Part shown: in pieces, positions 1 to 64,000 of the stretch
How the letters are laid out: the number at the start of each line of letters is the position of its first letter
Numbering within the stretch: the first letter of the stretch is position 1
NCBI GenBank assembly: GCA_963755715.1
Contig: CAVWLW010000036.1
Span: 52,117-116,116 of the forward strand
Origin: an uncultured delta proteobacterium
GTDB taxonomy: Bacteria > Desulfobacterota > Binatia > UBA9968
Length of the DNA: 64,000 nucleotides
Direction: 5' to 3'
Notes under the pieces: generated by a model
Seen by the model: the letters and a program-made list of their open reading frames with translations, nothing else
Told to the model about the DNA's origin: nothing
The model's database searches: none
Position numbers and translations under genes: made by a program

Positions 1-906
1 GATGCGCTCCATGAATTTCTGCTTGCCGCCGGGCCAGACATGGCCTGCGCCGGTCAGTTTCCAGAGATCGACTTCAGCGCCGTCGCGGCAGTGTGAATAG
101 ACGTAACGAGTAGCACTTTGACCGCTGCCCTCGCGTCCGGCGCGACGGTCGACCACTGCGGGCTCCGCTGAACAGCCGTTGTACTTCACCCAGCGCGCGA
201 TCATCTGATCTATATTGGGGTGAAACACTTGGCTCTTGGTCAGCGGAAACGGCGGTCCGAGTCCGCCGGCATATAGAGCGCGCGGGTCGTCGACGCTGTG
301 AATATGCATCACCGGGACAGCCCGCGTCGATTTCATCCCGGGCACAACCATTCCACCTGCCACCGGTGCTATAGCGGCGATCAGGTCCCCGGCTTCGGCC
401 GCGAGCCGATGCGACATCATCGCGCCATTGGAAAGTCCGGTCGCATAGATGCGGCGCCGGTCGATAGGAATCGATTCAGCCAATTTGCTGATCAGCGCGC
501 GCACGAAGCCGACATCGTCGACGTTGTTGATGACCGCGTAGGCGCAGCAGGTGCCGGCATTCCACGTCAGCAGCCGTTTGCCGAAGCGTCCGCTGCCGTT
601 GGGATAGACGGCGACGAACGTCTCACGATCGGCGAGCCGATCCATCAGTGAATATTCCTGCTCGTTGGCGCCGTGACCACCGCCGCCGTGAAAATTTAGA
701 ACGACAGGGATGTCGCGCTTGTCAATTGCGTGCGGCGGAACATGAACGATCGCACTACGCTCGCGCTTCTCATGCGTTAAAGTGATCGCGTGATCGCCGG
801 GAGAGAAATAGTCGGCGAACGCGTTCCCATCGACGAAAATAAGGCAGCCGATAATAATAACGATGAAACTGGCAGGAGATTTGAGGTATCCGAAAGGTTG
901 CGTCAT
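1..906 (-). CDS. Secreted PHB depolymerase/LpqC-family alpha/beta-hydrolase esterase (3' end runs off the window)
   Basis: Manual translation from ATG at 906 gives MTQPFGYLK..., VVLNFHGGGG, VAVYPNG, LTWNAGTCC, IYATGLSNGAMM (GxSxG nucleophile) and LWKLTGAGHVWPGG. Absent from the ORF track because no stop lies in the window. Confidence 0.85.
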   Translation of the reverse strand, partial: MTQPFGYLKSPASFIVIIIGCLIFVDGNAFADYFSPGDHAITLTHEKRERSAIVHVPPHAIDKRDIPVVLNFHGGGGHGANEQEYSLMDRLADRETFVAVYPNGSGRFGKRLLTWNAGTCCAYAVINNVDDVGFVRALISKLAESIPIDRRRIYATGLSNGAMMSHRLAAEAGDLIAAIAPVAGGMVVPGMKSTRAVPVMHIHSVDDPRALYAGGLGPPFPLTKSQVFHPNIDQMIARWVKYNGCSAEPAVVDRRAGREGSGQSATRYVYSHCRDGAEVDLWKLTGAGHVWPGGKQKFMERI

Positions 907-1015
907 GCGTCGGCTTCTCAATCGAGTGTCTGTATGAGCTCCAGCGTCGATGACGCCAACGCAAAAATTCAATGGGGGGCATTGGCCCCCCATTGGTTAA
1001 ATATCAAGTCGGAAA

Positions 1016-1378
1016 TTAATATTCGGGCCGGCGGCGAAGCTGGTCAATGTCGCGGCGCTGATTTTCAAGGTCCTGCTGATTCCGATAAATCTGCTGGTCT
1101 TGATCGTAAGCGGCATTGTCCCGTCCCTGCAGTTGATCGCCGATCAAACCGCCCGCGCCCGCGCCTAGTACCGTGCCGATCATCGCGCCCGCTAATGGAT
1201 GATGCACTGCCGAGCCGATTAGTCCGCCGACGCTGGCGCCGCCTAGCGCGCCGATACCGGCGCCCTTTTCCCGCGTCGTTAACGCTCCCCCGGCGCACCC
1301 GGTCACCAATGTGGCGGCGATAGCGATAGTCGCAATAAGTGAGGAACTTCTTTTCAGAGCACTCGCGTTAGCATTCAT
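1016..1378 (-). CDS. Glycine-zipper lipoprotein
   Basis: Lipobox LVTGC; repeated GxxxG (GAGIGALGGASVGGLIG...GAGAGGLIG); RBS GGAGG upstream. Confidence 0.8.
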   Translation of the reverse strand: MNANASALKRSSSLIATIAIAATLVTGCAGGALTTREKGAGIGALGGASVGGLIGSAVHHPLAGAMIGTVLGAGAGGLIGDQLQGRDNAAYDQDQQIYRNQQDLENQRRDIDQLRRRPEY

Positions 1379-1497
1379 GGCATTGAGCCTCCTTGAACCC
1401 TTAGACGCGGCAGCGCCAATTTTGTTTACGCGAGTTAACTTGTCAGAAGCACAGGAAAACTGACAAATGGGGCCAGAAATGCGGGAAGCGAGCCGAG

Positions 1498-2283
1498 TTA
1501 GCGCATCTTTTCAATCGTCGCGATGCGCTCGTCGAGCCCTGGGTGCGTGGATAGAAATCCCCCGCCGGCGCTGCCGGAAACTCGGCGAATCCAGGTAAGC
1601 GCATCGAGCATCGTGTCTTTGGAATATCCGGCGCGGCGCAGGATATCGACGCCATGACGGTCCGCGGCATACTCTTCAGTGCGACCATAACCGCGCGCCA
1701 CGAGCTCGCCCGCGATAGGCGCAAGCACGCCGGCCGCCGGAAATAACTGCTGCAGTCCGGCGCTCAAAATATTGAGTCCCGCACCAAGCACCTGTGCTTT
1801 CGCCACGTGGCCGAGATCTTCGTGGGCGATCTCATGCGCCAACACACCGCGCAGCTGATCGTCGTTGGCGCGACGCAAAAGTCCCGCGGTGATGTAGAAC
1901 TCGCAATTACCCGCGTTGGCGGCATTGATCTCATTTTGATTGATGATGCCCACCCGCACTTGGTCGGCCCGGCAAGGATGATCCATCGCCTGGAGAAGCG
2001 GTATCATCACTCGACGCAAACGTTCGGCGTCAGCAGAGTCGAGGCGCCGCGATGGGGGCGGGGGTGCCGATGAGTAGTCGTCCCTCTGGCTGGGAGCCCG
2101 GCGGCTCGGCGCGGGTGCAGGGACGACACAGGCGGACAAGGTCGCCGCCAAGAACAGCAAAGCTACAATGACAGTTCCTGGTTTCGGACTTCCGGTTTCT
2201 AGTTTTCGTCCAATCGGGAACTTGTAAGTGGTGACTAGAAACCGCGATCCAGACTTTCTATTCACTCTAGGCTGATACAACAT
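1498..2283 (-). CDS. M48-family zinc metallopeptidase lipoprotein (true start may be downstream)
   Basis: INAAN, LAHEIAH (HExxH), EEYAADRHG and FLSTHP motifs; lipobox LSAC. Confidence 0.85.
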   Translation of the reverse strand: MLYQPRVNRKSGSRFLVTTYKFPIGRKLETGSPKPGTVIVALLFLAATLSACVVPAPAPSRRAPSQRDDYSSAPPPPSRRLDSADAERLRRVMIPLLQAMDHPCRADQVRVGIINQNEINAANAGNCEFYITAGLLRRANDDQLRGVLAHEIAHEDLGHVAKAQVLGAGLNILSAGLQQLFPAAGVLAPIAGELVARGYGRTEEYAADRHGVDILRRAGYSKDTMLDALTWIRRVSGSAGGGFLSTHPGLDERIATIEKMR

Positions 2284-2298
2284 CGAACCAACTCTCGT

Positions 2299-3171
2299 TT
2301 AAGACGCCGGGCGGCGCGTCTCGGACGCGGTCGCCTCCGTTCGACTTTTGTTGTCTTGCACCAGATCCAAATACACAGTGCCGAATACGATCTTGCTGCT
2401 GAGCTTGATCGGCAGGCGGCGCGCATCCGCCGAAATCCAAATCGTCGCTTCGTTTAAGCGCCCGGCGTAGCCTCTTTTGGTTATGTTTTGGATGCGCGGG
2501 ATGATCCGATAGGCTTCGACGGTTTTACCCGACGCAAGCTCCACCGGTTCTTTTTTCTCGACGAATAATTCGAGCAGATACTGGTAGCGCCCGCCGAAGA
2601 CTTTGAAATAAAGTCGATCACCAACTTTGAAGTCCGAGCTCCGGGCTAAATACACCGCCGTAATCGGATCGAGAGTATTTTGCGCGTCGAACTGATAGAT
2701 TTTCGGCTGTTTACCGACCTGCTGGCGATTGACTGCCCACTTTTTAGTCGTCTGATCCAGCCGGGCTTCGGTGTCGATCACTCTGGAATTTTCTCGCTGA
2801 CTAAAGCTAAAGTGCGAAGGGAAAAGCGCCTTGGCGTCGAATGTCGAGCTGATCGAGTCGCGCATCTTCCATATAAAGTCGAGCACCCTCGAAGTTTTTG
2901 CTTCGACCCGCACTTGGTACACTTTTTTCCCGCCGATAACCGTCGGGATCGTGTGAACTTCGGCGGTCGCCACTGCGATCATGCCGTTCCAACTGGCCAA
3001 ATAGACTTCCTTTTCACCGCCTTCAAAAGGAAAATATTTCGGTTGGTAAGCCGGCACCGCCTCGGGCTTGATCATCGGGGGGTCGGCTGCGGGAGTTGGA
3101 AACGCGTAAACGCCAATCATGACAAGCGCAAGCGCGCCCAAGACATTCATCTTGAATCTATGTTTTGACAT
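2299..3171 (-). CDS. DUF3108-family exported protein
   Basis: Signal peptide; LDPITAVYLAR and IWISADARRLPIKL...FGTV motifs typical of DUF3108. Confidence 0.7.
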   Translation of the reverse strand: MSKHRFKMNVLGALALVMIGVYAFPTPAADPPMIKPEAVPAYQPKYFPFEGGEKEVYLASWNGMIAVATAEVHTIPTVIGGKKVYQVRVEAKTSRVLDFIWKMRDSISSTFDAKALFPSHFSFSQRENSRVIDTEARLDQTTKKWAVNRQQVGKQPKIYQFDAQNTLDPITAVYLARSSDFKVGDRLYFKVFGGRYQYLLELFVEKKEPVELASGKTVEAYRIIPRIQNITKRGYAGRLNEATIWISADARRLPIKLSSKIVFGTVYLDLVQDNKSRTEATASETRRPAS

Positions 3172-3371
3172 GGCAACTTCTTAGACGATTCGACCGGCGA
3201 ATCGTTTATGTCCACAGTACCATAAAACCTGCCTATTTTAATATTTAATATCACTGCGCCAACTCCCGTCGCGGCATCGCTACCGGCACAATTTCGGTGC
3301 AATGTCTGAAATAAAATTGCAGCCGCCGAGCAATTTGGCTACTATCGGGGAGATCTTGGGGAGGATCTCTC

Positions 3372-4538
3372 GTGAAAAGATGCGATGCGCGGATACTCAA
3401 GCTCTTGCTGGCATGGCTTATCACCGCTTCACTGCATTGGCCGGTATCGGCTCAAGAAGCCGGACAGTCCGTCGCTCCGCCGGCGACGTCGACCCTGCCG
3501 AGCCGTCAAGCCATTAAAGATTGCCTGAACACGGCGCGCGGCGCGGAGTGTCTCGACCAACTTTTTCGCCAAACTCTAAAAGACCATTCGACCGTCGAGG
3601 CGCTGGGGCTGATCGCGCGTTTGGAGGCGGAAGATCCGGAGCTCAGACGCGATTGCCATCCGGTCGTCCACGCTATTGGCCGGGAAACTTATCGGATCAA
3701 GGGCAACATCCACGACTCGTTTCTCGCTTGCGATCAGACCTGCCATTCGGGCTGCTATCACGGCTCGGTGGAACGCTTTCTGCGCGGCGAGGAGATCTAC
3801 GCCCAAATCGACAAACATCCGAGCACCGCTGAACTGAAACAAAAGACCGCGATCGCCTGCGATCCAAAAGTTCCGTATCGCTTCCGTTTTCAATGTTTGC
3901 ATGGCCTCGGCCATGCCCTGCTGTTTTTCTCCCGCTACCAGTTGGCTCAGTCCCTGGAAGTCTGCGACAGCCTGCCGGAGGAATGGAGCCGCAACTCCTG
4001 CTACGGCGGCGTGTTCATGGAAAATGTTTTCAATGCCACGCCGGAAACGCGCGACTTGAGCCCGACCGATTATCACTACCCGTGCGATAAATTGGCTACC
4101 CAATACCGCGGCGAGTGTTACGTCATGCAAACCTCGCGTATGACGGAAATGGGACTCGGCACCGAAGCCATTTTTAAGGAATGTGAAAACGCCGGCGAGT
4201 TTCGCGAGCAATGCATGCTCTCCATCGGCCGCGACTTATCCAACGACGTGCGCTTCGGTGACACCGCAACGGCGCAAAAATGCGAGCTCGTAAACGGCGC
4301 CGGCCGGCGCGCCTGCATACGCGGCGTCGTCTACGCCTTGATCGATAACACTTGGGATGGTCGCTACGCCTTGCCGTTCTGCGCCGCGTTTAGCCAAGAG
4401 AGCGACCAGAGCGCCTGCTTCGAGCTCAGCGCGCAATATTTGAAAGGCACGTTTGAAAAACCGCCTGCCGAAATAAGCCAGGAATGCTCGAGGTACTTGA
4501 GTCGACCCGCCCGCTGTGCCGATCTCGCAACGCGCTGA
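3372..4538 (+). CDS. Exported Cys/His-rich repeat protein of unknown function
   Basis: Signal peptide; about 20 Cys; motifs CHPVVHAIG, CHSGCYHG, CLHGLGH, CYGGVFME. Confidence 0.75.
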   Translation: MKRCDARILKLLLAWLITASLHWPVSAQEAGQSVAPPATSTLPSRQAIKDCLNTARGAECLDQLFRQTLKDHSTVEALGLIARLEAEDPELRRDCHPVVHAIGRETYRIKGNIHDSFLACDQTCHSGCYHGSVERFLRGEEIYAQIDKHPSTAELKQKTAIACDPKVPYRFRFQCLHGLGHALLFFSRYQLAQSLEVCDSLPEEWSRNSCYGGVFMENVFNATPETRDLSPTDYHYPCDKLATQYRGECYVMQTSRMTEMGLGTEAIFKECENAGEFREQCMLSIGRDLSNDVRFGDTATAQKCELVNGAGRRACIRGVVYALIDNTWDGRYALPFCAAFSQESDQSACFELSAQYLKGTFEKPPAEISQECSRYLSRPARCADLATR

Positions 4539-4769
4539 TCAGACAGCCAGCGCGAACGTTTGTGATATCATAAATAGTAGTTGCCACCAGCTGAGGTAAG
4601 TGCAAGAGTAAAATAGAGGGTGCGAAATTGAAGTTCGCTCACTATGTTTCCACTCCAGGGCGGCGCGCTTCGTCCTTTGCAAAAACCGATTATAAGCACC
4701 CGCACGCCAACAAACTCGCGGCGCATTTCAGCCAAACTAGACCCTTAGATAATCTTCCGTGAGTCAAAG

Positions 4770-5162
4770 ATGGTTACGGATCCGCCGCTTTTATTGCTGG
4801 TCGACGACGAGATGGGCGTGCGTGAATCCCTAAAAATGGTTTTCGGCAAAGTTTTCCGGTTGTTGGAAGCTGACAATATAGATGTCGCAATCGCTCAAGT
4901 GCGCGCCGCACATCCCGCCGTCGTGCTTCTCGACGTCTTGATGCCGAAAGCCGATGGCATCGAAGTGCTCCGGCGCATTAAAGAAATCGACCCCGGCTGC
5001 GCGGTCATTATGTTGACCGGCGTCAACTCCCAACAATTAGCGGCCAAAGCGATGGACTGCGGCGCCTTCGATTTTATCGGTAAGCCGTTCGATGTCGTTG
5101 ATCTGCGTCAAAAAGTGGCGCGCGCCCTCGAACACGTTGGATCAGGAACACCGTCCCCATAG
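4770..5162 (+). CDS. Single-domain response regulator (receiver)
   Basis: LLVDDE, LLDVLMP (phospho-Asp), MLTG and FIGKPF motifs. Confidence 0.9.
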   Translation: MVTDPPLLLLVDDEMGVRESLKMVFGKVFRLLEADNIDVAIAQVRAAHPAVVLLDVLMPKADGIEVLRRIKEIDPGCAVIMLTGVNSQQLAAKAMDCGAFDFIGKPFDVVDLRQKVARALEHVGSGTPSP

Positions 5163-5179
5163 CCGCTAGCACTAAGAAA

Positions 5180-5830
5180 ATGACCGTGCCAGCTTCGTCG
5201 ACGGTCGCCAAGACATGGCGATCGCTCAATCTCATCCTGTTCGCCGCGTTACTTATCGCCGGGTGCGCCCGCCTTAAACAGTGCGCCTACGAAGGCTTTA
5301 ACCGCGACCACTGGCAGCAACCCGATAAGGTCATCAGCGCGCTCCACCTCCAACCCGGAAATATCGTCGCCGACCTCGGTTCGGGCGGCGGCTATTTTAC
5401 TTTCAAGCTGGCGCAAGCGGTCGCCCCCACCGGAAAAGTGTATGCGGTGGATATCGATCGAGAGATGGTCGCCTTGATCGGCGAGCGCGCGAAAAACGAA
5501 GCTCCGTCAATCGTCGAAGCCATTCTCGCAAAACCAGACGATCCGGCCCTTCCCGCTACCGGCGTCGATGTGATTTTTACTGCGAATACCTATCATCACA
5601 TCGACAACCGAGTGACGTACTTTGCAAACCTACGCAGGTATCTTCGTCCCGGCGGCAAAGTCGCTATCATCGACTTTGACCGTCGCGCTTGGCTGGAAGG
5701 ACTGATGCGACACTACACGCCCGCTGAGTTCATTCAACGGGAGATGGAACAGGCGGGGTATGTTCTACAGCAGGATCTCGACTTTCTCGACCGGCAATCG
5801 TTTCTGGTTTTCACCGTTAAGGTTAGATAA
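5180..5830 (+). CDS. Class I SAM-dependent methyltransferase
   Basis: VADLGSGGGYF motif I, VYAVDID, LRPGGKVAIIDF. Confidence 0.85.
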   Translation: MTVPASSTVAKTWRSLNLILFAALLIAGCARLKQCAYEGFNRDHWQQPDKVISALHLQPGNIVADLGSGGGYFTFKLAQAVAPTGKVYAVDIDREMVALIGERAKNEAPSIVEAILAKPDDPALPATGVDVIFTANTYHHIDNRVTYFANLRRYLRPGGKVAIIDFDRRAWLEGLMRHYTPAEFIQREMEQAGYVLQQDLDFLDRQSFLVFTVKVR

Positions 5831-6034
5831 GAGCCGAACTCTTGGCAATTGCGAGGCTTAGTTGAAATAGCGCGCGGCAGGTACGGCGCGAGCAAACGAA
5901 CGCGCGCCACGCCTGCGCGCACTGCCGTAAACAGGCGAGCGCGCAGACGTGGACGAGAAATTTAGAATTACCAACCGGTGGGACGAATCGTTGGCCGTGC
6001 GCGCAAAGAAGCTACGTCGATTAGAATGCGCGTA

Positions 6035-6298
6035 CTAGCGGTCCGGAGCAATTTCACTAATTTTTGGCTGGCCATCTTTTTCGCTGAAAGTCACGATCAC
6101 CTTGGCGCCTTCTTTGACATTCTCGACGCCCTTGGTCTCTTTGGTCGTAAAGAGAGTCTCCTCGCCCCTTTCCGTTTTGAGTACGATTTGATTCTCCGAC
6201 GGCTTGACCTTCAGCACAGTTCCTTTCAGCTCGGCCGCGTTCGCAGCCAATCCGAACAGTAAAAGAAATATCGAGAGTGTGATGGCTTTACGCATCAC
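6035..6298 (-). CDS. Small exported beta-rich (OB-fold-like) protein
   Basis: Signal peptide ending ANA-AE; KGTVLKV...VKEGAKVIVTF; RBS GGGAG upstream. Confidence 0.65.
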   Translation of the reverse strand: MMRKAITLSIFLLLFGLAANAAELKGTVLKVKPSENQIVLKTERGEETLFTTKETKGVENVKEGAKVIVTFSEKDGQPKISEIAPDR

Positions 6299-6395
6299 TT
6301 ACTCCCGTCGATTTGATCGACGCGCCTATTAGCCTTCCGATTTAGCGGCATTCGATTTTTGTTCCGGCGTAGACCCTGTTGTTCCGGTATCGCCG

Positions 6396-6566
6396 CTATT
6401 CTGGGGAAGAGCTTGGCTGGTCGGGTGTCGACTTTTCCGGCGCCGGCGCAGGAGCCGAGCCGACCGAGGCTGGCGGTTCTTCAGACTTTTTTTCACATCC
6501 GCCCAGCGATAATGCCAGCCCGAGGGTTGCGCCCGCAAGCCAGATCAATTTTGTGTTATTTTTCAT
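6396..6566 (-). CDS. Small lipoprotein (56 aa; possibly extends to 6329 across a frameshift)
   Basis: RBS AGAGGAGG, then MKNNTKLIWLAGATLGLALSLGGCEKKSEEPPA...; lipobox LGGC. Below the ORF-track size cutoff. Confidence 0.65.
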   Translation of the reverse strand: MKNNTKLIWLAGATLGLALSLGGCEKKSEEPPASVGSAPAPAPEKSTPDQPSSSPE

Positions 6567-6673
6567 TACTGCCTCCTCTTGGAATAATTACATCAAAAAA
6601 ATCATCCGCCGACTGGAACAGTGCCAAAGAACCGCACGGCTCGCGTGAACCGACCCGAGAATCTGCTCCGCCC

Positions 6674-6835
6674 TCAACGCGCCCTGCGATTGGTCGAGCT
6701 GTTGATTAAGTCCGAGAGAATATAAGCAACCAGCTCGTAACTCATTTTGTCATCGTGCACCTGCCGCTCCGCGGCGTCGGTTAAAGCCACGATAAAATCG
6801 CCCAAAGTTGTTTCAAGTTTACCGGTGAGCGCCAT
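6674..6835 (-). CDS. Small hypothetical protein (53 aa)
   Basis: RBS GGAGGT just before ATG; MALTGKLETTLGDFIVALTDAAERQVHDDKMSYELVAYILSDLINSSTNRRAR with amphipathic helical pattern. Confidence 0.6.
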   Translation of the reverse strand: MALTGKLETTLGDFIVALTDAAERQVHDDKMSYELVAYILSDLINSSTNRRAR

Positions 6836-7383
6836 GTCCACCTCCGCGAAATTACCTACCGCAAACCGCGGCGTTTAAAAACGTCGATATAAAAATGCAT
6901 CAAACCATTCCCTCCACCCTGATTAGGTGGAGGTTCAGTCCATGTCCCGTTCAGATCTCGATGATATTTCCAAGAAACAGGAGACGCGCACTGCCGCGCT
7001 ATCAAGAGCGAGTGTCCGCAAGGGCTATACCAGCGCCTCACTCAAACCGTAAAGGCGCCAAAAATAAAAATATTTAGCAACTAGAAGACAGCGCGCATTT
7101 TTAGGTTTGTATGGGAATACCTTCGTAGTGTACTAAGAACAGTACGTTTCTCGATAGTAAAAGACTTCCTGTCAACCTTTGGTGACAGTTTTAAGTTTTT
7201 CGTCGTCCTGGCTAAATAAACAATTGTAAATATAGTCGCGCGCTGTGTCGAAATGCGTTTTAATAAATAATTTTTTTGCTCCAGGCCAAGCCAACCGCCG
7301 TGAAAATAATTTTGCCCACGGCAGTCCTTCGACCTTGCTCCCCTGGAGGAAAATAGGTAATTTACCCACGAACCGGAGCTTTC

Positions 7384-9384
7384 TTGACGACGACCTACAT
7401 TCTCAAAAATTCCATACCAACCGATCGCAACAGCTCAGGGCTCGATTACCGTAATGAGCTTAACCCAGCGCAGCATGAGGCGGCGACCGCTATGGAAGGC
7501 CCGCTGCTCATTATTGCCGGCGCGGGGACGGGTAAGACTCGAACTCTGGTTTATCGCGTCGCCCATCTGATCGATCAGGGCGTCGATCCGCGCTCGATCC
7601 TGCTCCTCACCTTCACGCGCCGTGCCGCCGAGGAAATGCTTCGGCGCGCCAGTCTTTTGATCGATAGCCGGTGTAGCCAAGTTGCCGGTGGCACCTTCCA
7701 CTCCTTTGCCAACCTAGTCCTGCGCAAGTCCGGCCGCCATATCGGTCTGTCGCCGTCGTTCACTATTATGGACCGGCCCGATAGCGAAGACGTGATTCAA
7801 TTGATTCGCACGGACATGGGGCTCAACCTCAAAGAAAAACGCTTTCCGCGCAAACAGACTGTGGCGGAGATTTTCAGCATGACGCTGAACAAGCACACGC
7901 CGCTCAGCGATTTGCTCGAGCTGGAATATCCCCACCTGGTCGACGTCAATTTTGAGCTCGCCGAGCTTTTCCGCCGCTACATCGATTATAAACGCACCAA
8001 GTCGCTGGTCGATTATGACGATCTCTTGACCGGGTTGCGCGACCTACTGGCCGATCACGCCGAAGTGCGCCAGCGGCTCTCCGACACTTACCGCTTCATC
8101 ATGGTCGACGAATACCAGGACACCAATCACTTGCAGGCGGAAATCGTCCGGCTGCTCGCCGCGACTCACGACAACGTCGCGGTGGTCGGCGACGACGCGC
8201 AAAGCATTTATTCGTTCCGCGGCGCCAATTTTCGCAACATCATGGATTTTCCCAAACACTTCCCCGGCGCGCGTATCATCAAGCTCGAAGAAAACTACCG
8301 CAGCACTCAACCGATTTTGAATCTGACCAACGAGATCATTCAGCGCGCCAAAGAAGGCTACGACAAGCGCCTGTTCACCAGCAAAAGCTCGGGCGCGCGT
8401 CCCAAGCTCGTCCAGGCCGGCAGCGAGCAGATGCAGTCGCAATTTGTCTGTCAGAAAATTCTCGAACTGCGCGAGGAGGGCGTGCCGCTGTGGGACATCG
8501 CCGTGCTGTTTCGCTCGAGCTTCCATTCCTTCGATCTGGAAGTCGAACTGACGCGGCACAAAATTCCGTTCGTCAAACGCGGTGGTTTTCAATTCATGGA
8601 AACCACCCATGTGAAAGATCTGCTGGCTCATTTGCGCGTTTTAGCCAACCCGCAGGACACGATTTCCTGGAACCGCATCTTACTCTTGCTCGAAGGCATC
8701 GGCCCGGGCGCCGCTCAAAAAATCACCAAATGGCTCCTCGGCGGCCAAAATGCCGTCGAGCGGCTGCGCTCCTACCAAGCCAAAGGCAAAGTCGCTCAGG
8801 AGCTGAGAACGCTTGCCCAAGTGCTCGAAGAAGCCGCACACGCCGAGTTGCCGCAGGAGCAAATGCAGTATCTGCTGCAGTATTACGTGCCCCTACTCAA
8901 GCAGAATCACCCGGACGACCATCCCAAACGTCTGCGCGACCTGGAGCATTTTCAGGGCATGATGGAACGCTACCGAAGCCTCGAAACTTTGCTGAGCGAC
9001 ATGGCGCTCGAGCCGCCCAACGACAGCATCGGCGGCGTGCTGGCGGTCGATCCCGACGAGGGGCCGTTGGTTTTGTCGACCATTCATTCGGCCAAAGGAT
9101 TGGAATTTCACTCGGTGTTTATTATCTGGGCTTTGGAAGGACGATTTCCGTCGTTTTACAACCTAAACTCCGATGAAGATTTGGAAGAAGAGCGCCGTCT
9201 GCTCTACGTCGCAGCCACCCGCGCCAAACAAAATCTTTTTATGAGCTATCCGAACCGGGTTTTCGATAAGACATTGCGCATGGTTCTGTCCCGCCCGTCA
9301 CAATTTATCGACGGAATATCGTCGAGACTACTCGAACCGGTCGCCCTCGTCCCCGAGGGATCTTACTGGGATTGGGAGAGTTAG
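7384..9384 (+). CDS. UvrD/PcrA/Rep-family SF1 ATP-dependent DNA helicase
   Basis: LNPAQ, AGAGTGKT, LTFT, VDEYQDTN, VGDDAQSIYSFRGA, LEENYRST, STIHSAKGLE, EERRLLYVAATRA. Confidence 0.95.
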   Translation: MTTTYILKNSIPTDRNSSGLDYRNELNPAQHEAATAMEGPLLIIAGAGTGKTRTLVYRVAHLIDQGVDPRSILLLTFTRRAAEEMLRRASLLIDSRCSQVAGGTFHSFANLVLRKSGRHIGLSPSFTIMDRPDSEDVIQLIRTDMGLNLKEKRFPRKQTVAEIFSMTLNKHTPLSDLLELEYPHLVDVNFELAELFRRYIDYKRTKSLVDYDDLLTGLRDLLADHAEVRQRLSDTYRFIMVDEYQDTNHLQAEIVRLLAATHDNVAVVGDDAQSIYSFRGANFRNIMDFPKHFPGARIIKLEENYRSTQPILNLTNEIIQRAKEGYDKRLFTSKSSGARPKLVQAGSEQMQSQFVCQKILELREEGVPLWDIAVLFRSSFHSFDLEVELTRHKIPFVKRGGFQFMETTHVKDLLAHLRVLANPQDTISWNRILLLLEGIGPGAAQKITKWLLGGQNAVERLRSYQAKGKVAQELRTLAQVLEEAAHAELPQEQMQYLLQYYVPLLKQNHPDDHPKRLRDLEHFQGMMERYRSLETLLSDMALEPPNDSIGGVLAVDPDEGPLVLSTIHSAKGLEFHSVFIIWALEGRFPSFYNLNSDEDLEEERRLLYVAATRAKQNLFMSYPNRVFDKTLRMVLSRPSQFIDGISSRLLEPVALVPEGSYWDWES

Positions 9385-9387
9385 AAG

Positions 9388-10896
9388 ATGGTGCAACTAC
9401 TGCTCAACTTTGTCGTTTTCATCAGTGGCGCAGTATTGATGTCCCTCGAAATCGTCGGCAGCCGCGTGCTCGCCCCCAACTTCGGCAGCTCGATCTTCGT
9501 CTGGGGCAGCTTGATCTCGGTGGTGATGGCCGCGTTGAGTATCGGCTATTATTGGGGCGGCTGGTTATCGGCGCGGGAACCCTCCTACGGCAAGCTGCTC
9601 GTGTTGCTCCTGATCCCCGGCATTTTAATTTTCTTTCTGCCGTTCATTTATCCCGCGATCAACGACTGGATCGCCGGCGTCGATTTCGGCAATCGTCTCA
9701 ATCCGCTGGTCTCGTGCAGCGCGCTCTTCCTTTTGCCGGGAGTATTTCTAGGCACGATCTCCCCTTACGCGATCCGTCTCGCCGCGACCCAATTGCACAC
9801 CGTCGGCAGCACCGCCGGCACGCTTTACGCCGTGTCGACTTGCGGCAGCATCTGCGGCACGCTGCTGACGGCTTTTTACCTGATCCCCGTGCTCGGCGTG
9901 GCCAACATTATTCACGCACTCGGCATCACGCTGGCATGTTTGTCTTTGGTTGTAGTACCCTTGGTCCGGCTGCGGGGCGTTTCTTTGTCGCGGGCTGTCG
10001 CCACCGTGTCACTCGCCCTCGGATCACTGAACCTTTTTTGGCCGCCGGTGGCCTGGGCAAAAACCATCTTGCAAAAAGAAACCTTTTATCACCGCATTCG
10101 CATCGAAGAAGACGATGAAGCGCGCTACATGTATTTCGACCGCACGCTTCAGAGTGCCATGAATCTAAAAGATCCGACGGCATTGCGCCTGATTTACTCG
10201 CGCTACACGTCCCTGGGCTTCGCTTTCCGGCCTGACGCGAAGAAAATGTTGATCATCGGCGTGGGCGGCGGCTCGATACCGAAAAAAGTGCAGAAAGAAT
10301 TTCCCAACATGGAGATCGATGCCGTTGAGATCGATCCCGAGGTGATCAAGATCGCCAAGGACCACTTCAACATCAAGGAGGGGAAAAATCTGCGCCTGCA
10401 CGCGCTGGACGGCCGGCTCTTTTTAACGCGCACGCAGAATCAGTACGATATTATTCTGCTCGACGCCTATTTCACCGATGCGATTCCGTTTCATCTCACG
10501 ACTCGGGAATTTTTTGAATTGGCCCAGAAAAAGCTCACGCCGAACGGCATCATCGTCGCCAATCTGATCAGCGCCGTCACCGGTCCGTCCGGTAAAATCG
10601 TCCGTGCTTTCGTCCGCACCCAGCGGCAAATTTTTCCGCAGACCTATGTCTTCGCCGCGCGCCGCCCGGACAACGTGAGCCTGGATACGATTCAGAACGT
10701 CATTGTGGTTGCGACGCGCGACAAGCAACGGCTGGACATCAAAGAGATCGTCAAGCGCGCCGCGGCGATCGACAAAGGATTGTTCCCGGATCCCATCCAA
10801 GACATCGCAGTGGCTTATTTCGACAGACCGATCCCCGAAGATGTGCCGATATTAACCGATGATTACGCGCCGACGGACGATCTGCTCAATCCTTAG
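9388..10896 (+). CDS. Fused MFS-like membrane domain / spermidine synthase-like protein
   Basis: N-terminal TM segments (LEIVGSRVLAPNFG); C-terminal LIIGVGGG, VEIDPEV, DIILLDAY, LTDDYAP. Confidence 0.9.
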   Translation: MVQLLLNFVVFISGAVLMSLEIVGSRVLAPNFGSSIFVWGSLISVVMAALSIGYYWGGWLSAREPSYGKLLVLLLIPGILIFFLPFIYPAINDWIAGVDFGNRLNPLVSCSALFLLPGVFLGTISPYAIRLAATQLHTVGSTAGTLYAVSTCGSICGTLLTAFYLIPVLGVANIIHALGITLACLSLVVVPLVRLRGVSLSRAVATVSLALGSLNLFWPPVAWAKTILQKETFYHRIRIEEDDEARYMYFDRTLQSAMNLKDPTALRLIYSRYTSLGFAFRPDAKKMLIIGVGGGSIPKKVQKEFPNMEIDAVEIDPEVIKIAKDHFNIKEGKNLRLHALDGRLFLTRTQNQYDIILLDAYFTDAIPFHLTTREFFELAQKKLTPNGIIVANLISAVTGPSGKIVRAFVRTQRQIFPQTYVFAARRPDNVSLDTIQNVIVVATRDKQRLDIKEIVKRAAAIDKGLFPDPIQDIAVAYFDRPIPEDVPILTDDYAPTDDLLNP

Positions 10897-11512
10897 CGCG
10901 CTTTTCATCTGCTCTTGTTCGGTTCTCGGCCCTGACGTGGAGCAACGACTCGTGCGGATCAAAGTCCTCGCCGACGTTTCCTTCCGCGCGCGCAATCCGA
11001 ACTGGTCCCAAGAGGTCCGCGGGCTCATCGAAGCCGCCTCGGACTATTATGAGAGAGAATTTGACATTCGGCTCGTGAGCCAAAGCGTCTCGCCGTGGCC
11101 CGAGAAAGAACGCATTCCTTCCACTCCCGAACTGCTCGCCAGACTTAAAAAAGAATGGGCTGTCTCCGGAAAGAACGATGGCTACGATTTAATCGTGCTT
11201 TTCACAGCCGAGGGCGTTAGCCGGATCTTGACTACGGGTCGGCCGCGCGTCGATCGTATCGGCAATTGCACTGAAGGATTGGCGAATTATGTAATCGTGC
11301 CGGTTACCGCGGTTTTTCACTACCGCGGTCCGAACGCTGAACTGGAGTTCGACGAGATCGCCTTGATTCACGAGCTCGGTCACGTCTTCGGCGCCGAGCA
11401 TGTCAATGACAGAGATTCCCTGATGCACGAAGAGTTCGGCTACCGAACCGAGTTCGACGCTAAGAATCGCGCGACGGTCCAGAAAAACCGCTTGTGCCCA
11501 TTTGCCAAATAG
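10859..11512 (+). CDS. Metzincin (M12/matrixin-like) zinc metalloprotease lipoprotein
   Basis: HELGHVFGAEH (HExxHxxGxxH) plus Met-turn SLM. Confidence 0.8.
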   Translation: MITRRRTICSILSALFICSCSVLGPDVEQRLVRIKVLADVSFRARNPNWSQEVRGLIEAASDYYEREFDIRLVSQSVSPWPEKERIPSTPELLARLKKEWAVSGKNDGYDLIVLFTAEGVSRILTTGRPRVDRIGNCTEGLANYVIVPVTAVFHYRGPNAELEFDEIALIHELGHVFGAEHVNDRDSLMHEEFGYRTEFDAKNRATVQKNRLCPFAK

Positions 11513-11515
11513 CGA

Positions 11516-11595
11516 AGCAGGCAATAGGCATTAGTAAAAGCAAAAATCCGAAATATATCTTCCGACTATTGCCTGTTGCTAATGCCTATTGCCTG
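11516..11595. repeat. Inverted repeat built of 7-mer tandem units (AGGCAAT/ATTGCCT)
   Basis: CAGGCAATAGGCATTAG...CTAATGCCTATTGCCTG; a related half-array lies at ~43162-43192. Confidence 0.7.
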
Positions 11596-11600
11596 AAACT

Positions 11601-12359
11601 ATGTTGAGCAATCTTCGAATCATTTTGGTTCATCCGCGCGGCTCGGGCAACATCGGCTCGGTGGCGCGCGCGATGAAAAATGTCGATGCCGGCGAGCTCG
11701 CCATCGTCGGTAAAGGGCGCACACGGAGTTTTTGGGCGAGAGCGATGGCCGTGCACGGCCGCGAAATCTTGGCTGATGCCAAGTCCTACGAGACTCTTCG
11801 CGATGCGATCGCCGACAGCACACTCGTCGTCGGCACCACGTGCCGAGCCGGACTCTATCGCAGCCACAGCCAAACACCGAAAGAAGTCGCGCCCACGGTC
11901 GTCGATGCTTTGGAGAAGGGTAAAGTTGCGCTGATCTTCGGCCCGGAAGATCACGGTCTCAGCAACAAGGACCTGGAACATTGCCAACTTCTCGTCACGA
12001 TTCCGATGCACCCCGATTATCCCTCGCTGAACGTCGCCCAAGCCGCCGTCATCTGTCTTTACGAGTTTTACGTCGCATCGCTGATGCCAATGAACGACTC
12101 GACGGTAAAACGAGCCGACGCTGAACAGGTCGAGAGACTCTTTGACATCATGAGAAATTCGCTGTTAAAGATCGGCTTTCTGGATTCGGAAAATCCCGAG
12201 CATATGCTGCTCGCTTTTCGCCGCATTTTCGGTCGCGCCGGCTTGGAGGAAAAGGACGTGAGAATTTTGACCGGCATGTTTCGCCAGATCGAATGGTACG
12301 CAAAAGAGGGCTGGAAAGTTGTCGAAGAAAAAGAAAAGAAGGGGATAAAAATCAGATAG
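11601..12359 (+). CDS. trmJ: TrmJ/LasT-family SPOUT tRNA methyltransferase
   Basis: ILVHPRGSGNIGSVARAMKN, LIFGPEDHGLSN, YPSLNVAQA. Confidence 0.88.
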   Translation: MLSNLRIILVHPRGSGNIGSVARAMKNVDAGELAIVGKGRTRSFWARAMAVHGREILADAKSYETLRDAIADSTLVVGTTCRAGLYRSHSQTPKEVAPTVVDALEKGKVALIFGPEDHGLSNKDLEHCQLLVTIPMHPDYPSLNVAQAAVICLYEFYVASLMPMNDSTVKRADAEQVERLFDIMRNSLLKIGFLDSENPEHMLLAFRRIFGRAGLEEKDVRILTGMFRQIEWYAKEGWKVVEEKEKKGIKIR

Positions 12360-12425
12360 ACTTAATTGTCGGACCGCGATGGACACTCATCTCCAGGAGC
12401 AAAACTTTTCGGAAGGGAGGAGCTC

Positions 12426-13433
12426 ATGAAAGTACTATGGGTCGCCTTTGCCGTGTTTCTCGCACTCTCCCACGTCGAAGCTCCGGCTCTTGCCAATCAT
12501 CGCCAATCGATCCGAGTAGCTTATCCCAGCCTCGGCCTTCCCCAAGCGCCGCTCTGGATCGCCAGCGCGGCGAATTATTTCAATGAAGTGGGACTGCGCG
12601 TCGAGTCCTTGTTTATCCAGAATAGCTCCACGGTCATCCAGTCTATGCTGTCGGATGAAATCGACTATGCCATGGTCGGACCGGCGCCCGTAGTCGCGGT
12701 GGACCTTCGCGGCGCCGACATCGTCATGATCGCGACGACGATCCCGACCTTGATTTTCTACGTGATCGCGCGACCGGAAATCCAAAAGGTCGAAGATCTA
12801 AAAGGGAAGTCCCTCGGTTTTGGCCGCTTCGGTTCCAACACCGATTTTGCCGCGCGCTTGCTGCTGGAAAAATACGGCTTGGTTGCGAACAAGGACGTGG
12901 CCATGATCCAAACCGTGGGCGGGAACGCGACGGTGTTGGCGGTCAGCACGGGCAAGGTTCACGCCGGCATCACTACGGACGTGGGGATGTTGGAAGGAAA
13001 GAAACTCGGCCTTAGAGAACTTTTCGCCTTCAAAGACCTGGGAATCCCATTTGCCCATGCCGGCTTTGCCGCCAAGCGCTCTTTCCTCAAGAACCATGAG
13101 AACGAAACCCTCAATTTCCTGCGGGCGATTTCCAAAGCGGTCTATCGCATGATGGCAGATAAGAACTTCAGTACCCAGGTGATTCAAAAAGTTTCCCGGG
13201 TCGATGACAAAGCGATCGTCGAAGCCGGTTACGAGCTGCACGCTCAACAATTTCTTCAGAAGAAGCTTTATACCACGCCGCCCATGATTCAAACCGTGCT
13301 GCGCCAGGTCGGCGAGAGCCTTCCAGCGGCGCTCAATCTCAACCCAGCCGACTTGATTGACAATCGTTACATCCAGACGCTCGATCAGCAGGGCCTCTTC
13401 GCGGACCTAAATCGGACCTTCAAACCGCGATAG
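12426..13433 (+). CDS. ABC transporter substrate-binding protein, NMT1/THI5/SsuA-like
   Basis: Signal peptide; PLWIA...GLRVE, DLKGKSLGFGRFGS; RBS GGGAGG. Confidence 0.85.
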   Translation: MKVLWVAFAVFLALSHVEAPALANHRQSIRVAYPSLGLPQAPLWIASAANYFNEVGLRVESLFIQNSSTVIQSMLSDEIDYAMVGPAPVVAVDLRGADIVMIATTIPTLIFYVIARPEIQKVEDLKGKSLGFGRFGSNTDFAARLLLEKYGLVANKDVAMIQTVGGNATVLAVSTGKVHAGITTDVGMLEGKKLGLRELFAFKDLGIPFAHAGFAAKRSFLKNHENETLNFLRAISKAVYRMMADKNFSTQVIQKVSRVDDKAIVEAGYELHAQQFLQKKLYTTPPMIQTVLRQVGESLPAALNLNPADLIDNRYIQTLDQQGLFADLNRTFKPR

Positions 13434-13477
13434 GGTGCACGGGAAACCCAAAAGTATCGTTCTCAGGAGGACAAGCC

Positions 13478-14114
13478 ATGAACGTCAACCACTTCGAGCT
13501 CAAGAAAACCGCACTGTTGTTCTTCGATATACTCAACGGCTACGTCGCCGAACCGGAGCCGGGCAAGCCGCGTGTTTTGAAACCCTGGATTCAAAACGCC
13601 GTCAAGCTCAGCAAGGCCGGCCGCGCCGCCGGATTGCCGATTTTTTTCGCCAAGGGCAACCATCGTCCCGACAACGCCACCACAGCGCTTATCCTCACCG
13701 ATACCAATAATTCCCTCACGCCGTGGCCCAATGGCGAAGTAACAAAAACAAAGATGCACGTCGTCGCCGGTAGACAAAAGCTCCGACGTGCTGGCCGATC
13801 TTGGACCGGCGCCGGACGATTATTACATCGTCAAGTATCGCTGGAGCGCCTTTCATCAAACCTATCTGGATCTCGCGCTGCGCGCCCGCGGCATCGACAC
13901 GATCATTATTTCCGGCGGCTCGACGGATGTCGGCGTCACATCGACTTTGTATTCCGGCAGAGACCTGGACTATAACATGATCGTCGTCAGCGACGCCTGT
14001 GGCACGTCGCACGATCAACGCGCCCACGATATGCTAATGGAACTGGTTTTCCCGCGCATGTCGCGCGTGCGCACCACCGATCAAGTGATCTCGATGATAG
14101 AGAGGACGCGATAG
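13478..14114 (+). CDS. Isochorismatase/cysteine hydrolase family protein, split by a 1-bp frameshift near 13772
   Basis: KTALLFFDILNG in the first frame; VKYRWSAF, IISGGSTDVGVTST, VVSDAC in the second; removing one base joins GDKSSDVLADL. Confidence 0.85.
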
Positions 14115-14136
14115 TCGCCATCGGCGCTAATCAAGT

Positions 14137-14202
14137 TGTCATCTCGAACGGAGTGAGAGATCTTTCCCTGTTCAGATTTCTCGCCTGCAGGTCGAAATCA
14201 CA
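14137..14202. repeat. TGTCAT-tagged palindromic intergenic repeat (second copy 49139-49197)
   Basis: TGTCATCTCGAACGGAGTGAGAGATCT...AGATTTCTCG...TCGAAATCACA resembles TGTCATTTCGACCGAAGGGAGAAATCT at 49139. Confidence 0.6.
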
Positions 14203-14250
14203 ACCAGGAAACGGATGAATTCTTAACGTTAGTAATTGCAGGAGGACTTC

Positions 14251-15387
14251 ATGGCATCCAATGGCACTGCCCCCGTCGGCGTAAGTCAGAACATTAAACA
14301 GATCGGCCGCATGGATTTACCCGGCGGCGGTTCCGTCGTCGTCGAAAACGGTTACGCCTACGTCGGTCACATGGATCCGCCGCACGGCACTTCGATCATC
14401 GACGTCAAGGATCCGAAGAATCCGAAAATCGTCGCCCACCTGGAAATTCCCGAGGGTTTGCACTCGCACAAGGTGCGGGTTAGCGGCGACATCATGTTGA
14501 TCAACTACGAGCGCTACAAGGCTAAACAACAGCTACAATCGGGCCTCAAAGTGTTCGACATCTCCGATCGCGCCAAGCCGCGCGAGATACATTTTTACAA
14601 GACCTACGGCAAGGGCGTGCATCGCTTCACCTTCGACGGCCGCTACGCTTACATCTCGCCCACGATGGAAGGCTACAACGGCAACATCGCCGTGGTTCTG
14701 GACATGAAGAACCCGCAAAAGCCCGAAGAGGTCTGCCGCTGGTGGATGCCTGGGCAGTGGACCGCCGGTGGTGAAACTGCGACTTGGCACGGCTTGGCGA
14801 CTCGCTGTCATCATCCGATCCGCAAGGGCGATCGACTCTACATCAGCTACTGGCACGGCGGCTTCGCCATCGTCGACATCTCCGACATGAGCAAGCCGAA
14901 AACAGTGAGCACGCTCGACTGGAGCCCGCCGTATCCCTGTCCGACGCACACTACTTTGCCGATGCTGAATAAAATTATGGAGCGTGACTGGATGATCGTC
15001 ACCGACGAAGAAGTCGGCGAGAAGCTCAATGAAACCCACAACGCATTTCTGTGGGTCGTCGATATCACCAAGGAAGAACTGCCGCTTCCCATCGCAACGT
15101 TCATCGTGCCCTTCGACGGAAAATCGACGAACGAGTTCCGCTTCGGCGCGCACCAACCTGCGGAACAGGTTTACGGCAACACGCTCTACGTCACTTGGTT
15201 CGGCGGCGGCCTGCGCGCGGTGGATTTTTCCAATCCGTACATCCCAAAGGAAGTCGGCTATTATATTCCGAATCCAGGCAAGGGACAGAAAGTTGTCATG
15301 AGCAACGACGTCTTCCACGACAAAGACGGCAAGCTCTATCTCATGGACCGGTACGACGGACTGGAGATATTAGAACCGCAAATCTAG
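14251..15387 (+). CDS. LVIVD-repeat beta-propeller protein
   Basis: Repeated IIDVKDPKNP, VFDISD, VLDMKNP, IVDISD, AVDFSNP; RBS GGAGGA. Confidence 0.85.
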   Translation: MASNGTAPVGVSQNIKQIGRMDLPGGGSVVVENGYAYVGHMDPPHGTSIIDVKDPKNPKIVAHLEIPEGLHSHKVRVSGDIMLINYERYKAKQQLQSGLKVFDISDRAKPREIHFYKTYGKGVHRFTFDGRYAYISPTMEGYNGNIAVVLDMKNPQKPEEVCRWWMPGQWTAGGETATWHGLATRCHHPIRKGDRLYISYWHGGFAIVDISDMSKPKTVSTLDWSPPYPCPTHTTLPMLNKIMERDWMIVTDEEVGEKLNETHNAFLWVVDITKEELPLPIATFIVPFDGKSTNEFRFGAHQPAEQVYGNTLYVTWFGGGLRAVDFSNPYIPKEVGYYIPNPGKGQKVVMSNDVFHDKDGKLYLMDRYDGLEILEPQI

Positions 15388-15416
15388 AATGCGCCGCCTT
15401 CAAAGTTCAGTTGCCT

Positions 15417-16007
15417 ATGAAATTGTACAACGTCGCTTATTCGGGCAACTCTTATAAAGTCCGTCTGCTGCTCGCGCAACTCAGCGTTCCCTGCGAGATC
15501 GTCGAAGTCGATATCTTAAAAGGCGAAAGCCGCACCACGGAATTCTTAAAGATCAATCCCAACGGCCGCACGCCAGTGCTCGACGACAACGGCTTTATTC
15601 TCGCGGAATCCAACGCCATCCTTGCGTATCTTGCCAAAGGAACGAAATTTCTACCCGAAGACCGGCAGAAGTTCGCGCTGGTATTCCAGTGGATGTTCTT
15701 CGAGCAATACAGCCACGAACCCTACATCGCGACGTCTCGTTTTTGGCTCCAGCACAAACCCGACTCACCCGAAAAATCTGCGCTTCTCGCATCAAAGCGC
15801 GACGGCGGCTGGGCTGCGTTGAAGATCATGGAAGACCATCTGGTAAAAACCGATTTCTTCGTCGGCGATTACAGCATCGCCGACATTGCTTTCTTCGCTT
15901 ATACGCACGTCTCGCATGAAGGCGGATTTCCGCTGGATGATTTTCCGAGAATTCAAGCGTGGATCGAACGAGTGAAAGCGCAGCCAGGGTTTGTGTCCAT
16001 GATATAA
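15417..16007 (+). CDS. Glutathione S-transferase
   Basis: MKLYN..SGNSYKVRL, INPNGRTPVL, LAESNAILAYL, YSIADIA. The true ATG is at 15417; the ORF-track extension overlaps the upstream gene. Confidence 0.92.
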   Translation: MKLYNVAYSGNSYKVRLLLAQLSVPCEIVEVDILKGESRTTEFLKINPNGRTPVLDDNGFILAESNAILAYLAKGTKFLPEDRQKFALVFQWMFFEQYSHEPYIATSRFWLQHKPDSPEKSALLASKRDGGWAALKIMEDHLVKTDFFVGDYSIADIAFFAYTHVSHEGGFPLDDFPRIQAWIERVKAQPGFVSMI

Positions 16008-16029
16008 AGTCGTCGAACTTTGTAATTTT

Positions 16030-16049
16030 GTAGGGTGCGCTTGCGCGCC
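16030..16049 (+). repeat. GTAG-type REP element upstream of RAYT
   Basis: GTAG GGTGCGC TT GCGCGCC hairpin. Confidence 0.85.
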
Positions 16050-16118
16050 ATCCGAGCGCTCGCATGCGCGACTATGTTATATGATTTGCCTTCTCTCCGC
16101 TCGTTGACCCGACAAAGC

Positions 16119-16661
16119 ATGTCCGAGTATCGACGCGCCCATATTCCCGGCGGGGCTTACTTCTTTACTGTTAAGACCTTCGAGCGCAAGCCCGTTTTGA
16201 CTCATGAGCATTACCGTATCGCTCTGCGCGAGGCAATTACCGAAGTACGAGGGAGACTGCCTTTCGACAGCCTCGCCTGGGTTTTGCTTCCCGACCATAT
16301 CCATACCATTTGGAAATTACCTGAGGGCGATGTCGATTACTCCCTACGCTGGTCGCTAATCAAACAACACGTCACTCGGAAATGTGCGGAAAGGACTCAA
16401 GAGGTGTTAGTCAGCCAGTCACGGCAAAAACGCCGCGAAGGTACGATTTGGCAACGCCGTTTCTGGGAACATCTGATACGTGATGATCGCGATTTCCGAC
16501 GTCACATTGACTACATTCACTATAATCCAGTGAAGCACGGCTATGTTTCAAAAGTGGTCGACTGGCCATATTCAACGTTTCATCGATTTGTCCGTAACGG
16601 TGTCTATCCGACAGATTGGGCGAGTGCTGATGAAAACACAGCGTCAAATTATGGAGAGTAA
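16119..16661 (+). mobile_element. rayT: REP-associated tyrosine transposase (RAYT/TnpA-REP, Y1 HUH), intact
   Basis: YRR..PGGAYFFTV, WVLLPDHIH (HUH), IWQRRFWEHLIRD, YIHYNPVKHG, DWPYSTF; flanked by REPs. Confidence 0.93.
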
Positions 16662-16664
16662 AGC

Positions 16665-16748
16665 GGTGCGCAAGCGCACCCTACAGCTCTGAATGAGATA
16701 GATTGCACATTCTGCAAAACCTGAGATCGTAGGGTGCGCTCGCGCACC
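16665..16748. repeat. Two GTAG REPs in opposite orientation downstream of RAYT
   Basis: GGTGCGCAAGCGCACCCTAC (16665-16684, reverse) and GTAGGGTGCGCTCGCGCACC (16729-16748). Confidence 0.88.
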
Positions 16749-16757
16749 ATCCATTTT

Positions 16758-17663
16758 CTAGACTCGAGCCTTCTTAATTTCTTCCATCTCTTCCAGACTC
16801 CGCGGCCAATCGTCTTTGAGCAATCGCGACAAGCTCCGATCTGCCAAAAGCTTGCCACCCGTCTGGCACGTCGCGCAGTAGTTGGTCTCATTCTCCGCAT
16901 GCACGATTCTTTGCACCGGTGAGCCGCAGACGGGGCACGGTTTGCGGTACTTGCCGTGCACCGCCATATCCGGACGAAACGCGGTAACTTTTTCGGGGAA
17001 GCCGGTTCCTCGTTCTTTTCGCAGCCGCTCGACCCATTCAGTGAGCGATTCGCGGACTGCGTGATAGAGACGTTCGATCTCGGTGTCCGTCATTTGCTTC
17101 GTCAGGCGGATCGGCGATAGCTTGGCGCGATGAAGGATCTCATCCGAGTAAGCATTGCCGATACCGCTGAATAAGTGGGGATCGGTCAGCGAGCGCTTCA
17201 AAGTGTGATTCTCGCTTGTCAGTGCTTCGCGAAATTGAGCGAGAGTCGCGTCGAGAACCTCGAGACCACCGGGATCGTGTTCTCGCAGGGCGGCTTCGCC
17301 CCGGACTAAATGAATCGACGCGCGCTTCTTGGTCCCCGCTTCGGTCAAGAGCAATGTGCCGTGGGGAAAATCGAAGGCCGCCTGTCCATATTTACGGGCG
17401 ATCTTCGCGCCTTTCGGTTTCCAGTGAAATCGTCCGGCGATCATCAAATGAACGATCAGGAAAAGATCGTCTTCGAGCTCGAAAACGATGCGCTTACCAA
17501 CCCGGCGGAGCGCCAGAACTTTCTTGCCTTCGGCTGCGCTGAGCGGCGGTTCGAAGGAGCGCAGGACAAACGGGCTGCCGATGCGAATCTTCTGAATCGG
17601 CTGATTCAGGACGCGCTCCGTTAGAGCTTCTATGTAAACGGTGACGTCGGGAAACTCGGGCAT
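16758..17663 (-). CDS. Fpg/Nei-family DNA glycosylase/AP lyase
   Basis: N-terminal MPEFPD (catalytic Pro2), RVGKRI, HLMIAG, H2[15 protein letters not shown], zinc finger CPVC...CATCQ. Confidence 0.92.
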
Positions 17664-17781
17664 GATGGGAAAAACGAAGATCGAGAATGGAGAATCGACG
17701 ATCACAGTCCTCGATCCTCGAACTTTTTTGCAAGCTTCCTTGCGGCTAAACGAAACCTTTCTTTGTGTTTTTTTCGTCTGA

Positions 17782-17805
17782 GGGCGCGCTGAATCGCGCC
17801 CCTAC
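17782..17805 (-). repeat. GTAG REP of a second class
   Basis: Reverse strand GTAGGGGCGCGATTCAGCGCGCCC hairpin just after the carboxyltransferase stop. Confidence 0.65.
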
Positions 17806-17810
17806 GGTGG

Positions 17811-19232
17811 TTAATTCTGACTTCCGCCTTCCCTCAACGTCAAAAACTCCTTCGCCTGCATCGGAAACAGTACGCCAAGGAGAAGGTCTTCGTCGTTCTT
17901 CGCCAATGGCCCCAAGTCTTTGATTGCCTTGTCCCAATCCGCAGGATCGGCCATTTCGCCGGAGCGCAGGGAATAATCGGGCTCCTTGTCTTTCATGATT
18001 TTCTTTACCAGGTCTTTATTGACTACACCCGGCGGGCGTCCGTATTTCCCCTTGACGTAATCGGTCGTCTCCTTGGTGACGATCTTGTATCTCTCTCCCG
18101 CGAGAACGTTGAGTACGGCCTGCACGCCGACGATCTGGCTGGTCGGCGTGAGCAGCGGCGGATGGCCGAGATCTTTCTCCACGCTCGGTGTTTCTTTGAG
18201 CGCGGCGTCCATCAGATCCATGCGCTTGGCTTCTTTGAGTTGCGCGACCATGTTCGAGATCATCCCGCCGGGTACTTTGTGAATGAACACGTCGCCGCTG
18301 ACTCCGGTGTAACCGGTCTCGAATTTTTCGTACTTTTCTTTGATTTGCCGTGTGATTTGCGCCGGCTCTTCGAGCACTTTCAAATCGATGCCGGTGTCGA
18401 AAGGTGTTCCGCTCAGCGACGCCACCATGCTCTCGGTCGCGGGATGCGCCGATCCGAACGATAACGGCGACAAAACCGTGTCGACCATGTCGACGCCGGC
18501 GAGAATCGCCATCAGGTGGCACATGCTGGAGGTCCCGCCCATGTCGTGACAGTGGAGCAGCACCGGCAGCTTGCCCTTGGCGCGGTCTTTGATGCCTTTG
18601 ATGATACGGTAAGCATTGAACGGCGTCATGATCCCGGTGGCGTCTTTGAGCGACAACCAGTCGGCGCCGACCTCGATCAGCTGCTCCGCGTATTCCATCC
18701 ACTTTTCCAATGTATGAACCGGGCTTACCGTGTAATTGACTTCGACGTGCGCCTCGCCGCCGAACTCCTTCACCGCCTTGGTCGCTGTTTCGATATTGCG
18801 AAAGTCGTTGGTCGCTTCGAATACGCGGAAAACATTGATCCCGTTGGCGACGGCTCTCTCGACAAATTTGTAGACGATCGTATCCGTGTACGGACGGTAG
18901 GCGAGAATATGTTGGCCGCGCAAAAGCATCTGCAGCTTGGTTTTGGGCATGACCGCTTTCATCCGCCGCAGCCGCTCCCACGGATCTTCGTTGAGATAGC
19001 GCATGCACACATCAAACGTCGCGCCGCCCCACACTTCCACCGCGTAGAAACCGCAATTGTCGATGGAGGCACATAGCGGCAGGAGATCGTCGGTGGTGAC
19101 GCGCGTCGCCAGCTTGCACTGCTGCCCATCCCGCGGTGTCAGATCGGTGATTCTTACCCTTCGGCTGCCAGCCGGCTCAGATAGCAGCGTTTTCATGTCG
19201 GCGGCCAATTGATCCAAAATTTCTTCACTCAT
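17811..19232 (-). CDS. Carboxyltransferase of the pyruvate carboxylase B / oxaloacetate decarboxylase alpha / transcarboxylase 5S family, with no biotinyl domain
   Basis: RDGQQ, EVWGGATFD, EDPWERLR, QMLLRGQ, HCHD, VPGGMISN, PLLTPTSQIVG; no C-terminal EAMKM. Confidence 0.9.
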   Translation of the reverse strand: MSEEILDQLAADMKTLLSEPAGSRRVRITDLTPRDGQQCKLATRVTTDDLLPLCASIDNCGFYAVEVWGGATFDVCMRYLNEDPWERLRRMKAVMPKTKLQMLLRGQHILAYRPYTDTIVYKFVERAVANGINVFRVFEATNDFRNIETATKAVKEFGGEAHVEVNYTVSPVHTLEKWMEYAEQLIEVGADWLSLKDATGIMTPFNAYRIIKGIKDRAKGKLPVLLHCHDMGGTSSMCHLMAILAGVDMVDTVLSPLSFGSAHPATESMVASLSGTPFDTGIDLKVLEEPAQITRQIKEKYEKFETGYTGVSGDVFIHKVPGGMISNMVAQLKEAKRMDLMDAALKETPSVEKDLGHPPLLTPTSQIVGVQAVLNVLAGERYKIVTKETTDYVKGKYGRPPGVVNKDLVKKIMKDKEPDYSLRSGEMADPADWDKAIKDLGPLAKNDEDLLLGVLFPMQAKEFLTLREGGSQN

Positions 19233-19474
19233 GGGATGGCTCCTGTTTATCGCGACTCTAACAACCAATGCGTTGCTTAGAAGGTTTATAGGCTATTTCC
19301 CGCGCCACAGTAAAGCAGTGAAAGCGCGGCACGCTTGCACATATTTTTCCGTTCTGCGGTCTGCCTTCTTTCTGCTCCCGGCCTAAATGTTTGGAAAGAT
19401 TTGAACGCATTGAACGATTGGAATAAAGTTTCGTCGCCTTGCTTTTCTCGACCGATTCTCTTACAAACCGGCTG

Positions 19475-19822
19475 ATGAGGATCGTCAGACTTTACACAGG
19501 AGCGGACAACGAATCGCATTTCGAAGACATCGAGATCGAGCTCAATCCGATTGGACACATGCAAGCCTCCGCGTTGCAACCAACGCATGGCATCATGTTT
19601 CGCTCGTCGCCGCCGTCTCATTTAAGCGATTATCATCCCGTGCCGAAACGCCAATATGTCATCACTCTTTCCGGCCAGGTCGAGATCGAAACCGGCGACG
19701 GCACGGTACGTCGTTTCGGTCCGGGCGACGTCATGCTCGCCGAAGACACCACCGGGCGCGGCCATATCACGAGGGTCGTCGGAAATCAGCCGCGTCACTA
19801 CGTTTTCATTCCGCTCAAGTAG
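19475..19822 (+). CDS. Small cupin-domain protein
   Basis: MRIVRLYTGADNESHFED, HPVPKRQYVITLSG, LAEDTTGRGH. Confidence 0.8.
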   Translation: MRIVRLYTGADNESHFEDIEIELNPIGHMQASALQPTHGIMFRSSPPSHLSDYHPVPKRQYVITLSGQVEIETGDGTVRRFGPGDVMLAEDTTGRGHITRVVGNQPRHYVFIPLK

Positions 19823-19852
19823 GAACGACTCATCGATAGACAAAAATCATCC

Positions 19853-21041
19853 GTGCCTGCGCAGCGGGACCGTCTATCCGTTTGCATCATCCCCTGCGCG
19901 AACTTGATGCCGTCCATGATGGTGGCGACACTCGGGATCGCGTCTACCGGAGATCCGCGGCACCTTTTCGCTTTCTGAAGTCGCCGGAGGCAGTCTCTTC
20001 TCCGTCATGATGGTCGTTGCCGCTCTTACGAGCGGCGTTGCCGGCCGGCTTGCCGATCGTATCGGCCGAAAACCCGCGCTCATCACTGGGCTTACCCTTT
20101 TGGCCACGGGCTTCACTCTCGCGGCATTCAGTCAGGATACGCTGTTGTTTTTTTGTTGCCTCGGCATAACGGGCGTCGGCTACGGCTTCACATCGCCCTC
20201 GCTTTACGCCATCATGTCGGATCTGCTACCGCATCGGCGCGGTCTTGGTACTAGCCTCGTTTCCGTAACTTACGGCATCGGCGGGGCCATAGGAGCCGTA
20301 TTGGCAAGTCGTATCGTCGCGGCGTTTGGATGGCGCACGGCGTTTCTTACAGTAGGACTGATCGCCGCCGCGGATATGTTGCTGCAGTTTTATTGGATTC
20401 GAGATCAGCGCCGAAGGCGAGCGGCCGCGCGCTCGGGGCCTATCAAATCCGCGCTTTCCGCATCGACGGCGATTTTAGCGGCCGCCGAATTCATCGGTGG
20501 ATCCGTATTCTGGAGCTCAGCCGCTTGGACTCCAACCGCGTTGCGCGCCGCTAAGGCCCTCAGTCTTCAAGAAACCGGTTGGATCATGGGTGTTTTGAGC
20601 GTGGCTAATATGCTCGGATCGTTTACCCTCGGATCGTTGTCCGACAAATTTGGCCGCAAACGCGTGATCGTCCTGAGTGCCCTTCCAGCCGCAGCGGCGG
20701 CTTTCATGGTGTTCTACTGGCTGGATTCTGCCATGGGTCTCGCGACAGGAATATTTGTTTTCGGATTACTCAAGGCGTCCGTCCCGGCTCTGGTCGTGGC
20801 ACTTGCGCAGGAAACTGCGCCACCCCGCAGTGCCGGCACCGCCGCCGGCGCGATTATGTCGCTGCACTACACGGCGGGCGTACTCGCACCGTTGCTCGCG
20901 GCACAGCTCATTACCGGCACCGGCGATATCCTCGTTGCGATGATTCTCGTCTCGTCAGTGCCGCTTCTACTCTACGCTGCGTTGATTGGCGCCGTGCGCG
21001 AGCGCACCGACGAAGAACCGGTACTGCGGATGCAAAATTGA
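19853..21041 (+). CDS. MFS transporter (frameshift near 19943 hides the N-terminus)
   Basis: Motif A GRLADRIGRK and GSLSDKFGRK; many TM segments; upstream frame from GTG 19853 joins LPEIRGTFSLS. Confidence 0.85.
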
Positions 21042-21060
21042 TTCGGCAGATCGAACGCGG

Positions 21061-21903
21061 TTACAGCCCAAGAATTCGCTCAGCGTTTTGATGAAAAAGT
21101 TTTTCCATCAGATCGTCCGAATACGCCAGCTCTTTCCACTCTTTAAAGATACGGTCGTAAGGAATGCTCGGGTAGTCACTGCCGAACATGATCTTGTCTT
21201 TCAGTCTGCCTTTGATGTCGCGCTTGAGCGCTTCGGGAAAATATTTTGGCGCCCAACCGGATAACTCCCACGAAACGTTGCCCTTGTGCAGCGCCACGGC
21301 AAGCATCTCCTCAGTCCACGGCCAGCCCGGATGCGCCGCGACGATATTTAGATTGGGGAAATCGGCCGCAAGCCGATCGATCGCCGCGGGATGCGCGTGG
21401 CGAATCACTGCGCCCAAACCGCCGGGCATGCCGGCGCCCATGCCCGTCGTGCCAACGTCGATCATCACAGGCACTTTGAGCTCGTTGATAGTCTCCCAAA
21501 GCGGATACAGTTTTCTTTCGTCGACGGAAAAATGGCCCATGATCGGATGGAAGTGAAAACCAAAAAGTTTCAGCTCTTCGATCGCTTTTTTCGCATCCTC
21601 GATCGCCTGCGCGCCTTTTAGCGGATCGACGGCGCCCCAAGCTTGGCGAATCACGCCAGGGTTGTTGTCACGCATCCTCGCGACGTATTCGTTTGTACAG
21701 GGCGGCGCGCCAGTGACGGATTCGATGTCAAACGCGACGAGCATCGCCTCCACGCCGGCTTGCTTGAATTCTTCGATGACCTCCGCTTCGCTCTTCCACG
21801 TCCAAGCGCGATTCCAGTATTTCGCCAACGCTTCGACGTAGGGTCCCTGTGATTTTATCCAGGGCTCGGTGTTGGGATAGCAATGAAGATCGATGATTCG
21901 CAC
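21061..21903 (-). CDS. Amidohydrolase_2 family protein
   Basis: IIDLHCY, FHFHP, AAHPGWPW, IMFGSDYP, NAERIL; GTG start after GGGAG. Confidence 0.88.
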   Translation of the reverse strand: MRIIDLHCYPNTEPWIKSQGPYVEALAKYWNRAWTWKSEAEVIEEFKQAGVEAMLVAFDIESVTGAPPCTNEYVARMRDNNPGVIRQAWGAVDPLKGAQAIEDAKKAIEELKLFGFHFHPIMGHFSVDERKLYPLWETINELKVPVMIDVGTTGMGAGMPGGLGAVIRHAHPAAIDRLAADFPNLNIVAAHPGWPWTEEMLAVALHKGNVSWELSGWAPKYFPEALKRDIKGRLKDKIMFGSDYPSIPYDRIFKEWKELAYSDDLMEKLFHQNAERILGL

Positions 21904-22049
21904 GATTCGAGTTACTCCCAGGATCCGCTTAAATTCAGACAGCGTGTGAGAATAACGTTCGGCGCTCTGAAGTGTCAAGGCACCGATGTCCGCTAGACAA
22001 TCATTTCCGCCTGGAGTAAGTGGGATTTCGGCAGGGAGGTCACAAAATT

Positions 22050-23766
22050 ATGTTCACCCGTCAGTGGTCTACATCGGAGCGGAAATACGAGATCATCGTC
22101 GATCGCGACGTCAAAGTGCGCATGCCGGACGGCACGCATTTAGATGGCGACATCTTTCGGCCTGATTCCGATGAGAAATTTCCCGTCATCCTCGGCGCGC
22201 ATGCGTACAACAAGAATTTACAGTCGCCGCCCATGCTTCCTGTCGGTTTCACGCCGATGCGCGGCTACATGGAAAGCGGCGACTCGACTTTCTTCGCGCG
22301 CCGCGGTTACGTCCACGCGGTTTTCAACGTCCGCGGCTCCGGCAATTCAGAAGGCTTCTATCAATTGATGGGACCGCAGGAAGTGCGCGATATTTGCGAT
22401 TTGATCGAGTGGCTTGCGGCGCAGCCGTGGAGCAACGGTGTGGTCGGAATGTTCGGCGTCTCTTACTTCGCGCGCCTCGCCAAAGCGGTCGCCGCGCTCG
22501 GACCCGAGCCACTCAAGGCGATCTTCGCGCCGTTCGCCGGCACCGACGATTATCGCCATCGCTGCTACCATGGCGGGATTTTGGCGCATGGCTTCATCAG
22601 TCACTGGCGCAACAGCCTGCACAAACCTAACTATCGAAGTCTCTACAAAGAGAAACACGGCGAAGCCGCATACAAAGAAGCGATCGCGCTAGCATTGCGC
22701 GATGAAGAGATCGTGGCTGCAGCCGGGGCTGCGCGAAGCGCTGCAGAACCCCGATGCAGGAACCAACGCGTTGATCGTCGATTTCGTATTGCATCCTTTC
22801 GACGGCCCGTTCTGGCGCGAGCACAGCGCGCAAGATGAAAAAGCGACGATCCCCGCCTACCTCGGCGCTTGCTGGGGTAACTACGGTTTACATCTACCGG
22901 GAGCGTTCTCAGCCTGGAAAAAATGGCGCGGGCCGAAAAAAATGGTGATCGGTCCGGGAGTTTATCTCGACCGTCCGGTGTATCAGTACCAAGACGAATC
23001 GCTGCGCTGGTTCGATTATTGGCTCAAAGGTATAGACACCGGCATTATGGACGAGCCGCCGATCCGCTGCTTCATCGCGCCCACCGGTGAATGGAAAAAT
23101 TTGAGCTGATTGGCCGCCGCCCGAGGCGCGCTGGACGACGTTTTACCTGCACAAGGATGGAATACTCAGCGAGCACGAGCTTTGGCCCGCTGAAGGCTCG
23201 GACTCCTTCGACGAATCGAGCTTCGAGCACGGCGCGCTTACTTATTCGACGCCGCTGCTGGTGGAAAACACCGAAGTGCTCGGTCCGAGCGTCTTGACGC
23301 TTTACGTTTCGACGACCGACACGCGATGCGCTGATGTTTATCACGCTCTTGCTGATCGATCGCGACGGCCGCGAGCACGAGCTCACGCGCGGCTGGCTGC
23401 GCGCCTCGCAGCGCAAGCTGCGCGATGACAGCGAACCTTGGGAGCCGATCCAAGCGCACGAAAAACGCGAGCCTTTGGAACCGGGAAAGATATACGAATT
23501 GAAAATTCCCATCGTGCCGACGGCGCGGTTGTTTCAAGCCGGCGAGCGCATCGCTCTCCGCATCAAGGGCGCCGACGATGAGCCCGCAGTGAATTCATTG
23601 CAAGCCTTAGCGCGCAATCATATCCGCCGTCCGCGGCCCGCTGCGCATCACGATCCACCACGACGAGTCGCACCCGTCGCATCTCGATCTGCCGATCACC
23701 CGCGGCAATATTATCGGGACATTCTTTTCAGGCGGGGATATCAGCTCGTTTGGACTGTCGCACTGA
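22050..23766 (+). CDS. CocE/NonD-family (S15) hydrolase, broken by about four 1-bp frameshifts
   Basis: VRMPDGTHLDGDIFRP, RGYV, RGSGNSEG, GMFGVSYF (GxSY), RWFDYWLKG, TRGWLRAS, HPSHLDLP. Breaks near 22716, 23107, 23326 and 23640. Confidence 0.85.
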
Positions 23767-23921
23767 ATACAGCGATGAGGGATAATTTTAGTCGAAAACC
23801 AGGCACTCACGAATATTGTTCTATAGTTCTGAGTAAGGACTAGCAAATGGCATCAATTTTGTGGTTTGTTGCAAGCCTTTTCGCCGGCGTTCTCACAATG
23901 CGGGGGCTAGGTCGGCCTCGC

Positions 23922-23953
23922 CTGGATTCCCGCTTAAAGCATGCGGGAATGAC
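23922..23953. repeat. CGTC/GTCATT-tagged palindrome (half element)
   Basis: CTGGATTCCCGC TTAAAGCAT GCGGGAATGACG; related to the 38503 and 50621 elements. Confidence 0.65.
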
Positions 23954-24014
23954 GGATAGAACGTATTGTCATTTCCCCTCTTTGAAAAAGAGGGGCGAGG
24001 GGAGATTTTCCTGT

Positions 24015-25112
24015 TCACGCCGCCTTGAACGTCGACGTCACTTCCTGATGCCCGCCGTTCTCTTTGAGTTCTTCTTCGTAATAGAGCCCGAGTGCATTGA
24101 GCACCGGCAAATCCTGAATCGAGAACAACACGGCATCCGCGCTCGCCGATAGATTCGCGTGCTCATGCAAAGCCCAGGGCGGCAGCGCGAAGATATCGCC
24201 TTTGCTCCAATTGAAACGTTGTCCGTCGATGATCGTGAAGCCGGCGCCGTTCACGACGTGGTAAACCGCGCTGCCGGTGTGGCGATGCGCTTTGGTGTGT
24301 TCACCCGGCCGCAGCAGCTGCACCATGCAAGCCATCGTCGGCAGCACCGGCCCGCCGGTTTGCGGATGACGATACTCGAGCAAAACGCCATCGTGCGCGC
24401 TGCCCTCGTGATCGCGGAGCGAATTTAGCGCTTGCCAGGCTTGCTCCCAGGAATAAAGCAGGAGCGGCGAAGATGGCGCTTTCTCTTTCACCCAGGTTGG
24501 CGTGATATGAGCGTGACCATACAGTTGTCTGGAAGCGTTTGGCGGACGCGACACCGGCACTTGCGGGGCAGAATAGAACTGGAAAAACATCGCTTCTAGT
24601 GACGCGATCAGTGGAATATCAAGCCCGTCCATCCAAACGACGCGATCCTTCGTTTCGTTGCCGTGATCGTGCCAAGCCCAACTCGGGGTCAAGATCAGAT
24701 CACCGGGCGCCATGTAGACGCGTTCGCCGTCGACCGCCGTATAGGCGCCGCTACCTTCTATAATAAATCGAATCGCCGTCGGCGTGTGGCGATGCGCGCG
24801 CGCGACTTCGCCCGGCAGGAGGATTTGCACCGCGGCGATCAGATTATTCGTCGTCGCCCAACGGCCGCCGAGTCCGGGATTGAATAGCTGCAATGCCCGC
24901 CGTTCGTCGCCAACGGGAACTGCACGAGCGGACTCTTCGATGATCGATTGCGTCGTCGACCACGGCCACATATGCGGAATCATCTTGGGCTGAGGTTGCG
25001 GCGTCATCTGACTCGCCAGCTCCCATAATCCGTACATGTTGTTAGCGTGCATGCGCTCGTGGAATGCCGCGCGAAAGGCGTCCGCTTCCGATCTGATTTC
25101 CGGTTTAGCCAT
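24015..25112 (-). CDS. Gentisate 1,2-dioxygenase-like bicupin
   Basis: ERRALQLFNPG, QILLPGEVARAHRHTPTAIRF, TPSWAWHDH, WMDGLDIPL, AHRHTGSAVY. Confidence 0.88.
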   Translation of the reverse strand: MAKPEIRSEADAFRAAFHERMHANNMYGLWELASQMTPQPQPKMIPHMWPWSTTQSIIEESARAVPVGDERRALQLFNPGLGGRWATTNNLIAAVQILLPGEVARAHRHTPTAIRFIIEGSGAYTAVDGERVYMAPGDLILTPSWAWHDHGNETKDRVVWMDGLDIPLIASLEAMFFQFYSAPQVPVSRPPNASRQLYGHAHITPTWVKEKAPSSPLLLYSWEQAWQALNSLRDHEGSAHDGVLLEYRHPQTGGPVLPTMACMVQLLRPGEHTKAHRHTGSAVYHVVNGAGFTIIDGQRFNWSKGDIFALPPWALHEHANLSASADAVLFSIQDLPVLNALGLYYEEELKENGGHQEVTSTFKAA

Positions 25113-25167
25113 CACAATCTCCTTAATCATTCAGCCAACTTAACCATGCCAAGGCGTTGCAATTTTT

Positions 25168-25197
25168 AGGTTAGCCGAGCGGCACTTCCGATGTCAA
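25168..25197 (-). promoter_or_regulatory. Putative sigma70 promoter for the dioxygenase
   Basis: TTGACA-N18-TAACCT on the minus strand. Confidence 0.4.
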
Positions 25198-25398
25198 CTG
25201 AGCCTCGACTTCTCTGTGACTTAACGTTTCGCTCCTCCGCTCTGCGAAGCGCGACTCTGCTGTTTTGTCAATGGGAACGTCGGGAATAGCAATTCTATAT
25301 CTCACGGTTTTACCGACACCTTGAACCATAGCCTCGCCACCGTTAAGCTGGCTGTGAGCCGGTTATGATTTTGCCGTATCAAACAACTGACGAGCTCT

Positions 25399-26157
25399 AT
25401 GATTCCCTATCGTGACGAGAATGAGACTCAGCGTCCGGCCATAGTTACGGCAGCGATTATAGCCGTGAACTTTCTGGTTTGGATTGTCGTGCAAGGGGCC
25501 GGCTCGGATTTGGCGGTAGCGAAATCGGTTTGCGAGCTCGGTCTCATTCCCGGTGAGCTGACACTCTCGGTTCCGGCTGGAACCGGCTTCCGGATGGGAG
25601 AAAACCTCGCCTGCTTGACCGATCCCGGCCGCCAAGTCTCACATCTGTTCACTTCCATGTTTCTTCATGGCTCGTGGATGCATCTATTGGGCAACATGTG
25701 GTTTCTGTGGATTTTCGGCAACAACATCGAAGACTCCATGGGACGGCTGCGCTTTATTCTCTTCTATTTGTTGTGCGGATTGGCGGCGGCGATGGGCCAG
25801 GTCCTGACCAGTCCCAATTCGCCAATCCCTATGGTCGGCGCCTCGGGAGCAATAAGCGGCGTCATGGGCGCTTACTTAATGCTTTTTCCGAGGGTCCGTG
25901 TTTACGCGCTGGTCCCGATCATTGTCATCTTCACCTCGGTTGCCATGCCTGCCTGGGTCATGCTCGGTTACTGGTTTCTGATCCAGTTTATCAGCGGGCT
26001 CGCAACTGTCGGCGGCGATGTCGGTGGCGTCGCCTTCTGGGCGCATGTCGGCGGTTTTCTGGCAGGGGTGGTGCTCGTAAAGTTTTTCGTTCGCGAAGAT
26101 TATTTGGAAGCTCACCGAGCGCACAACTGGCGGCCGCGCCGCGTCATGTTCAACTGA
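25399..26157 (+). CDS. Rhomboid intramembrane serine protease
   Basis: TSMFLHGSWMHLLGNM, VGASGA, AFWAHVGG. Confidence 0.93.
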   Translation: MIPYRDENETQRPAIVTAAIIAVNFLVWIVVQGAGSDLAVAKSVCELGLIPGELTLSVPAGTGFRMGENLACLTDPGRQVSHLFTSMFLHGSWMHLLGNMWFLWIFGNNIEDSMGRLRFILFYLLCGLAAAMGQVLTSPNSPIPMVGASGAISGVMGAYLMLFPRVRVYALVPIIVIFTSVAMPAWVMLGYWFLIQFISGLATVGGDVGGVAFWAHVGGFLAGVVLVKFFVREDYLEAHRAHNWRPRRVMFN

Positions 26158-26381
26158 ACGTATCCGCGCAGCGATTCCAATCCTGTGATCAAGTCGAGTG
26201 ACGGCTCACGCACTTAGGTGCTCATTACCAGAGCCGCCGCAGTAGGATGGCCATTGCTAGCCCTGATCTGCGCGGCTTCCTCGGCCGTAAAAAGTAAGTT
26301 GCATTTTCAAAAATCGATGCGCTATTCTACGCCCGCGGCAAATCCAATAGCTCACCGTCGATCCCGTGAAAAGAGAACCCG

Positions 26382-26711
26382 ATGAAAATCATCAAACCCT
26401 TTAGGCTGATCGCGATCTTGCCGATGTTGGCGGCAATTTTTAGCTGCCAAACGGTCACAACGGAATCGATCACGGTCGAAGTTCCGACTGTCGAAACAGC
26501 GCAAGACGAGGCGCTTTCGAAGTCCGTGCGAGATCGCCTGCTAGCGAATAATAAGGCTGATTTCGATAGCGTGAAGATTGTTTCCAGCGCCGGGACCGTC
26601 TACCTGAGCGGCACCGTGCGATCTTTGGAAGCGCGGCAACAAGCAATAAAAATAGCTTGGGACGTGCGCGGCGTGCAAAGCGTGGTGAATCGCCTTGAAG
26701 TGGAAAAATGA
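26382..26711 (+). CDS. BON-domain lipoprotein
   Basis: Lipobox IFSC; GTVYLSGTV...VRGVQSVVNRL. Confidence 0.88.
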   Translation: MKIIKPFRLIAILPMLAAIFSCQTVTTESITVEVPTVETAQDEALSKSVRDRLLANNKADFDSVKIVSSAGTVYLSGTVRSLEARQQAIKIAWDVRGVQSVVNRLEVEK

Positions 26712-26837
26712 GCGTGGGTTGTGGTCTCTAACATCCAAATATTCGGCAAAAATTTGATCTTCCGTTTTAATAGAAGTGTCTCGGTTTGATTTTCGTCGCG
26801 CGGATTTGCATGAGGAATAAAATCTGAGGCGGAGGCA

Positions 26838-27557
26838 ATGCGGATGACATTCACCGTTTTAACATTACTGACGGCGCTAGGTTTACTCATTGAGATCGGG
26901 CTGCCAATCTCCGCCGGAGCTCAAAGCTATAATTGGACGGGCTTCTATGCCGGCGCGCAGGCGGGATTCGCTAAACCGAAGGACTTCGTCAGGTACGGCG
27001 GTTCCAGCACTGGCGCTCCTTTCGATTCCCTCGATCAAACTATTAGCCATAGAGAGAATGGTTTCGCCCCTGGCGGGCAAGCCGGCTACAATCACCAATT
27101 TGGTTGGATTGTTCCCGGCTTGGAGGCCGATCTTGGCTACATGGGATTCAATGGCGGCCGCTTGTCGCCGCCGCAATTCGATCCCCAGCAACAAACCCAC
27201 GCGGTCAGTTCCGGCGGGCTTTTTGGAACCGTAACGGGTCGACTCGGCATCGCGGTTAACCGCGCGTTGTTATATGTAAAAGGCGGCTTCGCCTATGCAA
27301 ACCTCAGACTTGGCGTCACCGACTCGGTTCCGCCACTGACCACCGACGCGACAGAACGCCTGACCTATACGGGCTGGACGATCGGCGGCGGTGTCGAATT
27401 CGCTTTGACTCAAAACTGGCTGATAAAAACTGAATATCAATTCATGGATTTTGGCCGAAAATCGATTTCTGCTGTTGCCAGCGATGGCATTACCGACACT
27501 TGGAAGCATGATCCATCCGCCCACCTGATTAAGCTCGGCATAAACTACAAGTTTTAA
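26838..27557 (+). CDS. Outer-membrane beta-barrel protein (Omp25/RopB-like porin family)
   Basis: NWTGFYAG, GGQAGYNHQ, GWTIGGGVE; C-terminal GINYKF. Confidence 0.88.
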   Translation: MRMTFTVLTLLTALGLLIEIGLPISAGAQSYNWTGFYAGAQAGFAKPKDFVRYGGSSTGAPFDSLDQTISHRENGFAPGGQAGYNHQFGWIVPGLEADLGYMGFNGGRLSPPQFDPQQQTHAVSSGGLFGTVTGRLGIAVNRALLYVKGGFAYANLRLGVTDSVPPLTTDATERLTYTGWTIGGGVEFALTQNWLIKTEYQFMDFGRKSISAVASDGITDTWKHDPSAHLIKLGINYKF

Positions 27558-27720
27558 GATCATTCAATCCGCTAAACCTACGCGACGCGGGGATCTTCTA
27601 TCCTCTTTACCGACGGGCTAGTGAGTTCTTTACTAGAGTCGTATTCGGAAATTTTCTCCGCCATGGGGCAATCTACCTCGCACTCAAGACTGGTGGCCAC
27701 GCCGGATCGCGCGCAAAAGT

Positions 27721-28412
27721 CTATAAAATATTGACCGCGTGCGCGGCCAACAGCGCAATAATCAGCAGCGACAGCAGCGATTGTAACATCATCAAGATTT
27801 TCGCCCAGCGCGCCAAAACCGGCGCGTCGGTCGGCGAAAAGGCCGTGCTGGTGTTAAAGGCAAAGAAATAAATAATCGACGAAATCCGGCGACCAGTCCT
27901 CCTGGCCTGCTGATTTCAGCGCTTCTTCGTTCATCGTCGTTTGTGGGAAAGAGAAAGGCGCCGCAGGCATAACCGCCACTGCTTATCGCGCTGATGCGGT
28001 CCGCCGGCGTCCAGTCGCCAATACCACAATGCGAACACGAGGATGTTGGTAGCCCAAAGCGAAGCGGCCGAGAGCAAGAGTTCCAGAGGCCCTTCTTTGT
28101 GCGTCGGTAGCGCGCCGATCAAGAGTATGACCGAAATAATCAGACCGATGTGAGAACAGCGTCCACAGCAAACCCAAAAATCGCATTCAGCCGATGTTTG
28201 CCAGCGTGATGCGATACGATGGTCGGCACCAGCAGAGCCAGAACCACGGACGGGAACAACCAACGAGGACCCAGCGTAAGCGCATCGGGTAATGCCGTAT
28301 AAAGACCGCCCACTGCGATAACCGCGACAAACGCGGGCCAGCGCGGCTCCGGCTCGTCCAGATCAACGACCTCTGGTACGCCGGTCGGAGTGTCGAGCTC
28401 GTCCTGCGACAT
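27721..28412 (-). CDS. DUF1345-like membrane protein, frameshifted
   Basis: EPRWPA, WATNILVFALWYWRLDAGGP, FAFNTSTAFSPTD, WAKILMMLQS...AVNIL across frames. Confidence 0.7.
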
Positions 28413-28605
28413 GAATTTAATAATGCCTCAGATCTCAACGCTCGGCTAGGGGATTGAAGCTGCGCCCGCTGCTGACACTGGCCGTGTCGTTTCCCGTTAA
28501 TTCGGACCAGTAAGGACGCGGTCAAACATCGGATGATGTTTGTTGACATCGCAGTCCGCGATCGGCTAATGTCCGGTCCGCATAAAGGCGGAAGGAGGAA
28601 ACGTT

Positions 28606-29184
28606 ATGCCGACACAGCGATTTATTGTAAGTCTGTTCGTGGCCGTTGCGGTAATCCTGGGATCCCGGTGCGCGGTCGAGGTCGCAATCGCGGCCGAGCC
28701 TTTCATGTTGACGTCCTCTGCGTTCCAAGATGGCACGCCGCTGCAAAAGAAAAACTCCGGCGACCGCAAGGACAATCCGAACTGCGTCGGCGAGAATGTT
28801 TCGCCACCGTTGAGTTGGTCTAATCCGCCGGCCGGCAGTAAAAGCTTCGCGCTCACGATGGTCGACCCCGAAGGCAGAGGCGGACAAGGCGTAGTTCACT
28901 GGGTTGCATACGGCATTTCAGTATCAGTAACTGGCTTCGCCGAAGGCGAAGTGAGCAAACCATCGGAAAAATACGTCGGAGGCAAGGGCAGCGCCGGCGC
29001 CGGGACCTATCAGGGACCATGCACGCCCCGCGGCGCCCCACACCACTACACGTTCACGCTCATCGCCACCGATCTGGAGCCGACCGACCTGCCGCCCGGG
29101 CTCACTCGAGAAGAGCTCTTCGCGAAACTGACCGGCCACACCAAAGGCGCCACCGGTCTCGTCGGTTTGTTCGGCTCTCCGTGA
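28606..29184 (+). CDS. YbhB/YbcL (PEBP/Raf kinase inhibitor-like) exported protein
   Basis: LTSSAF, NVSPPLSW, MVDPEG, VHWVAY, YQGPC, HHYTFTL. Confidence 0.9.
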   Translation: MPTQRFIVSLFVAVAVILGSRCAVEVAIAAEPFMLTSSAFQDGTPLQKKNSGDRKDNPNCVGENVSPPLSWSNPPAGSKSFALTMVDPEGRGGQGVVHWVAYGISVSVTGFAEGEVSKPSEKYVGGKGSAGAGTYQGPCTPRGAPHHYTFTLIATDLEPTDLPPGLTREELFAKLTGHTKGATGLVGLFGSP

Positions 29185-29275
29185 GAGAAAAGGCACAAGG
29201 CAAGAGGCCTGAGCCGTGAGAAAGAAAAAGACTAACGACAGAAAACATCTACTCCCTTAACTCTTGCCTCAAGCC

Positions 29276-30419
29276 TCATGCCTTGCGCCTATTGGTTCTT
29301 TCCGTCTCCACTCGCGCCATGAATTTCGGCGACAGCTCGCGCAGCCGCTCGTCCGTCATGCGCCCACTGCGCGTCATGTAGTCGTAGGCAAGCTGCCAGG
29401 GCTCTAGATTCATTTTTTCACGCAGGCGTTCATACCAGAAAGAGCTGGCGTTAGCCGCTGCGACGATCTTTTCCACAACCGGTCGCCGTTCTCGTTCGAA
29501 CGCGGCCAACGCATCGGACACATCGTCGCCCGCTTCGGCAAAAGCCCGGTCAAGCGCGATGGCGTCCTCGAAAGCGAGGCGCGTGCCCGAGCCGATGGAA
29601 AAATGCACGGTGCGCGACGCGTCGCCGATCAGCAAGACATTTCCGACATACCATCGGCGCGTCGCAAGCAGCGGAAACTGACGCCAGATCGATTTGTTGG
29701 AGACGAGCGAGTTGCCGCTCAGATCCGCCGCGAATACGCGCTCGCAATAAGTCCGGCTGTCATTCTCCGACATACCGTCCAACCCGGCGCGCCGCCATGT
29801 TGTTTCGTCGCATTCGACCACGAAAGTGCTCATCGTCGGACTATGGCGATAATGGTGCGCGACAAACGACCCGTCGGAATTGGCGCGGAAGGTCAAGGAG
29901 AGACACTCGAACGTTTGCCGGGTGCCATACCAAGCAAAGCGATTGGTGAGCCAGTTCTAACTCGGGTTCGAATTCCGTTTCGAATGCCCGACGGATAAAT
30001 GAAGTTCCACCGTCGGCGCCGACGAGCAAATCGCAGTCACTCACCTCATCGATCGAAGCAATAACGCGGTGATACTCGATCTCCACGCCTGCGGCGGCGC
30101 AGAGTTCTTGCAGAAACTGATTGAGCTCCAGACGGCCGATGGCGGAAAACCCGTTGCCGTCGATCTCCACCTGCTCGTCGCGGTGCACGATGCGCTGCAT
30201 CGGCCAGGACTCCAAGCGAGGAATTAGCAGAGCATGAAAATCTGCCACGTCGCGTTCGAGAAATGCCAGCGCATTGAGCGAAAACACGACGCCAAAACCG
30301 AAAGTAGCATCGGGTGGATTTTGCTCAAAAATATGAACGCGCCACGCCGGAAAGCGCCGTTTGATCAGCAGCGCAAACAACAAGCCGGCCGGCCCGGCGC
30401 CAACGATGTGGATTCGCAC
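29276..30419 (-). CDS. FAD-dependent monooxygenase resembling the salicylyl-CoA 5-hydroxylase N-terminal domain (frameshift near 29955)
   Basis: GAGPAGL, TFGFGVVFS, LVGADG, AWYGT, STFVVEC, LIGDASRTVHFSIGSGTRLAFEDA. Confidence 0.85.
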
Positions 30420-30427
30420 GGGAAGCT

Positions 30428-30510
30428 CACCACGAAGGTCGCGAAGAGCACGAAGTTAAGTAACCCATAATATCGAACCCCTTCGTGTCCTTCGTGCGCT
30501 CCGTGGTGAT
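30428..30510. repeat. Inverted pair of ~9-mer tandem repeats (CACGAAG-type)
   Basis: CACCACGAAGGTCGCGAAGAGCACGAAG...CTTCGTGTCCTTCGTGCGCTCCGTGGTG; relatives at ~42023 and ~63766. Confidence 0.65.
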
Positions 30511-30536
30511 TAGGTTTAATAGCGAACTGCAATCTC

Positions 30537-31556
30537 TCATTTTCCCTGCTCGCCATAAAGCTTCTTCACAAAGCCGCTCGCCTCGATCTCGCGCAAAAGG
30601 CGCGGATCGACGAAGTCCTTCGGATCGGCGCCTTTGGCGCGCGGGTTCGTCTCGGCAACTTGAGTGATGCCAAGCTTCATATCTTCGACGTTTGGATAGG
30701 GAACCCTCTCGAATGCATCGGCATAAACTCGCTGCGTCTCCTCCAGCATGGCGCGGTCGGTCGTATTGGTGTATTTGCCGATGACGCCCATCGTAAAATT
30801 CGCATCGGTCTTAAAGCGATGTACCGCTTCGATATGGGCTTCGAGAAACGCGCGGATCGCTGACTCGCGAGTGCGCAATAATTTTTGCGTGACGATAACC
30901 GAAGAAAGCGGATACCGATACCCGGCCGTATTGTAATCCACCAGAACGCGAAAACCCGCGGCGCGAGCGTGCAGCACGGCTGGAAAACCAAACGTGCCGC
31001 CTTCGATCAGCCCGGCCTTGAGCCCGGCCACAGTTTCCGGCAAGCCGCCCATTTGACGAATCATCACATCGCGGTCGGGCACCAGCCCGTTCTGACGCAG
31101 GTATATTCGCGTAAAAAAATCCGTGACGGTGCCAACGCGTGTAACGCCGATGCTCTTGCCGCGCAAATCCTCGACCCGCTGGATTTGCGGCGCCGCCACC
31201 GTGAAAACGATGACACGGTTCACGGGAATTGCGACGTAAATCGTATCCGCACCGGCAAGTTTGGCATCGACTCCTGCCGGTCCGCCGATCGCTGCGACAT
31301 CGATGCTGCCGCCGACCAAGGTCTGCACCGCCCGCGACCCAGCGGCGATATAAACTAGCTCGACGTCCAAGCCATGGCGCTGGAAAATTCCCGCTTCTTT
31401 CGCAATCCACGGAATCGAGAAAGCCGCCGTGATCGCCGCATAGGCGACGCGCAGCTTCTGCGGTGCTTCAGCGGCACCACCGGCGCTCGTCATCAAGCCG
31501 AACGAGACAGAAATTGCTAGAAGCGAAATCGTTTTGCGAGGAAAAAAGCGAAACAT
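30537..31556 (-). CDS. ABC SBP, NMT1/THI5/SsuA-like
   Basis: PWIAKEAGIFQRHGLDVEL, DLRGKSIGVTRVGT. Confidence 0.88.
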   Translation of the reverse strand: MFRFFPRKTISLLAISVSFGLMTSAGGAAEAPQKLRVAYAAITAAFSIPWIAKEAGIFQRHGLDVELVYIAAGSRAVQTLVGGSIDVAAIGGPAGVDAKLAGADTIYVAIPVNRVIVFTVAAPQIQRVEDLRGKSIGVTRVGTVTDFFTRIYLRQNGLVPDRDVMIRQMGGLPETVAGLKAGLIEGGTFGFPAVLHARAAGFRVLVDYNTAGYRYPLSSVIVTQKLLRTRESAIRAFLEAHIEAVHRFKTDANFTMGVIGKYTNTTDRAMLEETQRVYADAFERVPYPNVEDMKLGITQVAETNPRAKGADPKDFVDPRLLREIEASGFVKKLYGEQGK

Positions 31557-31609
31557 CTCCAGTTCCTCCAGCCGGTATCGTTCCTCGGAACTAAATGATT
31601 GCCGCCAAC

Positions 31610-32596
31610 TCAGACATGATCGACATCGCCGCCGTCTTCCGGGTCGGTGTCGATGAACAATTCGTCGATCGGCTGCGTTTTGCGGATCAAGCCCTGTCGC
31701 TGGCAATAGTCAATGATAGTTTCTAGATTTTTGCGATTACTCTCACCTAAACCATAGGCCCACGGATCTGGCCCGAGGAGCTTGCGCTCTTCCTCATATT
31801 CGGTCCTCACCCAAGCGAGCGGCGTGATGCGTGGATTGGCCAGCCGTTTGTAGGCGATCTGCTTGGCCTTTTCAAAAGCCTTGACCAGACTGACCGCAGC
31901 CCAGGGATATTTGTCGACGATCTCCTGCTTGATCACCGTCACATGCATGATCGGAAAGATGCCAGTCTGCTGAAAGTATTCGCGCTCGACGGCCTTGTAG
32001 TCGGGAAACAAGCGCGCGACCCGTTTGTCGCCGTCGACCATAGGTTGAGGAATGTAAGGATTGATCATCGCCGGTATCTCGCCTTCGGCGAGCATCGTGT
32101 CCATCGACTTGCCGGCGGGAATCATTTCGATCTTCAATCCCGGCGGCGGATCAAACGGCACATCTTCGCTGCGGTCGACCACCCAGGTGATTTCTTTGTG
32201 CGGCACGCCGTAATGCTGCTCGAAAATGCCGCGCAGCCAGATATTGCCCGCCGGCTGAAAATTGGTGCCGCCGACTCTTTTGCCGATCAAATCTTTCGGC
32301 GTCTTGATACCGGAATCAACGTTGACGAAGGCAAAACCATGGCGAAACCGGCGGTGCAAAAATACCGGAATCGCCGCCAGCGGATCACCGTGATCGCGCG
32401 ACATCAAGTAGCCGCCGACGTTGAACTCGCAAACGTCGAACTCTTGGTTGCGCGCCATGCGCCAGTGGCGCTCACGCGGCCCGTGTCCGGTCAACACCAC
32501 GAGCTCGAGGCCGTCCGCTTCCACCGCACCTTCTTTTAAAGCGCGAATGATTTCGTAATCACCGACCGCCACTGAAAGTCTGATTTTGCTTGCCAT
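31610..32596 (-). CDS. 4,5-dihydroxyphthalate decarboxylase-like protein (SBP fold)
   Basis: LSVAVGDYE, FDVCE, IPVFLHRRFRH, GIFPIMH, DPWAYG. Confidence 0.8.
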   Translation of the reverse strand: MASKIRLSVAVGDYEIIRALKEGAVEADGLELVVLTGHGPRERHWRMARNQEFDVCEFNVGGYLMSRDHGDPLAAIPVFLHRRFRHGFAFVNVDSGIKTPKDLIGKRVGGTNFQPAGNIWLRGIFEQHYGVPHKEITWVVDRSEDVPFDPPPGLKIEMIPAGKSMDTMLAEGEIPAMINPYIPQPMVDGDKRVARLFPDYKAVEREYFQQTGIFPIMHVTVIKQEIVDKYPWAAVSLVKAFEKAKQIAYKRLANPRITPLAWVRTEYEEERKLLGPDPWAYGLGESNRKNLETIIDYCQRQGLIRKTQPIDELFIDTDPEDGGDVDHV

Positions 32597-32617
32597 TAGG
32601 AATCTCCTCTCACTGCG

Positions 32618-32695
32618 CTGGAGTAGTGGAATGTTGGAGTGATGGAGTAATGGGTTCTAACCCCAACACTCCAATACTCCATCACTCCATCCACC
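32618..32695. repeat. Inverted repeat of 8-mer tandem units (TGGAGTRR / YACTCCA)
   Basis: TGGAGTAGTGGAATGTTGGAGTGATGGAGTAATGGG...CCCAACACTCCAATACTCCATCACTCCA. Confidence 0.75.
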
Positions 32696-32702
32696 CAGCT
32701 CT

Positions 32703-33695
32703 TCAATTCCCGTACAGTTTCTGCACGAAGCCTTCCTTTTCGATTTCGTCGATCAAGTTCATATCGACAAACTCCGCCGGATTTCTTTGACCGGCGCCGA
32801 TCGACGCCAAGATGTTTTTGATCCCTTCCAATTCCGTGCGCGGCGAGCGCGACAAGCGCTTGGCGAAAAACTCGTAGGTTCCTTCGACGGCTTCGTTATC
32901 GGTAATCTGCAGATATTTTCTAAGAATCTTCAGGCTTCCTTCCTTATTGGTTTTGACATAGTGAATGCCTTCGATCTGGCCCTTGATGAATCCTTTCAGC
33001 TGCGTGCGATTTTGTTGGAGATAGGAGCGGGTAACGATGTTCGACGTGTTGGTGAAGTAACCGAAGTCGCCGATATCCGCCAAAACGTTCATGCCGAGCT
33101 TTTTTGCCTGGTAGATTTCCGGATAGGACTGCACCGTCGCATCGACTTTCTTGCTGATCAGCGCCGCCATGCGCGCCGAGGTGCCGCCGGTCTGCAACAT
33201 GGAGATGTCTTTAGGATCCATTTTCCACGCTTTCACCGCCATCAGCACGGCGGCGTCGTTGGAACCGCCGAAACGATTGATGCCGATGACCTTGCCGCGC
33301 AATTGCTGCGGCTCTTTGATTTCCGGGCGGGAGATGAGCAGCATCGGCAGTTTATTTTCCAAGGTCGCGACGATCACCACTGGGGCGCCCTGCGTCGCGC
33401 CGATCACCGCCGAAGAGGCCGCCGTTTGCGTCAGTTGCAGGCTACCGCCGAGCAGGGCTTGAATATTCGGCGAGCCCGCCTGAATCAAGATAATTTCCAG
33501 GTCGACGCCGTATTTTTTGCTGAATCCCAGTTCCTTGTTGACCCACAGCGGCAGTTGATAGCCGGCTGTACCGCCGTAGCTGACGAGAAAACGGCTTGAT
33601 TCGGCAACCCAGCCAATCCGCGCACTTTCTACGAGGCATGTGGAAACAATCATCATGCCGAGCAGAGCTCGCCGCCATTTTGCCGTGATCATCAT
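32703..33695 (-). CDS. ABC SBP, NMT1/THI5/SsuA-like
   Basis: PLWVNKELG...YGVDLE, QLRGKVIGINRFGG; RBS GGAGGT. Confidence 0.88.
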   Translation of the reverse strand: MMITAKWRRALLGMMIVSTCLVESARIGWVAESSRFLVSYGGTAGYQLPLWVNKELGFSKKYGVDLEIILIQAGSPNIQALLGGSLQLTQTAASSAVIGATQGAPVVIVATLENKLPMLLISRPEIKEPQQLRGKVIGINRFGGSNDAAVLMAVKAWKMDPKDISMLQTGGTSARMAALISKKVDATVQSYPEIYQAKKLGMNVLADIGDFGYFTNTSNIVTRSYLQQNRTQLKGFIKGQIEGIHYVKTNKEGSLKILRKYLQITDNEAVEGTYEFFAKRLSRSPRTELEGIKNILASIGAGQRNPAEFVDMNLIDEIEKEGFVQKLYGN

Positions 33696-33738
33696 GAGTC
33701 GCACCTCCTGTGAAAATAGCCAGCGTCGAGCATTCATT

Positions 33739-34670
33739 TCACGCGACCACTGCCAAACGCGGAAAGAGTCGCAGAGCATTGCGCTGCTCGACGTCCATTC
33801 GCGCGCCGGCATCGAAGCCGTCGTAGTGTTCCCAGTGATCGACTTCTTCTTGCAATCTTGCGCCGTAAACGAACGGCAAGTCAGAACCCCAGAGCACGTG
33901 CGTCGGATCGGCAAGCTCCTGCAACGAGCGCAGGGCGAATCCCGAAGTCGTGCTGGCGATCTCAAAATAAAGCGAGCGCAACGTCGGCAGGACATCGGTC
34001 ACGTCTTGGCGCCGCGATGGCCTTCCATCATCGCGATTCTCTGCGCGAGAAACGGCACGGTGCCGCCGCCATGCGCGACGATGAAACGGATATTGGGACA
34101 GCGCTTGAGCGTGCCGGAATATACAAGATTGACAACCGCTCGCGTGGTGTCGAAGACGTATTCGACAACGAACGGCGGCGCATGGAGCCTCGTGTGCTCA
34201 GGCGCCTCGCAGTGGGTCGGATGAATGAATACAACCGCCTTGCGCCGGTTCAGCTCGGCGAAAACCGGATCGAATTTCTGATCGCCCAGATAGCAGTCGT
34301 TCACACTGGAAAAAAGTCCGACACCGTCAAGGCGCAAAACATCGAGCGCGTAGGCGATCTCCGCCAACGCGCCGTCGACGTCCGGCATTGGCAAAAGCGC
34401 AAAAGCGCCGAAGCGCGCCGGGTGTTCGGCGATCCTCCTAGCTTGGAACTCATTGCAGATTCGCGCGACTTCACGCAGTCGGTGGAGATTTTTCAAAAGC
34501 ACGCGTGGAGTGAGCGACGTGATCGCGGATTGAATGTGCCAACTGTCCATCGAGCGCAGCTGCGCCTCAGTGTCCGGTAACTTGATCGGCATGGAATCGT
34601 CGGTAAATTCCGGCGGCACCACATGGTGGTGTACGTCGACGCGCCGATTGTAATTTACGGTGACGCTCAC
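33739..34670 (-). CDS. Amidohydrolase_2 family decarboxylase/hydrolase (frameshift near 34003)
   Basis: VDVHHH, VFIHP, FDTTRA, AHGGG, LWGSDLPF, NALRLFP. Confidence 0.85.
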
Positions 34671-34735
34671 GTTCCTCCCCTTGAAAGTCCGATCCATGAC
34701 CGGCGCCAGAATCGATCCGCTACGGCTTGGAGCCG

Positions 34736-34764
34736 AAACTAGTTGTTACCCTCCCTTCTGTCAA
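34736..34764 (-). promoter_or_regulatory. Putative sigma70 promoter
   Basis: TTGACA-N17-TAGTTT upstream of the amidohydrolase. Confidence 0.45.
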
Positions 34765-34928
34765 CATCAGCGTGACGAGGTCCTCGCACTCGGTAAAACT
34801 AGATTTGCCCGCTCCTAGACATCATGCGCGGCTTGGGGTATTGGGAGCGAGGCGTTGAATCAACCAACCAGTTATTTTCAAGAGGTGCCTTTGGCTGCAA
34901 TTCCTCGGGTATGAAGGGGAGGTTCAGG

Positions 34929-35939
34929 ATGAATGGCTTCGACAAGTTGCTGGTGCTGATCGGCGTTGTCTTCGCCACGGGCGTCGGGTCGGCCAACAAT
35001 AGCGTGGCACAATCGTCCAGCCTCACGGCCTTCTATACCGCACCGGTAGCTTCCATGGCGCCGATGTGGATCGCCAAGGAGGTCGGCTTTTTCAAAAAGA
35101 ATGGACTTGACGTTAAGCTGGTTTTTATCGCTTCGGGTCCTGTGGGCACAGCCGCGGTGCTCGGCAGTGAAGCCGATGTGGGGATCATCGGTGGATTTGC
35201 GCCTTTACGAGCCATGGTGGGCGGCGCCAAAGGTTTGGTGATCATCGGGCAAAGCAAAAACCGTATCACGAGTAAGATCGTCGGTAAGAAGGATATTGCC
35301 AGCGTGCAAGATCTGAAGGGCAAGCGGCTGGGCATTGACCGGATAGGCTCGAATCCGGATATGTTTGCTCAAGCAGCGCTCTCCCGATTCAAGATCGACA
35401 CATTTAAGGATCTGCAATACGTCCAGCTCGGTGACGTCGGCAAGGTCGTTGCCGCTTTGAAGGCCGGCGCGATCGACGCCGGCATTGCGGGCGCGCCGCA
35501 TGATCTTTTTGCACAGCGGCTGGACTTTAAAGTTATTCTCGACATCGACCTGCTGAAGATTCCCTTTGCCGCGACGGTGCTCATGTCCGGCCGCGACACC
35601 GTCTCGCGCAAACAGCCTGAGCTCACAAGATTCACGCGTGCTTACGCCGAAGCGATGCACTACTTTCTCACCAACCCGGAAGGAACCGCAAAGGTCGTCA
35701 CTAAATACACACAAATCACTGACCGTGAGGTGCTTGCGTATTCCATCAACTCGGAGGCTACGGCGATGGAAAAAACTCTTCAAGTGGACCCGAAGGGGCT
35801 CGAACTCATTCTCGAGTTCATCGGGAAAACCGTACCTCAGGCCGCTTCCACGAAGCCGGAGGATTTCTACGATCCGCGTTTCTTCAACGATCTGCGCGAG
35901 AGCGGGTTTCTGAAAAAGCTCTGGGGCGACAAACTATAA
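34929..35939 (+). CDS. ABC SBP, NMT1/THI5/SsuA-like
   Basis: PMWIAKEVGFFKKNGLDV, DLKGKRLG; RBS GGGGAGG. Confidence 0.88.
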   Translation: MNGFDKLLVLIGVVFATGVGSANNSVAQSSSLTAFYTAPVASMAPMWIAKEVGFFKKNGLDVKLVFIASGPVGTAAVLGSEADVGIIGGFAPLRAMVGGAKGLVIIGQSKNRITSKIVGKKDIASVQDLKGKRLGIDRIGSNPDMFAQAALSRFKIDTFKDLQYVQLGDVGKVVAALKAGAIDAGIAGAPHDLFAQRLDFKVILDIDLLKIPFAATVLMSGRDTVSRKQPELTRFTRAYAEAMHYFLTNPEGTAKVVTKYTQITDREVLAYSINSEATAMEKTLQVDPKGLELILEFIGKTVPQAASTKPEDFYDPRFFNDLRESGFLKKLWGDKL

Positions 35940-35943
35940 CTAC

Positions 35944-36031
35944 CGGTTCAAAGTTCAACGTTCAAAGTTGAAATTCTCCACGCGCAATTCCGAAGCGATG
36001 ATGTTGAACATGGAACCTTGAACGTTGAACC
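35944..36031. repeat. Inverted repeat of 7-mer tandem units (GTTCAAM / TTGAAC)
   Basis: CGGTTCAAAGTTCAACGTTCAAAG...TTGAACATGGAACCTTGAACGTTGAACCG. Confidence 0.7.
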
Positions 36032-36084
36032 GGCGATTCCCGTTGGAACGGCTTGAACCGTAATATGGTTAAAAGGAGACCGAT

Positions 36085-37833
36085 ATGATCGAAACCGAAG
36101 GCCTTACCGGCGCTGAGACCTTGTTACGTGTGCTTTCCCATATGGGTGTGGACAGAATCTTTTCTTCCCCCGGCTCCGAATGGTCGCCGGTGTGGGAAGC
36201 TTTCGCCAAAGCCAAAGCGCAGAGCGAGGGCGTACCGCTGTATATCAGCTCGCGCCACGAAGAAGTCGCTGTCGGTATGGCGAGCGGCTACGCCAAATCC
36301 ACGGGGAAACTTCCCGCGGTCATGATTCACACCACCGTCGGCGCGCTGCACGCCACGATGGCGTTGCGCGGCGCGCTGCATGAACAGATTCCGATGGTCG
36401 TGTTTACCGGCGAGTCGCTGGGTTTCGGCGAAGAAGCCGGCCCGGACGTTGGCGCGCAATGGCTTGGGGCGTTGGCCGATATCGGCGGGCCGGCGCGGCT
36501 CGTCGACCGTTGCGTCAAATGGAGCTACGGTGTCAACGCGAAATCACTGTTGCCGTCGACGATCCAGCGCGCCTGCCAGTTGGCGATGGGCACGCCCAAA
36601 GGACCGGTCTTTGTCTCTCTGCCGATGGAATATCTTTTCGACAAGATGACTAAGAATGCCACGGCGGAAAATGTCCCCATCCCCGCGCCGACGGCGGACC
36701 CGGCGGCGATCGAAGAATTGGCGACGTTGCTTGCCAGCGCGAAAAATCCGCTGATCATCACCGAAGAAGCCGGCCGCGATCCTGGTGTCGTGGCAAAACT
36801 CGTGGAGCTCGCCGAACTCCTCGGCGCGGGTGTCGTTGAAAGCCGCGCGTCGAGCTATGTGAATTTTCCGCGCACGCATCCTCTGCACGCCGGTTTCGAG
36901 CCACAGGAATTTTTGCAGGAAGCCGACGCAATATTGCTGCTCGGCGTCGTCGCGCCCTGGCACCCGGCATCGAAGAAACTAAACCCCGTAACCAAAGTCG
37001 CAGTGCTGTCTGACAATCCGCTGCGCTCCGAGCTGCCCTATTGGGGTTTTCCGGTCAATCAAATACTCACCGGCGAGATCGAAAGTTCGGTGAAGCATTT
37101 GCTCGAATCCGTCAAGAAGCGCATCGCCAAAGGCAACAGTGATGCTACGCGGCGCGCCGAGTCCTGGCGGAGCCGCCACGAAGCGCGCAAAGCGAGCTGG
37201 AAAGAAGACGCGCTGCGACGCAAGGAACAAAAACCCATCGACACGCGCTGGGTGACTTATGAGCTGGCGCAAGTGATTCCCGCCGACGCTATGGTGGTCG
37301 AAGAAACCATCACCCATCGCCTCTCGATTCACCGTTATCTCGACATGCTGAAACCCGGCACGTTCTTCGCCGGCTGCATCGGCGGCCTCGGCACGGGCAC
37401 AGGCACCGCGCTCGGCGTCAAAGCGGCAAATCCCAAGCGGCCGGTTCTATGTCTGATCGGCGACGGCGCGTTCAACTATGACCCCGGACTCGCCGCCCTC
37501 GGCGTTTGCCAGGAGCACAATTTGCCGATCATGATCGTTCTCTACAACAACTACGGCTATCACTCACAAAAATCCGGCGTGCCGCGCTTTTTCCCGGACG
37601 GCTTTGCCGTGAAGAATCAAGACTTCATCGGTATCTCGATCAATCCGAGTCCGGACTACGCCATGATCGCCCGCGCGTTCGATGGCTACGGTGAAAAAGT
37701 CGAAGATCCCAGCGAAGTCCGCGCCGCTCTCCAGCGCGGCCTGAAAGCCGTCGCCGCCGGACAAATGGCGTTGATCGATATTAGGCTTGCGAAAGCCGCG
37801 GAGACGAATGAACGGCCCGATCGCGCCAACTAG
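36085..37833 (+). CDS. Thiamine-pyrophosphate-dependent enzyme (benzoylformate decarboxylase/acetolactate synthase-like)
   Basis: RHEEVAVGMA, PKGPVFVSLP, TPP motif GDGAF...YNN. Confidence 0.9.
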   Translation: MIETEGLTGAETLLRVLSHMGVDRIFSSPGSEWSPVWEAFAKAKAQSEGVPLYISSRHEEVAVGMASGYAKSTGKLPAVMIHTTVGALHATMALRGALHEQIPMVVFTGESLGFGEEAGPDVGAQWLGALADIGGPARLVDRCVKWSYGVNAKSLLPSTIQRACQLAMGTPKGPVFVSLPMEYLFDKMTKNATAENVPIPAPTADPAAIEELATLLASAKNPLIITEEAGRDPGVVAKLVELAELLGAGVVESRASSYVNFPRTHPLHAGFEPQEFLQEADAILLLGVVAPWHPASKKLNPVTKVAVLSDNPLRSELPYWGFPVNQILTGEIESSVKHLLESVKKRIAKGNSDATRRAESWRSRHEARKASWKEDALRRKEQKPIDTRWVTYELAQVIPADAMVVEETITHRLSIHRYLDMLKPGTFFAGCIGGLGTGTGTALGVKAANPKRPVLCLIGDGAFNYDPGLAALGVCQEHNLPIMIVLYNNYGYHSQKSGVPRFFPDGFAVKNQDFIGISINPSPDYAMIARAFDGYGEKVEDPSEVRAALQRGLKAVAAGQMALIDIRLAKAAETNERPDRAN

Positions 37834-38012
37834 TGATGAGCCGGGAAAAATGCGGTGGCAGGACCGTTTCTTTCGACGATCAATTTTCTTGGCGATCTCA
37901 GCGTCCCTGCGGTAATATGTTGGAATCTTTCTATCGGCCGACGAACCTGACCGTCGTTTGAAGCACCCTTAGCGATCGCCGAACAGTCCGCGTTGCAAAA
38001 GGAGAAACCGCC

Positions 38013-38435
38013 ATGGCAGAAGCGCATGTTCTTAGAATCGATTCGTTGCCGGTGGTCGATCGCGGCAACGGCATTCAGACGATTCCCTTGGTTACAAAAG
38101 AGCTCGGCTCGAAGCACCTGACAACCGGCATCACCCGTTTCCCGGTCGGCGCTAAGGTTCCCATGCATTCGCACAACTGCGATGAGCAAGTGACGATCCT
38201 CGAAGGCGAGGCCGAAGCCGAACTCGACGGCCAGCGCCATCGACTCCACGCCTACGACACGACGTTGGTTCCTGCAAACAAGCCGCATCGCTTTGTGAAT
38301 GTCGGTACTACCCGCTCTGCGATTTTATGGATTTATACTGCCGCGGAAGTTACCCGAACTTTCGCCGAAACTGGCGAAACCGTCGCTCACCTTTCGGAGC
38401 GCGATCTCGTGAGTCCGTTACCTAAACGGACATAA
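38013..38435 (+). CDS. Cupin-domain protein
   Basis: PMHSHNCDEQVTILEG, PANKPHRF. Confidence 0.88.
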   Translation: MAEAHVLRIDSLPVVDRGNGIQTIPLVTKELGSKHLTTGITRFPVGAKVPMHSHNCDEQVTILEGEAEAELDGQRHRLHAYDTTLVPANKPHRFVNVGTTRSAILWIYTAAEVTRTFAETGETVAHLSERDLVSPLPKRT

Positions 38436-38442
38436 CAAAACT

Positions 38443-38590
38443 GAACAACCATCGGCTCCGGGAGTGGTTCTGAATCTTTAACTCGAAGTGGACTCCCCGT
38501 TTCCGTCATTCCGGCGCATGCCGGAATCCAGGCGTTTTTTGAATCTGTGCCGCGAACTCACCTAAATGCCGGCGATCGCCAGCATGACGG
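38443..38590. repeat. ~150-bp MITE-like element, copy 1 (copy 2 at ~50557-50707)
   Basis: Shared ATCGGCTCC...GTTCTGAAT...TCGAAGT...TTTCCGTCATTCCGGCG-GCCGGAATCCAGGCG...ATGCCGGCG...GCATGACG. Confidence 0.75.
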
Positions 38591-38662
38591 GCTTTCACTT
38601 CACTCCGGCGAGATATTTGTGCGCTCTCTTTGTTGAAAACTGTGGCGACTCTTTGGCATAGA

Positions 38663-39616
38663 TCACTTCACGGCAATCCCCAGCTCTCTTTGCGCCTCCC
38701 GAAGAATCGAGAGATCGGCAACTTCGTTGAGAGAAACTTCGCGCTCCACCTTGCCGACGCGCTTTGCTTCCTCGATCGCCACCCGCAGCCCATTTTCCGG
38801 CAGACTTCCGTCTTCGGTAAAAGCCTTCCACACCGAATCATAAGTGACCGCGGCGATTTCTTTGTCGATCTTCAACCACTCCACCATAACCGGCAGCGTG
38901 CCTTCGCGATTCTGGCGAATATAGCGGCTCGCCTTGATGCCTGCTTTGATGACGCGCTTGATCTGATCCGGCTTTTCTTTGATGGTTTTCACGCTCGCCA
39001 CGAGGCCACTAGCCGGGAAATTAAACAATTCGTTCGCCCGCGCCAGGACGACAAAGCCTAACTTCTTCCCGAGAAAATCGATGGGCGGCGAACCCAAAGT
39101 CGCGGCGGTCAGACCTTGCTTCATGGCGGCAAAACGCGAATCGACCGTGCCAGTGGCGAGAAATTTGATGTCCTTATCCGGATCGAGGCCAAAATGCTTG
39201 ACCATCAATCTGGATATGGATTCGAGAGTGCCACCGAAGGTGTTGAGCCCGATGGTTTTGCCTTTCAGGTCTTGCACCGATTTGAACTCGGGGCGAGAGA
39301 TCAGCGCGATCGGCGTCGCGGGCAGAAAACACCCGACGACTCTGACGGGAAGACCGCGGATCGCCGCGCCGATGCCGTTTCCTAACACGGTATCGAAATC
39401 GATTTCTCCGCTGACTAACGCTGCCGATGAAATCGCTGGCCGTATGCGAATGAACTCTCCCCGCAGGCCCTGCTCTTTCAGGAAATCTCTCTTCTCTGCC
39501 AAAGGGAGCGGAAGAAATTGGGCGGCAAGGTCGGGAAATCCGAATCTGAGGTCAGCCGCATCGACCGCGGCGTGCAAAACCAGAACACCAAGCGCAACAT
39601 AAAGAATTCGGAACAT
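38663..39616 (-). CDS. ABC SBP, NMT1/THI5/SsuA-like
   Basis: Signal peptide; DLKGKTIGLNTFGG. Confidence 0.85.
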   Translation of the reverse strand: MFRILYVALGVLVLHAAVDAADLRFGFPDLAAQFLPLPLAEKRDFLKEQGLRGEFIRIRPAISSAALVSGEIDFDTVLGNGIGAAIRGLPVRVVGCFLPATPIALISRPEFKSVQDLKGKTIGLNTFGGTLESISRLMVKHFGLDPDKDIKFLATGTVDSRFAAMKQGLTAATLGSPPIDFLGKKLGFVVLARANELFNFPASGLVASVKTIKEKPDQIKRVIKAGIKASRYIRQNREGTLPVMVEWLKIDKEIAAVTYDSVWKAFTEDGSLPENGLRVAIEEAKRVGKVEREVSLNEVADLSILREAQRELGIAVK

Positions 39617-39685
39617 GGTGCACCTCTTCTGTCGCCGTTGGTCGTGCCGCGCAGATCGTTGGAGCTCCGGCGCCATAATTTTTTT

Positions 39686-40705
39686 CTAATTTCTTTTCAT
39701 AGCTTCTTGGACGTAACCTGACTTTTCCAGCCGATCGATAAACGAACTGTCGACTAGCTCTGCGGCCTTGAGCTTGGCCATGCGCGGATTCATGCGGAGT
39801 AGAGCGTCGATCATATTTTGAACGCCCGCCAGAGGGACGTTCGGCACCTTGGTTTTAGCGTGTATTTCCAACGTCGCGTCGTACATGATCTGAACGCTCT
39901 GCGGCGTGCTGAGCTTTAAGCGTCGAGCGAGCACGCTCTTGACTGCTTTCTCGTTGGCTGGATTCGGCAGGAATGCAAACCCGTCGATGGTGCCCTTGAG
40001 AAAAGCTTCGACTTGCTGGGGACTCTCTTTGATGAAACGCCTTGTAGCAACGAGCACTGTGTTTAGATAGGGAACATCGGCTTTGGTCATATCGAGCATT
40101 ACGGTAAGTCCTTTATCTTTTGCCGCCTGCCCAAAGCCCGGCTCCAAAGGCGTCGCATCGATCCTGCCGCTCGCCAACGCGGCCACGCGATCCGGCTGGG
40201 TTCCGACTTGCATGATGGCGATCTTGTCTCGGTTAGGATCTAGACCGAGAGAGTGCAGCGCGACTTCAGCAGCCAGGTGGCTGCCGGAGCCAAAAGTGCT
40301 GACCGCGACGCGCTTGCCTTTCAGATCGGCGGGCTGGCGCACCTGAGGTAAGACCCAAAACTGATAAGGAAGAATATGGATCGTTCCGGCCAGGATGGCG
40401 AGATCGGCTCCGGCGGCGACGGCGCCCGCTGTGGGACCTACGCTGGTGGAAGCCAGCTTAGCCTCGCCGGCGATCAATGCCTGCGACGTCACCGACCCGC
40501 TGCCGGTAAAAACCGAGGTGACATCGAGCCCGTGTTTTTTATAAAAACCTTGGTCTTCGCCGAGCCAAACGCTCGTGTGTGTGGAGATCAATCCAGCGTA
40601 GGCGACTAAAACCTTCCTCGAGGCATCCTGTGCCAAGGCACCACGACCGGCGATGCCGATGAATGAGACCGCCAACAAGATCCCGACTATTTTCTCTTGC
40701 CGCAT
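39686..40705 (-). CDS. ABC SBP, NMT1/THI5/SsuA-like
   Basis: GFYKKHGLDV, DLKGKRVAVSTFGSGS. Confidence 0.88.
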   Translation of the reverse strand: MRQEKIVGILLAVSFIGIAGRGALAQDASRKVLVAYAGLISTHTSVWLGEDQGFYKKHGLDVTSVFTGSGSVTSQALIAGEAKLASTSVGPTAGAVAAGADLAILAGTIHILPYQFWVLPQVRQPADLKGKRVAVSTFGSGSHLAAEVALHSLGLDPNRDKIAIMQVGTQPDRVAALASGRIDATPLEPGFGQAAKDKGLTVMLDMTKADVPYLNTVLVATRRFIKESPQQVEAFLKGTIDGFAFLPNPANEKAVKSVLARRLKLSTPQSVQIMYDATLEIHAKTKVPNVPLAGVQNMIDALLRMNPRMAKLKAAELVDSSFIDRLEKSGYVQEAMKRN

Positions 40706-40915
40706 CTGACCTTCCTCCCTTCTGACGATGGGGGTATTCGGTTTCGATACGTTTAAAGAAATTCTCGTGTTTCTCTATGCTGCCGACATTTTTAAGTAGA
40801 ACGGTAGGGGTTGGCTCTGCAAACGCAAAATGTCAGACTCAGAGTCCGGCCTGAGCCACGCGAATGTGAGAAGTTAAACGAGCTCGGTCGCGCTGCGCGC
40901 GCTCAGCTTTCTGCT

Positions 40916-41689
40916 CTACTCCCAAATTCCTTCGGGCAGAGGTAGCCCCGCTAGAACGTCAGCGGTCAACCTGGCGTCCGGTTCAATGCCGAAGCGCTCG
41001 AGCACGGCGATGATTTGCCGCGCATGCTGCGCCGAATGCCACGTGGAGCGCTCGAACAATTGGTGCATCGGCGGCGTGCCGTAGAATGTCTTGACCTTTT
41101 GACGGCAGGATTTGTCGTCGAGCTGTGCCCACCAGTTCTCGATGCGCTCGATAATACCATCGCCGTAAGCCGCGATTTCCATGCTGGTCATGCAGCTTCC
41201 TTCCGCCGGCGGCACGTTGGCATTGTTCGTCCAGTATTCCACGTCATCCAACGCGGTCTCGAGGAAAGCCTCTCCGATACGAAAGATGTGATGGCTGAGA
41301 AGCCGGATCGAGCGGTCGCGATTGTCGATCGCGCGCTCCGTGAGTCGTGGGTCAGGAATTTGCCGGACGTAGCGTTGCGAAGCGCACAGCACGGTGATCC
41401 ACTTCTCGAACAACACTTCGGGAGGCAAAGGGCTATGCCCGCTGCCTTGCAGGCCGACAAATTCGGCAACGTCTTCCATGTTCTGGCAAAAGATGAACTG
41501 GCCGCCTTTTGCCAGCACCGGCACGCTCTGCGCGCCGAGACTGAGCAACTGCTCTCGACCCGTGGGATCGTTCAAAACATCGAGGGTGGTAAAGTCAATG
41601 CCTTTTTTCGAAAGAAACTCTTTCGTTCTAAGACAACTGCTTCAACCGGGCTGGGTGAACAAGACGAATTTGTCGTTTGTGATTTCCAT
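40916..41689 (-). CDS. Glutaredoxin-DinB-like fusion, probable selenoprotein (in-frame TGA at codon 16, U-S-S-C)
   Basis: ATG 41689 after AGGA: MEITNDKFVLFTQPG-TGA-SSCLRTKEFLSKKGIDF...QSVPVL (Grx cis-Pro), in frame with ORF 41575-40916; C-terminal SHH...WHSAQH; hairpin 16 nt after the TGA. Confidence 0.8.
41609..41625 (-). promoter_or_regulatory. Candidate bacterial SECIS hairpin
   Basis: mRNA CGAAAGA-GUU-UCUUUCG: 7-bp stem with G first in the apical loop, loop 23 nt downstream of the UGA. Confidence 0.55.
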
Positions 41690-41725
41690 CGTTACGTCCT
41701 CGCTATGACCGGCTAAACTGCGCGG

Positions 41726-41754
41726 AACCTATCAACCGTAACCGAACGTGTCAA
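41726..41754 (-). promoter_or_regulatory. Putative sigma70 promoter of the Grx-DinB gene
   Basis: TTGACA-N17-TAGGTT with extended -10 TG. Confidence 0.5.
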
Positions 41755-41955
41755 CTCGGAATCCGTGTTTCGTGCTCGTGGGCGTGGCTCGTGCGAGCGG
41801 TTGGCTCAGATACTCCGCGGTTCGTGATAAGCAAATTACCGATTCAACCATGAAGCACTCGAGGGTCAGTACAGTCATTTTCCAAAGTTCGTGCTCTTCG
41901 CATTACTACGCCTGAAAGTTTTCGCGGCTTGCGCAAATTTCTCCTAACAAAAGGA

Positions 41956-42016
41956 CCCGGATTTTGCTGCGCTCCATCCGGGCTACGAATTGAGCGGTGC
42001 GCGTAGCGCACCCTAC
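41956..42016 (-). repeat. Two tandem GTAG REPs; the second matches the RAYT-flanking class
   Basis: Reverse strand GTAGCCCGGATGGAGCGCAGCAAAATCCGGG and GTAGGGTGCGCTACGCGCACC. Confidence 0.75.
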
Positions 42017-42117
42017 CAAAACCTTCGTGCTCTTCGTGACCTCTGTAGTAAACTCCGCTTTCCTACCTTGGTTGCGGCTCTGCCGCGCTAGGACCTCGTG
42101 GTGAGTCCCACTTGTTT

Positions 42118-43144
42118 TCAGCTCACCGAGATTTTCAGCAGCTTCCTGGCGTTGCCTTCGAGTATCGCCTGCTTTTCTATTTCCGAACAACGCAAGCGCC
42201 TCAACTTTGTCGACGCACTGCCAGTCGCCGAGGATGTACGGAAAGTCCGTGCCAAGCATTAAATGCTCCGCGCCGACTTTGCGGCGGAGAAAATCAAGAG
42301 TTTCCACGTCGTAAACCAGTGTATCGAAGTACAGGTTCTTGAGGTAAGCACTCGGCTCGGATGTGCAACGTGGCGAGTTGGGACGGTCTGCGCGCCGGGT
42401 CGCTTGCTTTCCCGTGAGATATTCTCGATCGAAGCGGCCCACGTGATAAGGGAAAAATCCACCACCATGGCATGTGCAAACTTTTAAATTGGGAAACCGA
42501 TCGAACACGCCGCTGTAAATTAGTAGGCCGAGTGATAGCGTGGTGTCGGCCGGATTGCCGCAGACCAAGCGCAGGCCGAATGAGCCCATCAGCTCGGTTC
42601 CTGCTGGATTGTCCGGGTGCATGAAGACGAGCACGTCCAACTCCTCAGCCTTAGCCCAGAACGGATCGAAATCTTCACTGTCATAGTACTTATGATTCAC
42701 ATTGGTCGCGATGTAAGCGCCGCGGAACCCCAGCTGTATGACCGCGTGTTCCAGAACCTTCGCTGCGCGCGCCGGCTCCTGTATTGGTACAGCGGCCATC
42801 GCAGTAAACCGCTCCGGATATTTTTTCAGAAATTCTTTAACGCACTCGTTGTAGATACGGCACCAACTCTCAGCTTGTTCGCCTTGGAGATCGTAGCCGA
42901 GCAGTTGCGTGCTCGGATCAAGCGCCGCCAGCGCGATTTTGCCTTTCGTCATCATCTCTAGCCGGGGCGCCACATCCGTCAAACCTTGCAGCAACGGATA
43001 TTTTGGACCGCCGTTGAACGAAAACCGGATCGTTCCGTCTTTGTCTTCGGAGACCTCGATGCCCAGGGCTTTGCCGCTCCGCTTCGCCTCCCCGATCACC
43101 TCCTCGGGAACGTAGTGATGATGAATATCGATCGCACCCTGCAT
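42118..43144 (-). CDS. ACMSD-like amidohydrolase_2 (frameshift near 42190; true C-terminus ...ILEGNARKLLKISVS)
   Basis: IDIHHH, VFMHP, HGGGFFPY, LYFDTLVY, LGTDFPY. Confidence 0.88.
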
Positions 43145-43191
43145 GACTATTGATCCCTCTTACTATTGCCTCACGCCTATTGCCTCTTGCC

Positions 43192-44193
43192 TTACTTATC
43201 AAACACACCGCTCTTCTCGAGCTCGACCAAATAGCGCCGATCGATCATGTCGGCCGGCTTGATCGCTTTTGCACGCGGATCCTGCGGCGCGATCTCATCG
43301 AGGGATGCTTGCAGCGCCGAATCGGCAATTTCCAAGCGCCTCTCAAGAGCGGGAATTTCGGATTGGTATGCCGCATCGAGTACCTTTGTGTCTGTAATCC
43401 GCAAATATTTGCCGAGGACCTTATAAACAAACTTTCTATCAGTGTGAATAATTTTTGATGCTTCGGCCATTGAACGCATGAATCTGCCGATCACTGGTCC
43501 ACGTTTATTGATCATCGAGCGCAGCGTTACCACCTGCGTTGCTCCGTACGGGATGCGCATTTCAGGACCATTGATCACATAGCGAAAGCCCTTAGCGACG
43601 GCAGCTGAATCGCCAGGCGCCACCAAACCCGCCGCGTCGAGACTGCCGCTCACCAGCGCGGCCAACGTTTCAGGCCCGCCGCCGGTCTGGATCGTTTGAA
43701 TGTCCTTGGCCGCATCCATGCCCAATCGTTTCAGTGCCTGGATCACGAAATAATGCGTGTTGCCGCCAAACCGCCCGACACCGACTTTTTTTCCTTTGAG
43801 ATCTTCTGGGCGCTTGATGTCCGGCTTGCCGAGCACGCTATGAGTTAGAATATTTTTCATGCCACCGATGAAAACCAAATCCGTGAAGCCTTGAACATAC
43901 GCCCGCACGTTGCCGACCGCGCCGGTAACGCCGATTTCGGCGTCACCGTTTAACGTCGCGGCGGTGGCGACTGGCGAGGATGGAATAAAGACCAGCCGAA
44001 AGTCTAGATCGTATTTCTTAAACAACCCGGCTTCCTGCGCGATCCACGGCATCGACTGCGACATTACTTGCGCAGAGTGCAGGCCGATGAGGCGGTCCGC
44101 GGCCGTGACGCGATCCAGAGAAAACACCAGCAATCCGATGATAAAAAATGCCGGCGCGAGAGTCCGAAGCACGCTGCGAAGGTTAGTGCGCAT
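43192..44193 (-). CDS. ABC SBP, NMT1/THI5/SsuA-like
   Basis: PWIAQEAGLFKKYDLD, DLKGKKVGVGRFGG. Confidence 0.88.
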   Translation of the reverse strand: MRTNLRSVLRTLAPAFFIIGLLVFSLDRVTAADRLIGLHSAQVMSQSMPWIAQEAGLFKKYDLDFRLVFIPSSPVATAATLNGDAEIGVTGAVGNVRAYVQGFTDLVFIGGMKNILTHSVLGKPDIKRPEDLKGKKVGVGRFGGNTHYFVIQALKRLGMDAAKDIQTIQTGGGPETLAALVSGSLDAAGLVAPGDSAAVAKGFRYVINGPEMRIPYGATQVVTLRSMINKRGPVIGRFMRSMAEASKIIHTDRKFVYKVLGKYLRITDTKVLDAAYQSEIPALERRLEIADSALQASLDEIAPQDPRAKAIKPADMIDRRYLVELEKSGVFDK

Positions 44194-44219
44194 AGTTTTC
44201 TCCTCTGTGAGTTTTCGAG

Positions 44220-45869
44220 TCAACGAGAACCTTCAGTCTTAATCAGTTCGGTAATTCTCTCAGTCAGATCTTTTTTTGAAACCTTACCGAATGGCGACAG
44301 CGGAAACTCTTCGACGACCTCGAGACGCTCAGGTAGTTTATGCTTCGCGATCTCTTGATCCAGCAAAAAGGCGACGAGGTGCGGTAAAGTTAATGACCCA
44401 CCGCCACGTAAAATCACATAGGCGCACATGCGTTCGCCGAGCACCGGATCGGGCATCGGCACGCAAGCAACGTTTTGCACCGCCGCATGAGCAAGAATCA
44501 GATTTTCGATTTCCTCCGCGCTGATTTTTTCGCCGCCGCGGTTGATGAGGTCTTTCTTGCGCCCTTCGACCATGTAATTTCCCGAAGAATGGCGCCGCAT
44601 CAAATCGCCGGAGCGATAGTAACCGTCCGACGTAAATGCTCTTGCGTTGTATTCCGGCACGCCGAAATAACCACGCAGCGTGTACGGGCCGCGGGCGAGA
44701 AGCTCGCCGACTTCCCCGAGCGCGACTTCGTTATCGTCGTCGTCCACGAGTCGAACTTCATCATCCGGACTCAGCGGCCTGCCGACGGTTTCCATGCGTA
44801 CATCTTCAGGATCGTCGAAACGCACGAACATCAACATGCCTTCGGCCATGCCGAAATTTTCCTGCACGGTGACACTTGGGATCAATTCTTTGGTTCGCCG
44901 CCGGACTTCCGGCTGGAGCCGCTGGCCGCCGCTCTGAATCACTCGCAGCGACGACAAGTCGAACTTTCCGATCGACGGATCGTTGATCAAACGGATCAGT
45001 AGCGCCGGCACTACCGCGATATGCGTGACTCGATGGCGTTCGATGAGCGCGAATATATCCTCGCTTCGCGTCGAGTTCGACAGCACCATTTTGCCGCCGT
45101 GCAAAAGATAACCTTGCAAGCCCGGGCAGGCGAGCGGCAGATTATGCGCCAACGGCAGCACGTCGAGAAAAGTCTCTTCTGCGCCGACGCCGGTCACCGC
45201 CGAAGCAATCTTGGAATTATAAAGATAATCGTTATGCGTGCGCGGGATCAGCTTGGGAATGCCGGTGGTGCCGCCGGACAGTTGAAACACCGCGGGATCT
45301 TCGGGGTCGATGCGAATGTTCTTCAGATCGCTAATCGAACGCTGACTCGGCCGCTCGATCATTTCTGCGAGCGAGAGAAAACCCGCTGACGCGTCGCCCA
45401 GGATGATGCCGAACTTTACCGTTTTGTTCGCACCGCGAATCCTCCTAACCAGCTCGCGGTAATCGAAATCTTTCCCTTTGTCCGGAGTGACGCACGCCAC
45501 TGCTCCGGAAAGCTCGGCGAATTGATTCATCTCCCGATAGCGATGCGTCGGCAGCGCCATGATCGGGATGCAGCCGATCTTCTGCAGGGCGAAATACAGA
45601 TAAACGAATTCGACGACGTTGGGCAGCTGCACGACCACGCGATCGAGCGGTTGGAATCCTTCGTCGAGTAGATTTAAAGCGAGGCGAGTGGCGCGATCGT
45701 TCAGCTGCGTGTAGGTAACCGACTGACCACCGTCAATTATGGCAACCCGATCGCCGTAGCGGCTGAATGTCTCGTCAAAAACATCGCGCAGCGCCCGATC
45801 TTCCCAATATCCCTTGGCGCGATAGCGCGCGGCAAATTCAGCAGGAAATCGAACGACGCCGTCTAACAT
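44220..45869 (-). CDS. Aryl-acid adenylating enzyme (EntE/DhbE-like; 2,3-dihydroxybenzoate/salicylate-AMP or -CoA ligase)
   Basis: YRAKGYW, FQLSGGTTGIPKLIPRTHNDY, AHNLPLACPG, FGMAEG, GPYTLRGY, INRGGEKISAEE. Confidence 0.9.
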   Translation of the reverse strand: MLDGVVRFPAEFAARYRAKGYWEDRALRDVFDETFSRYGDRVAIIDGGQSVTYTQLNDRATRLALNLLDEGFQPLDRVVVQLPNVVEFVYLYFALQKIGCIPIMALPTHRYREMNQFAELSGAVACVTPDKGKDFDYRELVRRIRGANKTVKFGIILGDASAGFLSLAEMIERPSQRSISDLKNIRIDPEDPAVFQLSGGTTGIPKLIPRTHNDYLYNSKIASAVTGVGAEETFLDVLPLAHNLPLACPGLQGYLLHGGKMVLSNSTRSEDIFALIERHRVTHIAVVPALLIRLINDPSIGKFDLSSLRVIQSGGQRLQPEVRRRTKELIPSVTVQENFGMAEGMLMFVRFDDPEDVRMETVGRPLSPDDEVRLVDDDDNEVALGEVGELLARGPYTLRGYFGVPEYNARAFTSDGYYRSGDLMRRHSSGNYMVEGRKKDLINRGGEKISAEEIENLILAHAAVQNVACVPMPDPVLGERMCAYVILRGGGSLTLPHLVAFLLDQEIAKHKLPERLEVVEEFPLSPFGKVSKKDLTERITELIKTEGSR

Positions 45870-45888
45870 TCTATGTACCCGCCGCGGT

Positions 45889-45945
45889 TGAGGATCGAAG
45901 ATGGAGGATAGAGGATGGCGATCCTCGATTCTCGATGCTCGACTC
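45889..45945. repeat. Inverted repeat of 7-mer tandem units (GAGGATN / ATCCTCG)
   Basis: GAGGATCGAAGATGGAGGATAGAGGATGGCGATCCTCGATTCTCGATGCTCG; relative at ~17677-17722. Confidence 0.7.
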
Positions 45946-45956
45946 GTTGGTCAGAA

Positions 45957-46722
45957 TCACGTCGTGCTCGAGAAATCCGCCGTCGACGATAATGATCTCG
46001 CCGGTCACGAAGCGGTTGTGCAAAATCAGGCTGAGCATGCTGTCGGCAACGTCGTCCTCCGTGCAGCAACGGTTGAGCGGTGTGTATTTCGCTCGGCGCG
46101 CCATCAGCCCTTCATAGTTTTTCGCCAGCGTCCTTTTCATCCACTCGCCTTCGATCCAGCCTGGCGCGACGGCGTTGACGCGGATCTGCGGGCCTAGCGC
46201 GTTGGCGAGCGTCTTGGTCAAGTTGGCCACGGCCGCTTTGCTCGCGGCATAGGGCAAGGGCTGCGCGCTCGGACGCAGACCGGCGATGCTGCACGTATTG
46301 ACGATGCAGCCGTTGGGCGATTTTTTTAAGAGCGGCGTTGCCGCGCGAGTGACGAGAAACAAACCGAGCACGTTGACCGAAAAGACTCGATTCCAAGCGT
46401 CGACGGTCATTTCTTCGAAATTCTTCGGCTCCACGTCAACGGTAGTGCCGGCGTTGTTGATCAAGACATCGAGCCGGCCGAATTCTTTTTCCGTCGCGGC
46501 GAGCATCGCGCGCACGCTGGCGTCGTCGCTCACATCGGCGCGGTACAGCAACGTTCTGGCTCCTGCCGCTTCGGCTTCCCGCGCCGTGAATTTCGCCGCA
46601 TCTTCACTTCGGCTGTAGTTGACGACCACGTCATAACCGTTTTTGGCGAGCGCGATCGCGGCGCTGCGGCCGATCCCCGTGGCGGCGCCGGTGACGAGAG
46701 CCGCTGGTTTGTCGCTGTTCAT
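45957..46722 (-). CDS. SDR-family oxidoreductase (FabG-like; a terminal indel extends the ORF-track call to 45871)
   Basis: TGAATGIG, NNAG, YAASK, VNAVAPG, VTGEIIIVDGG. Confidence 0.9.
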
Positions 46723-46760
46723 TGTGTCTACCTTTAAATTTTCGAATTTGCCGTAAAAGA

Positions 46761-47754
46761 TCACGGCAGGTTCAACAGCTTCGACGCGTTGCCGCGCTCG
46801 ATCTTCGTCCGGTCGCCGGCTGACAGCCCGACTTTATCCAACTGAGGTATCGTATAGCCAAGGCCGATCTCCGGCGGCGAGATCGGATAGTCGCCGCCGA
46901 GCACGATGCGGTCGGCGCTCATGCAATCGAGAGCGCAGCGGATCGCCGACGCGTCTGCGGTATGCGTGTCGACGTAAAAGGCTTGGCAGTATTCGACCAC
47001 GCGCCGCTGCAGATATTCCGGCATCGGCTTTTTTTCCTGCTCGTAGACGCGCCGCTCGAAGAAAAACTGTTGATCGAACCGGCCCATCGTAAACGGCAAG
47101 AAAGCCGCCAAGCTGGCAAAAAACGAATTTCACGCCCCACCAGCGATCGAAAACATTCGCCGTGATCATTTTGATCAGGCAGAGCATGTCGTCGAGCAGA
47201 AAGCCCACGCCGCTGTTGAGATAACGATTGTTGAGGCCGAGCGCTTGTTGCCAGGCCTGCGGCACCTGGCCCGGGTGAACCCAAAGCGGCATATTCCAGG
47301 CCTTCGCTCGTTCGAAAATCGGTTCGTAAACCGGATCGTCGAGCGCGCGCCCGTCGAGATTGGTCGAAAGGGAGATGCCGAAGAGCCCGAGCTTCTCCAC
47401 CGCGCGATCGAGCTCGTCCATCGCCGCTTCGCCGCCCAACGGATCCACCGCCGCCGCCGGTATGAAACGGCCGGGCGCGATGCGCGAGGCTTCGGCGATG
47501 TAGTCGTTGACCATCTTGACGACTTTATCCATCGGCAGCTTGCGCGCACGCGCCGCCGGCACGAGCAGATTGCCGTAGTTAATCACTTCTTTGTCGACGT
47601 CAAAGCGATCCATCAACGTCAAATGCTTCTCCAGCGAGCTAAAGCCCTCGTCAGCGTAGAGAGTTCGGCCGAGGTAACTTCCCGCGGCAAATTCCCGGAG
47701 CGCATCCAGTATCGTCGGCGGCAGACAATGGGCGTGACAATCGATCAAGCTCAT
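46761..47754 (-). CDS. Amidohydrolase_2 family protein (frameshift near 47100)
   Basis: IDCHAH, LWVHP, FYVDT, IVLGGDYP, GNASKLL. Confidence 0.85.
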
Positions 47755-47949
47755 AACAGCTCCTCGCTCGATAATTTTCCCTAAGCCTCGATGCTTCTAC
47801 GAAGTGAATTTTTAGCTGACGGCCATGCCCGGCAGCGAGGATAGCTAACACCGCGCTGTCGCTTCTGTCAATAAATCAGTCGGCGCTTTCAAAAGACGTA
47901 GAATGACCGTTGCGCCGCCAGGCAGGGCGTTGAGGCGGCGGCAAGATAT

Positions 47950-48270
47950 CTACTGCAACCACGCGAGCACCAGTACCAGCAACGCGCCGATGATCATGCC
48001 CGTCACCGCGCTCTTCGTTCTGTGTGCGATAATGACGGCGACGATCAAAGCCAGCGCGCGGCGCGGCGCCGCGGCGGTTTCCAGACGGGCGCCGGACATG
48101 AACAAGGTGACCGAGATAATGCTGCAAATCAGACCGTAAGAAACGTAACGCAACCACCGATCCAATGCTTCGGGAAATTTCCGTCCCGCGAAAAATAGTT
48201 GCGGCAAGGCGCGCATGGCAAAAGCCATGAGCCCCATAATCAGGATGATTTGGCTGCGCGTAATTTCCAC
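47950..48270 (-). CDS. azlD: AzlD-domain membrane protein
   Basis: MRALP, WLRYV; small hydrophobic protein overlapping the azlC 3' end. Confidence 0.75.
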   Translation of the reverse strand: MEITRSQIILIMGLMAFAMRALPQLFFAGRKFPEALDRWLRYVSYGLICSIISVTLFMSGARLETAAAPRRALALIVAVIIAHRTKSAVTGMIIGALLVLVLAWLQ

Positions 48271-48983
48271 TGTTCGATTCCCCACCCTAGAGTTGCAATG
48301 CCGATCGCCATGATGAGCCAGCCCCACTCCTGGCTCGCCAGCGCGCCCGGCAGCGCGGCCATCAAGCTGCCCAGACAAATAAGCGCCATCGCCCAGCCCT
48401 TCATTTCGACGACAAGCAGCCCGGCGAAATAGCCGGGTAAAATAAATCTCAGCGCTTCGTCGAAATCAGCTGGAAAACCCAACGCTAAACCGAATCCCAC
48501 AGCGCTTCCCGTCACCCAAACAACGAAGCTGGTCACGCCGACGCCGAGAAAGAAAGCGAGATTGCTATAACCATCCGGCGGCGCTGCCAACGCAGCGCGC
48601 GTCGTCCCATCGCGTTCTTTTTGAAACTGCAAATAGGGCACGATGAAGCTGCTCGCGCTGACCACGTGAGATGCCAAGAGCAAGGGCAACCGTTTCACGC
48701 CGCGAAAAAACGGCGCCAGCGCCGTGCTCATCGGCAGGAAGCGCAAGTTCATCAAAAAACCGGCGACCAAAACTTGCAACGAAGATTTGTTCTCCGCGAG
48801 GGGTCCGAGCACGGCGAATTGCGCCGGTCCGGAATAAACCCATGCGGACATGAGAATGATTTCTTCGAGCGACAAGCCGTGACGCTGCGCCGCGATGCCC
48901 CAGGCGATCGACGACGGCGCGAAGGCAATCCATATCGGAATCGCCGCTTTCATGCCTTGGCGAAACCGGACGGTGAAAGACAT
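48240..48983 (-). CDS. azlC: AzlC-family branched-chain amino acid exporter permease
   Basis: GMKAAIPI, MSAWVYSGPAQF, MNLRFLPMS. Confidence 0.85.
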   Translation of the reverse strand: MSFTVRFRQGMKAAIPIWIAFAPSSIAWGIAAQRHGLSLEEIILMSAWVYSGPAQFAVLGPLAENKSSLQVLVAGFLMNLRFLPMSTALAPFFRGVKRLPLLLASHVVSASSFIVPYLQFQKERDGTTRAALAAPPDGYSNLAFFLGVGVTSFVVWVTGSAVGFGLALGFPADFDEALRFILPGYFAGLLVVEMKGWAMALICLGSLMAALPGALASQEWGWLIMAIGIATLGWGIEQWKLRAAKSS

Positions 48984-49267
48984 TAGATGCGCTTAACCGA
49001 GGGAAGAGAAAAGATCAATGGATGACACGCCCTGCGCTTGATCAGCAATGATCGACCAGAAACTCTGCGCGGCAAAGCAGTAGCTAAAAGTCAAAATATC
49101 TCGCGCAAAAACCAAAGACCGCACAGGCAATACGAATTTGTCATTTCGACCGAAGGGAGAAATCTTCCTAGATCGCTCGCATCCACTCGGGATAACAGGC
49201 TTGGCGTTCTAACTTTGAAACTTCGCGCTTTCTGGGTGCACCTACCTATTGCTGTTCACTGAATATT

Positions 49268-50365
49268 CTATTTCAGCACGGCCTCAGCCAACTTGGCTCC
49301 TGGAAACCAGGAATTATTACATTTATCTTCGGTGAAGTTTTGAAAGCGCTTGAACTCGTCCAAAGTCATGACATCTTTGGCGGCTTGGCCGTCCAAGCCC
49401 TTGGTATCCACGTCCAAGCGCCGCGTCGGTTGTTGCGCGGTTTTTCCGTGCAGTTCCTGACCTTCCCGGCTGAGCAACCAATTGAAAAAAACTTTCGCCG
49501 CGTTCGGATGCGGCGCGCCCTTGATGACACCGACAATGCCGTTGCCGCCGCTCACGTAAGTTCCTTCTTTCAGCGTCGGCAAATGTTTGACCGGCAGGTT
49601 CGCATCCAAAAATGCGTCGAAATCCCGGTAGCCCACGCCGATGGTCAACGCGAGATTGCCTTTCGCCAGCGCGTCGGCGATCTGGCGCGCATTGCGGCCG
49701 ACGAACATGTCCTGCTGCGCAAGCTTTTTGATATATTCTTCACCCTTCATGTCCAACAGAAAAGCCCACATGGCAAGGCCGCCGCCTGGCACCCGCGGAT
49801 CGCGCAGGCCGATTTTACCTTTCCATTTAGGATCGAGCAGATCGTTATAGCTCCGCACCTCCTGCGGCTTGACCAGTTGCGTGTTGTAATAGAGCGACGG
49901 CGTCACCTGGGCGACGAAACTATAGAGCAAATTTTTCCCCGTCTGATTGTCCGCCCAGAGGTGACCGCCGAACCATTTCGCCGGATCCTTCACTTCAGGC
50001 AAGATCATCGCCGCCGTCAGCGGCTCGAATAGATCGGTTTTGAGCAGCGTGTTCCCCGTACACGGACCGACTAAAAAGGCATCGACGGTGGCCGCGCCGG
50101 CTTGCTTTTCCGCGACAATCTTACTCATGAGATTCGGTCCCGGCGCCTGAATAAATTCGCTGTCGAGATCGAAGCGCTTTTTCAGCACCGCCTGAACCTC
50201 ATTTCTAAAGTCGTTTCCCGGCGGCGCGCCGATGACGACTTTGCCTTCCTTCTTCGCGGCGGCGATTATGCGCTGCCATTCCGAACCGGCGTCGGCGCCG
50301 AAGGCGCGACCCTGAACACCCAACAGCAGAGTCACGATGACGAGAATCCATATTCTCCCGACCAT
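49268..50365 (-). CDS. ABC extracellular solute-binding protein (Fe3+/thiamine/polyamine class)
   Basis: AAAKKEGKV, YNTQLV, DLLDPKWKGKI, APHPNAAKVFFNWLLSREGQ. Confidence 0.88.
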   Translation of the reverse strand: MVGRIWILVIVTLLLGVQGRAFGADAGSEWQRIIAAAKKEGKVVIGAPPGNDFRNEVQAVLKKRFDLDSEFIQAPGPNLMSKIVAEKQAGAATVDAFLVGPCTGNTLLKTDLFEPLTAAMILPEVKDPAKWFGGHLWADNQTGKNLLYSFVAQVTPSLYYNTQLVKPQEVRSYNDLLDPKWKGKIGLRDPRVPGGGLAMWAFLLDMKGEEYIKKLAQQDMFVGRNARQIADALAKGNLALTIGVGYRDFDAFLDANLPVKHLPTLKEGTYVSGGNGIVGVIKGAPHPNAAKVFFNWLLSREGQELHGKTAQQPTRRLDVDTKGLDGQAAKDVMTLDEFKRFQNFTEDKCNNSWFPGAKLAEAVLK

Positions 50366-50556
50366 AGATTACCCTTCTGACAATCCCACCGACCTGTCCG
50401 GCGCCGATGACAAATCCACGTTTGGTCGATCATAGTCAGCTTCGTGGCGAGATTCCACTGCGCTGTCCCCCTCGAGACACCATCCTCTTCTGCCAAGTTG
50501 GATTGACACCAAATTCAGCCGAGCGCTATATTCCGCCCGGGAACTCTTCCCAACTA

Positions 50557-50707
50557 AACAACAACGATCGGCTCCAAACTGAGTCGTTCTGAATTTATCA
50601 ATCGAAGTCGATTCTGTTTCCGTCATTCCGGCGGAAGCCGGAATCCAGGCGGTCTTTGAACTTGATCCCGAAGCGAACCTGGATGCCGGCGTTCACCGGC
50701 ATGACGA
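50557..50707. repeat. ~150-bp MITE-like element, copy 2
   Basis: CGTCATTCCGGCGGAAGCCGGAATCCAGG...CCTGGATGCCGGCGTTCACCGGCATGACG with the same upstream arm as copy 1. Confidence 0.75.
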
Positions 50708-50769
50708 ACTCTTACTGAGGCGAGGGAATTCAACCGTTCCCGAGAGAGAAATTAAAGGGAGCCAATCCT

Positions 50770-51759
50770 ATGCGACGCGTTTTCTGCCTGTTCTTTATCT
50801 TGCTCGCGCCTTGCTTGTCATTGCCGCAACCGTCGCAAGCCCAGGAACGCATGCGCATCGCCTGGGCAGGCAGCACGCCGTCAAATACGCCGATCTGGGT
50901 CGCCGATCAGAAAGGCTTTTTCAAGAAGAATGGCCTGAACGCCGAAGTGATCGCCATCAGCGCCAGCACCATCGTGATCCAAGCCCTGCTTACCGGCGAA
51001 GTCGATTTCATCATCGCGCCGTCAGCCACGCTGGTCACCTCGCGCCTGGCCGGCGCGGACACAGTGATGGTCTCCACCAACTTGCCGCTGTTCATCGATC
51101 ACATTGTTTCTCTCGGCAATATTTCGAGCGTGGAGCAGCTCAAGGGCAAGATCGGCGGCGTAAACCGTTTGGGAACAACGTCGGACATGACTCTCCGTCT
51201 CGCTTTGCGCCGCTTGGGCGTCGATCCCGAGAAGGAGACCAAGATCATCGCCACCGGCGAGAATCCGCAACGATTGGCCGCTCTGGCCAACAATCTCACC
51301 CAGTTCACCCTCCTCGGCGAACCGCTCGTGAGAGAAGCCGAGAAGCTCGGCTTTCGCGATTTGTATGATATCGGCACGCTGAAAATTCCCTACCACGTCA
51401 ACGCCGTAGTCACGCGCGAGAAGACGGTCAAGGAGCGGCGCCCGTTCGTTGCCAAAGTCGTCCGCGCGTTCACCGAAGCGCTGCATTTCATCAAGACCAA
51501 CAAGGAAGAGACCAAAACACTGATCGGTAAAAATCTGAAGACTAATGACGCGGAAGGATTGGAGCGCGCCTACCGCGCCTACAACGGCGCGTTTCCCGAG
51601 GTGCCTTACCCAAACGCCGAAGGAGTGAAGACGCTCCTAGATGACATCGCCCCGCGCACGCCGAAGGCAGCAACCGCCGATCCGAAGAGCTTTGTCGATA
51701 TGAGCTTGGTTCAGGAACTGGAAGCGTCGGGATTTATCAAGCAGCTATATAAAAGGTGA
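50770..51759 (+). CDS. ABC SBP, NMT1/THI5/SsuA-like
   Basis: PIWVADQKGFFKKNGL, QLKGKIGGVNRLGT. Confidence 0.9.
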   Translation: MRRVFCLFFILLAPCLSLPQPSQAQERMRIAWAGSTPSNTPIWVADQKGFFKKNGLNAEVIAISASTIVIQALLTGEVDFIIAPSATLVTSRLAGADTVMVSTNLPLFIDHIVSLGNISSVEQLKGKIGGVNRLGTTSDMTLRLALRRLGVDPEKETKIIATGENPQRLAALANNLTQFTLLGEPLVREAEKLGFRDLYDIGTLKIPYHVNAVVTREKTVKERRPFVAKVVRAFTEALHFIKTNKEETKTLIGKNLKTNDAEGLERAYRAYNGAFPEVPYPNAEGVKTLLDDIAPRTPKAATADPKSFVDMSLVQELEASGFIKQLYKR

Positions 51760-51858
51760 GCGCCACAGGCTAAATTCAGAATGTCCCCTTTTTTTGCTTT
51801 GTCCCGCCTATTTTCTTAATTGTCATCCATCCGGCGTAACCCGTACGCTACAAAAGAG

Positions 51859-51906
51859 TTAGTAGACTTAGGCAAGCCTGACCCAGATTGTTCCTCAGAT
51901 TGTTCC
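51859..51906 (+). repeat. Cassette-boundary hairpin motif, copy 1, with adjacent 11-bp duplication
   Basis: TTAGTAGACTTAGGCAAGCCTGAC followed by CAGATTGTTCC-T-CAGATTGTTCC. Confidence 0.7.
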
Positions 51907-52020
51907 CCCGCTCCCACGGCATCGCCATGCGGCGGCGCGTCAACGCATCGCGTTGGCGCGTGAATTCCTTCTCGGTAGCGAGCAGGTCAAGGCGCGCAGG
52001 TGCCAGTCGCTGTGGTGCAG
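51905..52020 (-). pseudogene. DUF899 N-terminal fragment truncated at the boundary motif
   Basis: ARLDLLATEKEFTRQRDALTRRRMAMPWER. Confidence 0.7.
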
Positions 52021-52028
52021 GAACGAAG

Positions 52029-52778
52029 TCAGCGCCTGCCGGTTCCCAGGTCGTCCGAATACCCGGCCTTCAGGCGAGACCACTGCGAGGTGGGACGTCC
52101 ATCGGTACGCATACGCTGCTTGCCTTCCCACCGTTGTGGCCAGCCGATGGGCGAGTCCTCCCACGTCTCCTGCCGCCCGTAGACGGTCAGGTCGAGCAGC
52201 CGGTAGTTGTTGTCCATCGCCTCGACGCCGCGCATCCACGTCCAGTAAGTCTCGAAGACATTGGATCCTTGGCGCAGGTAGCAAACGATGTGCATCATGC
52301 CCACCTGGCGTCCGACCAAGAGAGTTTCGAGCGAGTCCTGGGCGGCCGAGTACCAAGGCATCTCCCAGCCCATGAAGTCGCGGTACCGGGCGCTCTCTTC
52401 GTACGGGCCTTGGCAGAACGTGGCGTAGGTGACGTCGCGAGCATGAATATTGGACAGCTCGCGGACCTGCGATGTAAAGAAGGTGCACCCCTCGCACTGC
52501 TCCGCCGCCGGGTGGCCGGTGTGCCACATGAAGTAGTAGGCGATGAGCATCCGGCGTCCCTCAAACACATCCAATAGTGTCACCGCCCCACGTTCGCCAA
52601 TGAGCGGTGTGGCACCGTCCACCTCGACCATAGGGAGCCGTCGGCGGGCGGCTGCAATGGCGTCGCCTTCTCTTGTGTGAGCCTTCTCTCGAACCCGCAA
52701 TGCGTCCAGCTCGGCCTGGAAAGTACCCCGATCGACCACCGCAGGCGCTGAAGGTTCATCTTTCATGAAGTCTGTCAT
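52029..52778 (-). CDS. DUF899 thioredoxin-like protein
   Basis: REKAHTREGDAIAAARRRLPM, LLDVFEGRRML, CEGC, LDLTVYGRQETWEDSP. Confidence 0.9.
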   Translation of the reverse strand: MTDFMKDEPSAPAVVDRGTFQAELDALRVREKAHTREGDAIAAARRRLPMVEVDGATPLIGERGAVTLLDVFEGRRMLIAYYFMWHTGHPAAEQCEGCTFFTSQVRELSNIHARDVTYATFCQGPYEESARYRDFMGWEMPWYSAAQDSLETLLVGRQVGMMHIVCYLRQGSNVFETYWTWMRGVEAMDNNYRLLDLTVYGRQETWEDSPIGWPQRWEGKQRMRTDGRPTSQWSRLKAGYSDDLGTGRR

Positions 52779-53011
52779 CGTTCTCTCCGTTAGCGCCTGG
52801 GGCGCTGTTGTCATTTTCCCTGAGGTCGCGCTCGACCTCATGGTCTCCAGTCCTATGCCTCGTCATCGTCTTTCCTTTCCGCGCGGTGGTGAGATCACAG
52901 TCCGCCAAGATCTCCTCCTGGCTATGCTCCGCGCACCCTGCGGAAGCACTCGCGCAGCTCCTGTGTGAAAAGAGCCAGCTGCGTCGAAGGCGGCGAAGTG
53001 GTCGCCCTTCT

Positions 53012-53815
53012 TTAGCTCGCTTTCGCCTCTGCGTCGCGCTTTCGGGCGGCTTCCTGAGGGTCGGTTATTATGTCGACCCACTTCGGGTCAGGCGAGGCCT
53101 CGGCGTCGTAGTTGTCGTGCCAGTTCCACCACTTGTACGGCGGGGTCTGGGGGTAACCCTCTGGCGAGTCCTCCCACTCCTCCTGGCGCCCGAGCGCAGT
53201 GATGTCGAGATAGTTCCAGGTGCTCCCCATCTGCTCGTCGCCGCGGCTGTTGATGAAGTAGGTGCGGAACACCCGCTCGCCGTCGCGGATGAACGCGTTC
53301 GTGCCGTGCCATTCGTCCACGCCGAAGTCGGCGTCGAAGCCGTCGGTCAACGTGTACCATGGCATCTCCCAGCCCATCCGCGCCTTCACGCGCTCGATGT
53401 CCGTCTGCGGCGCGCGCGAGGCGAACGCGAGGGTCGTGTCGCGGGCGTTCAAGTGGGCGACGTGGGCGACCTGGTCGGCCACGAAGGAGCAGCCGCGGCA
53501 GGCGTGCTCGGGCCAGCCGAACACGCCGGGCTCGAAGAAGGCGCGATAGACGATCAGCTGACGGCGGCCCTCGAACAGGTCGAGCAGGCTAACCTTGCCC
53601 TTGGGCCCGTCGAACTCGTACTTCTTCTCCACCGCCATCCACGGCATCCGTCGACGCTCGGCGGCCAGCGCATCGCGGGAGCGGGTCAAGGCCTTCTCCT
53701 TCACGAGGAGCTGCTGGCGCGCAGCCTCCCACTCCTGCTGCGACACGATCGGGGGTGTCTTCATCGCGAGATGCCCTTTCGGGTGCTCCTTGTCTCTCTC
53801 TTTGCTTGTTGCCAT
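53012..53815 (-). CDS. DUF899 thioredoxin-like protein
   Basis: EWEAARQQLLVKEK, LLDLFEGRRQL, CRGCS, LDITALGRQEEWEDSP. Confidence 0.92.
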   Translation of the reverse strand: MATSKERDKEHPKGHLAMKTPPIVSQQEWEAARQQLLVKEKALTRSRDALAAERRRMPWMAVEKKYEFDGPKGKVSLLDLFEGRRQLIVYRAFFEPGVFGWPEHACRGCSFVADQVAHVAHLNARDTTLAFASRAPQTDIERVKARMGWEMPWYTLTDGFDADFGVDEWHGTNAFIRDGERVFRTYFINSRGDEQMGSTWNYLDITALGRQEEWEDSPEGYPQTPPYKWWNWHDNYDAEASPDPKWVDIITDPQEAARKRDAEAKAS

Positions 53816-53816
53816 C

Positions 53817-54148
53817 TTATTTCTCCTTTGTTTTCTGAAACAGACCGAGACGATTCGCTCTGAAAAATCTTCTGAACTTGCCGATGCACACCGCCAGAAT
53901 TCCTCCCGTGGATCCGGCTCCGGCGACCATTACTGCTACTGCTGTGGATCGCCCTCGGAAGAGGTCCGTCAACGAGGCTCTCCTCTCATCGGTCTCGAAT
54001 CGATACTCCTTTGCGATGCGAACCCACGGCAGCTCCTGGCGCCGCCGCGCCAGCTCGTCACTGCGCCGCGTTAGTTCCTTCTCCGCCTTGAGCAGTTCGA
54101 GCCGCGCTGCGAGCCACTCTTCACGTGTCCGGTCATGTGCTTCGCCAT
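53817..54148 (-). pseudogene. Chimeric DUF899 remnant (N-terminus fused by deletion to a small-peptide tail)
   Basis: MAKHMTG/(shift)REEWLAARLELLKAEKELTRRSDELARRRQELPW...DLFRGRS joined to TAVAVMVAGAGSTGGILAVC...KTKEK. Confidence 0.7.
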
Positions 54149-54157
54149 GGCCGCCTC

Positions 54158-54535
54158 CTATTTCTTGATGGCGAAGTCCGCCTCGTCAAAAATCTGACGG
54201 ATCTCAATCACGTCGCCTTCGTCGGCGGGGCACCGCTGCGCCCATTTCACGAGCTCTTCTTTTGAGTTGGCCTCCACCATCCAATAACCGCCCAGCACTT
54301 CTTTCGACTCGATGAACGGCCCATCAGTCACCGTCGGCTTCCCTTTGCCGAACGAAACACGCGCGCCGGTGTTGAGCGGATGAAGGCCGTTCAGCGAGAG
54401 GATTTTGACGGCCTTGCCCAACTCCCCATTAAAGCGGGCCATCTCTTCAACTTTCTTTGGGTCGGGCACAAAGCCGGGGTCCAACTTCTTATTGCCTCTG
54501 TAAACATTGGGGATCATCAGCATCATGAATTGCAT
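54158..54535 (-). CDS. YciI/DGPF-family protein
   Basis: VTDGPFIESKEVLGGYW, IEIRQ. Confidence 0.92.
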   Translation of the reverse strand: MQFMMLMIPNVYRGNKKLDPGFVPDPKKVEEMARFNGELGKAVKILSLNGLHPLNTGARVSFGKGKPTVTDGPFIESKEVLGGYWMVEANSKEELVKWAQRCPADEGDVIEIRQIFDEADFAIKK

Positions 54536-54724
54536 AGGTCTTCTCCTTGGTTTTTATTTTGGTCCTGCACCCTTAGTCGTTTGGCGGCCCCCAAATTCGA
54601 CACACATCCAAACCATTTTTTTCCGATCTCCTGGAGCCGCCGTTCCCAAATACCGCCGCTCCGGAGCGGAGGCAACACAAAGGCTGTCGGGCACGCTGTC
54701 ATCTGTCCACGATCTTCGATTTCT

Positions 54725-54748
54725 CCCTGGCCGCGGAAGCGGCCAGGG
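54725..54748. other. GC-rich hairpin (possible terminator) next to the boundary motif
   Basis: CCCTGGCCGC-GGAA-GCGGCCAGGG, perfect 10-bp stem. Confidence 0.5.
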
Positions 54749-54761
54749 AATTGGCACAGAA

Positions 54762-54781
54762 TAGACTTAGGCAAGTCTGAC
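54762..54781 (+). repeat. Cassette-boundary hairpin motif, copy 2
   Basis: TAGACTT-AGGC-AAGTCTGAC (AGACTT/AAGTCT perfect stem). Confidence 0.7.
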
Positions 54782-54881
54782 AGCGAAAAGCCTTCTTCTA
54801 CCGAACATCAACCAGGTTGAAGCTACCTTCGGACAGCCTAACACTTAAGGGTAACCAGTCGAGGCCAGCCAGCGAAGCGAG

Positions 54882-55168
54882 CGAGAAGACCGTCAAGGAA
54901 CATCGCCCCTTCGTCGCCAAAGTCGTCCGCGCCTTCACCGAACCGCTTCATTTCATCAAGACCAACAAGGAAGAGACCAAAGCGTTGATCAGCAAAAATT
55001 TGAAGAACAACGACCCGGAAGGATTGGAGCGCGCGCACTCCGAAGGCCGCAACCGCCGACCCGAAAAGCTTCGTCGATATGAGTTTGGTTCAGGAACTGG
55101 AAGCGTCGGGGTTTATCAAGCAGCTGTACAAAAGGTGAGCCACAGGCTAAATTCAGAATGTCCCTTTT
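54882..55168 (+). pseudogene. Diverged duplicate of the 3' end and downstream flank of the 50770-51759 SBP gene, with an internal deletion
   Basis: Aligns to 51416-51790 including stop and CACAGGCTAAATTCAGAATGTCCC; about 86 bp (51570-51655 equivalent) missing at a CGCGC microhomology. Confidence 0.85.
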
Positions 55169-55245
55169 TCGCTTCCTTACTTGCTCGATGGCGTCCCGTC
55201 TTTTTTGATCCCGCATCGTCGCCGGAAACCGGAGGAAGCGGATCG

Positions 55246-56244
55246 ATGGCAACCCGACCTCTCATGAAATCGGTAAAATATTGGACGGTGTGTCTCGCTG
55301 TTGTATGGCTGGCAGCGTTGGCGGCGACGGGCGTAAATGCTCAAGGCAAGAGCTCGGGCGCCAAGATCAGGCTCGGCACGCCGTCGGCATCGCTGAGCTA
55401 TTTGCCCATCCATGTGGCGCTGCAGAAGGGTTTCTTCGCGAGACGGGGTTTAGATGTCGAAGTCATTCAGATGGCCGCGGGTTTGGTAGCGCCGGCGCTG
55501 CTCAACCGGGCGATTGATTACACCACGATTCCGAGCGGGCCGGCCACGGCGGGCGCGCGCGGCGCGCCGTTGAAAGTTATTTGCTTTACATCAGTGAAAC
55601 TCCAGCATGTGCTGGTGAGCCGGCCGGAAATTTCGGCGGTGAGCGATCTCGCCGGCAAAAGGATAGGCGCCGGGAGCTTTGGGACTCTGCCGGCCTACGA
55701 GGTTCGGGTGCTCATCGAGAAATATCGTTTAGGCGCGAACACCATCATCGTGCCGTTGAATTCGACTCTCGATCGGATGATCGGGACCCAACGGGGCACC
55801 ATCGATGCCACCGTGGTGCCGGTGCCGTCCGACTTGAAGGCCGAAGAGATGGGATTGAAACGGCTGCTACAGATGGGGTCGATCCTGCCGATTCCACAAG
55901 CCGGTTTCGCCACCAGCGAAGAAAAAATCAAGACCGCGCGCCAGGAAATTGTCGAACTCCTCAAGGCGACGATCGAAGGAATCGACTTCACGTGGAATCA
56001 ACGTGAGGAGACCATCGACATCATCGCCAAGTGGATCAAGCTCAATCCGATACAAGCGGCCAAGGCGTATGATTCCGTGCGCGACACGTTCTCCAAAATC
56101 GGCGTGCCCACCGAGGAGCAGGCGAAAGCCTACATCGCGATGCTCACCTCGACGGCGAGTTTGAAAGGAGATGTTGCGGCCGGATCGATCTTCGATTTCT
56201 CCCTAGCCGCAGAGGCCGCCAAGGAATTGGCGCAGAAGAAATAG
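55246..56244 (+). CDS. ABC SBP, NMT1/THI5/SsuA-like
   Basis: RBS GGAGGA before ATG 55246; signal peptide; KGFFARRGLDVE, DLAGKRIG. Confidence 0.88.
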   Translation: MATRPLMKSVKYWTVCLAVVWLAALAATGVNAQGKSSGAKIRLGTPSASLSYLPIHVALQKGFFARRGLDVEVIQMAAGLVAPALLNRAIDYTTIPSGPATAGARGAPLKVICFTSVKLQHVLVSRPEISAVSDLAGKRIGAGSFGTLPAYEVRVLIEKYRLGANTIIVPLNSTLDRMIGTQRGTIDATVVPVPSDLKAEEMGLKRLLQMGSILPIPQAGFATSEEKIKTARQEIVELLKATIEGIDFTWNQREETIDIIAKWIKLNPIQAAKAYDSVRDTFSKIGVPTEEQAKAYIAMLTSTASLKGDVAAGSIFDFSLAAEAAKELAQKK

Positions 56245-56382
56245 CGCAAAGGACACCGCGCTCTCACGTTAAAAACGTGGTGAGACCGACGAAAATCCGA
56301 AATGTGTCAACGCAAGATCTGACCCCAACATCGCACGGCTTTCGCAAGTAATCCATCACCCTCAATGCCCCGTAGAATTTCA

Positions 56383-56412
56383 TTGACAGGTTCGTCGCAG
56401 GCTGAATATAAA
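56383..56412 (+). promoter_or_regulatory. Putative sigma70 promoter
   Basis: TTGACA-N18-TATAAA upstream of 56442. Confidence 0.5.
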
Positions 56413-56441
56413 CGGCTCAATATAAGCGCGGGAGCACTTCA

Positions 56442-57962
56442 ATGCGTAGACATGGCACAGCGATCGATCGGCGCCGATTCTTGCGGCAGAGCGCAGCTCT
56501 AGGATTGGGAACCCTCTTCGCGCCTGCCTTGGCTCCAAGGGCGTCGGCGGCAACTAAAGATCGCATCGTCATCTATCAAGGCGTCAGTCTCGACTCGCTC
56601 CATCCCTACGGTTACAGCGGCGGCGGCATCACGGGCATCTGGCGCCACATCATCGAGCCGCTGATCCAGATGGATTACGACCGCAATGAATACGTCGGCG
56701 TGCTCGCTCAGTCGTGGGAGTTTCAAGGCCGCAAGTGGATTTTTCATCTGCGCAAAGGCGTGCGCTTTCACAACGGCGCGCCGTTTACTTCGAAGGACGT
56801 CGCCTACTCCATCGACAAACTGCAGAACGACAAGCGCAGCTTGCAGGGCGCCTACGTGCAAGGCGTCGAGGTGGAAACGCCCGACGATTACACGGTGGTT
56901 CTTACGACCAAGAGTCCCAATGCGCTTTTGCTCACCAGGCTGGAGACTCGGTTTATTCTCTCGAAGGAATACGGCGACGATCTGGACAATGCCACGGCCG
57001 GCACCGGGCCGTACAAATACGTGAGCTGGCAGCGCGGCGGCAACCTGGTGCTGCGGCGCAATGACGATTACTGGGGTCCCAAGCCGCAAATCCGCGAGGT
57101 GATTATCAAAGGCGTGAAGGAAGAAGCGGCGCGCGTGGCGGGACTGTTGGCCGGGCAGGCCGATCTGATCAGCAACGTGCCCATCGAAGACGTCGACCGC
57201 ATCGCCAAGCATCCGCGCGTTCGGCTTCAGGAGGTCGTCGGCTTTCGCATGTATTTTCTCGGCATGAACGTGACGATGAAACCTTTCGACAACAAGCTCC
57301 TGCGCCAGGCGATCAACTACGCGCTCGATCCCCACGTCATGTTGAAGCACATCTACGACGGCCACGGCGCGGTGGTGAACGGGCCGCTGGGCTCGAATTG
57401 GGTCGGCTTCGACCCGAAGATCAAGCGCTATCCTTACGACCCGAAAAAAGCGCGCGAGCTGCTGGCCAAAGCCGGTTATCCGAACGGACTCGAGACCAAG
57501 CTCTATCTCGCGCCGGACCGCCACCTCAAAGGCAGGGAGGTTTGCGAAGTGATCGCCGATCAGTTGGGCAAGGTCGGCATCAAAGCCGAGCTGGTGCCGC
57601 AAGAGTACGCCATCTACTGGGGCAAGGACGGCGTCAACGGCGGCAAGCTGCCGTTCTACTACGCCGGCAGCAACGGCAGCGACGCCGATGTCTATTTCGA
57701 ACAATACTTTCGCACCGGCGGTTCCAAGCGCATCAACTACAACAATCCGGAATTCGACAAGCTCATCGACGAGGAACAACGCACCGGCGATCACAAGAAG
57801 CGCATCGCGATTCTCCATCAGGCGGGCCGCATTCTCATGGAAGACGTGCCGTTCGCGCCGCTCTATACGCTCGCGGAACTTTACGGCGTGGCGCGAAACG
57901 TTATCTGGAAGGGCTCACCGGACGGTAAGATTCTTGCCTCGGAAATGAAAATCAAAGGCTAA
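56442..57962 (+). CDS. Family-5 (DppA/OppA-like) SBP with Tat signal
   Basis: DRRRFL Tat motif; LRKGVRFHNG, GTGPYK, PFDNKLLRQAINYA, YDPKKARELL. Confidence 0.92.
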   Translation: MRRHGTAIDRRRFLRQSAALGLGTLFAPALAPRASAATKDRIVIYQGVSLDSLHPYGYSGGGITGIWRHIIEPLIQMDYDRNEYVGVLAQSWEFQGRKWIFHLRKGVRFHNGAPFTSKDVAYSIDKLQNDKRSLQGAYVQGVEVETPDDYTVVLTTKSPNALLLTRLETRFILSKEYGDDLDNATAGTGPYKYVSWQRGGNLVLRRNDDYWGPKPQIREVIIKGVKEEAARVAGLLAGQADLISNVPIEDVDRIAKHPRVRLQEVVGFRMYFLGMNVTMKPFDNKLLRQAINYALDPHVMLKHIYDGHGAVVNGPLGSNWVGFDPKIKRYPYDPKKARELLAKAGYPNGLETKLYLAPDRHLKGREVCEVIADQLGKVGIKAELVPQEYAIYWGKDGVNGGKLPFYYAGSNGSDADVYFEQYFRTGGSKRINYNNPEFDKLIDEEQRTGDHKKRIAILHQAGRILMEDVPFAPLYTLAELYGVARNVIWKGSPDGKILASEMKIKG

Positions 57963-58029
57963 GTAAATCGCTAAAAGCTCGCGTCAGAAAACAAGTTGAT
58001 TGAATTTCCGATAGGTCAGGAGAAATAGC

Positions 58030-58581
58030 ATGGCTTACACGCTCGATGAGTTCGCCGCCGACTGCCGTCGCATCCTCAAGGCCGACCCAGGTCCGGCGGG
58101 GCGCGAAACGGTGCGAAAAAAATTGCAGGACTTGCTGATGAACGAGGATTTCGTCGCCGCCAATTGCGGGCCGAACGCCAGCGTCGGCACCAATCTACTC
58201 TATGAGGACCCGGAGTTAGGCTTCCAGATCCTGGCGCATATCATGGACCGGGACTATGCCGGCGGACCGCACGATCATGGCGACTCCTGGGCAATTTATG
58301 GCCAGGCGGTCAAACATACCGAAATGAGCGAGTGGAAGCGTACGGATGACGGCTCCGTTCCCGGCAAAGCGACAATAGAAAAGGCGAAGACCTATCGCAT
58401 GGAGCGCGGCCAGGCCGGTATCTTCCAGAACCGCGCCATCCACTCCATCGCCTACCCCGCCGGCGGGCGTTTCATCCGCGTCACTGGGACAAATCTAGAG
58501 AACATCGCGCGCGGCCGCTACAACAGCGAGGCGGGTACCATGGTGGTAGAGAAACGCCCCAACTTTCGCGGTGCCGCGTGA
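58030..58581 (+). CDS. Cysteine-dioxygenase-like cupin, hypothetical
   Basis: PHDHGDSWAIYG and distal IHS. Confidence 0.7.
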   Translation: MAYTLDEFAADCRRILKADPGPAGRETVRKKLQDLLMNEDFVAANCGPNASVGTNLLYEDPELGFQILAHIMDRDYAGGPHDHGDSWAIYGQAVKHTEMSEWKRTDDGSVPGKATIEKAKTYRMERGQAGIFQNRAIHSIAYPAGGRFIRVTGTNLENIARGRYNSEAGTMVVEKRPNFRGAA

Positions 58582-58688
58582 ATGACTAAAGTCAGGATTT
58601 GACTCCAAGCTTCATAGGCTATATCTCCGCTCGGAAAAAAGATGGTTTAAGTGTTCTATCCCTGTCCCAAGTTATAACTTGAGAACCG

Positions 58689-59708
58689 ATGGCTATGCGC
58701 CGCCTATTATTCATCGCGATTTTTTCGGTCGCGTTAAATTCTCTGTGCTCCCATTTTGCTCTCGGGGCTGCCGCCGGCAAAATCATTCTCGGCTATGCCA
58801 GCCCGGGCCGCGCCCTGCCGTTTTGGGTGGCGCAGGATATTGGACTTTTCAACAAGTATGGCGTTGATGTCGAACCGGTGTTTATCCGTGGCGCGCCAAT
58901 TCTCGTCGCCGGCCTGGCAGCGGGCGACATCCAAGTCGGCAGCACCGGCGGCAGCGCGACGCTCGCCGCCGTCGCCGGCGGGCAGGACTTAAAAATCATC
59001 GCGACCTTTGGCAGCCGCAACAACTTCGACTTAATGGCTCAACCCAACCTCAAAAGGCCAGAGGACCTGCGCGGCAAGCGCATCGGGCTCACCAGCATCG
59101 GCGGGACTACCTGGATGGCATTGCTGCTTTGGCTCGAGCACTTCGGCCTCGATGTTCAGCGCGATAAGATGCAGCTCCAGGCGCTCGGCGAACAGGCGCT
59201 GACGGTGCAGGCCCTTGAGGCCGGTATAATCAATGCTGCGGTCCTGGACGGCATCAACTCGAGCCGAATCAAACCCAAGGGATTCACGGTTATCGGCGAA
59301 TACTCCGATCTCAAGCATCAATTCCTCAGCCAGGCTTTGGTGGTGCAACGAAGTTTTTTGCAGCAGCGCAGCGACACATTGGAGGCCTTGCTCAAGGCTG
59401 AAATCGAAGCGGTAGCCTACATCGTGGCACCCAAGAACAAGGCGGCGGCAATCAAAACATTGATGCGGCGCATGAAAATCAATGCCGCGGGGGCCGAAGA
59501 GGGCTATCTTGACCTATTGCGCGTCTTGGAGCGCAAGCCGCTTCCGTCGGTCGAAAGCATGGTCCATGTGCAGCGCTTGATGAAAGCGCAGAATCCAAAA
59601 ATCGGCGCTGTGAACCTCGATGAGCTCAACGACGCGCGCCTGATCAAGAAACTCGATGATAGCGGCTTTATCGATAAGGCATTCGCGGCACAGGGAATGA
59701 AACCGTAA
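58689..59708 (+). CDS. ABC SBP, NMT1/THI5/SsuA-like
   Basis: PFWVAQDIGLFNKYGVDVE, DLRGKRIGLTSIGG. Confidence 0.88.
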   Translation: MAMRRLLFIAIFSVALNSLCSHFALGAAAGKIILGYASPGRALPFWVAQDIGLFNKYGVDVEPVFIRGAPILVAGLAAGDIQVGSTGGSATLAAVAGGQDLKIIATFGSRNNFDLMAQPNLKRPEDLRGKRIGLTSIGGTTWMALLLWLEHFGLDVQRDKMQLQALGEQALTVQALEAGIINAAVLDGINSSRIKPKGFTVIGEYSDLKHQFLSQALVVQRSFLQQRSDTLEALLKAEIEAVAYIVAPKNKAAAIKTLMRRMKINAAGAEEGYLDLLRVLERKPLPSVESMVHVQRLMKAQNPKIGAVNLDELNDARLIKKLDDSGFIDKAFAAQGMKP

Positions 59709-60121
59709 AGATCTGTATGCTGCGAGCGAAGGAAACACAGTTCGTGCGTTTCGGATGACCTCGGGTTGAAAACATCAAGATTCAAGACGTGACCCCGCAT
59801 CCTGTGTTTTCCGATTCGCGATTCGCGTACCGCTTCGCGACATGGGTTTCAAGGTCCTCAAGCTACTCGCGATCTTTGCCCGAGTGACGCCGTCCGAATG
59901 CACTATTCCAGATGTTTTGCCGTTGATTGCCGCGCGGGTAAAGCCCGTCGGCATCTTTAACAGCTAAAAGCGGACTTGACCCGATTTGGATCGCTCCAGG
60001 CTCGCCCGAAGCACACGCGGTGCGCACAGAAAGACGATTGACATCCCACCGGTCCCGGCGATATAGCTCAGGCCAGAAAAAAAAGTGGTTTAAAATTCCT
60101 ATACAGTCTGAGTCGGCACTG

Positions 60122-60520
60122 ATGGCCCAACAGTCCGTGGAGATGATCCTCGTGCGCCAGTTGGCGAGTTATCTCTTCGTGCCGGTGCTCGTCGTCGACA
60201 CCACGGGGACAGTGGTCTTCTACAACGAGCCCGCCGAGCGGATTCTCGGGGTGCGCTTCGAGGAGACGGGGCGCATCGGTCCCGAGGAGGTCGAGCGGCT
60301 CATCGAGCTGAGCGATGATCCCGCCGCCGGCCCGGACGAAGCCGGTCGGCCCATGGCCACCGCCCTCCAGCAGAGACGCCCCGCTCACGCCCGCCGCTGG
60401 CTGCTGCGCCGTGGCGATCGCGTGCGGCTGCAGGTAGAGCTCACCGCGTTCCCCGTCATCGACCAGGAGGATCGCCTGCTCGGGGCCGTGGCGATGTTCT
60501 GGGAGCGGTTAGGGCCATGA
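60122..60520 (+). CDS. Stand-alone PAS-domain protein
   Basis: VLVVDTTGTVVFYNEPAERILG, AFPVIDQEDRLLGAVAMF. Confidence 0.85.
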   Translation: MAQQSVEMILVRQLASYLFVPVLVVDTTGTVVFYNEPAERILGVRFEETGRIGPEEVERLIELSDDPAAGPDEAGRPMATALQQRRPAHARRWLLRRGDRVRLQVELTAFPVIDQEDRLLGAVAMFWERLGP

Positions 60521-61352
60521 GGATCACGCCCTACGGCGTGCGAGGCTCCCTGGCGGCGCCGGGACCCGCCACCGCCCGCTACGGCGGCAACACCTCGTGT
60601 GTGCGCGTGGCCGGGCCGGATGGCACCGTGCTCGCGCTCGACGCGGGGACGGGGATCCGGTCCCTCGCGCTCGAGCTGCCTCCGGGGCTTTCCCGAGTGG
60701 ACGTGTTGCTGACCCACCTCCACATGGACCACATCATCGGGCTGGGGTTCTTCGGTCCGCTCTACAACCCAGGAATGGAGGTCCACATCTGGGGACCGGC
60801 CAGCGCCACGCTGAGCCTGGAGGCGCGCCTCCGCCGGTACCTCGCTCCGCCCCTGTTTCCGGTGTTGCTGCGCGACCTGCCATGCCGCCTCGAGCTGCAC
60901 CACACGGGCCGCGGGCGCTTTTCCATCGGTGCGTTCCACGTCCGGGCCGCGCGCATCTGCCATCCGGGGCCGACCGTGGGCTACCGGATCGAGACGGAAG
61001 AGGGCTCACTCGCCTATCTCCCCGACCATGAGCCTGCGCTCGGGGCGCGCCGCTTTCCCATCGACGCGGAGTGGACGTCCGGCTTCGACCTGGCGCAGGG
61101 GGTCGATCTGCTCCTCCACGACGCGCAATACACGCGCGAGGAGTACCCCGGACACGTTGGCTGGGGACACAGCACGGTGCACGATGCGCTCGCTTTCGCC
61201 CGCCTGGTGGGCGCCAAGCACCTGGTCCCGTTCCACCACGATCCCGGCGGGACGACGCAGCGCTCGACACGGCGATCGGTGCCGCCGTGGCCGACATGGA
61301 CCCCGACTTCCCGGTGACGCCGGCGGCCGAGGGAAGGAGCTTCGATCTATGA
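60517..61352 (+). CDS. MBL-fold metallo-hydrolase (RNase Z/phosphodiesterase-like), frameshift near 61248
   Basis: GVRGS, RYGGNTSC, LDAGTG, THLHMDH, WGHS, FHHDP; the C-terminus AAEGRSFDL lies in the next frame. Confidence 0.85.
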
Positions 61353-61543
61353 AGGGTTCAGCGGCTCCCCGGACCCGGTCTCTCCGAACAGGAAGACGAC
61401 GGAGCGCGCCCGCTATTACCCTCCTTATTTCGTAACGCGGGTGAGCGGACATCGAATTGAGAATGCACCGCTGATCGAATATCAGACGTTCCATCGTATA
61501 GCAGGCTTGGCAAGGCCCACGCCGGCGGCACACATCCTGCAGA

Positions 61544-61590
61544 TCCTCGTGTCCAGCATTCCTCGTGTCAGACTTGCCGAAATCTACTAA
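61544..61590 (-). repeat. Cassette-boundary hairpin motif, copy 3 (inverted), with adjacent 10-bp duplication
   Basis: Reverse strand TTAGTAGATTTCGGCAAGTCT-GACACGAGGA-ATGCTG-GACACGAGGA. Confidence 0.7.
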
Positions 61591-61862
61591 TCTCTACAAG
61601 GCCCAGCCGCACGTATCCAGTGCGCAGCGATTGCAGGATACGCGCCGTCGGGAATCGATCGACCTCCAATAACAAGTGGAAGTGATTCGACATCAAAGAC
61701 ATAGGCGTAGAGAGAGAACGGGTAGCGCTTGCGCACGGTCTGAAGCGCTTCGACAAAGGCCTGATAGTCACTTTGCCTGAGGAAAATCTTCTGCCCGTCA
61801 TTGCCACGGTGGATCACGTGGTAAAGCAGTCCTTCGGCATAAACTCACGGATGGCGCGGCAT
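61591..61862 (-). pseudogene. Truncated Y1 HUH transposase (RAYT-like, IS200-related)
   Basis: MPRHP*VYAEGLLYHVIHRGNDGQKIF...SLYAYV/(shift)MSNHFHLLL; internal stop and frameshift; ends at the boundary motif before the catalytic Tyr region. Confidence 0.85.
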
Positions 61863-61936
61863 CGATTCGTGCACATAGTTGACATATAGTTCGGGCAAAG
61901 TTGTGGGCAAAGTAAAAGCACCAGACGTCATAACCC

Positions 61937-62965
61937 CTATTGGATGCCCGCCGCCTTCGCAAACGTCAGGTCGACAAATTTCTCCGTCGGCGGAAACGGC
62001 TTGTCGGTATAGCCGGCGTCCTTGGCGAACTGGAGGAGATTGTTGAAGCTGGCCATATCCAGCTCACCCTGCCTGGGGAGAATGCGCAGCTTGGGATCGG
62101 CATAGTTGGCAACCAGTTGATCGACGATGGCCTGAGGCTCTCCCGTGATCTCCTTGATGATCCGCGAAACTTCGCCGCGATTCTTGGGATCGTGAATGAA
62201 CCGCATGGCCGCGGCCTGCGCCCGCAAATAGCGCACGATGGCGTCTTGGTGGGTCCTGGCCCATTCGCGGCGCACGACTTCAACATAGAAGGTCACGGGC
62301 CCCGCCTCGACAGTGGTTCCGAGGCGATGGAACCCCAGGCCTGAGTTGATGGCTTGGATGTCGGTGGGGTGCACGGCGGCGATAGCCGCGCATTTCCCGG
62401 CCTTCAAGCATTCCAGGCGGGCATCGGACATTCTGATGGCTTCAAACGTGAAATCGTTTTTCCCGATGCCATGTTGGGCCAGAAGCGCACGGGTCGTCAG
62501 CGTGATACCATCCCACGGCGCGGTCAGGGTGATCGTCTTGCCCTTGAGGTCGGCATAGGTTCTGATCTCCGGCCGGGCGATCAGGCTGTAGACCGGATTT
62601 GCCGTCTGCACGCCTACCGCCACGGCATCCGAGCCATTCAACACGGCATTGATGAAAAACCCGCCATTGGCGGTCGCCATGTCGGCACGGCCACCGCGCT
62701 CTATCGAGGGCTCGTAGCCTTTCAAGGCAGCCTGCGAATTACTGTCGGGTCCCGCGATCGCATCCTTGATCACGTCAACGCGGACACCCGCTTGCGCGAA
62801 AAAGTCCTTCTGTTGCGCGACAATGAACGGCAGGCGCGCGAGGCCCTCGGCGTCCGCGTGGCGCAACGCCGGCATCTCCGCCGCCGTAGCGCTCTGGCTC
62901 GCAGCGCCCCGGGCCGTAACGATAGCGAGTATGACGAGAAGTACAGATGCGGTCCTGACACTCAT
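61937..62965 (-). CDS. ABC SBP, NMT1/THI5/SsuA-like
   Basis: Signal peptide; VAQQKDFFAQAGVRV, DLKGKTI. Confidence 0.82.
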   Translation of the reverse strand: MSVRTASVLLVILAIVTARGAASQSATAAEMPALRHADAEGLARLPFIVAQQKDFFAQAGVRVDVIKDAIAGPDSNSQAALKGYEPSIERGGRADMATANGGFFINAVLNGSDAVAVGVQTANPVYSLIARPEIRTYADLKGKTITLTAPWDGITLTTRALLAQHGIGKNDFTFEAIRMSDARLECLKAGKCAAIAAVHPTDIQAINSGLGFHRLGTTVEAGPVTFYVEVVRREWARTHQDAIVRYLRAQAAAMRFIHDPKNRGEVSRIIKEITGEPQAIVDQLVANYADPKLRILPRQGELDMASFNNLLQFAKDAGYTDKPFPPTEKFVDLTFAKAAGIQ

Positions 62966-63062
62966 CTTAGCCTCCGCTTTCGGTTGCATGTGTTGCTACA
63001 CTAGCTCTTAGTAGCGGAGCCTCACGTCCTAGTAATCGATCATCGTGTATGAATGCGCCGGT

Positions 63063-63677
63063 TTACGGATTAAAGTTGTAGGGGCGTGTCATCTCAGGCG
63101 ACATCCGCGTAAAATCCGGCTCCTGCTCCCAGGCGAGCGCAATTCTTTCACTGAAAACGATCAGCGCGTTCCAGTTGACGTTAGGGGTTTCAGCCATTTT
63201 GACCGCGCTGGCAATCGCATCGCGAATCTGGTTGTGACGGTCCCAAAAGCGGCGAATATCATTGGCGTCCGAGGTCACATAGTTGATGTAATACCGGATT
63301 CCGGTCAAACCCCAGACAATATCGTACAGTCCCTTCTCCCGCTCGTTGAGCCGGACCAGCGTCAGGCCCAGATACAAGCGCGACAGACTGTTACCCGGAT
63401 CCCGGGCGAGATCACGCTCCAAGCTCTGGCGCGCCTGAGCATATTGACCGTTGAGATACTGCGCTCGGCCCAGATAGCTAAAAACGCCTTCCGAACGATC
63501 GACGCCAAACGAATAACCCGGATCCTCTCGAGCAGCGACTTCAAAAGATTCGAGAGCGTCTTGATTTTGAGCGCGAAACAACTCCTGCCTGCCTAGCCCG
63601 ACCGCGCTCCTCGCTTGAAAAGCTCCGCAAGCGGAGACTAAAACGCTCAATGAGAATAGCGCTACAAGCGCTTTCAT
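63063..63677 (-). CDS. TPR-containing lipoprotein
   Basis: MKALVALFSLSVLVSAC lipobox; TPR-like YLGRAQYLNG and LYLGLTL. Confidence 0.75.
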   Translation of the reverse strand: MKALVALFSLSVLVSACGAFQARSAVGLGRQELFRAQNQDALESFEVAAREDPGYSFGVDRSEGVFSYLGRAQYLNGQYAQARQSLERDLARDPGNSLSRLYLGLTLVRLNEREKGLYDIVWGLTGIRYYINYVTSDANDIRRFWDRHNQIRDAIASAVKMAETPNVNWNALIVFSERIALAWEQEPDFTRMSPEMTRPYNFNP

Positions 63678-64000
63678 CTTGCAATTTTCTAAGCGACCGA
63701 CGATGAGATTCATTTCACCACCAAGCCCCAGCGCGGTTTCGCCGCAACCAAAGAACTCGGAAAATTCACCACGGAAACACCGAGAACACAGAGTTGAGGA
63801 AAAGTTCTGATTAACAAGGATCACACCTTTCTTATGCTGTATCAAGTGGTGTCCCAACGTTTGAAAGTCAGGAGTTGATAAGCCCTCCAACGTTCTTAGA
63901 AAAGTCATGTTTTTGCCTGGTCTCGATTTGAATTCAGACCGTTCCTTTTGCCACCCTGCCGGCAATCAGATCGAACGGGGTGGACTGAATCGCCGAATGT

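Follow-up and report, generated by a model that had tools for sequence, protein, structure and literature searches.

Gene locus and reading frame

The minus strand of the window (the whole analysed stretch of 64,000 nucleotides) harbours a gene of 257 codons with an in-frame TGA at codon 16 (Table 1). Its ATG start (41689-41687) and the preceding Shine-Dalgarno-like motif were read directly from the sequence. The TGA falls on the first Cys position of the CxxC motif of glutaredoxins (Grx), and the frame remains open for 241 further codons up to the TAG at 40918-40916, yielding a product of 257 amino acids with the Grx motifs T22-K-E-F-L26 and S55-V-P-V58 as well as the histidines H133/H134 and H218-x-x-x-H222 in its C-terminal part. 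Ribosome-binding site, start codon, position of the TGA, length of the open frame and these motifs had all been named in a preceding sequence-only reading of this DNA and were found as described. The promoter claimed there fared less well: a sigma-70 promoter scan of positions 40700-42000 returned 0 sites, and the perfect TTGACA recognizable by eye at 41754-41749 is followed 17 nt downstream by TAGGTT, agreeing with the -10 consensus in only 3/6 positions. Three terminator-like sites from a terminator scan lie within chance expectation. Full-length orthologs of equal layout are present in 19 other genomes and at 43 loci in genome contigs.

Table 1 Features of the predicted selenoprotein gene and its surroundings (positions refer to the window)
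Feature	Position	Strand	Basis or remark
Complete gene of the predicted selenoprotein	40916..41689	minus	257 codons + TAG; in-frame TGA read as Sec
Shine-Dalgarno-like GAGGA	41697..41701	minus	7-nt spacer to ATG; direct reading
Predicted Sec codon UGA (U16)	41642..41644	minus	first position of U-S-S-C; context FTQPG-TGA-SSC
Resolving Cys C19 of U-x-x-C	41633..41635	minus	invariant in alignment A1 and in 51/51 Sec forms
Candidate bSECIS apical hairpin (stem 7 bp, loop GUU)	41609..41625	minus	overlaps codons 22-27 (T-K-E-F-L-S)
Possible SECIS lower helix around the UGA (weakly supported)	41588..41647	minus	MFE fold
Glutaredoxin/NrdH-like redoxin domain, residues 8-77	41459..41668	minus	Pfam PF00462, AF2 fold, PDB matches
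DinB/YfiT-like four-helix bundle, residues 90-257	40919..41422	minus	Foldseek matches
H134, first His of putative metal triad, bundle helix 2	41288..41290	minus	invariant in A1
H218-x-x-x-H222, second and third His of putative triad, helix 4	41024..41038	minus	invariant in A1
219-aa ORF from internal TTG (41575)	40916..41575	minus	as called by gene finders

Codon 16 in related sequences

TGA occupies the codon-16 column in 26/26 fusion-type sequences of related genomes and in 43 of the 46 fusion loci in genome contigs that cover it, the other three having TGC. De-duplication left 54 unique fusion sequences from independent assemblies, 51 with TGA (Sec forms) and 3 with TGC (Cys forms), and a CxxC motif is present at this site in 63 of the best 150 cluster representatives. 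Cysteine is the standard counterpart of selenocysteine (Sec), and the alternation of Cys and TGA at codon 16, for which a homolog search had been proposed as a check, is indeed observed. Upstream of the TGA, the peptide encoded by codons 8-15 is kept despite synonymous changes (e.g., five codons are used for L10 and four for G15), which identifies this part as coding. At the level of reads, a contig from an independent soil DNA run covers the whole gene with the TGA unchanged. Contigs from RNA libraries, which may contain DNA, reach 17, 12 and 17 of 30 bins along the gene, and one of them spans the start, the TGA and the hairpin described below; transcription of the gene is thereby suggested.

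A conserved hairpin downstream of the TGA

The stem halves CGAAAGA (41625-41619) and UCUUUCG (41615-41609) enclose a GUU loop (41618-41616), with distances of 16 nt from the UGA to the stem and of 23 nt to the loop. The current model of bacterial SECIS elements (bSECIS) comprises a loop of 3-9 nt, a stem of 4-16 bp and a UGA-to-loop distance of 16-37 nt (PMC13188914, Fig. 2 legend), together with a G within the first two loop positions and a minimum free energy (MFE) of at most -7.5 kcal/mol (PMC13188914). The 3-nt loop with G in first position, the 7-bp stem and the 23-nt spacing all lie within these ranges. By energy, the hairpin alone (17 nt) attains -5.2 kcal/mol, or -6.3 kcal/mol with 2-nt flanks, i.e., values above the -7.5 kcal/mol of the model, and the -16.5 kcal/mol of a 60-nt fold are reached only with a weakly supported lower helix around the UGA. 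In this helix, pairing extends to 73.8 % of the cells, leaving many unpaired, and both partners vary in 7 base pairs; the covariation count is modest and also biased, the structure having been derived from the present sequence. Thus, of the bSECIS proposed in the sequence-only reading, the 7-bp stem, the G-initial loop and the spacing stand, but the energy is insufficient unless the lower helix forms. An Rfam search of positions 40500-42200 with E up to 10 retrieved no SECIS family and one chance match to a miRNA.

Conservation of the hairpin separates the two forms of the gene. The apical stem is paired in 100 % of the cells (47 distinct sequences), and the hairpin sequence is unchanged in 50/51 Sec forms, the sole variant (A-U to G-U) keeping the pairing. 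Synonymous entropy in the Sec forms is about 0 at codons 22-27, compared with 0.35-2.05 for flanking codons. All three Cys forms lack the hairpin and drift at codons 22-27, hence the element is kept at the nucleotide level only where codon 16 is TGA (51 Sec versus 3 Cys forms). Six codons that are near-frozen in Sec forms and drift in Cys forms represent a natural experiment on the constraint imposed by a bSECIS, the more so as the constancy in the Sec forms spans phyla and about 30 % protein identity. A 66-nt stretch folds with -19.7 kcal/mol (z = -3.4), and 1/200 shuffled sequences folds equally well. Within the 7.4-Mb genome, the 17-mer of the hairpin has just two occurrences, one here and one in a second, decayed copy of the fusion gene on contig C1; since both lie in copies of the gene, the hairpin is beyond chance.

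Selenocysteine machinery of the host

The sequence-only reading had noted that the window lacks sel genes. No sel gene above its family cut-off was indeed found in the window; they are located on contigs C3 and C69 of the same genome. All components for which a genome search had been suggested, i.e., selA (617 bits in a profile search of the genome), selB (416 bits), selD and tRNA-Sec (76.7 bits, ARAGORN agreeing), are present. The selD gene is itself of the Sec type with an in-frame TGA, and a Sec-type fdhA has its TGA at codon 180. The hairpins of fdhA and selD likewise have loops beginning with G-U. Moreover, the genome encodes a stand-alone Sec-Grx of 76 amino acids, the hairpin of which shares the GUU loop, the closing A-U pair and the 23-nt spacing and differs in the stem. 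The selD gene contains a 1-nt insertion causing a frameshift in the assembly, which, if real, would break the Sec pathway; it is probably an assembly indel. In the same assembly malQ is split, and both cases, although outside the window, fit the earlier remark that errors in this DNA are indels. Beyond this genome, selA was found in 2/2 Sec-form hosts tested and scored above the cut-off in 0/3 Cys-form hosts.

Domain architecture

The N-terminal domain is recognized by PF00462 at residues 9-66 (51.1 bits versus a cut-off of 22.9; E 1.6e-13). In the AF2 model of the protein (pLDDT 88, pTM 0.84) it adopts the order beta-alpha-beta-alpha-beta-beta-alpha, with U16-S-S-C19 at the start of helix 17-28; this thioredoxin fold resembles 3zit and 3ic4, with further matches to Grx and NrdH entries of the PDB.

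The C-terminal domain is modelled as a bundle of helices 90-109, 128-148, 169-189 and 208-232. Foldseek returned YfiT (1rxq, E 3.5e-4) and DR0053 (6iz2, TMt 0.84), both with a probability of 1.00, bearing out the DinB-like domain postulated in the sequence-only reading. The Pfam family DinB_2 (PF12867) is matched below its threshold (18.0 bits versus a cut-off of 24.8; E 0.004), and the assignment to DinB was made on the fold and the histidine triad. Precomputed DinB_2 annotations exist for some relatives (e.g., P0097) and for 29-46 % of the members of Atlas clusters. A search against NCBIfam placed neither domain above any family cut-off. Of the best 150 cluster representatives, 126 cover the triad and 122 of these have histidine in all three positions (HHH), and the fusion of redoxin and DinB domains is maintained throughout the family.

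Decoding of the TGA and truncated database entries

The gene is best regarded as encoding a 257-aa selenoprotein composed of a Grx and a DinB/YfiT domain, with UGA 16 decoded as Sec by SelB and tRNA-Sec under the guidance of the intragenic hairpin, and with family-wide alternation between Sec and Cys; a probability of roughly 85 % is assigned to this reading. That the UGA is recoded other than as Sec, be it by read-through or as Trp or Gly through a variant code, is most improbable, given that orthologs of the gene end in TGA as normal terminator (loci L028, L030 and L031), that the homologous column holds Cys, that the hosts possess tRNA-Sec, SelA and SelB, while the above-mentioned Cys-form hosts have no selA above the cut-off, and that the hairpin fits the bSECIS model.

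According to public gene calls, the TGA would be an ordinary stop and the product a DinB-like protein of 219 amino acids starting at TTG 41575, the upstream part being leader or non-coding. Indeed, 118 of the best 120 database matches have 187-227 amino acids, P0001 and most top matches are truncated, and the Atlas entry agrees letter for letter with the truncated form. However, across the 51 unique sequences codons 1-38 change synonymously while the encoded protein is conserved, and a complete Grx fold takes its first strand, first helix and active site from this segment; the Cys-form homologs translate straight past the codon-16 column; and the starts of the truncated calls among cluster representatives are scattered anywhere from residue 20 to 72, as would be expected for arbitrary internal starts. 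An ordinary stop is therefore highly implausible. Practically dismissed can be a sequencing or assembly error, or a pseudogene, for which the indels of the assembly (selD, split malQ) and the decayed copy on contig C1 might speak, since 51 unique sequences and the contig of the independent soil DNA run have the same TGA, nothing else interrupts the frame and purifying selection on the hairpin is strong.

With UGA 16 read as a Sec codon, the N-terminally truncated entries named "hypothetical protein" result from the Sec codon being taken for a stop. Such truncation by gene callers had been predicted from the sequence and is what the lengths of the best 120 matches reveal. It affects thousands of entries of the Grx-DinB family, and corrected calls would add a selenoprotein widespread in soil, i.e., in Binatia-type, Betaproteobacterial and Acidobacteriota MAGs.

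Relation to known proteins

Sec-containing Grx (PF00462, UxxC) are an experimentally verified family of prokaryotic selenoproteins (PMC13188914, Table 1). The present protein shares with them the PF00462 match above threshold, the predicted Sec in first position of U-x-x-C and the candidate SECIS in the coding sequence just downstream, but differs in that the redoxin makes up only the first ~80 residues of a 257-aa protein fused to a DinB-fold domain. This Grx/DinB architecture is absent from a table of 119 prokaryotic selenoprotein families compiled in 2026 (PMC13188914), and the supplements of BSepDB and deep-Sep may list it under "Grx". Weak N-domain matches were also obtained with UXX-star Grx-like selenoproteins (NF041212, NF041114, NF041211 and NF047338), all under the respective cut-offs (38.4/66, 25.3/100, 24.2/97 and 17.3/72 bits); these proteins have ~70 amino acids and no DinB domain, and in some of the families Sec is positioned near the C-terminus.

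In the DinB/YfiT (S-transferase-like, STL) superfamily, three conserved histidines hold the metal (PMC10950700), a divalent one in bacillithiol S-transferase (BstA/YfiT) and mycothiol S-transferase (MST). Common to these and the present protein are the four-helix bundle, the His in helix 2 and the H-x-x-x-H in helix 4, the metal being putative here. The sequence similarity is marginal (DinB_2, 18 bits). The known enzymes are stand-alone homodimers operating with a free low-molecular-weight thiol, whereas the present protein has its own redoxin with a predicted selenol.

By sequence, NrdH structures are among the top matches of the N-domain in the PDB (E 1e-8 to 4e-10), Atlas clusters that contain the truncated form bear the automatic name "NrdH-redoxin family protein", and in Betaproteobacteria a flavoprotein of the thioredoxin reductase (TrxR) family with CxxC adjoins the gene. 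Distinct from NrdH-redoxins, TIGR02194 scores only 36.9 bits versus a cut-off of 85.75, and a ribonucleotide-reductase context is lacking. Canonical glutathione S-transferases (GSTs) similarly combine a thioredoxin-fold N-domain with an all-helical domain, GST chains appear in the list of fold matches, and GRXB is matched faintly (E 0.035). Only the N-domain fits the GST chains, since whole-chain superpositions give an rmsd of 11-16 Å, and in place of a GST C-domain the helical part forms a DinB bundle with its His triad. The likeness to canonical GSTs is an analogy and not homology.

Gene neighbourhoods and possible function

In Betaproteobacterial MAGs, the gene order is mnmA, fusion gene, selA, selB, TrxR-like gene and tRNA-Sec. 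selA is the next gene in 8/8 loci with enough flank, and selB as well as the TrxR-like gene (with its CxxC motif) follow downstream in 7/7; at locus L091, ARAGORN detected no tRNA-SeC although the locus reaches beyond the TrxR-like gene. Five genomes with this island were tested and contain a Sec-type SelD and no Sec-type FdhA. In the 34/34 remaining Sec-form loci (Binatia-type, distant-clade and Acidobacteriota), no sel genes are located near the fusion gene, and the Binatia-type loci possess neither a TrxR-like nor a sel gene in its vicinity.

For the mode of action, the following course is tentatively proposed from domain composition and synteny. A substrate may bind at the putative metal site of the DinB domain (H134, H218, H222), where the adjacent selenolate would attack or reduce it, giving a U16-C19 selenenylsulfide. 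The latter would be re-reduced by the TrxR-type flavoprotein encoded in the Betaproteobacterial neighbourhood, a role that we infer from synteny only, or by glutathione, a canonical GST being a recurrent neighbour. Overall, the protein would be a reductase or thiol-transferase complete in itself, its encoded selenol standing in for the free low-molecular-weight thiol of stand-alone DinB enzymes.

One may further speculate that Grx(Sec)-DinB is the principal client, possibly even a working part, of the island formed by fusion gene, selA, selB, TrxR-like gene and tRNA-Sec, that electrons would pass from NADPH via the flavoprotein and the redoxin selenenylsulfide to the DinB metal site of a new enzyme class, and that the fusion protein, not formate dehydrogenase, keeps the Sec trait in some soil Betaproteobacteria; jointly, these three suppositions are rather unlikely to hold. 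If the linkage to the sel operon is functional, it offers a testable candidate for a dedicated relay of reductase, selenoredoxin and metal site, and a candidate selective reason why Sec machinery persists in some bacteria that have no Sec formate dehydrogenase.

The Betaproteobacterial gene order could also be explained by a role of the protein in selenium metabolism itself, where it would work with the TrxR-like flavoprotein in reducing selenium, or carrying it, for SelD. Such a role would account for its place inside the sel operon and is in line with the presence of Sec-type SelD and absence of Sec-type FdhA in the five genomes tested; the selenium donor of SelD is still open, with glutathione and thioredoxin systems as candidates (PMC13188914). 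Nevertheless, this role appears improbable: the fusion gene is remote from sel genes in all 34 other Sec-form loci, Cys forms live in hosts without selA above the cut-off and hence the family does not depend on the Sec trait, and co-transfer alone can link the gene of a client selenoprotein to sel genes.

The sequence-only reading had envisaged a different function, i.e., that of a maleylpyruvate isomerase acting after gentisate cleavage with its own selenol instead of mycothiol. The DinB-fold N-domain of mycothiol-dependent maleylpyruvate isomerase (2nsf) is indeed alike (TMq 0.44, TMt 0.47), and the window contains a gentisate-1,2-dioxygenase-like gene at 24072-25073. However, this gene, the sole one of its kind in the window, lies ~16 kb off and scores 311.9 bits versus a cut-off of 442.1, and the genome has 19 matches to the family in all; no dioxygenase is conserved beside the fusion gene across 47 loci, i.e., a gentisate-pathway context is not conserved. 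Furthermore, YfiT and DR0053 outrank 2nsf as fold matches, and the C-domain has no NCBIfam isomerase match at E < 0.1. The proposed isomerase function is therefore very unlikely.

No universal neighbour was found among the 47 loci. Neighbours restricted to sub-clades are NMT1-type binding proteins (16/47), MmgE/PrpD (9/47) and amidohydrolase_2 (8/47), and a canonical GST neighbours the fusion gene in 10/47 loci.

Gene layout and reading frame

On comparative sequence evidence, the gene encoding the glutaredoxin (Grx)-DinB fusion is a genuine, conserved selenoprotein gene cut short by annotation pipelines, and by its N-terminal domain the product is a predicted Sec-glutaredoxin. Direct reading bore out the RBS-like motif, the start codon, the in-frame TGA and the long open stretch behind it, all proposed by the sequence-only reading; a 257-aa product is obtained when the TGA is read as a residue. 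Truncation by gene callers, likewise anticipated, is apparent from a standard ORF listing, containing only a 219-aa ORF with an internal TTG start at 41575, and from the databases, where truncated forms are named "hypothetical protein" and forms with a Cys codon in place of the TGA (Cys forms) "glutaredoxin" or not at all.

Coordinates of the fusion gene and of other features in the window and in related sequences (G000, source genome; G018, related genome; C, contigs; L, loci)
Feature	Position	Strand	Remarks
Start codon ATG	41689	minus	GAGGA upstream, 7-nt spacer
Codon 16, TGA	41644-41642	minus	context FTQPG-TGA-SSC
Hairpin CGAAAGA-GUU-UCUUUCG	41625-41609	minus	begins 16 nt past UGA
Stop codon TAG	40918-40916	minus	ends 241-codon open stretch after TGA
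amidohydrolase_2 ORF	41906-43144	minus	412 aa, upstream of fusion gene
Gentisate-1,2-dioxygenase-like cupin gene	24072-25073	minus	below family cut-off
selD	G000:C3:71086-72013	minus	= L116 8985-10045
fdhA	G000:C1:10092-13070	plus	one TGA, codon 180
Second FdhA-like gene	G000:C73:94983-98218	minus	several pieces with in-frame TGAs
Stand-alone Sec-glutaredoxin	G000:C17:56969-57193	minus	76 aa, active site YTQPG-U-GPC
Decayed copy of fusion gene	G000:C1:64808-65069	minus	= L117 about 6700-7070
Frameshifted ortholog L043 / L085	G018:C35:13429-14199		extra A in A-run after hairpin

Selenocysteine machinery of the host

The Sec machinery presupposed by this reading is encoded in the source genome, with selA (617 bits), selB (416 bits) and selD together on contig C3 and tRNA-Sec (76.7 bits, ARAGORN concurring) on contig C69. 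The selD gene has TGA at the active-site position, and its frame is broken by one extra base, likely an assembly indel, since the neighbouring malQ is also split (two ORFs) in the same assembly. The fdhA product represents a Sec-type formate dehydrogenase alpha subunit; a second FdhA-like gene is fragmented. Presence of selA in both Sec-form genomes tested and in none of three Cys-form genomes over the cut-off is consistent with absence of selA from Cys-form hosts, which is unproven since these genomes are MAGs of unknown completeness.

Conservation of the in-frame TGA

The TGA is not unique to the source sequence. Searching 61 related genomes (source genome included) with stops read through yielded 19 other full-length orthologs (71-82% identity), all interrupted by an in-frame TGA, and five distant fusion homologs (28-31% identity) with one TGA each, so that codon 16 is TGA in 26 of 26 fusion-type sequences covering it (30 loci; three without coverage). 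The TGA is also unchanged in a 1507-nt contig from an independent soil DNA run which spans the whole gene. In a second scan with one genome per species (62 loci), TGA occupied the column at 43 loci and TGC in three full-length fusions (L097, L098 and L100; 46-51% identity), while nine Grx-only matches had TGC or TGT and seven loci did not cover the column. De-duplication over both searches left 51 Sec and 3 Cys forms, 54 unique fusions in total, in line with the alternation of Cys and TGA that the sequence-only reading named as a check. The unpublished genomes G005 and G035 contributed one sequence each; both were excluded from alignments and tree and carry no claim. In the ortholog L043 / L085, the extra A, probably another homopolymer assembly error, shifts the frame and introduces a second in-frame TGA.

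Upstream of the TGA, the peptide F/L-V-L-F-T-Q-P-G (codons 8-15) is kept while synonymous sites vary, with five codons used for L10, four for G15, three for P14 and two for Q13; in the AF2 model, these residues are needed as the opening strand of the thioredoxin fold. Parts of the gene are covered by contigs assembled from RNA-seq data of three studies (libraries may include DNA carry-over). One of them (X15, 316 nt; possible DNA carry-over) covers start, UGA and hairpin (41485-41760) with one mismatch, and X17, from a relative, has three synonymous differences in codons 19-21 with UGA and hairpin unchanged.

Predicted SECIS element

For the predicted SECIS, evolutionary evidence is the strongest. 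[quoted passage not shown] The hairpin, proposed from the sequence alone on the basis of its G-initial loop and spacing, agrees with the published values for loop (3 nt, beginning G-U), stem (7 bp) and spacing (23 nt); the energy threshold is reached by the extended fold only (-16.5 to -19.7 kcal/mol; 17-mer alone -5.2). Fifty of 51 Sec forms share an identical 17-mer; in the remaining one (L079), an A-U pair has become G-U. Codons 22-27 (ACG AAA GAG TTT CTT TCG) show near-zero synonymous variation in Sec forms (K23: AAA 50, AAG 1), while conserved residues flanking the hairpin vary freely in codon choice (entropy 0.35-2.05). In the three Cys forms, E24, F25 and L26 use 2-3 codons each and the hairpin was found in none. 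Over 47 distinct sequences, pairing reaches 100% of cells for the apical helix and 73.8% for the lower helix, which shows some two-sided changes and many mismatches and is unproven. No Rfam family matched the hairpin region.

Besides the fusion gene, one other site in the 7.4-Mb genome carries the 17-mer, the decayed gene copy on contig C1. This copy has the same start and TGA, an extra base after the hairpin shifting the frame and a truncated DinB part. The SECIS of the stand-alone Sec-glutaredoxin differs from the fusion hairpin by its 8-bp stem, but shares the GUU loop, the closing A-U pair and the 23-nt spacing. G-U also opens the loops of hairpins following the UGAs of fdhA (GGUCU) and selD (GUC). 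Among order-level relatives (G038-G060), most of 19 genomes belonging to one genus have small Grx-like genes which contain two in-frame TGAs and look like the UXX-star type; in one of these genes (L053), the stem of the hairpin past the first UGA differs in sequence.

Domain architecture

The Pfam Glutaredoxin domain was recognized at residues 9-66 (E 1.6e-13; 51.1 bits vs. 22.9 cut-off), and DinB_2 at residues 106-226 below threshold (18 vs. 24.8 bits). Grx-like NCBIfam matches were restricted to YruB, UXX-star and NrdH, all sub-threshold; a PDB sequence-profile search retrieved the glutaredoxin 7c10 (E 3e-17) and several NrdH structures. The AF2 model (pLDDT 88.2, pTM 0.84) comprises a Grx fold (residues 8-77) and four long helices (90-109, 128-148, 169-189 and 208-232). 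Foldseek searches against the PDB matched the N-domain to glutaredoxin-like proteins, and the C-domain to YfiT (1rxq, E 3.5e-4), DR0053 (6iz2, TMt 0.84) and the mycothiol-dependent maleylpyruvate isomerase (2nsf), in agreement with the DinB-like domain originally suspected; GST chains aligned with rmsd of 11-16 Å only.

Across 20 aligned fusion proteins (excluding two unpublished, one near-duplicate, one frameshifted and one partial sequence), U16, C19, K23-S27, R124, R126, H134, D148, H218, H222, R224 and Q225 are invariant. According to PMC10950700, DinB/STL enzymes, BstA/YfiT and MST among them, form four-helix bundles in which conserved His residues bind a metal, and move a low-molecular-weight thiol onto electrophiles; H134 (helix 2) together with H218/H222 (helix 4) fits this pattern. 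We infer the chemistry of the fusion protein from its parts.

Family size and phylogeny

Searched with a profile, 1.84 billion cluster representatives yielded 4882 matches at E <= 1e-3, 787 at 1e-10 and 190 at 1e-30. Among the best 150 of the 4882, 63 have CxxC at column 16, one SxxS, 15 are fragments, and 71 start just downstream at scattered positions, a scatter which would mark truncated Sec-form calls. Of 126 representatives covering the His triad, 122 retain all three residues. In one Cys form (P0193, 721 aa), the Grx-DinB module constitutes the C-terminal third (residues 470-717).

In a FastTree phylogeny (164 rows, columns after C19; duplicates, two unpublished and two short rows excluded), verified Sec forms split over two clades, one of 42 rows (support 98), the other of five rows, nested in a 23-row truncated-call clade (support 98). 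Between the two Sec clades lie Cys forms, and the starred branches require at least five Cys/Sec-like changes. With the tree unrooted, these changes may be gains or losses of Sec; the hairpin, shared unchanged by both Sec clades, would be more easily explained by an ancestral Sec form.

Table 1 of a 2026 review (PMC13188914), listing 119 prokaryotic selenoprotein families, includes "Glutaredoxin (Grx) PF00462 UxxC" and no entry joining Grx with a DinB domain; DinB, YfiT, NrdH, PF12867, PF05163 and maleylpyruvate are absent from its main text, and deep-Sep and BSepDB mention neither DinB nor glutaredoxin in their main texts. Full-text searches for selenoprotein and DinB, with or without glutaredoxin, returned nothing relevant among the matches listed. 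The Grx-U/DinB architecture and its operon context are not described in the literature searched.

Hosts and genomic context

Nearest relatives are Candidatus Binatia or Deltaproteobacteria MAGs; other Sec-form hosts are Betaproteobacteria/Burkholderiales MAGs (58-67% identity) and one Acidobacteriota MAG. No neighbour common to all 47 loci was found. Among nine Betaproteobacterial Sec-form loci, selA is located 0.9-2.9 kb downstream on the same strand (8/8 with enough flank), followed by selB and a thioredoxin-reductase-like gene (7/7 with flank reaching that far); mnmA lies upstream in eight of nine, a divergent canonical GST (PRK10357, over cut-off) is present in four of nine, and tRNA-SeC follows the flavoprotein gene in three. 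A compact Sec island with the order mnmA, Grx(U)-DinB, selA, selB, divergent low-Mr thioredoxin-reductase-like gene (CxxC) and tRNA-SeC is seen at L086, L087, L088, L091, L092, L093 and L095. A thioredoxin-reductase-like gene is unusual in a position between selB and selC; the flavoprotein it encodes aligns end-to-end with TIGR01292, scoring 245.8 bits against a cut-off of 343, and retains the CxxC motif. Flanking sel genes were detected in none of 34 other Sec-form and none of three Cys-form loci. Five Betaproteobacterial genomes have SelD with an in-frame TGA, and in these no FdhA was found over cut-off or with an in-frame stop.

In the window, neighbours encode NMT1-type binding proteins, amidohydrolase_2, an AMP-binding enzyme and an SDR. 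The Pfam match of the amidohydrolase_2 ORF stops at residue 309; a frameshift or misplaced stop may account for the long low-complexity tail of this ORF. A role following gentisate cleavage, considered in the sequence-only reading, is not supported: the gentisate-1,2-dioxygenase-like gene is one of 19 family matches in the genome, which by their number suggest a broad capacity for aromatic-ring cleavage.

Follow-up and report, generated by a model that had tools for sequence, protein, structure and literature searches.

The closest described systems are the TIRtrons, elements that carry terminal inverted repeats (TIRs) and TIR-associated tyrosine transposases (TIRYT) (Di Nocera, De Gregorio & Rocco 2013, PMC3733652). 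They correspond to subclass 2.1 of TnpA-Y1 in Quentin et al. (2018, PMC6006769) and to what Bertels et al. (2017, PMC5581495) call RAYT group 1. A GGGGWSAS box fits "the majority" of published TIRtron TIRs, not all of them, according to the subclass survey (PMC6006769). A second described group, the REPtrons, couples a RAYT (TnpA-REP) with REP and REPIN sequences (Nunvar 2010, PMC2817692; Bertels & Rainey 2011, PMC3116915).

We analysed a stretch of 64,000 nucleotides from an uncultured delta proteobacterium, hereafter the window. A preliminary description of this DNA had proposed that a hairpin motif, linked to a Y1 HUH transposase, marked a possible integron-like gene capture system. The motif is the 26–28-nt TIR of an insertion-sequence-like element family of ~0.93–1.05 kb. 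Its one gene specifies a tyrosine transposase of the RAYT-like Y1/HUH type, with a helix-turn-helix (HTH) at the C terminus, and the element class is already published, as TIRtrons/TIRYT. We consider it highly probable that the window holds a changeable island with dead TIRtron ends between acquired pieces, for which capture machinery is unneeded.

The window motif, TAGAYTTMGGCAAGYCTGAC, matches at 51863–51882 (copy 1, plus strand), 54762–54781 (copy 2, plus strand) and 61567–61586 (copy 3, minus strand). The comparison of these three matches with an expectation of 0.01 is circular, because the search pattern was derived from the same copies. Independent support for a real repeat comes from the genome, with 8 exact matches, 14 at up to two mismatches and 17 at up to three, and from the genus, where the motif occurs in 22 of 31 genomes (the reversed pattern, used as control, gave 0–1 per genome). 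The proposed hairpin holds, weakly, for copy 2, which folds into a 6-bp stem of −4.3 kcal/mol, equalled by 13 of 200 shuffles; copies 1 and 3 do not fold.

The link to a Y1 HUH transposase is borne out by intact relatives that bear the motif as both TIRs. The preliminary description had suggested looking for an intact homologue of the transposase at 61862, and such homologues are present in relatives: element L032 of genome G007 (28-nt TIR, 96% identity, 930-bp span, 291-codon open frame) and element L029 of G018, with an intact gene for a 247-aa transposase. In G000, five motif copies are inverted and precede transposase start codons by ~25–30 bp, and others come after the final codons of the gene. 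A mini-element of 393 bp, C50:3723–4115, has kept both ends. TIR pairs were obtained at 21 of 43 scanned loci, and 19 of the 21 span 912–1050 bp. An intact transposase of the motif subfamily (family 1) was not found in this genome by tblastx with the window DNA.

Profile searches agree with this assignment. The intact paralogue L002 scores 85.2 bits on the NCBIfam model NF047646 ("REP-associated tyrosine transposase", cut-off 80), and L029 (78.8) and L003 (71.6) fall slightly below that cut-off. The HTH scan took in L002 and L003: L003 matches HTH_23 at 26.9 bits (cut-off 24.6), and L002 reaches 29.6 bits on Bac_DnaA_C against a cut-off of 31.5 (E 7e-7). The GGGGWSAS box is fitted by the TIRs of L002, L046, L053 and L060 and occurs exactly at 56319–56326 and 59789–59796 in the window; by eye, the family-1 tip G(T/G)GTCAGA agrees at 6–7 of its 8 positions. 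A right end of L003 was not found. Nor were target-site duplications seen, the 10-nt flanks of intact TIR pairs differing by eye.

Two other identities were considered for the ends and rejected. Tn3-like 38-bp inverted repeats, suggested by the likeness of the GGGGTC... ends, do not agree with ends at a fixed distance around a Y1 gene in ~1-kb units. An IS200/IS605-type right end with an omega-RNA-like conserved stretch of ~180 nt is out because this shared stretch is simply the transposase 5′ end in reverse complement.

The elements resemble TIRtrons, as portrayed in the parts of the papers drawn on here, in their RAYT-like Y1/HUH gene of ~250–320 aa with a C-terminal HTH, in the position of that gene between TIRs, some with a GGGGWSAS tip and others, as in family 1, close to one, and in having solo and paired TIR repeats in moderate numbers along with miniature derivatives. 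Unlike the TIRtrons of those accounts, they are clearly multi-copy and recently active within the genus, with up to 31 transposase gene matches per genome (PF01797; 31 in G015, 15 in G018) and near-identical TIRs in different genomes. With REPtrons, as far as the corresponding accounts go, they share a related Y1 enzyme, a gene between inverted site copies and short derivatives dispersed in intergenic DNA. They differ in lacking a GTAG-tagged strong palindrome, in numbering 14–17 copies rather than hundreds (>100 per genome), and in a transposase gene that is multi-copy here and single-copy in REPtrons. Classic GTAGG-type REP-flanked RAYTs (L007, L008) are also present in this genome and are distinct from the TIRtron elements.

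IS200/IS605 elements have a short TnpA, no TIRs, and distinct left and right subterminal hairpins. The HUH-Y1 catalytic core is common to them and the elements described here, which differ in having TIRs; L002 scores 26.4 bits on the IS200 model NF033573, against a cut-off of 55. By analogy with IS200/IS605, the sites are probably subterminal, and cleavage would fall some bases away from them.

Of the elements, the window retains a single gutted transposase stub. Six or seven solo ends accompany it, and at least four TIRtron subfamilies are represented. Matches to the TIR catalogue are confined to 51.8–61.6 kb, and the strong TIR sites of the genome (36 in 7.4 Mb) are grouped in few islands. 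Copy 1 belongs to a family-1 right-end remnant (51810–51885, plus strand) that retains the last ~15 transposase codons and a 26-nt TIR (51857–51882). The remnant is 79% identical over 78 nt to the end of the intact L029, and its TIR is 96% identical over 26 nt to that of L032. Copy 2 is a solo family-1 TIR (54762–54788, plus strand), identical to the L032 TIR at 21 of 21 nt. Copy 3 is a family-1 right-end TIR (61563–61590, minus strand; 24 nt, 96% to the L029 TIR) and adjoins the stub (61590–61864, minus strand). The stub covers approximately codons 1–88, with one in-frame stop and one frameshift, confirming that the transposase is cut off at copy 3. Against the intact 247-aa G018 protein its identity is 61% over 56 aa, and at the DNA level it matches at 84% over 257 nt. 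An HUH motif (HFH) can be made out in the second frame, the catalytic-Tyr region and the remainder of the gene are gone, and no NCBIfam model matched. Its left TIR is missing, since homology to all other copies stops at 61864.

The related ends listed in the preliminary description fared unevenly. Those at 56313, 59783 and ~59973 are real: the first is a solo TIR of a second subfamily (56298–56328, plus strand; 31 nt, 87% to the L003 left end) with a GGGGWSAS tip, and the last is a solo TIR of a fourth subfamily (59959–59982, plus strand; 24 nt, 96% to element L005, right TIR at 21 of 21 nt). The sequence at 59783–59796 (plus strand) is the weakest of the window ends, with a GGGGWSAS fit on the reverse strand and no TIR-catalogue match. 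AGAATGTCCC (~51778, ~55155) is not an element end and belongs to a duplicated 147-bp 3′ flank of binding-protein paralogues (90% identity), and CTGTCCC at ~58662 found no support as an end. One end had been overlooked, a solo TIR of a third subfamily at 58584–58607 (plus strand), in which 58589–58603 matches the L042 TIR over 15 nt at 93%.

These ends lie in a variable island. The window from 49 to 64 kb is a patchwork of pieces with differing nearest relatives, and synteny with three relatives (G018, G037 and G015, ~80% identity) stops at ~49020; the mosaic proposed in the preliminary description is real. Synteny of the whole region in relatives, which had been named as counting against capture, was looked for and is not found; the capture idea is thus weakened rather than killed. 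Copies 1 and 2 bracket a DUF899 block (51897–54141, minus strand; 95% to G018:C46, in a non-syntenic place) and a YCII-domain gene, YciI (54158–54535, minus strand; PF03795, E 1e-14; 94% to G003:C30, 91% to G004:C9). The DUF899 block holds two genes (52029–52841 and 53012–53815, minus strand; PF05988, E 6e-51 and 3e-83) and, by translation, two N-terminal fragments on the same strand (about 51910–52028 and about 53960–54150). The first fragment is indeed truncated at copy 1, breaking after "...RRRMAMPWE", ~28 nt from the copy. Two 3′ fragments of binding-protein paralogues come next, both on the plus strand. One, from a paralogue of gene B (54710–54761, 52 bp; 88% to 56186–56237), abuts the TIR of copy 2; the other, from a paralogue of gene A, has an internal deletion and a flank (54878–55174; 87% to 51413–51569, 90% to 51653–51799).

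The remaining blocks are all on the plus strand. NMT1-type binding-protein gene B (55247–56244; PF09084 on the longer ORF 54817–56244) is 86–88% identical to G014 and G003. It is followed by a family-5 binding-protein block (56338–58577; 96% to G018:C17, 94% to G014, 91% to G004) with a family-5 gene (56442–57962; PF00496, E 1e-86) and a 183-aa gene without a Pfam family (58030–58581), labelled cupin-like in this analysis. The ancestral 3′ flank of this block is kept in G018, G004 and G015 and replaced in the window. NMT1-type gene C (58689–59708; PF09084) is 90% identical to G007:C160. A two-gene block with PAS-domain and MBL-fold hydrolase genes (60121–61349; PF13426, PF12706; ~70% GC) is closest to Methylomirabilota (86% DNA identity to a MAG of 69% GC), with no comparable match in 30 genomes of the genus. 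The impression that the enclosed blocks are GC-rich is right for the DUF899 genes (0.62–0.66) and PAS/MBL (0.69–0.71) and wrong for YciI (0.545), the reference being 16 long ORFs upstream (0.567 ± 0.016). The two GC-rich blocks are foreign. A tRNA-linked island was considered and rejected, no tRNA being found in 40–64 kb.

Contigs from independent soil runs of different studies span several of the island junctions. DUF899|YciI is spanned in run X2, gene A′|B in X4 and X11, and cupin-like|TIR|gene C in X1 and X2. X11 and X4 also cover the stretch from gene C across two ends into PAS-MBL and beyond it. Among the contigs listed, no family-1 junction is spanned by at least 31 letters, and one X2 record begins 15 nt within copy 1. 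A variant lacking ~87 nt around the 56.3-kb end (56263–56348) was found in three runs, with short sides of 29–30 nt; it keeps both flanks joined, which suggests insertion into a pre-existing junction. An apparent joint 61850→54762 was rejected as another genomic copy (C41) placed at two sites of the stretch. Other listed joints, at depth 2–10 with sides of 21–26 nt, were left out.

An integron-like system is unsupported, because no integrase lies on the contig and 19 of the 21 TIR pairs span only 912–1050 bp, without room for cargo. The absence of an integrase noted in the preliminary description is upheld: PF00589 has 13 matches in the genome and none on contig C36. The likeness to integrons, ISCR/IS91 and Helitron capture is superficial, consisting in same-direction sites in a row between unrelated genes. 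Unlike integron sites, those in the window are TIRs of transposase elements, and no attC-like structure was found, fold energies being near those of shuffles and 48.5–64 kb containing no match to a known RNA family in Rfam. Unlike ISCR/IS91 and Helitrons, the enzyme is Y1, not Y2, and the head of the array lacks an origin end and gene. No block is enclosed by a left and a right element end; the blocks sit outside the window ends, each of which is solo or gutted.

Where ordinary multi-copy insertion sequences are sites of recombination, insertion and deletion, element wrecks are left at junctions. On this model, elements would have inserted repeatedly into dispensable DNA, or come along with laterally acquired pieces. 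Recombination among copies, together with deletions next to them or at microhomologies, may then have joined the blocks, cut into the neighbouring genes (DUF899, the binding-protein paralogues) and worn the elements down to their ends. Processing or replication slippage at the element tip could have left the short tandem duplications beside ends as a by-product.

The duplications reported at copies 1 and 3 exist: a 12-nt tandem just outside the copy 1 TIR (51884–51895 and 51896–51907, plus strand, spacing 12) and, at copy 3, a 10-nt repeat recurring at spacing 16. Flank-plus-tip duplications are found at 16 of 65 ends, compared with 885 of 20000 random sites (4.4%), 1 of 65 positions inside elements and 5 of 65 further out. 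They are a family-wide signature. One unit of the copy 1 duplication is missing in soil contigs of X2 (depth 28.8 of 74.4) and X4 (8.85 of 8.85). Among the papers that a literature search listed, none concerned such duplications, and the passages of the TIRtron/TIRYT papers drawn on do not mention them.

The ends could be active joining sites rather than passive wrecks, a reading we consider unlikely. A TIRYT supplied in trans would cleave single-stranded DNA a few bases outside the TIR and move or stack neighbouring DNA, through occasional ligation of the flank to other DNA or read-through to the next end; an ISCR/Helitron-like transduction or an integron-like array would result. Enrichment of the duplications at ends and the polymorphism of one of them in soils speak for it. 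Block edges lie ~12–17 nt outside three ends (51882→51897, 56326→56338 and 58607→58620), and G018 has the same DUF899 break (GCTCCCACGG...), flanked there at 39 nt by an end from another subfamily that faces the same direction. Contig C54 carries a second copy, 95% identical, of a 211-bp piece whose end lies 12 nt beyond copy 1. Six of the seven window ends share one orientation, a count that is not significant. Edge spacing, the shared DUF899 break, orientation and the C54 copy fit break-and-join hot spots better than purely passive wrecks, with the confound that ends and block edges both must lie in intergenic gaps and that BLAST edges are fuzzy by a few bases. Active joining is opposed by the lack of cargo space in intact TIR pairs, by window ends that come from several subfamilies, by a genome without an intact family-1 transposase, by blocks that lie outside the ends with no left end and gene upstream of the array, and by the variant at the 56.3-kb end. 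The fuller proposal is similarly doubtful: TIRYT ends would be hot spots at which a trans-acting Y1/HUH enzyme cuts ~10–17 nt outside the TIR and at times joins that flank to DNA that is foreign or lies far away. The duplications would then be scars of this chemistry, and repeated end-adjacent joining would have built the same-direction rows of solo ends, with blocks of different origin in between.

A role for the short ends as domesticated REP-like hairpins, kept for host benefit as terminators or mRNA stabilisers downstream of genes, is very unlikely. Five plus-strand ends do lie 0–100 nt downstream of plus-strand genes, and the consensus TIR can form a 6-bp stem. Against this, only copy 2 among six folded ends beats most shuffles and four are indistinguishable from them, the copies number 14–17 per genome instead of hundreds, and intact elements have TIRs of identical sequence. 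That the mosaic is an assembly chimera joined at short repeats is extremely improbable: the genome is a metagenome bin of 76 contigs (4.2% contamination) in which the island sits at the end of a contig, and listed soil contigs stop at family-1 repeats, but the independent runs span several junctions, X1, X2 and X4 cover all 30 depth bins, and the junction repeats are of different families and so are not identical sequences.

What looked like a new capture system is an accumulation of wrecked elements from a class that has been described but little studied. The island adds evidence that, in a soil genus, TIRYT elements act as genuine multi-copy insertion sequences and mark islands of lateral exchange: the DUF899 and family-5 (SBP5) blocks, in non-syntenic places, are 95–96% identical between lineages whose syntenic core is ~81% identical, and one block crosses phyla. 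The enriched, population-polymorphic tip duplications point to where the uncharacterised enzyme may cut. If the ends do promote the joining of neighbouring DNA, bacteria would possess a Y1-driven equivalent of gene capture by ISCR elements and Helitrons, and with it a new way to shuffle genes.

The preliminary description reported a hairpin motif in three copies. All three 20-nt matches are present, at 51863-51882 (+, copy 1), 54762-54781 (+, copy 2) and 61567-61586 (-, copy 3), and the observation was largely right. No further match occurs in the window even with up to 3 mismatches; 0.01 would be expected, for a pattern derived from the same three copies. Independent of that derivation, a pattern scan of the whole source genome (G000; 7.4 Mb, 76 contigs, GC 56%) gives 8 exact matches and 17 at up to 3 mismatches. 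The motif also occurs in 22 of 31 genomes of the genus (0-14 per genome, up to 2 mismatches), with 0-1 for a backwards-read control. These genome-wide and genus-wide matches indicate that the motif is real. Its hairpin character is weak: on folding, copy 2 alone forms a 6-bp stem (-4.3 kcal/mol, equalled by 13 of 200 shuffles), and copies 1 and 3 form none.

The minus strand beside copy 3 carries the 5' portion (~88 codons) of a Y1/HUH transposase gene, with one in-frame stop, one frameshift and a recognisable HUH motif (HFH). We aligned the flanks of 16 motif copies. Five are in inverted orientation, 25-30 bp ahead of the start codon of the transposase, and others come after the last codons of the gene. 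From these two settings the motif is a terminal inverted repeat (TIR), as proven by intact elements in other genomes of the genus. In G007, element L032 has a 28-nt TIR (96% matched) enclosing 930 bp with a 291-codon open frame. In G018, element L029 carries a 247-aa gene flanked by the same repeats as the motif, and this intact homologue matches the window stub at 61% identity over 56 aa and 84% over 257 nt. The proposed tie between motif and Y1 transposase is thereby confirmed. Within G000, the close relatives of the stub are all fragments (C41:6175-6354, C33:274332-274472, C33:281330-281470 and C50:3765-3989), and no intact transposase gene of this subfamily (family-1) was found in the genome.

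Other Y1 elements of the same build reside in G000, namely L002 on contig C23 (315-aa gene, 38-nt TIR), L005 on C51 (29-nt TIR) and L003 on C50 (274-aa gene, HTH_23 domain). With 85.2 bits (cut-off 80), the L002 protein passes the NCBIfam model 'REP-associated tyrosine transposase', and it carries a DnaA-C-like HTH. An automated scan of G000 and five relatives detected TIR pairs in 21 of 43 loci, 19 of them spanning 912-1050 bp, with tips reading GGGGTCAG..., GTGTCAGAC..., GGGTCAAATC... and GGGTCAGGC.... RAYT-like genes with flanking TIRs have been named TIRtrons and their enzymes TIRYT, with a GGGGWSAS box and TIR repeats that are moderately abundant as solo, dimeric or grouped copies (Di Nocera et al. 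2013, PMC3733652). TIRYT corresponds to TnpA-Y1 subclass 2.1, with C-terminal HTH domains (Quentin et al. 2018, PMC6006769), and RAYT group 1 is described as the most IS-like of the RAYT groups, group 6 aside (Bertels et al. 2017, PMC5581495). The window motif is the TIR of a TIRtron. Two further loci, L007 (window ~16167-16520) and L008 (G000 contig C72), are classic RAYT genes between inverted GTAGG-type palindromes of 21-31 nt, 95-97% complementary. Therefore, REPtron-type and TIRtron-type Y1 elements coexist in G000.

The element copies in the window are wrecks. Copy 1 lies in a right-end remnant (51810-51885, +) made up of the TIR and the last ~15 transposase codons. Copy 2 is a lone TIR (54762-54788, +) adjoining a 52-bp 3' fragment of a binding-protein paralogue. 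Copy 3 is a right TIR (61563-61590, -) whose transposase gene is lost from ~codon 88 to its end; the element has no left TIR, since homology to all other copies ends at 61864. A short repeat (61863-61915, ~52 nt) stands in place of the stub's missing left end; further copies of this repeat and of another at 61439-61492 (~54 nt), 86-98% identical, occur in several genomes of the genus and on contigs C9 and C29 of G000. Among the 'related ends' listed in the preliminary description, two are solo ends of other subfamilies, at 56298-56328 (31 nt, 87% to L003) and 59959-59982 (24 nt, 96% to L005), and an end-like sequence at 59783-59796 fits the GGGGWSAS box only. The sequence AGAATGTCCC (~51778, ~55155) is instead part of a duplicated 147-bp gene flank, and CTGTCCC is without support. 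A solo end at 58589-58603 (15 nt, 93% to the Y1 locus L042) had been overlooked. Matches to the TIR catalogue are confined to 51.8-61.6 kb of the 64-kb window. Genome-wide, 36 strong TIR sites cluster on a few contigs, five of them inside 26 kb on C33, with miniature derivatives on C50 and C62.

Local duplications had been noted beside copies 1 and 3, and they prove general at TIR ends. We scored 65 distinct ends, representing eight TIR types in G000 and in loci of its relatives, for a direct repeat of at least 9 nt (at most 1 mismatch) at a spacing of 8-20 within a 46-nt segment made up of 40 nt of outer flank and the first 6 nt of the TIR. Such a repeat was present at 16/65 ends, compared with 885/20000 random genome 46-mers, 1/65 segments 30-76 nt inside the same elements and 5/65 lying 94-140 nt further outside the same ends. 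Spacings were 8-19, most commonly 12. Several duplicated units combine flank and TIR tip, and locus L019 has three such units in a row. A stricter test on junction 10-mers gave 8/82 versus 18/5000. Contigs of two public metagenome runs (X2 and X4) lack the 12-nt duplication at 51884, which is thus polymorphic. A single limited literature search found no paper that mentions TIR-end duplications.

The surrounding island is variable and built from laterally exchanged pieces. The region 50.7-59.7 kb contains three full NMT1-type binding-protein genes, and a fourth is located at 61937-62989. Also present in the island are a family-5 binding-protein gene, two full DUF899 genes, YCII, PAS, an MBL-fold hydrolase and a 183-aa gene with no Pfam family. 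From 26 to 49 kb, synteny holds with G018:C35, G037:C17 and G015:C5 (~77-89% identity, mostly ~80%). Synteny ends at ~49020 in all three, and none was found with them from there to the contig end (64000), so the synteny of the whole region that the preliminary description had named as contrary to its proposal is not seen. The DUF899 block (51897-54141) is nearest to G018:C46 (95%) and partly to contig C41 of G000 itself (93%), YCII to G003 (94%), binding-protein gene B to G003 and G014 (86-88%), the SBP5 and 183-aa genes (56338-58577) to G018:C17 (96%) and binding-protein gene C to G007 (90%). PAS-MBL (60121-61349) is nearest to a Methylomirabilota MAG of 69% GC (86% DNA identity), with no comparable match among 30 genus genomes; one of these, G005, is flagged unpublished, and no conclusion depends on it by itself. 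GC computed per segment, as had been suggested, is 0.62-0.66 for DUF899 and 0.69-0.71 for PAS/MBL, above the 0.567 +/- 0.016 of 16 upstream ORFs.

Because the DUF899 and SBP5 blocks match G018 at 95-96%, far above the syntenic core (~81%), sequence comparison points to their recent lateral exchange. The SBP5 block has a single 3' flank common to G018, G004 and G015, from which G000 diverges at the stop codon, indicating that the block was displaced in G000; the divergence point is the site of the L042-type solo end. Copies of the DUF899 block at G000 C41:1-7000 and G018:C46:394-406 kb again lie within a few kb of family-1 TIRs and transposase stubs, and block and family-1 elements keep company at three places. 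A second DUF899 N-terminal fragment (53835-54150, -; ~60 aa) runs into unrelated sequence directly downstream of YCII, an arrangement common to G018. At 60026-60107, a ~80-nt promoter-like element consists of TTGACA, ~18 nt and TATAGC, followed by an A-run and GTGGTTTAAAATTCCTATACAG. Copies with 78-93% identity are found in many genomes of the genus and, within G000, on contigs C50 and C23. The C50 copy lies immediately ahead of a gene similar to the 183-aa gene (58030), and the window copy lies ahead of the foreign PAS-MBL block. A shared regulon promoter or leader is more probable than a mobile element. No tRNA was found at 40-64 kb and no Rfam family at 48.5-64 kb. The reported absence of an integrase holds for the window's contig, C36, with no PF00589 recombinase match compared with 13 in the genome.

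Part of the stretch is present in 23 public runs from 12 studies. Contigs from four runs (soil or rhizosphere, one per study) were aligned to the window; X1, X2 and X4 cover 30/30 depth bins. The junction of DUF899 fragment and YCII is bridged by X2 contigs, that of the gene A' fragment and gene B by X4 and X11, and that of the 183-aa gene, solo end and gene C by X1 and X2. Contigs of X11 and X4 link gene C, across two ends and the promoter-like repeat, to PAS-MBL and extend beyond it. Among the contigs listed, none bridges any of the three family-1 copies by 31 letters; unitigs break at repeats. Three runs contain, at low depth, a form without 56263-56348, the segment that includes the 56.3-kb end; this form has sides of just 29-30 nt, and contigs are broken at its borders. 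All four aligned runs show a 1-nt indel relative to the window at 61245, which makes the frameshift near the end of the MBL-fold gene either specific to the present assembly or an assembly error.

The mosaic is very probably a plain graveyard of element wrecks. Multi-copy elements would have inserted into dispensable DNA or arrived together with it. The copies would then have recombined with one another, and these events, along with deletions next to the ends or at microhomologies, would have joined the blocks, cut DUF899 and the paralogous binding-protein genes, and eroded the elements. Active joining of element ends to neighbouring DNA, in a capture-like manner, seems unlikely to us. Three block edges do lie 12-17 nt outside an element end, G000 and G018 have ends of different subfamilies beside the DUF899 break, 6/7 element ends share one orientation, and a 211-bp piece ending just past copy 1 has been copied to contig C54. 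However, the blocks lie outside the ends and are not enclosed by a left and a right end, and ends and block edges alike are restricted to intergenic gaps. Cargo would have no room in 19/21 intact TIR pairs, the window ends come from at least four subfamilies, and G000 lacks an intact family-1 enzyme; these points count against active joining and leave the integron-like capture system of the preliminary description unsupported.

Matches to PF01797 number 31 in G015, 15 in G018 and 9 in G000. Some genus genomes hold many full-length TIRYT genes (280-350 aa), and several of these stand in tandem over a few kb (e.g., G015:C8:236-242 kb), which suggests that the elements transposed in recent bursts. 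The elements of the window belong to this known TIRtron/TIRYT class, not to a new capture system.
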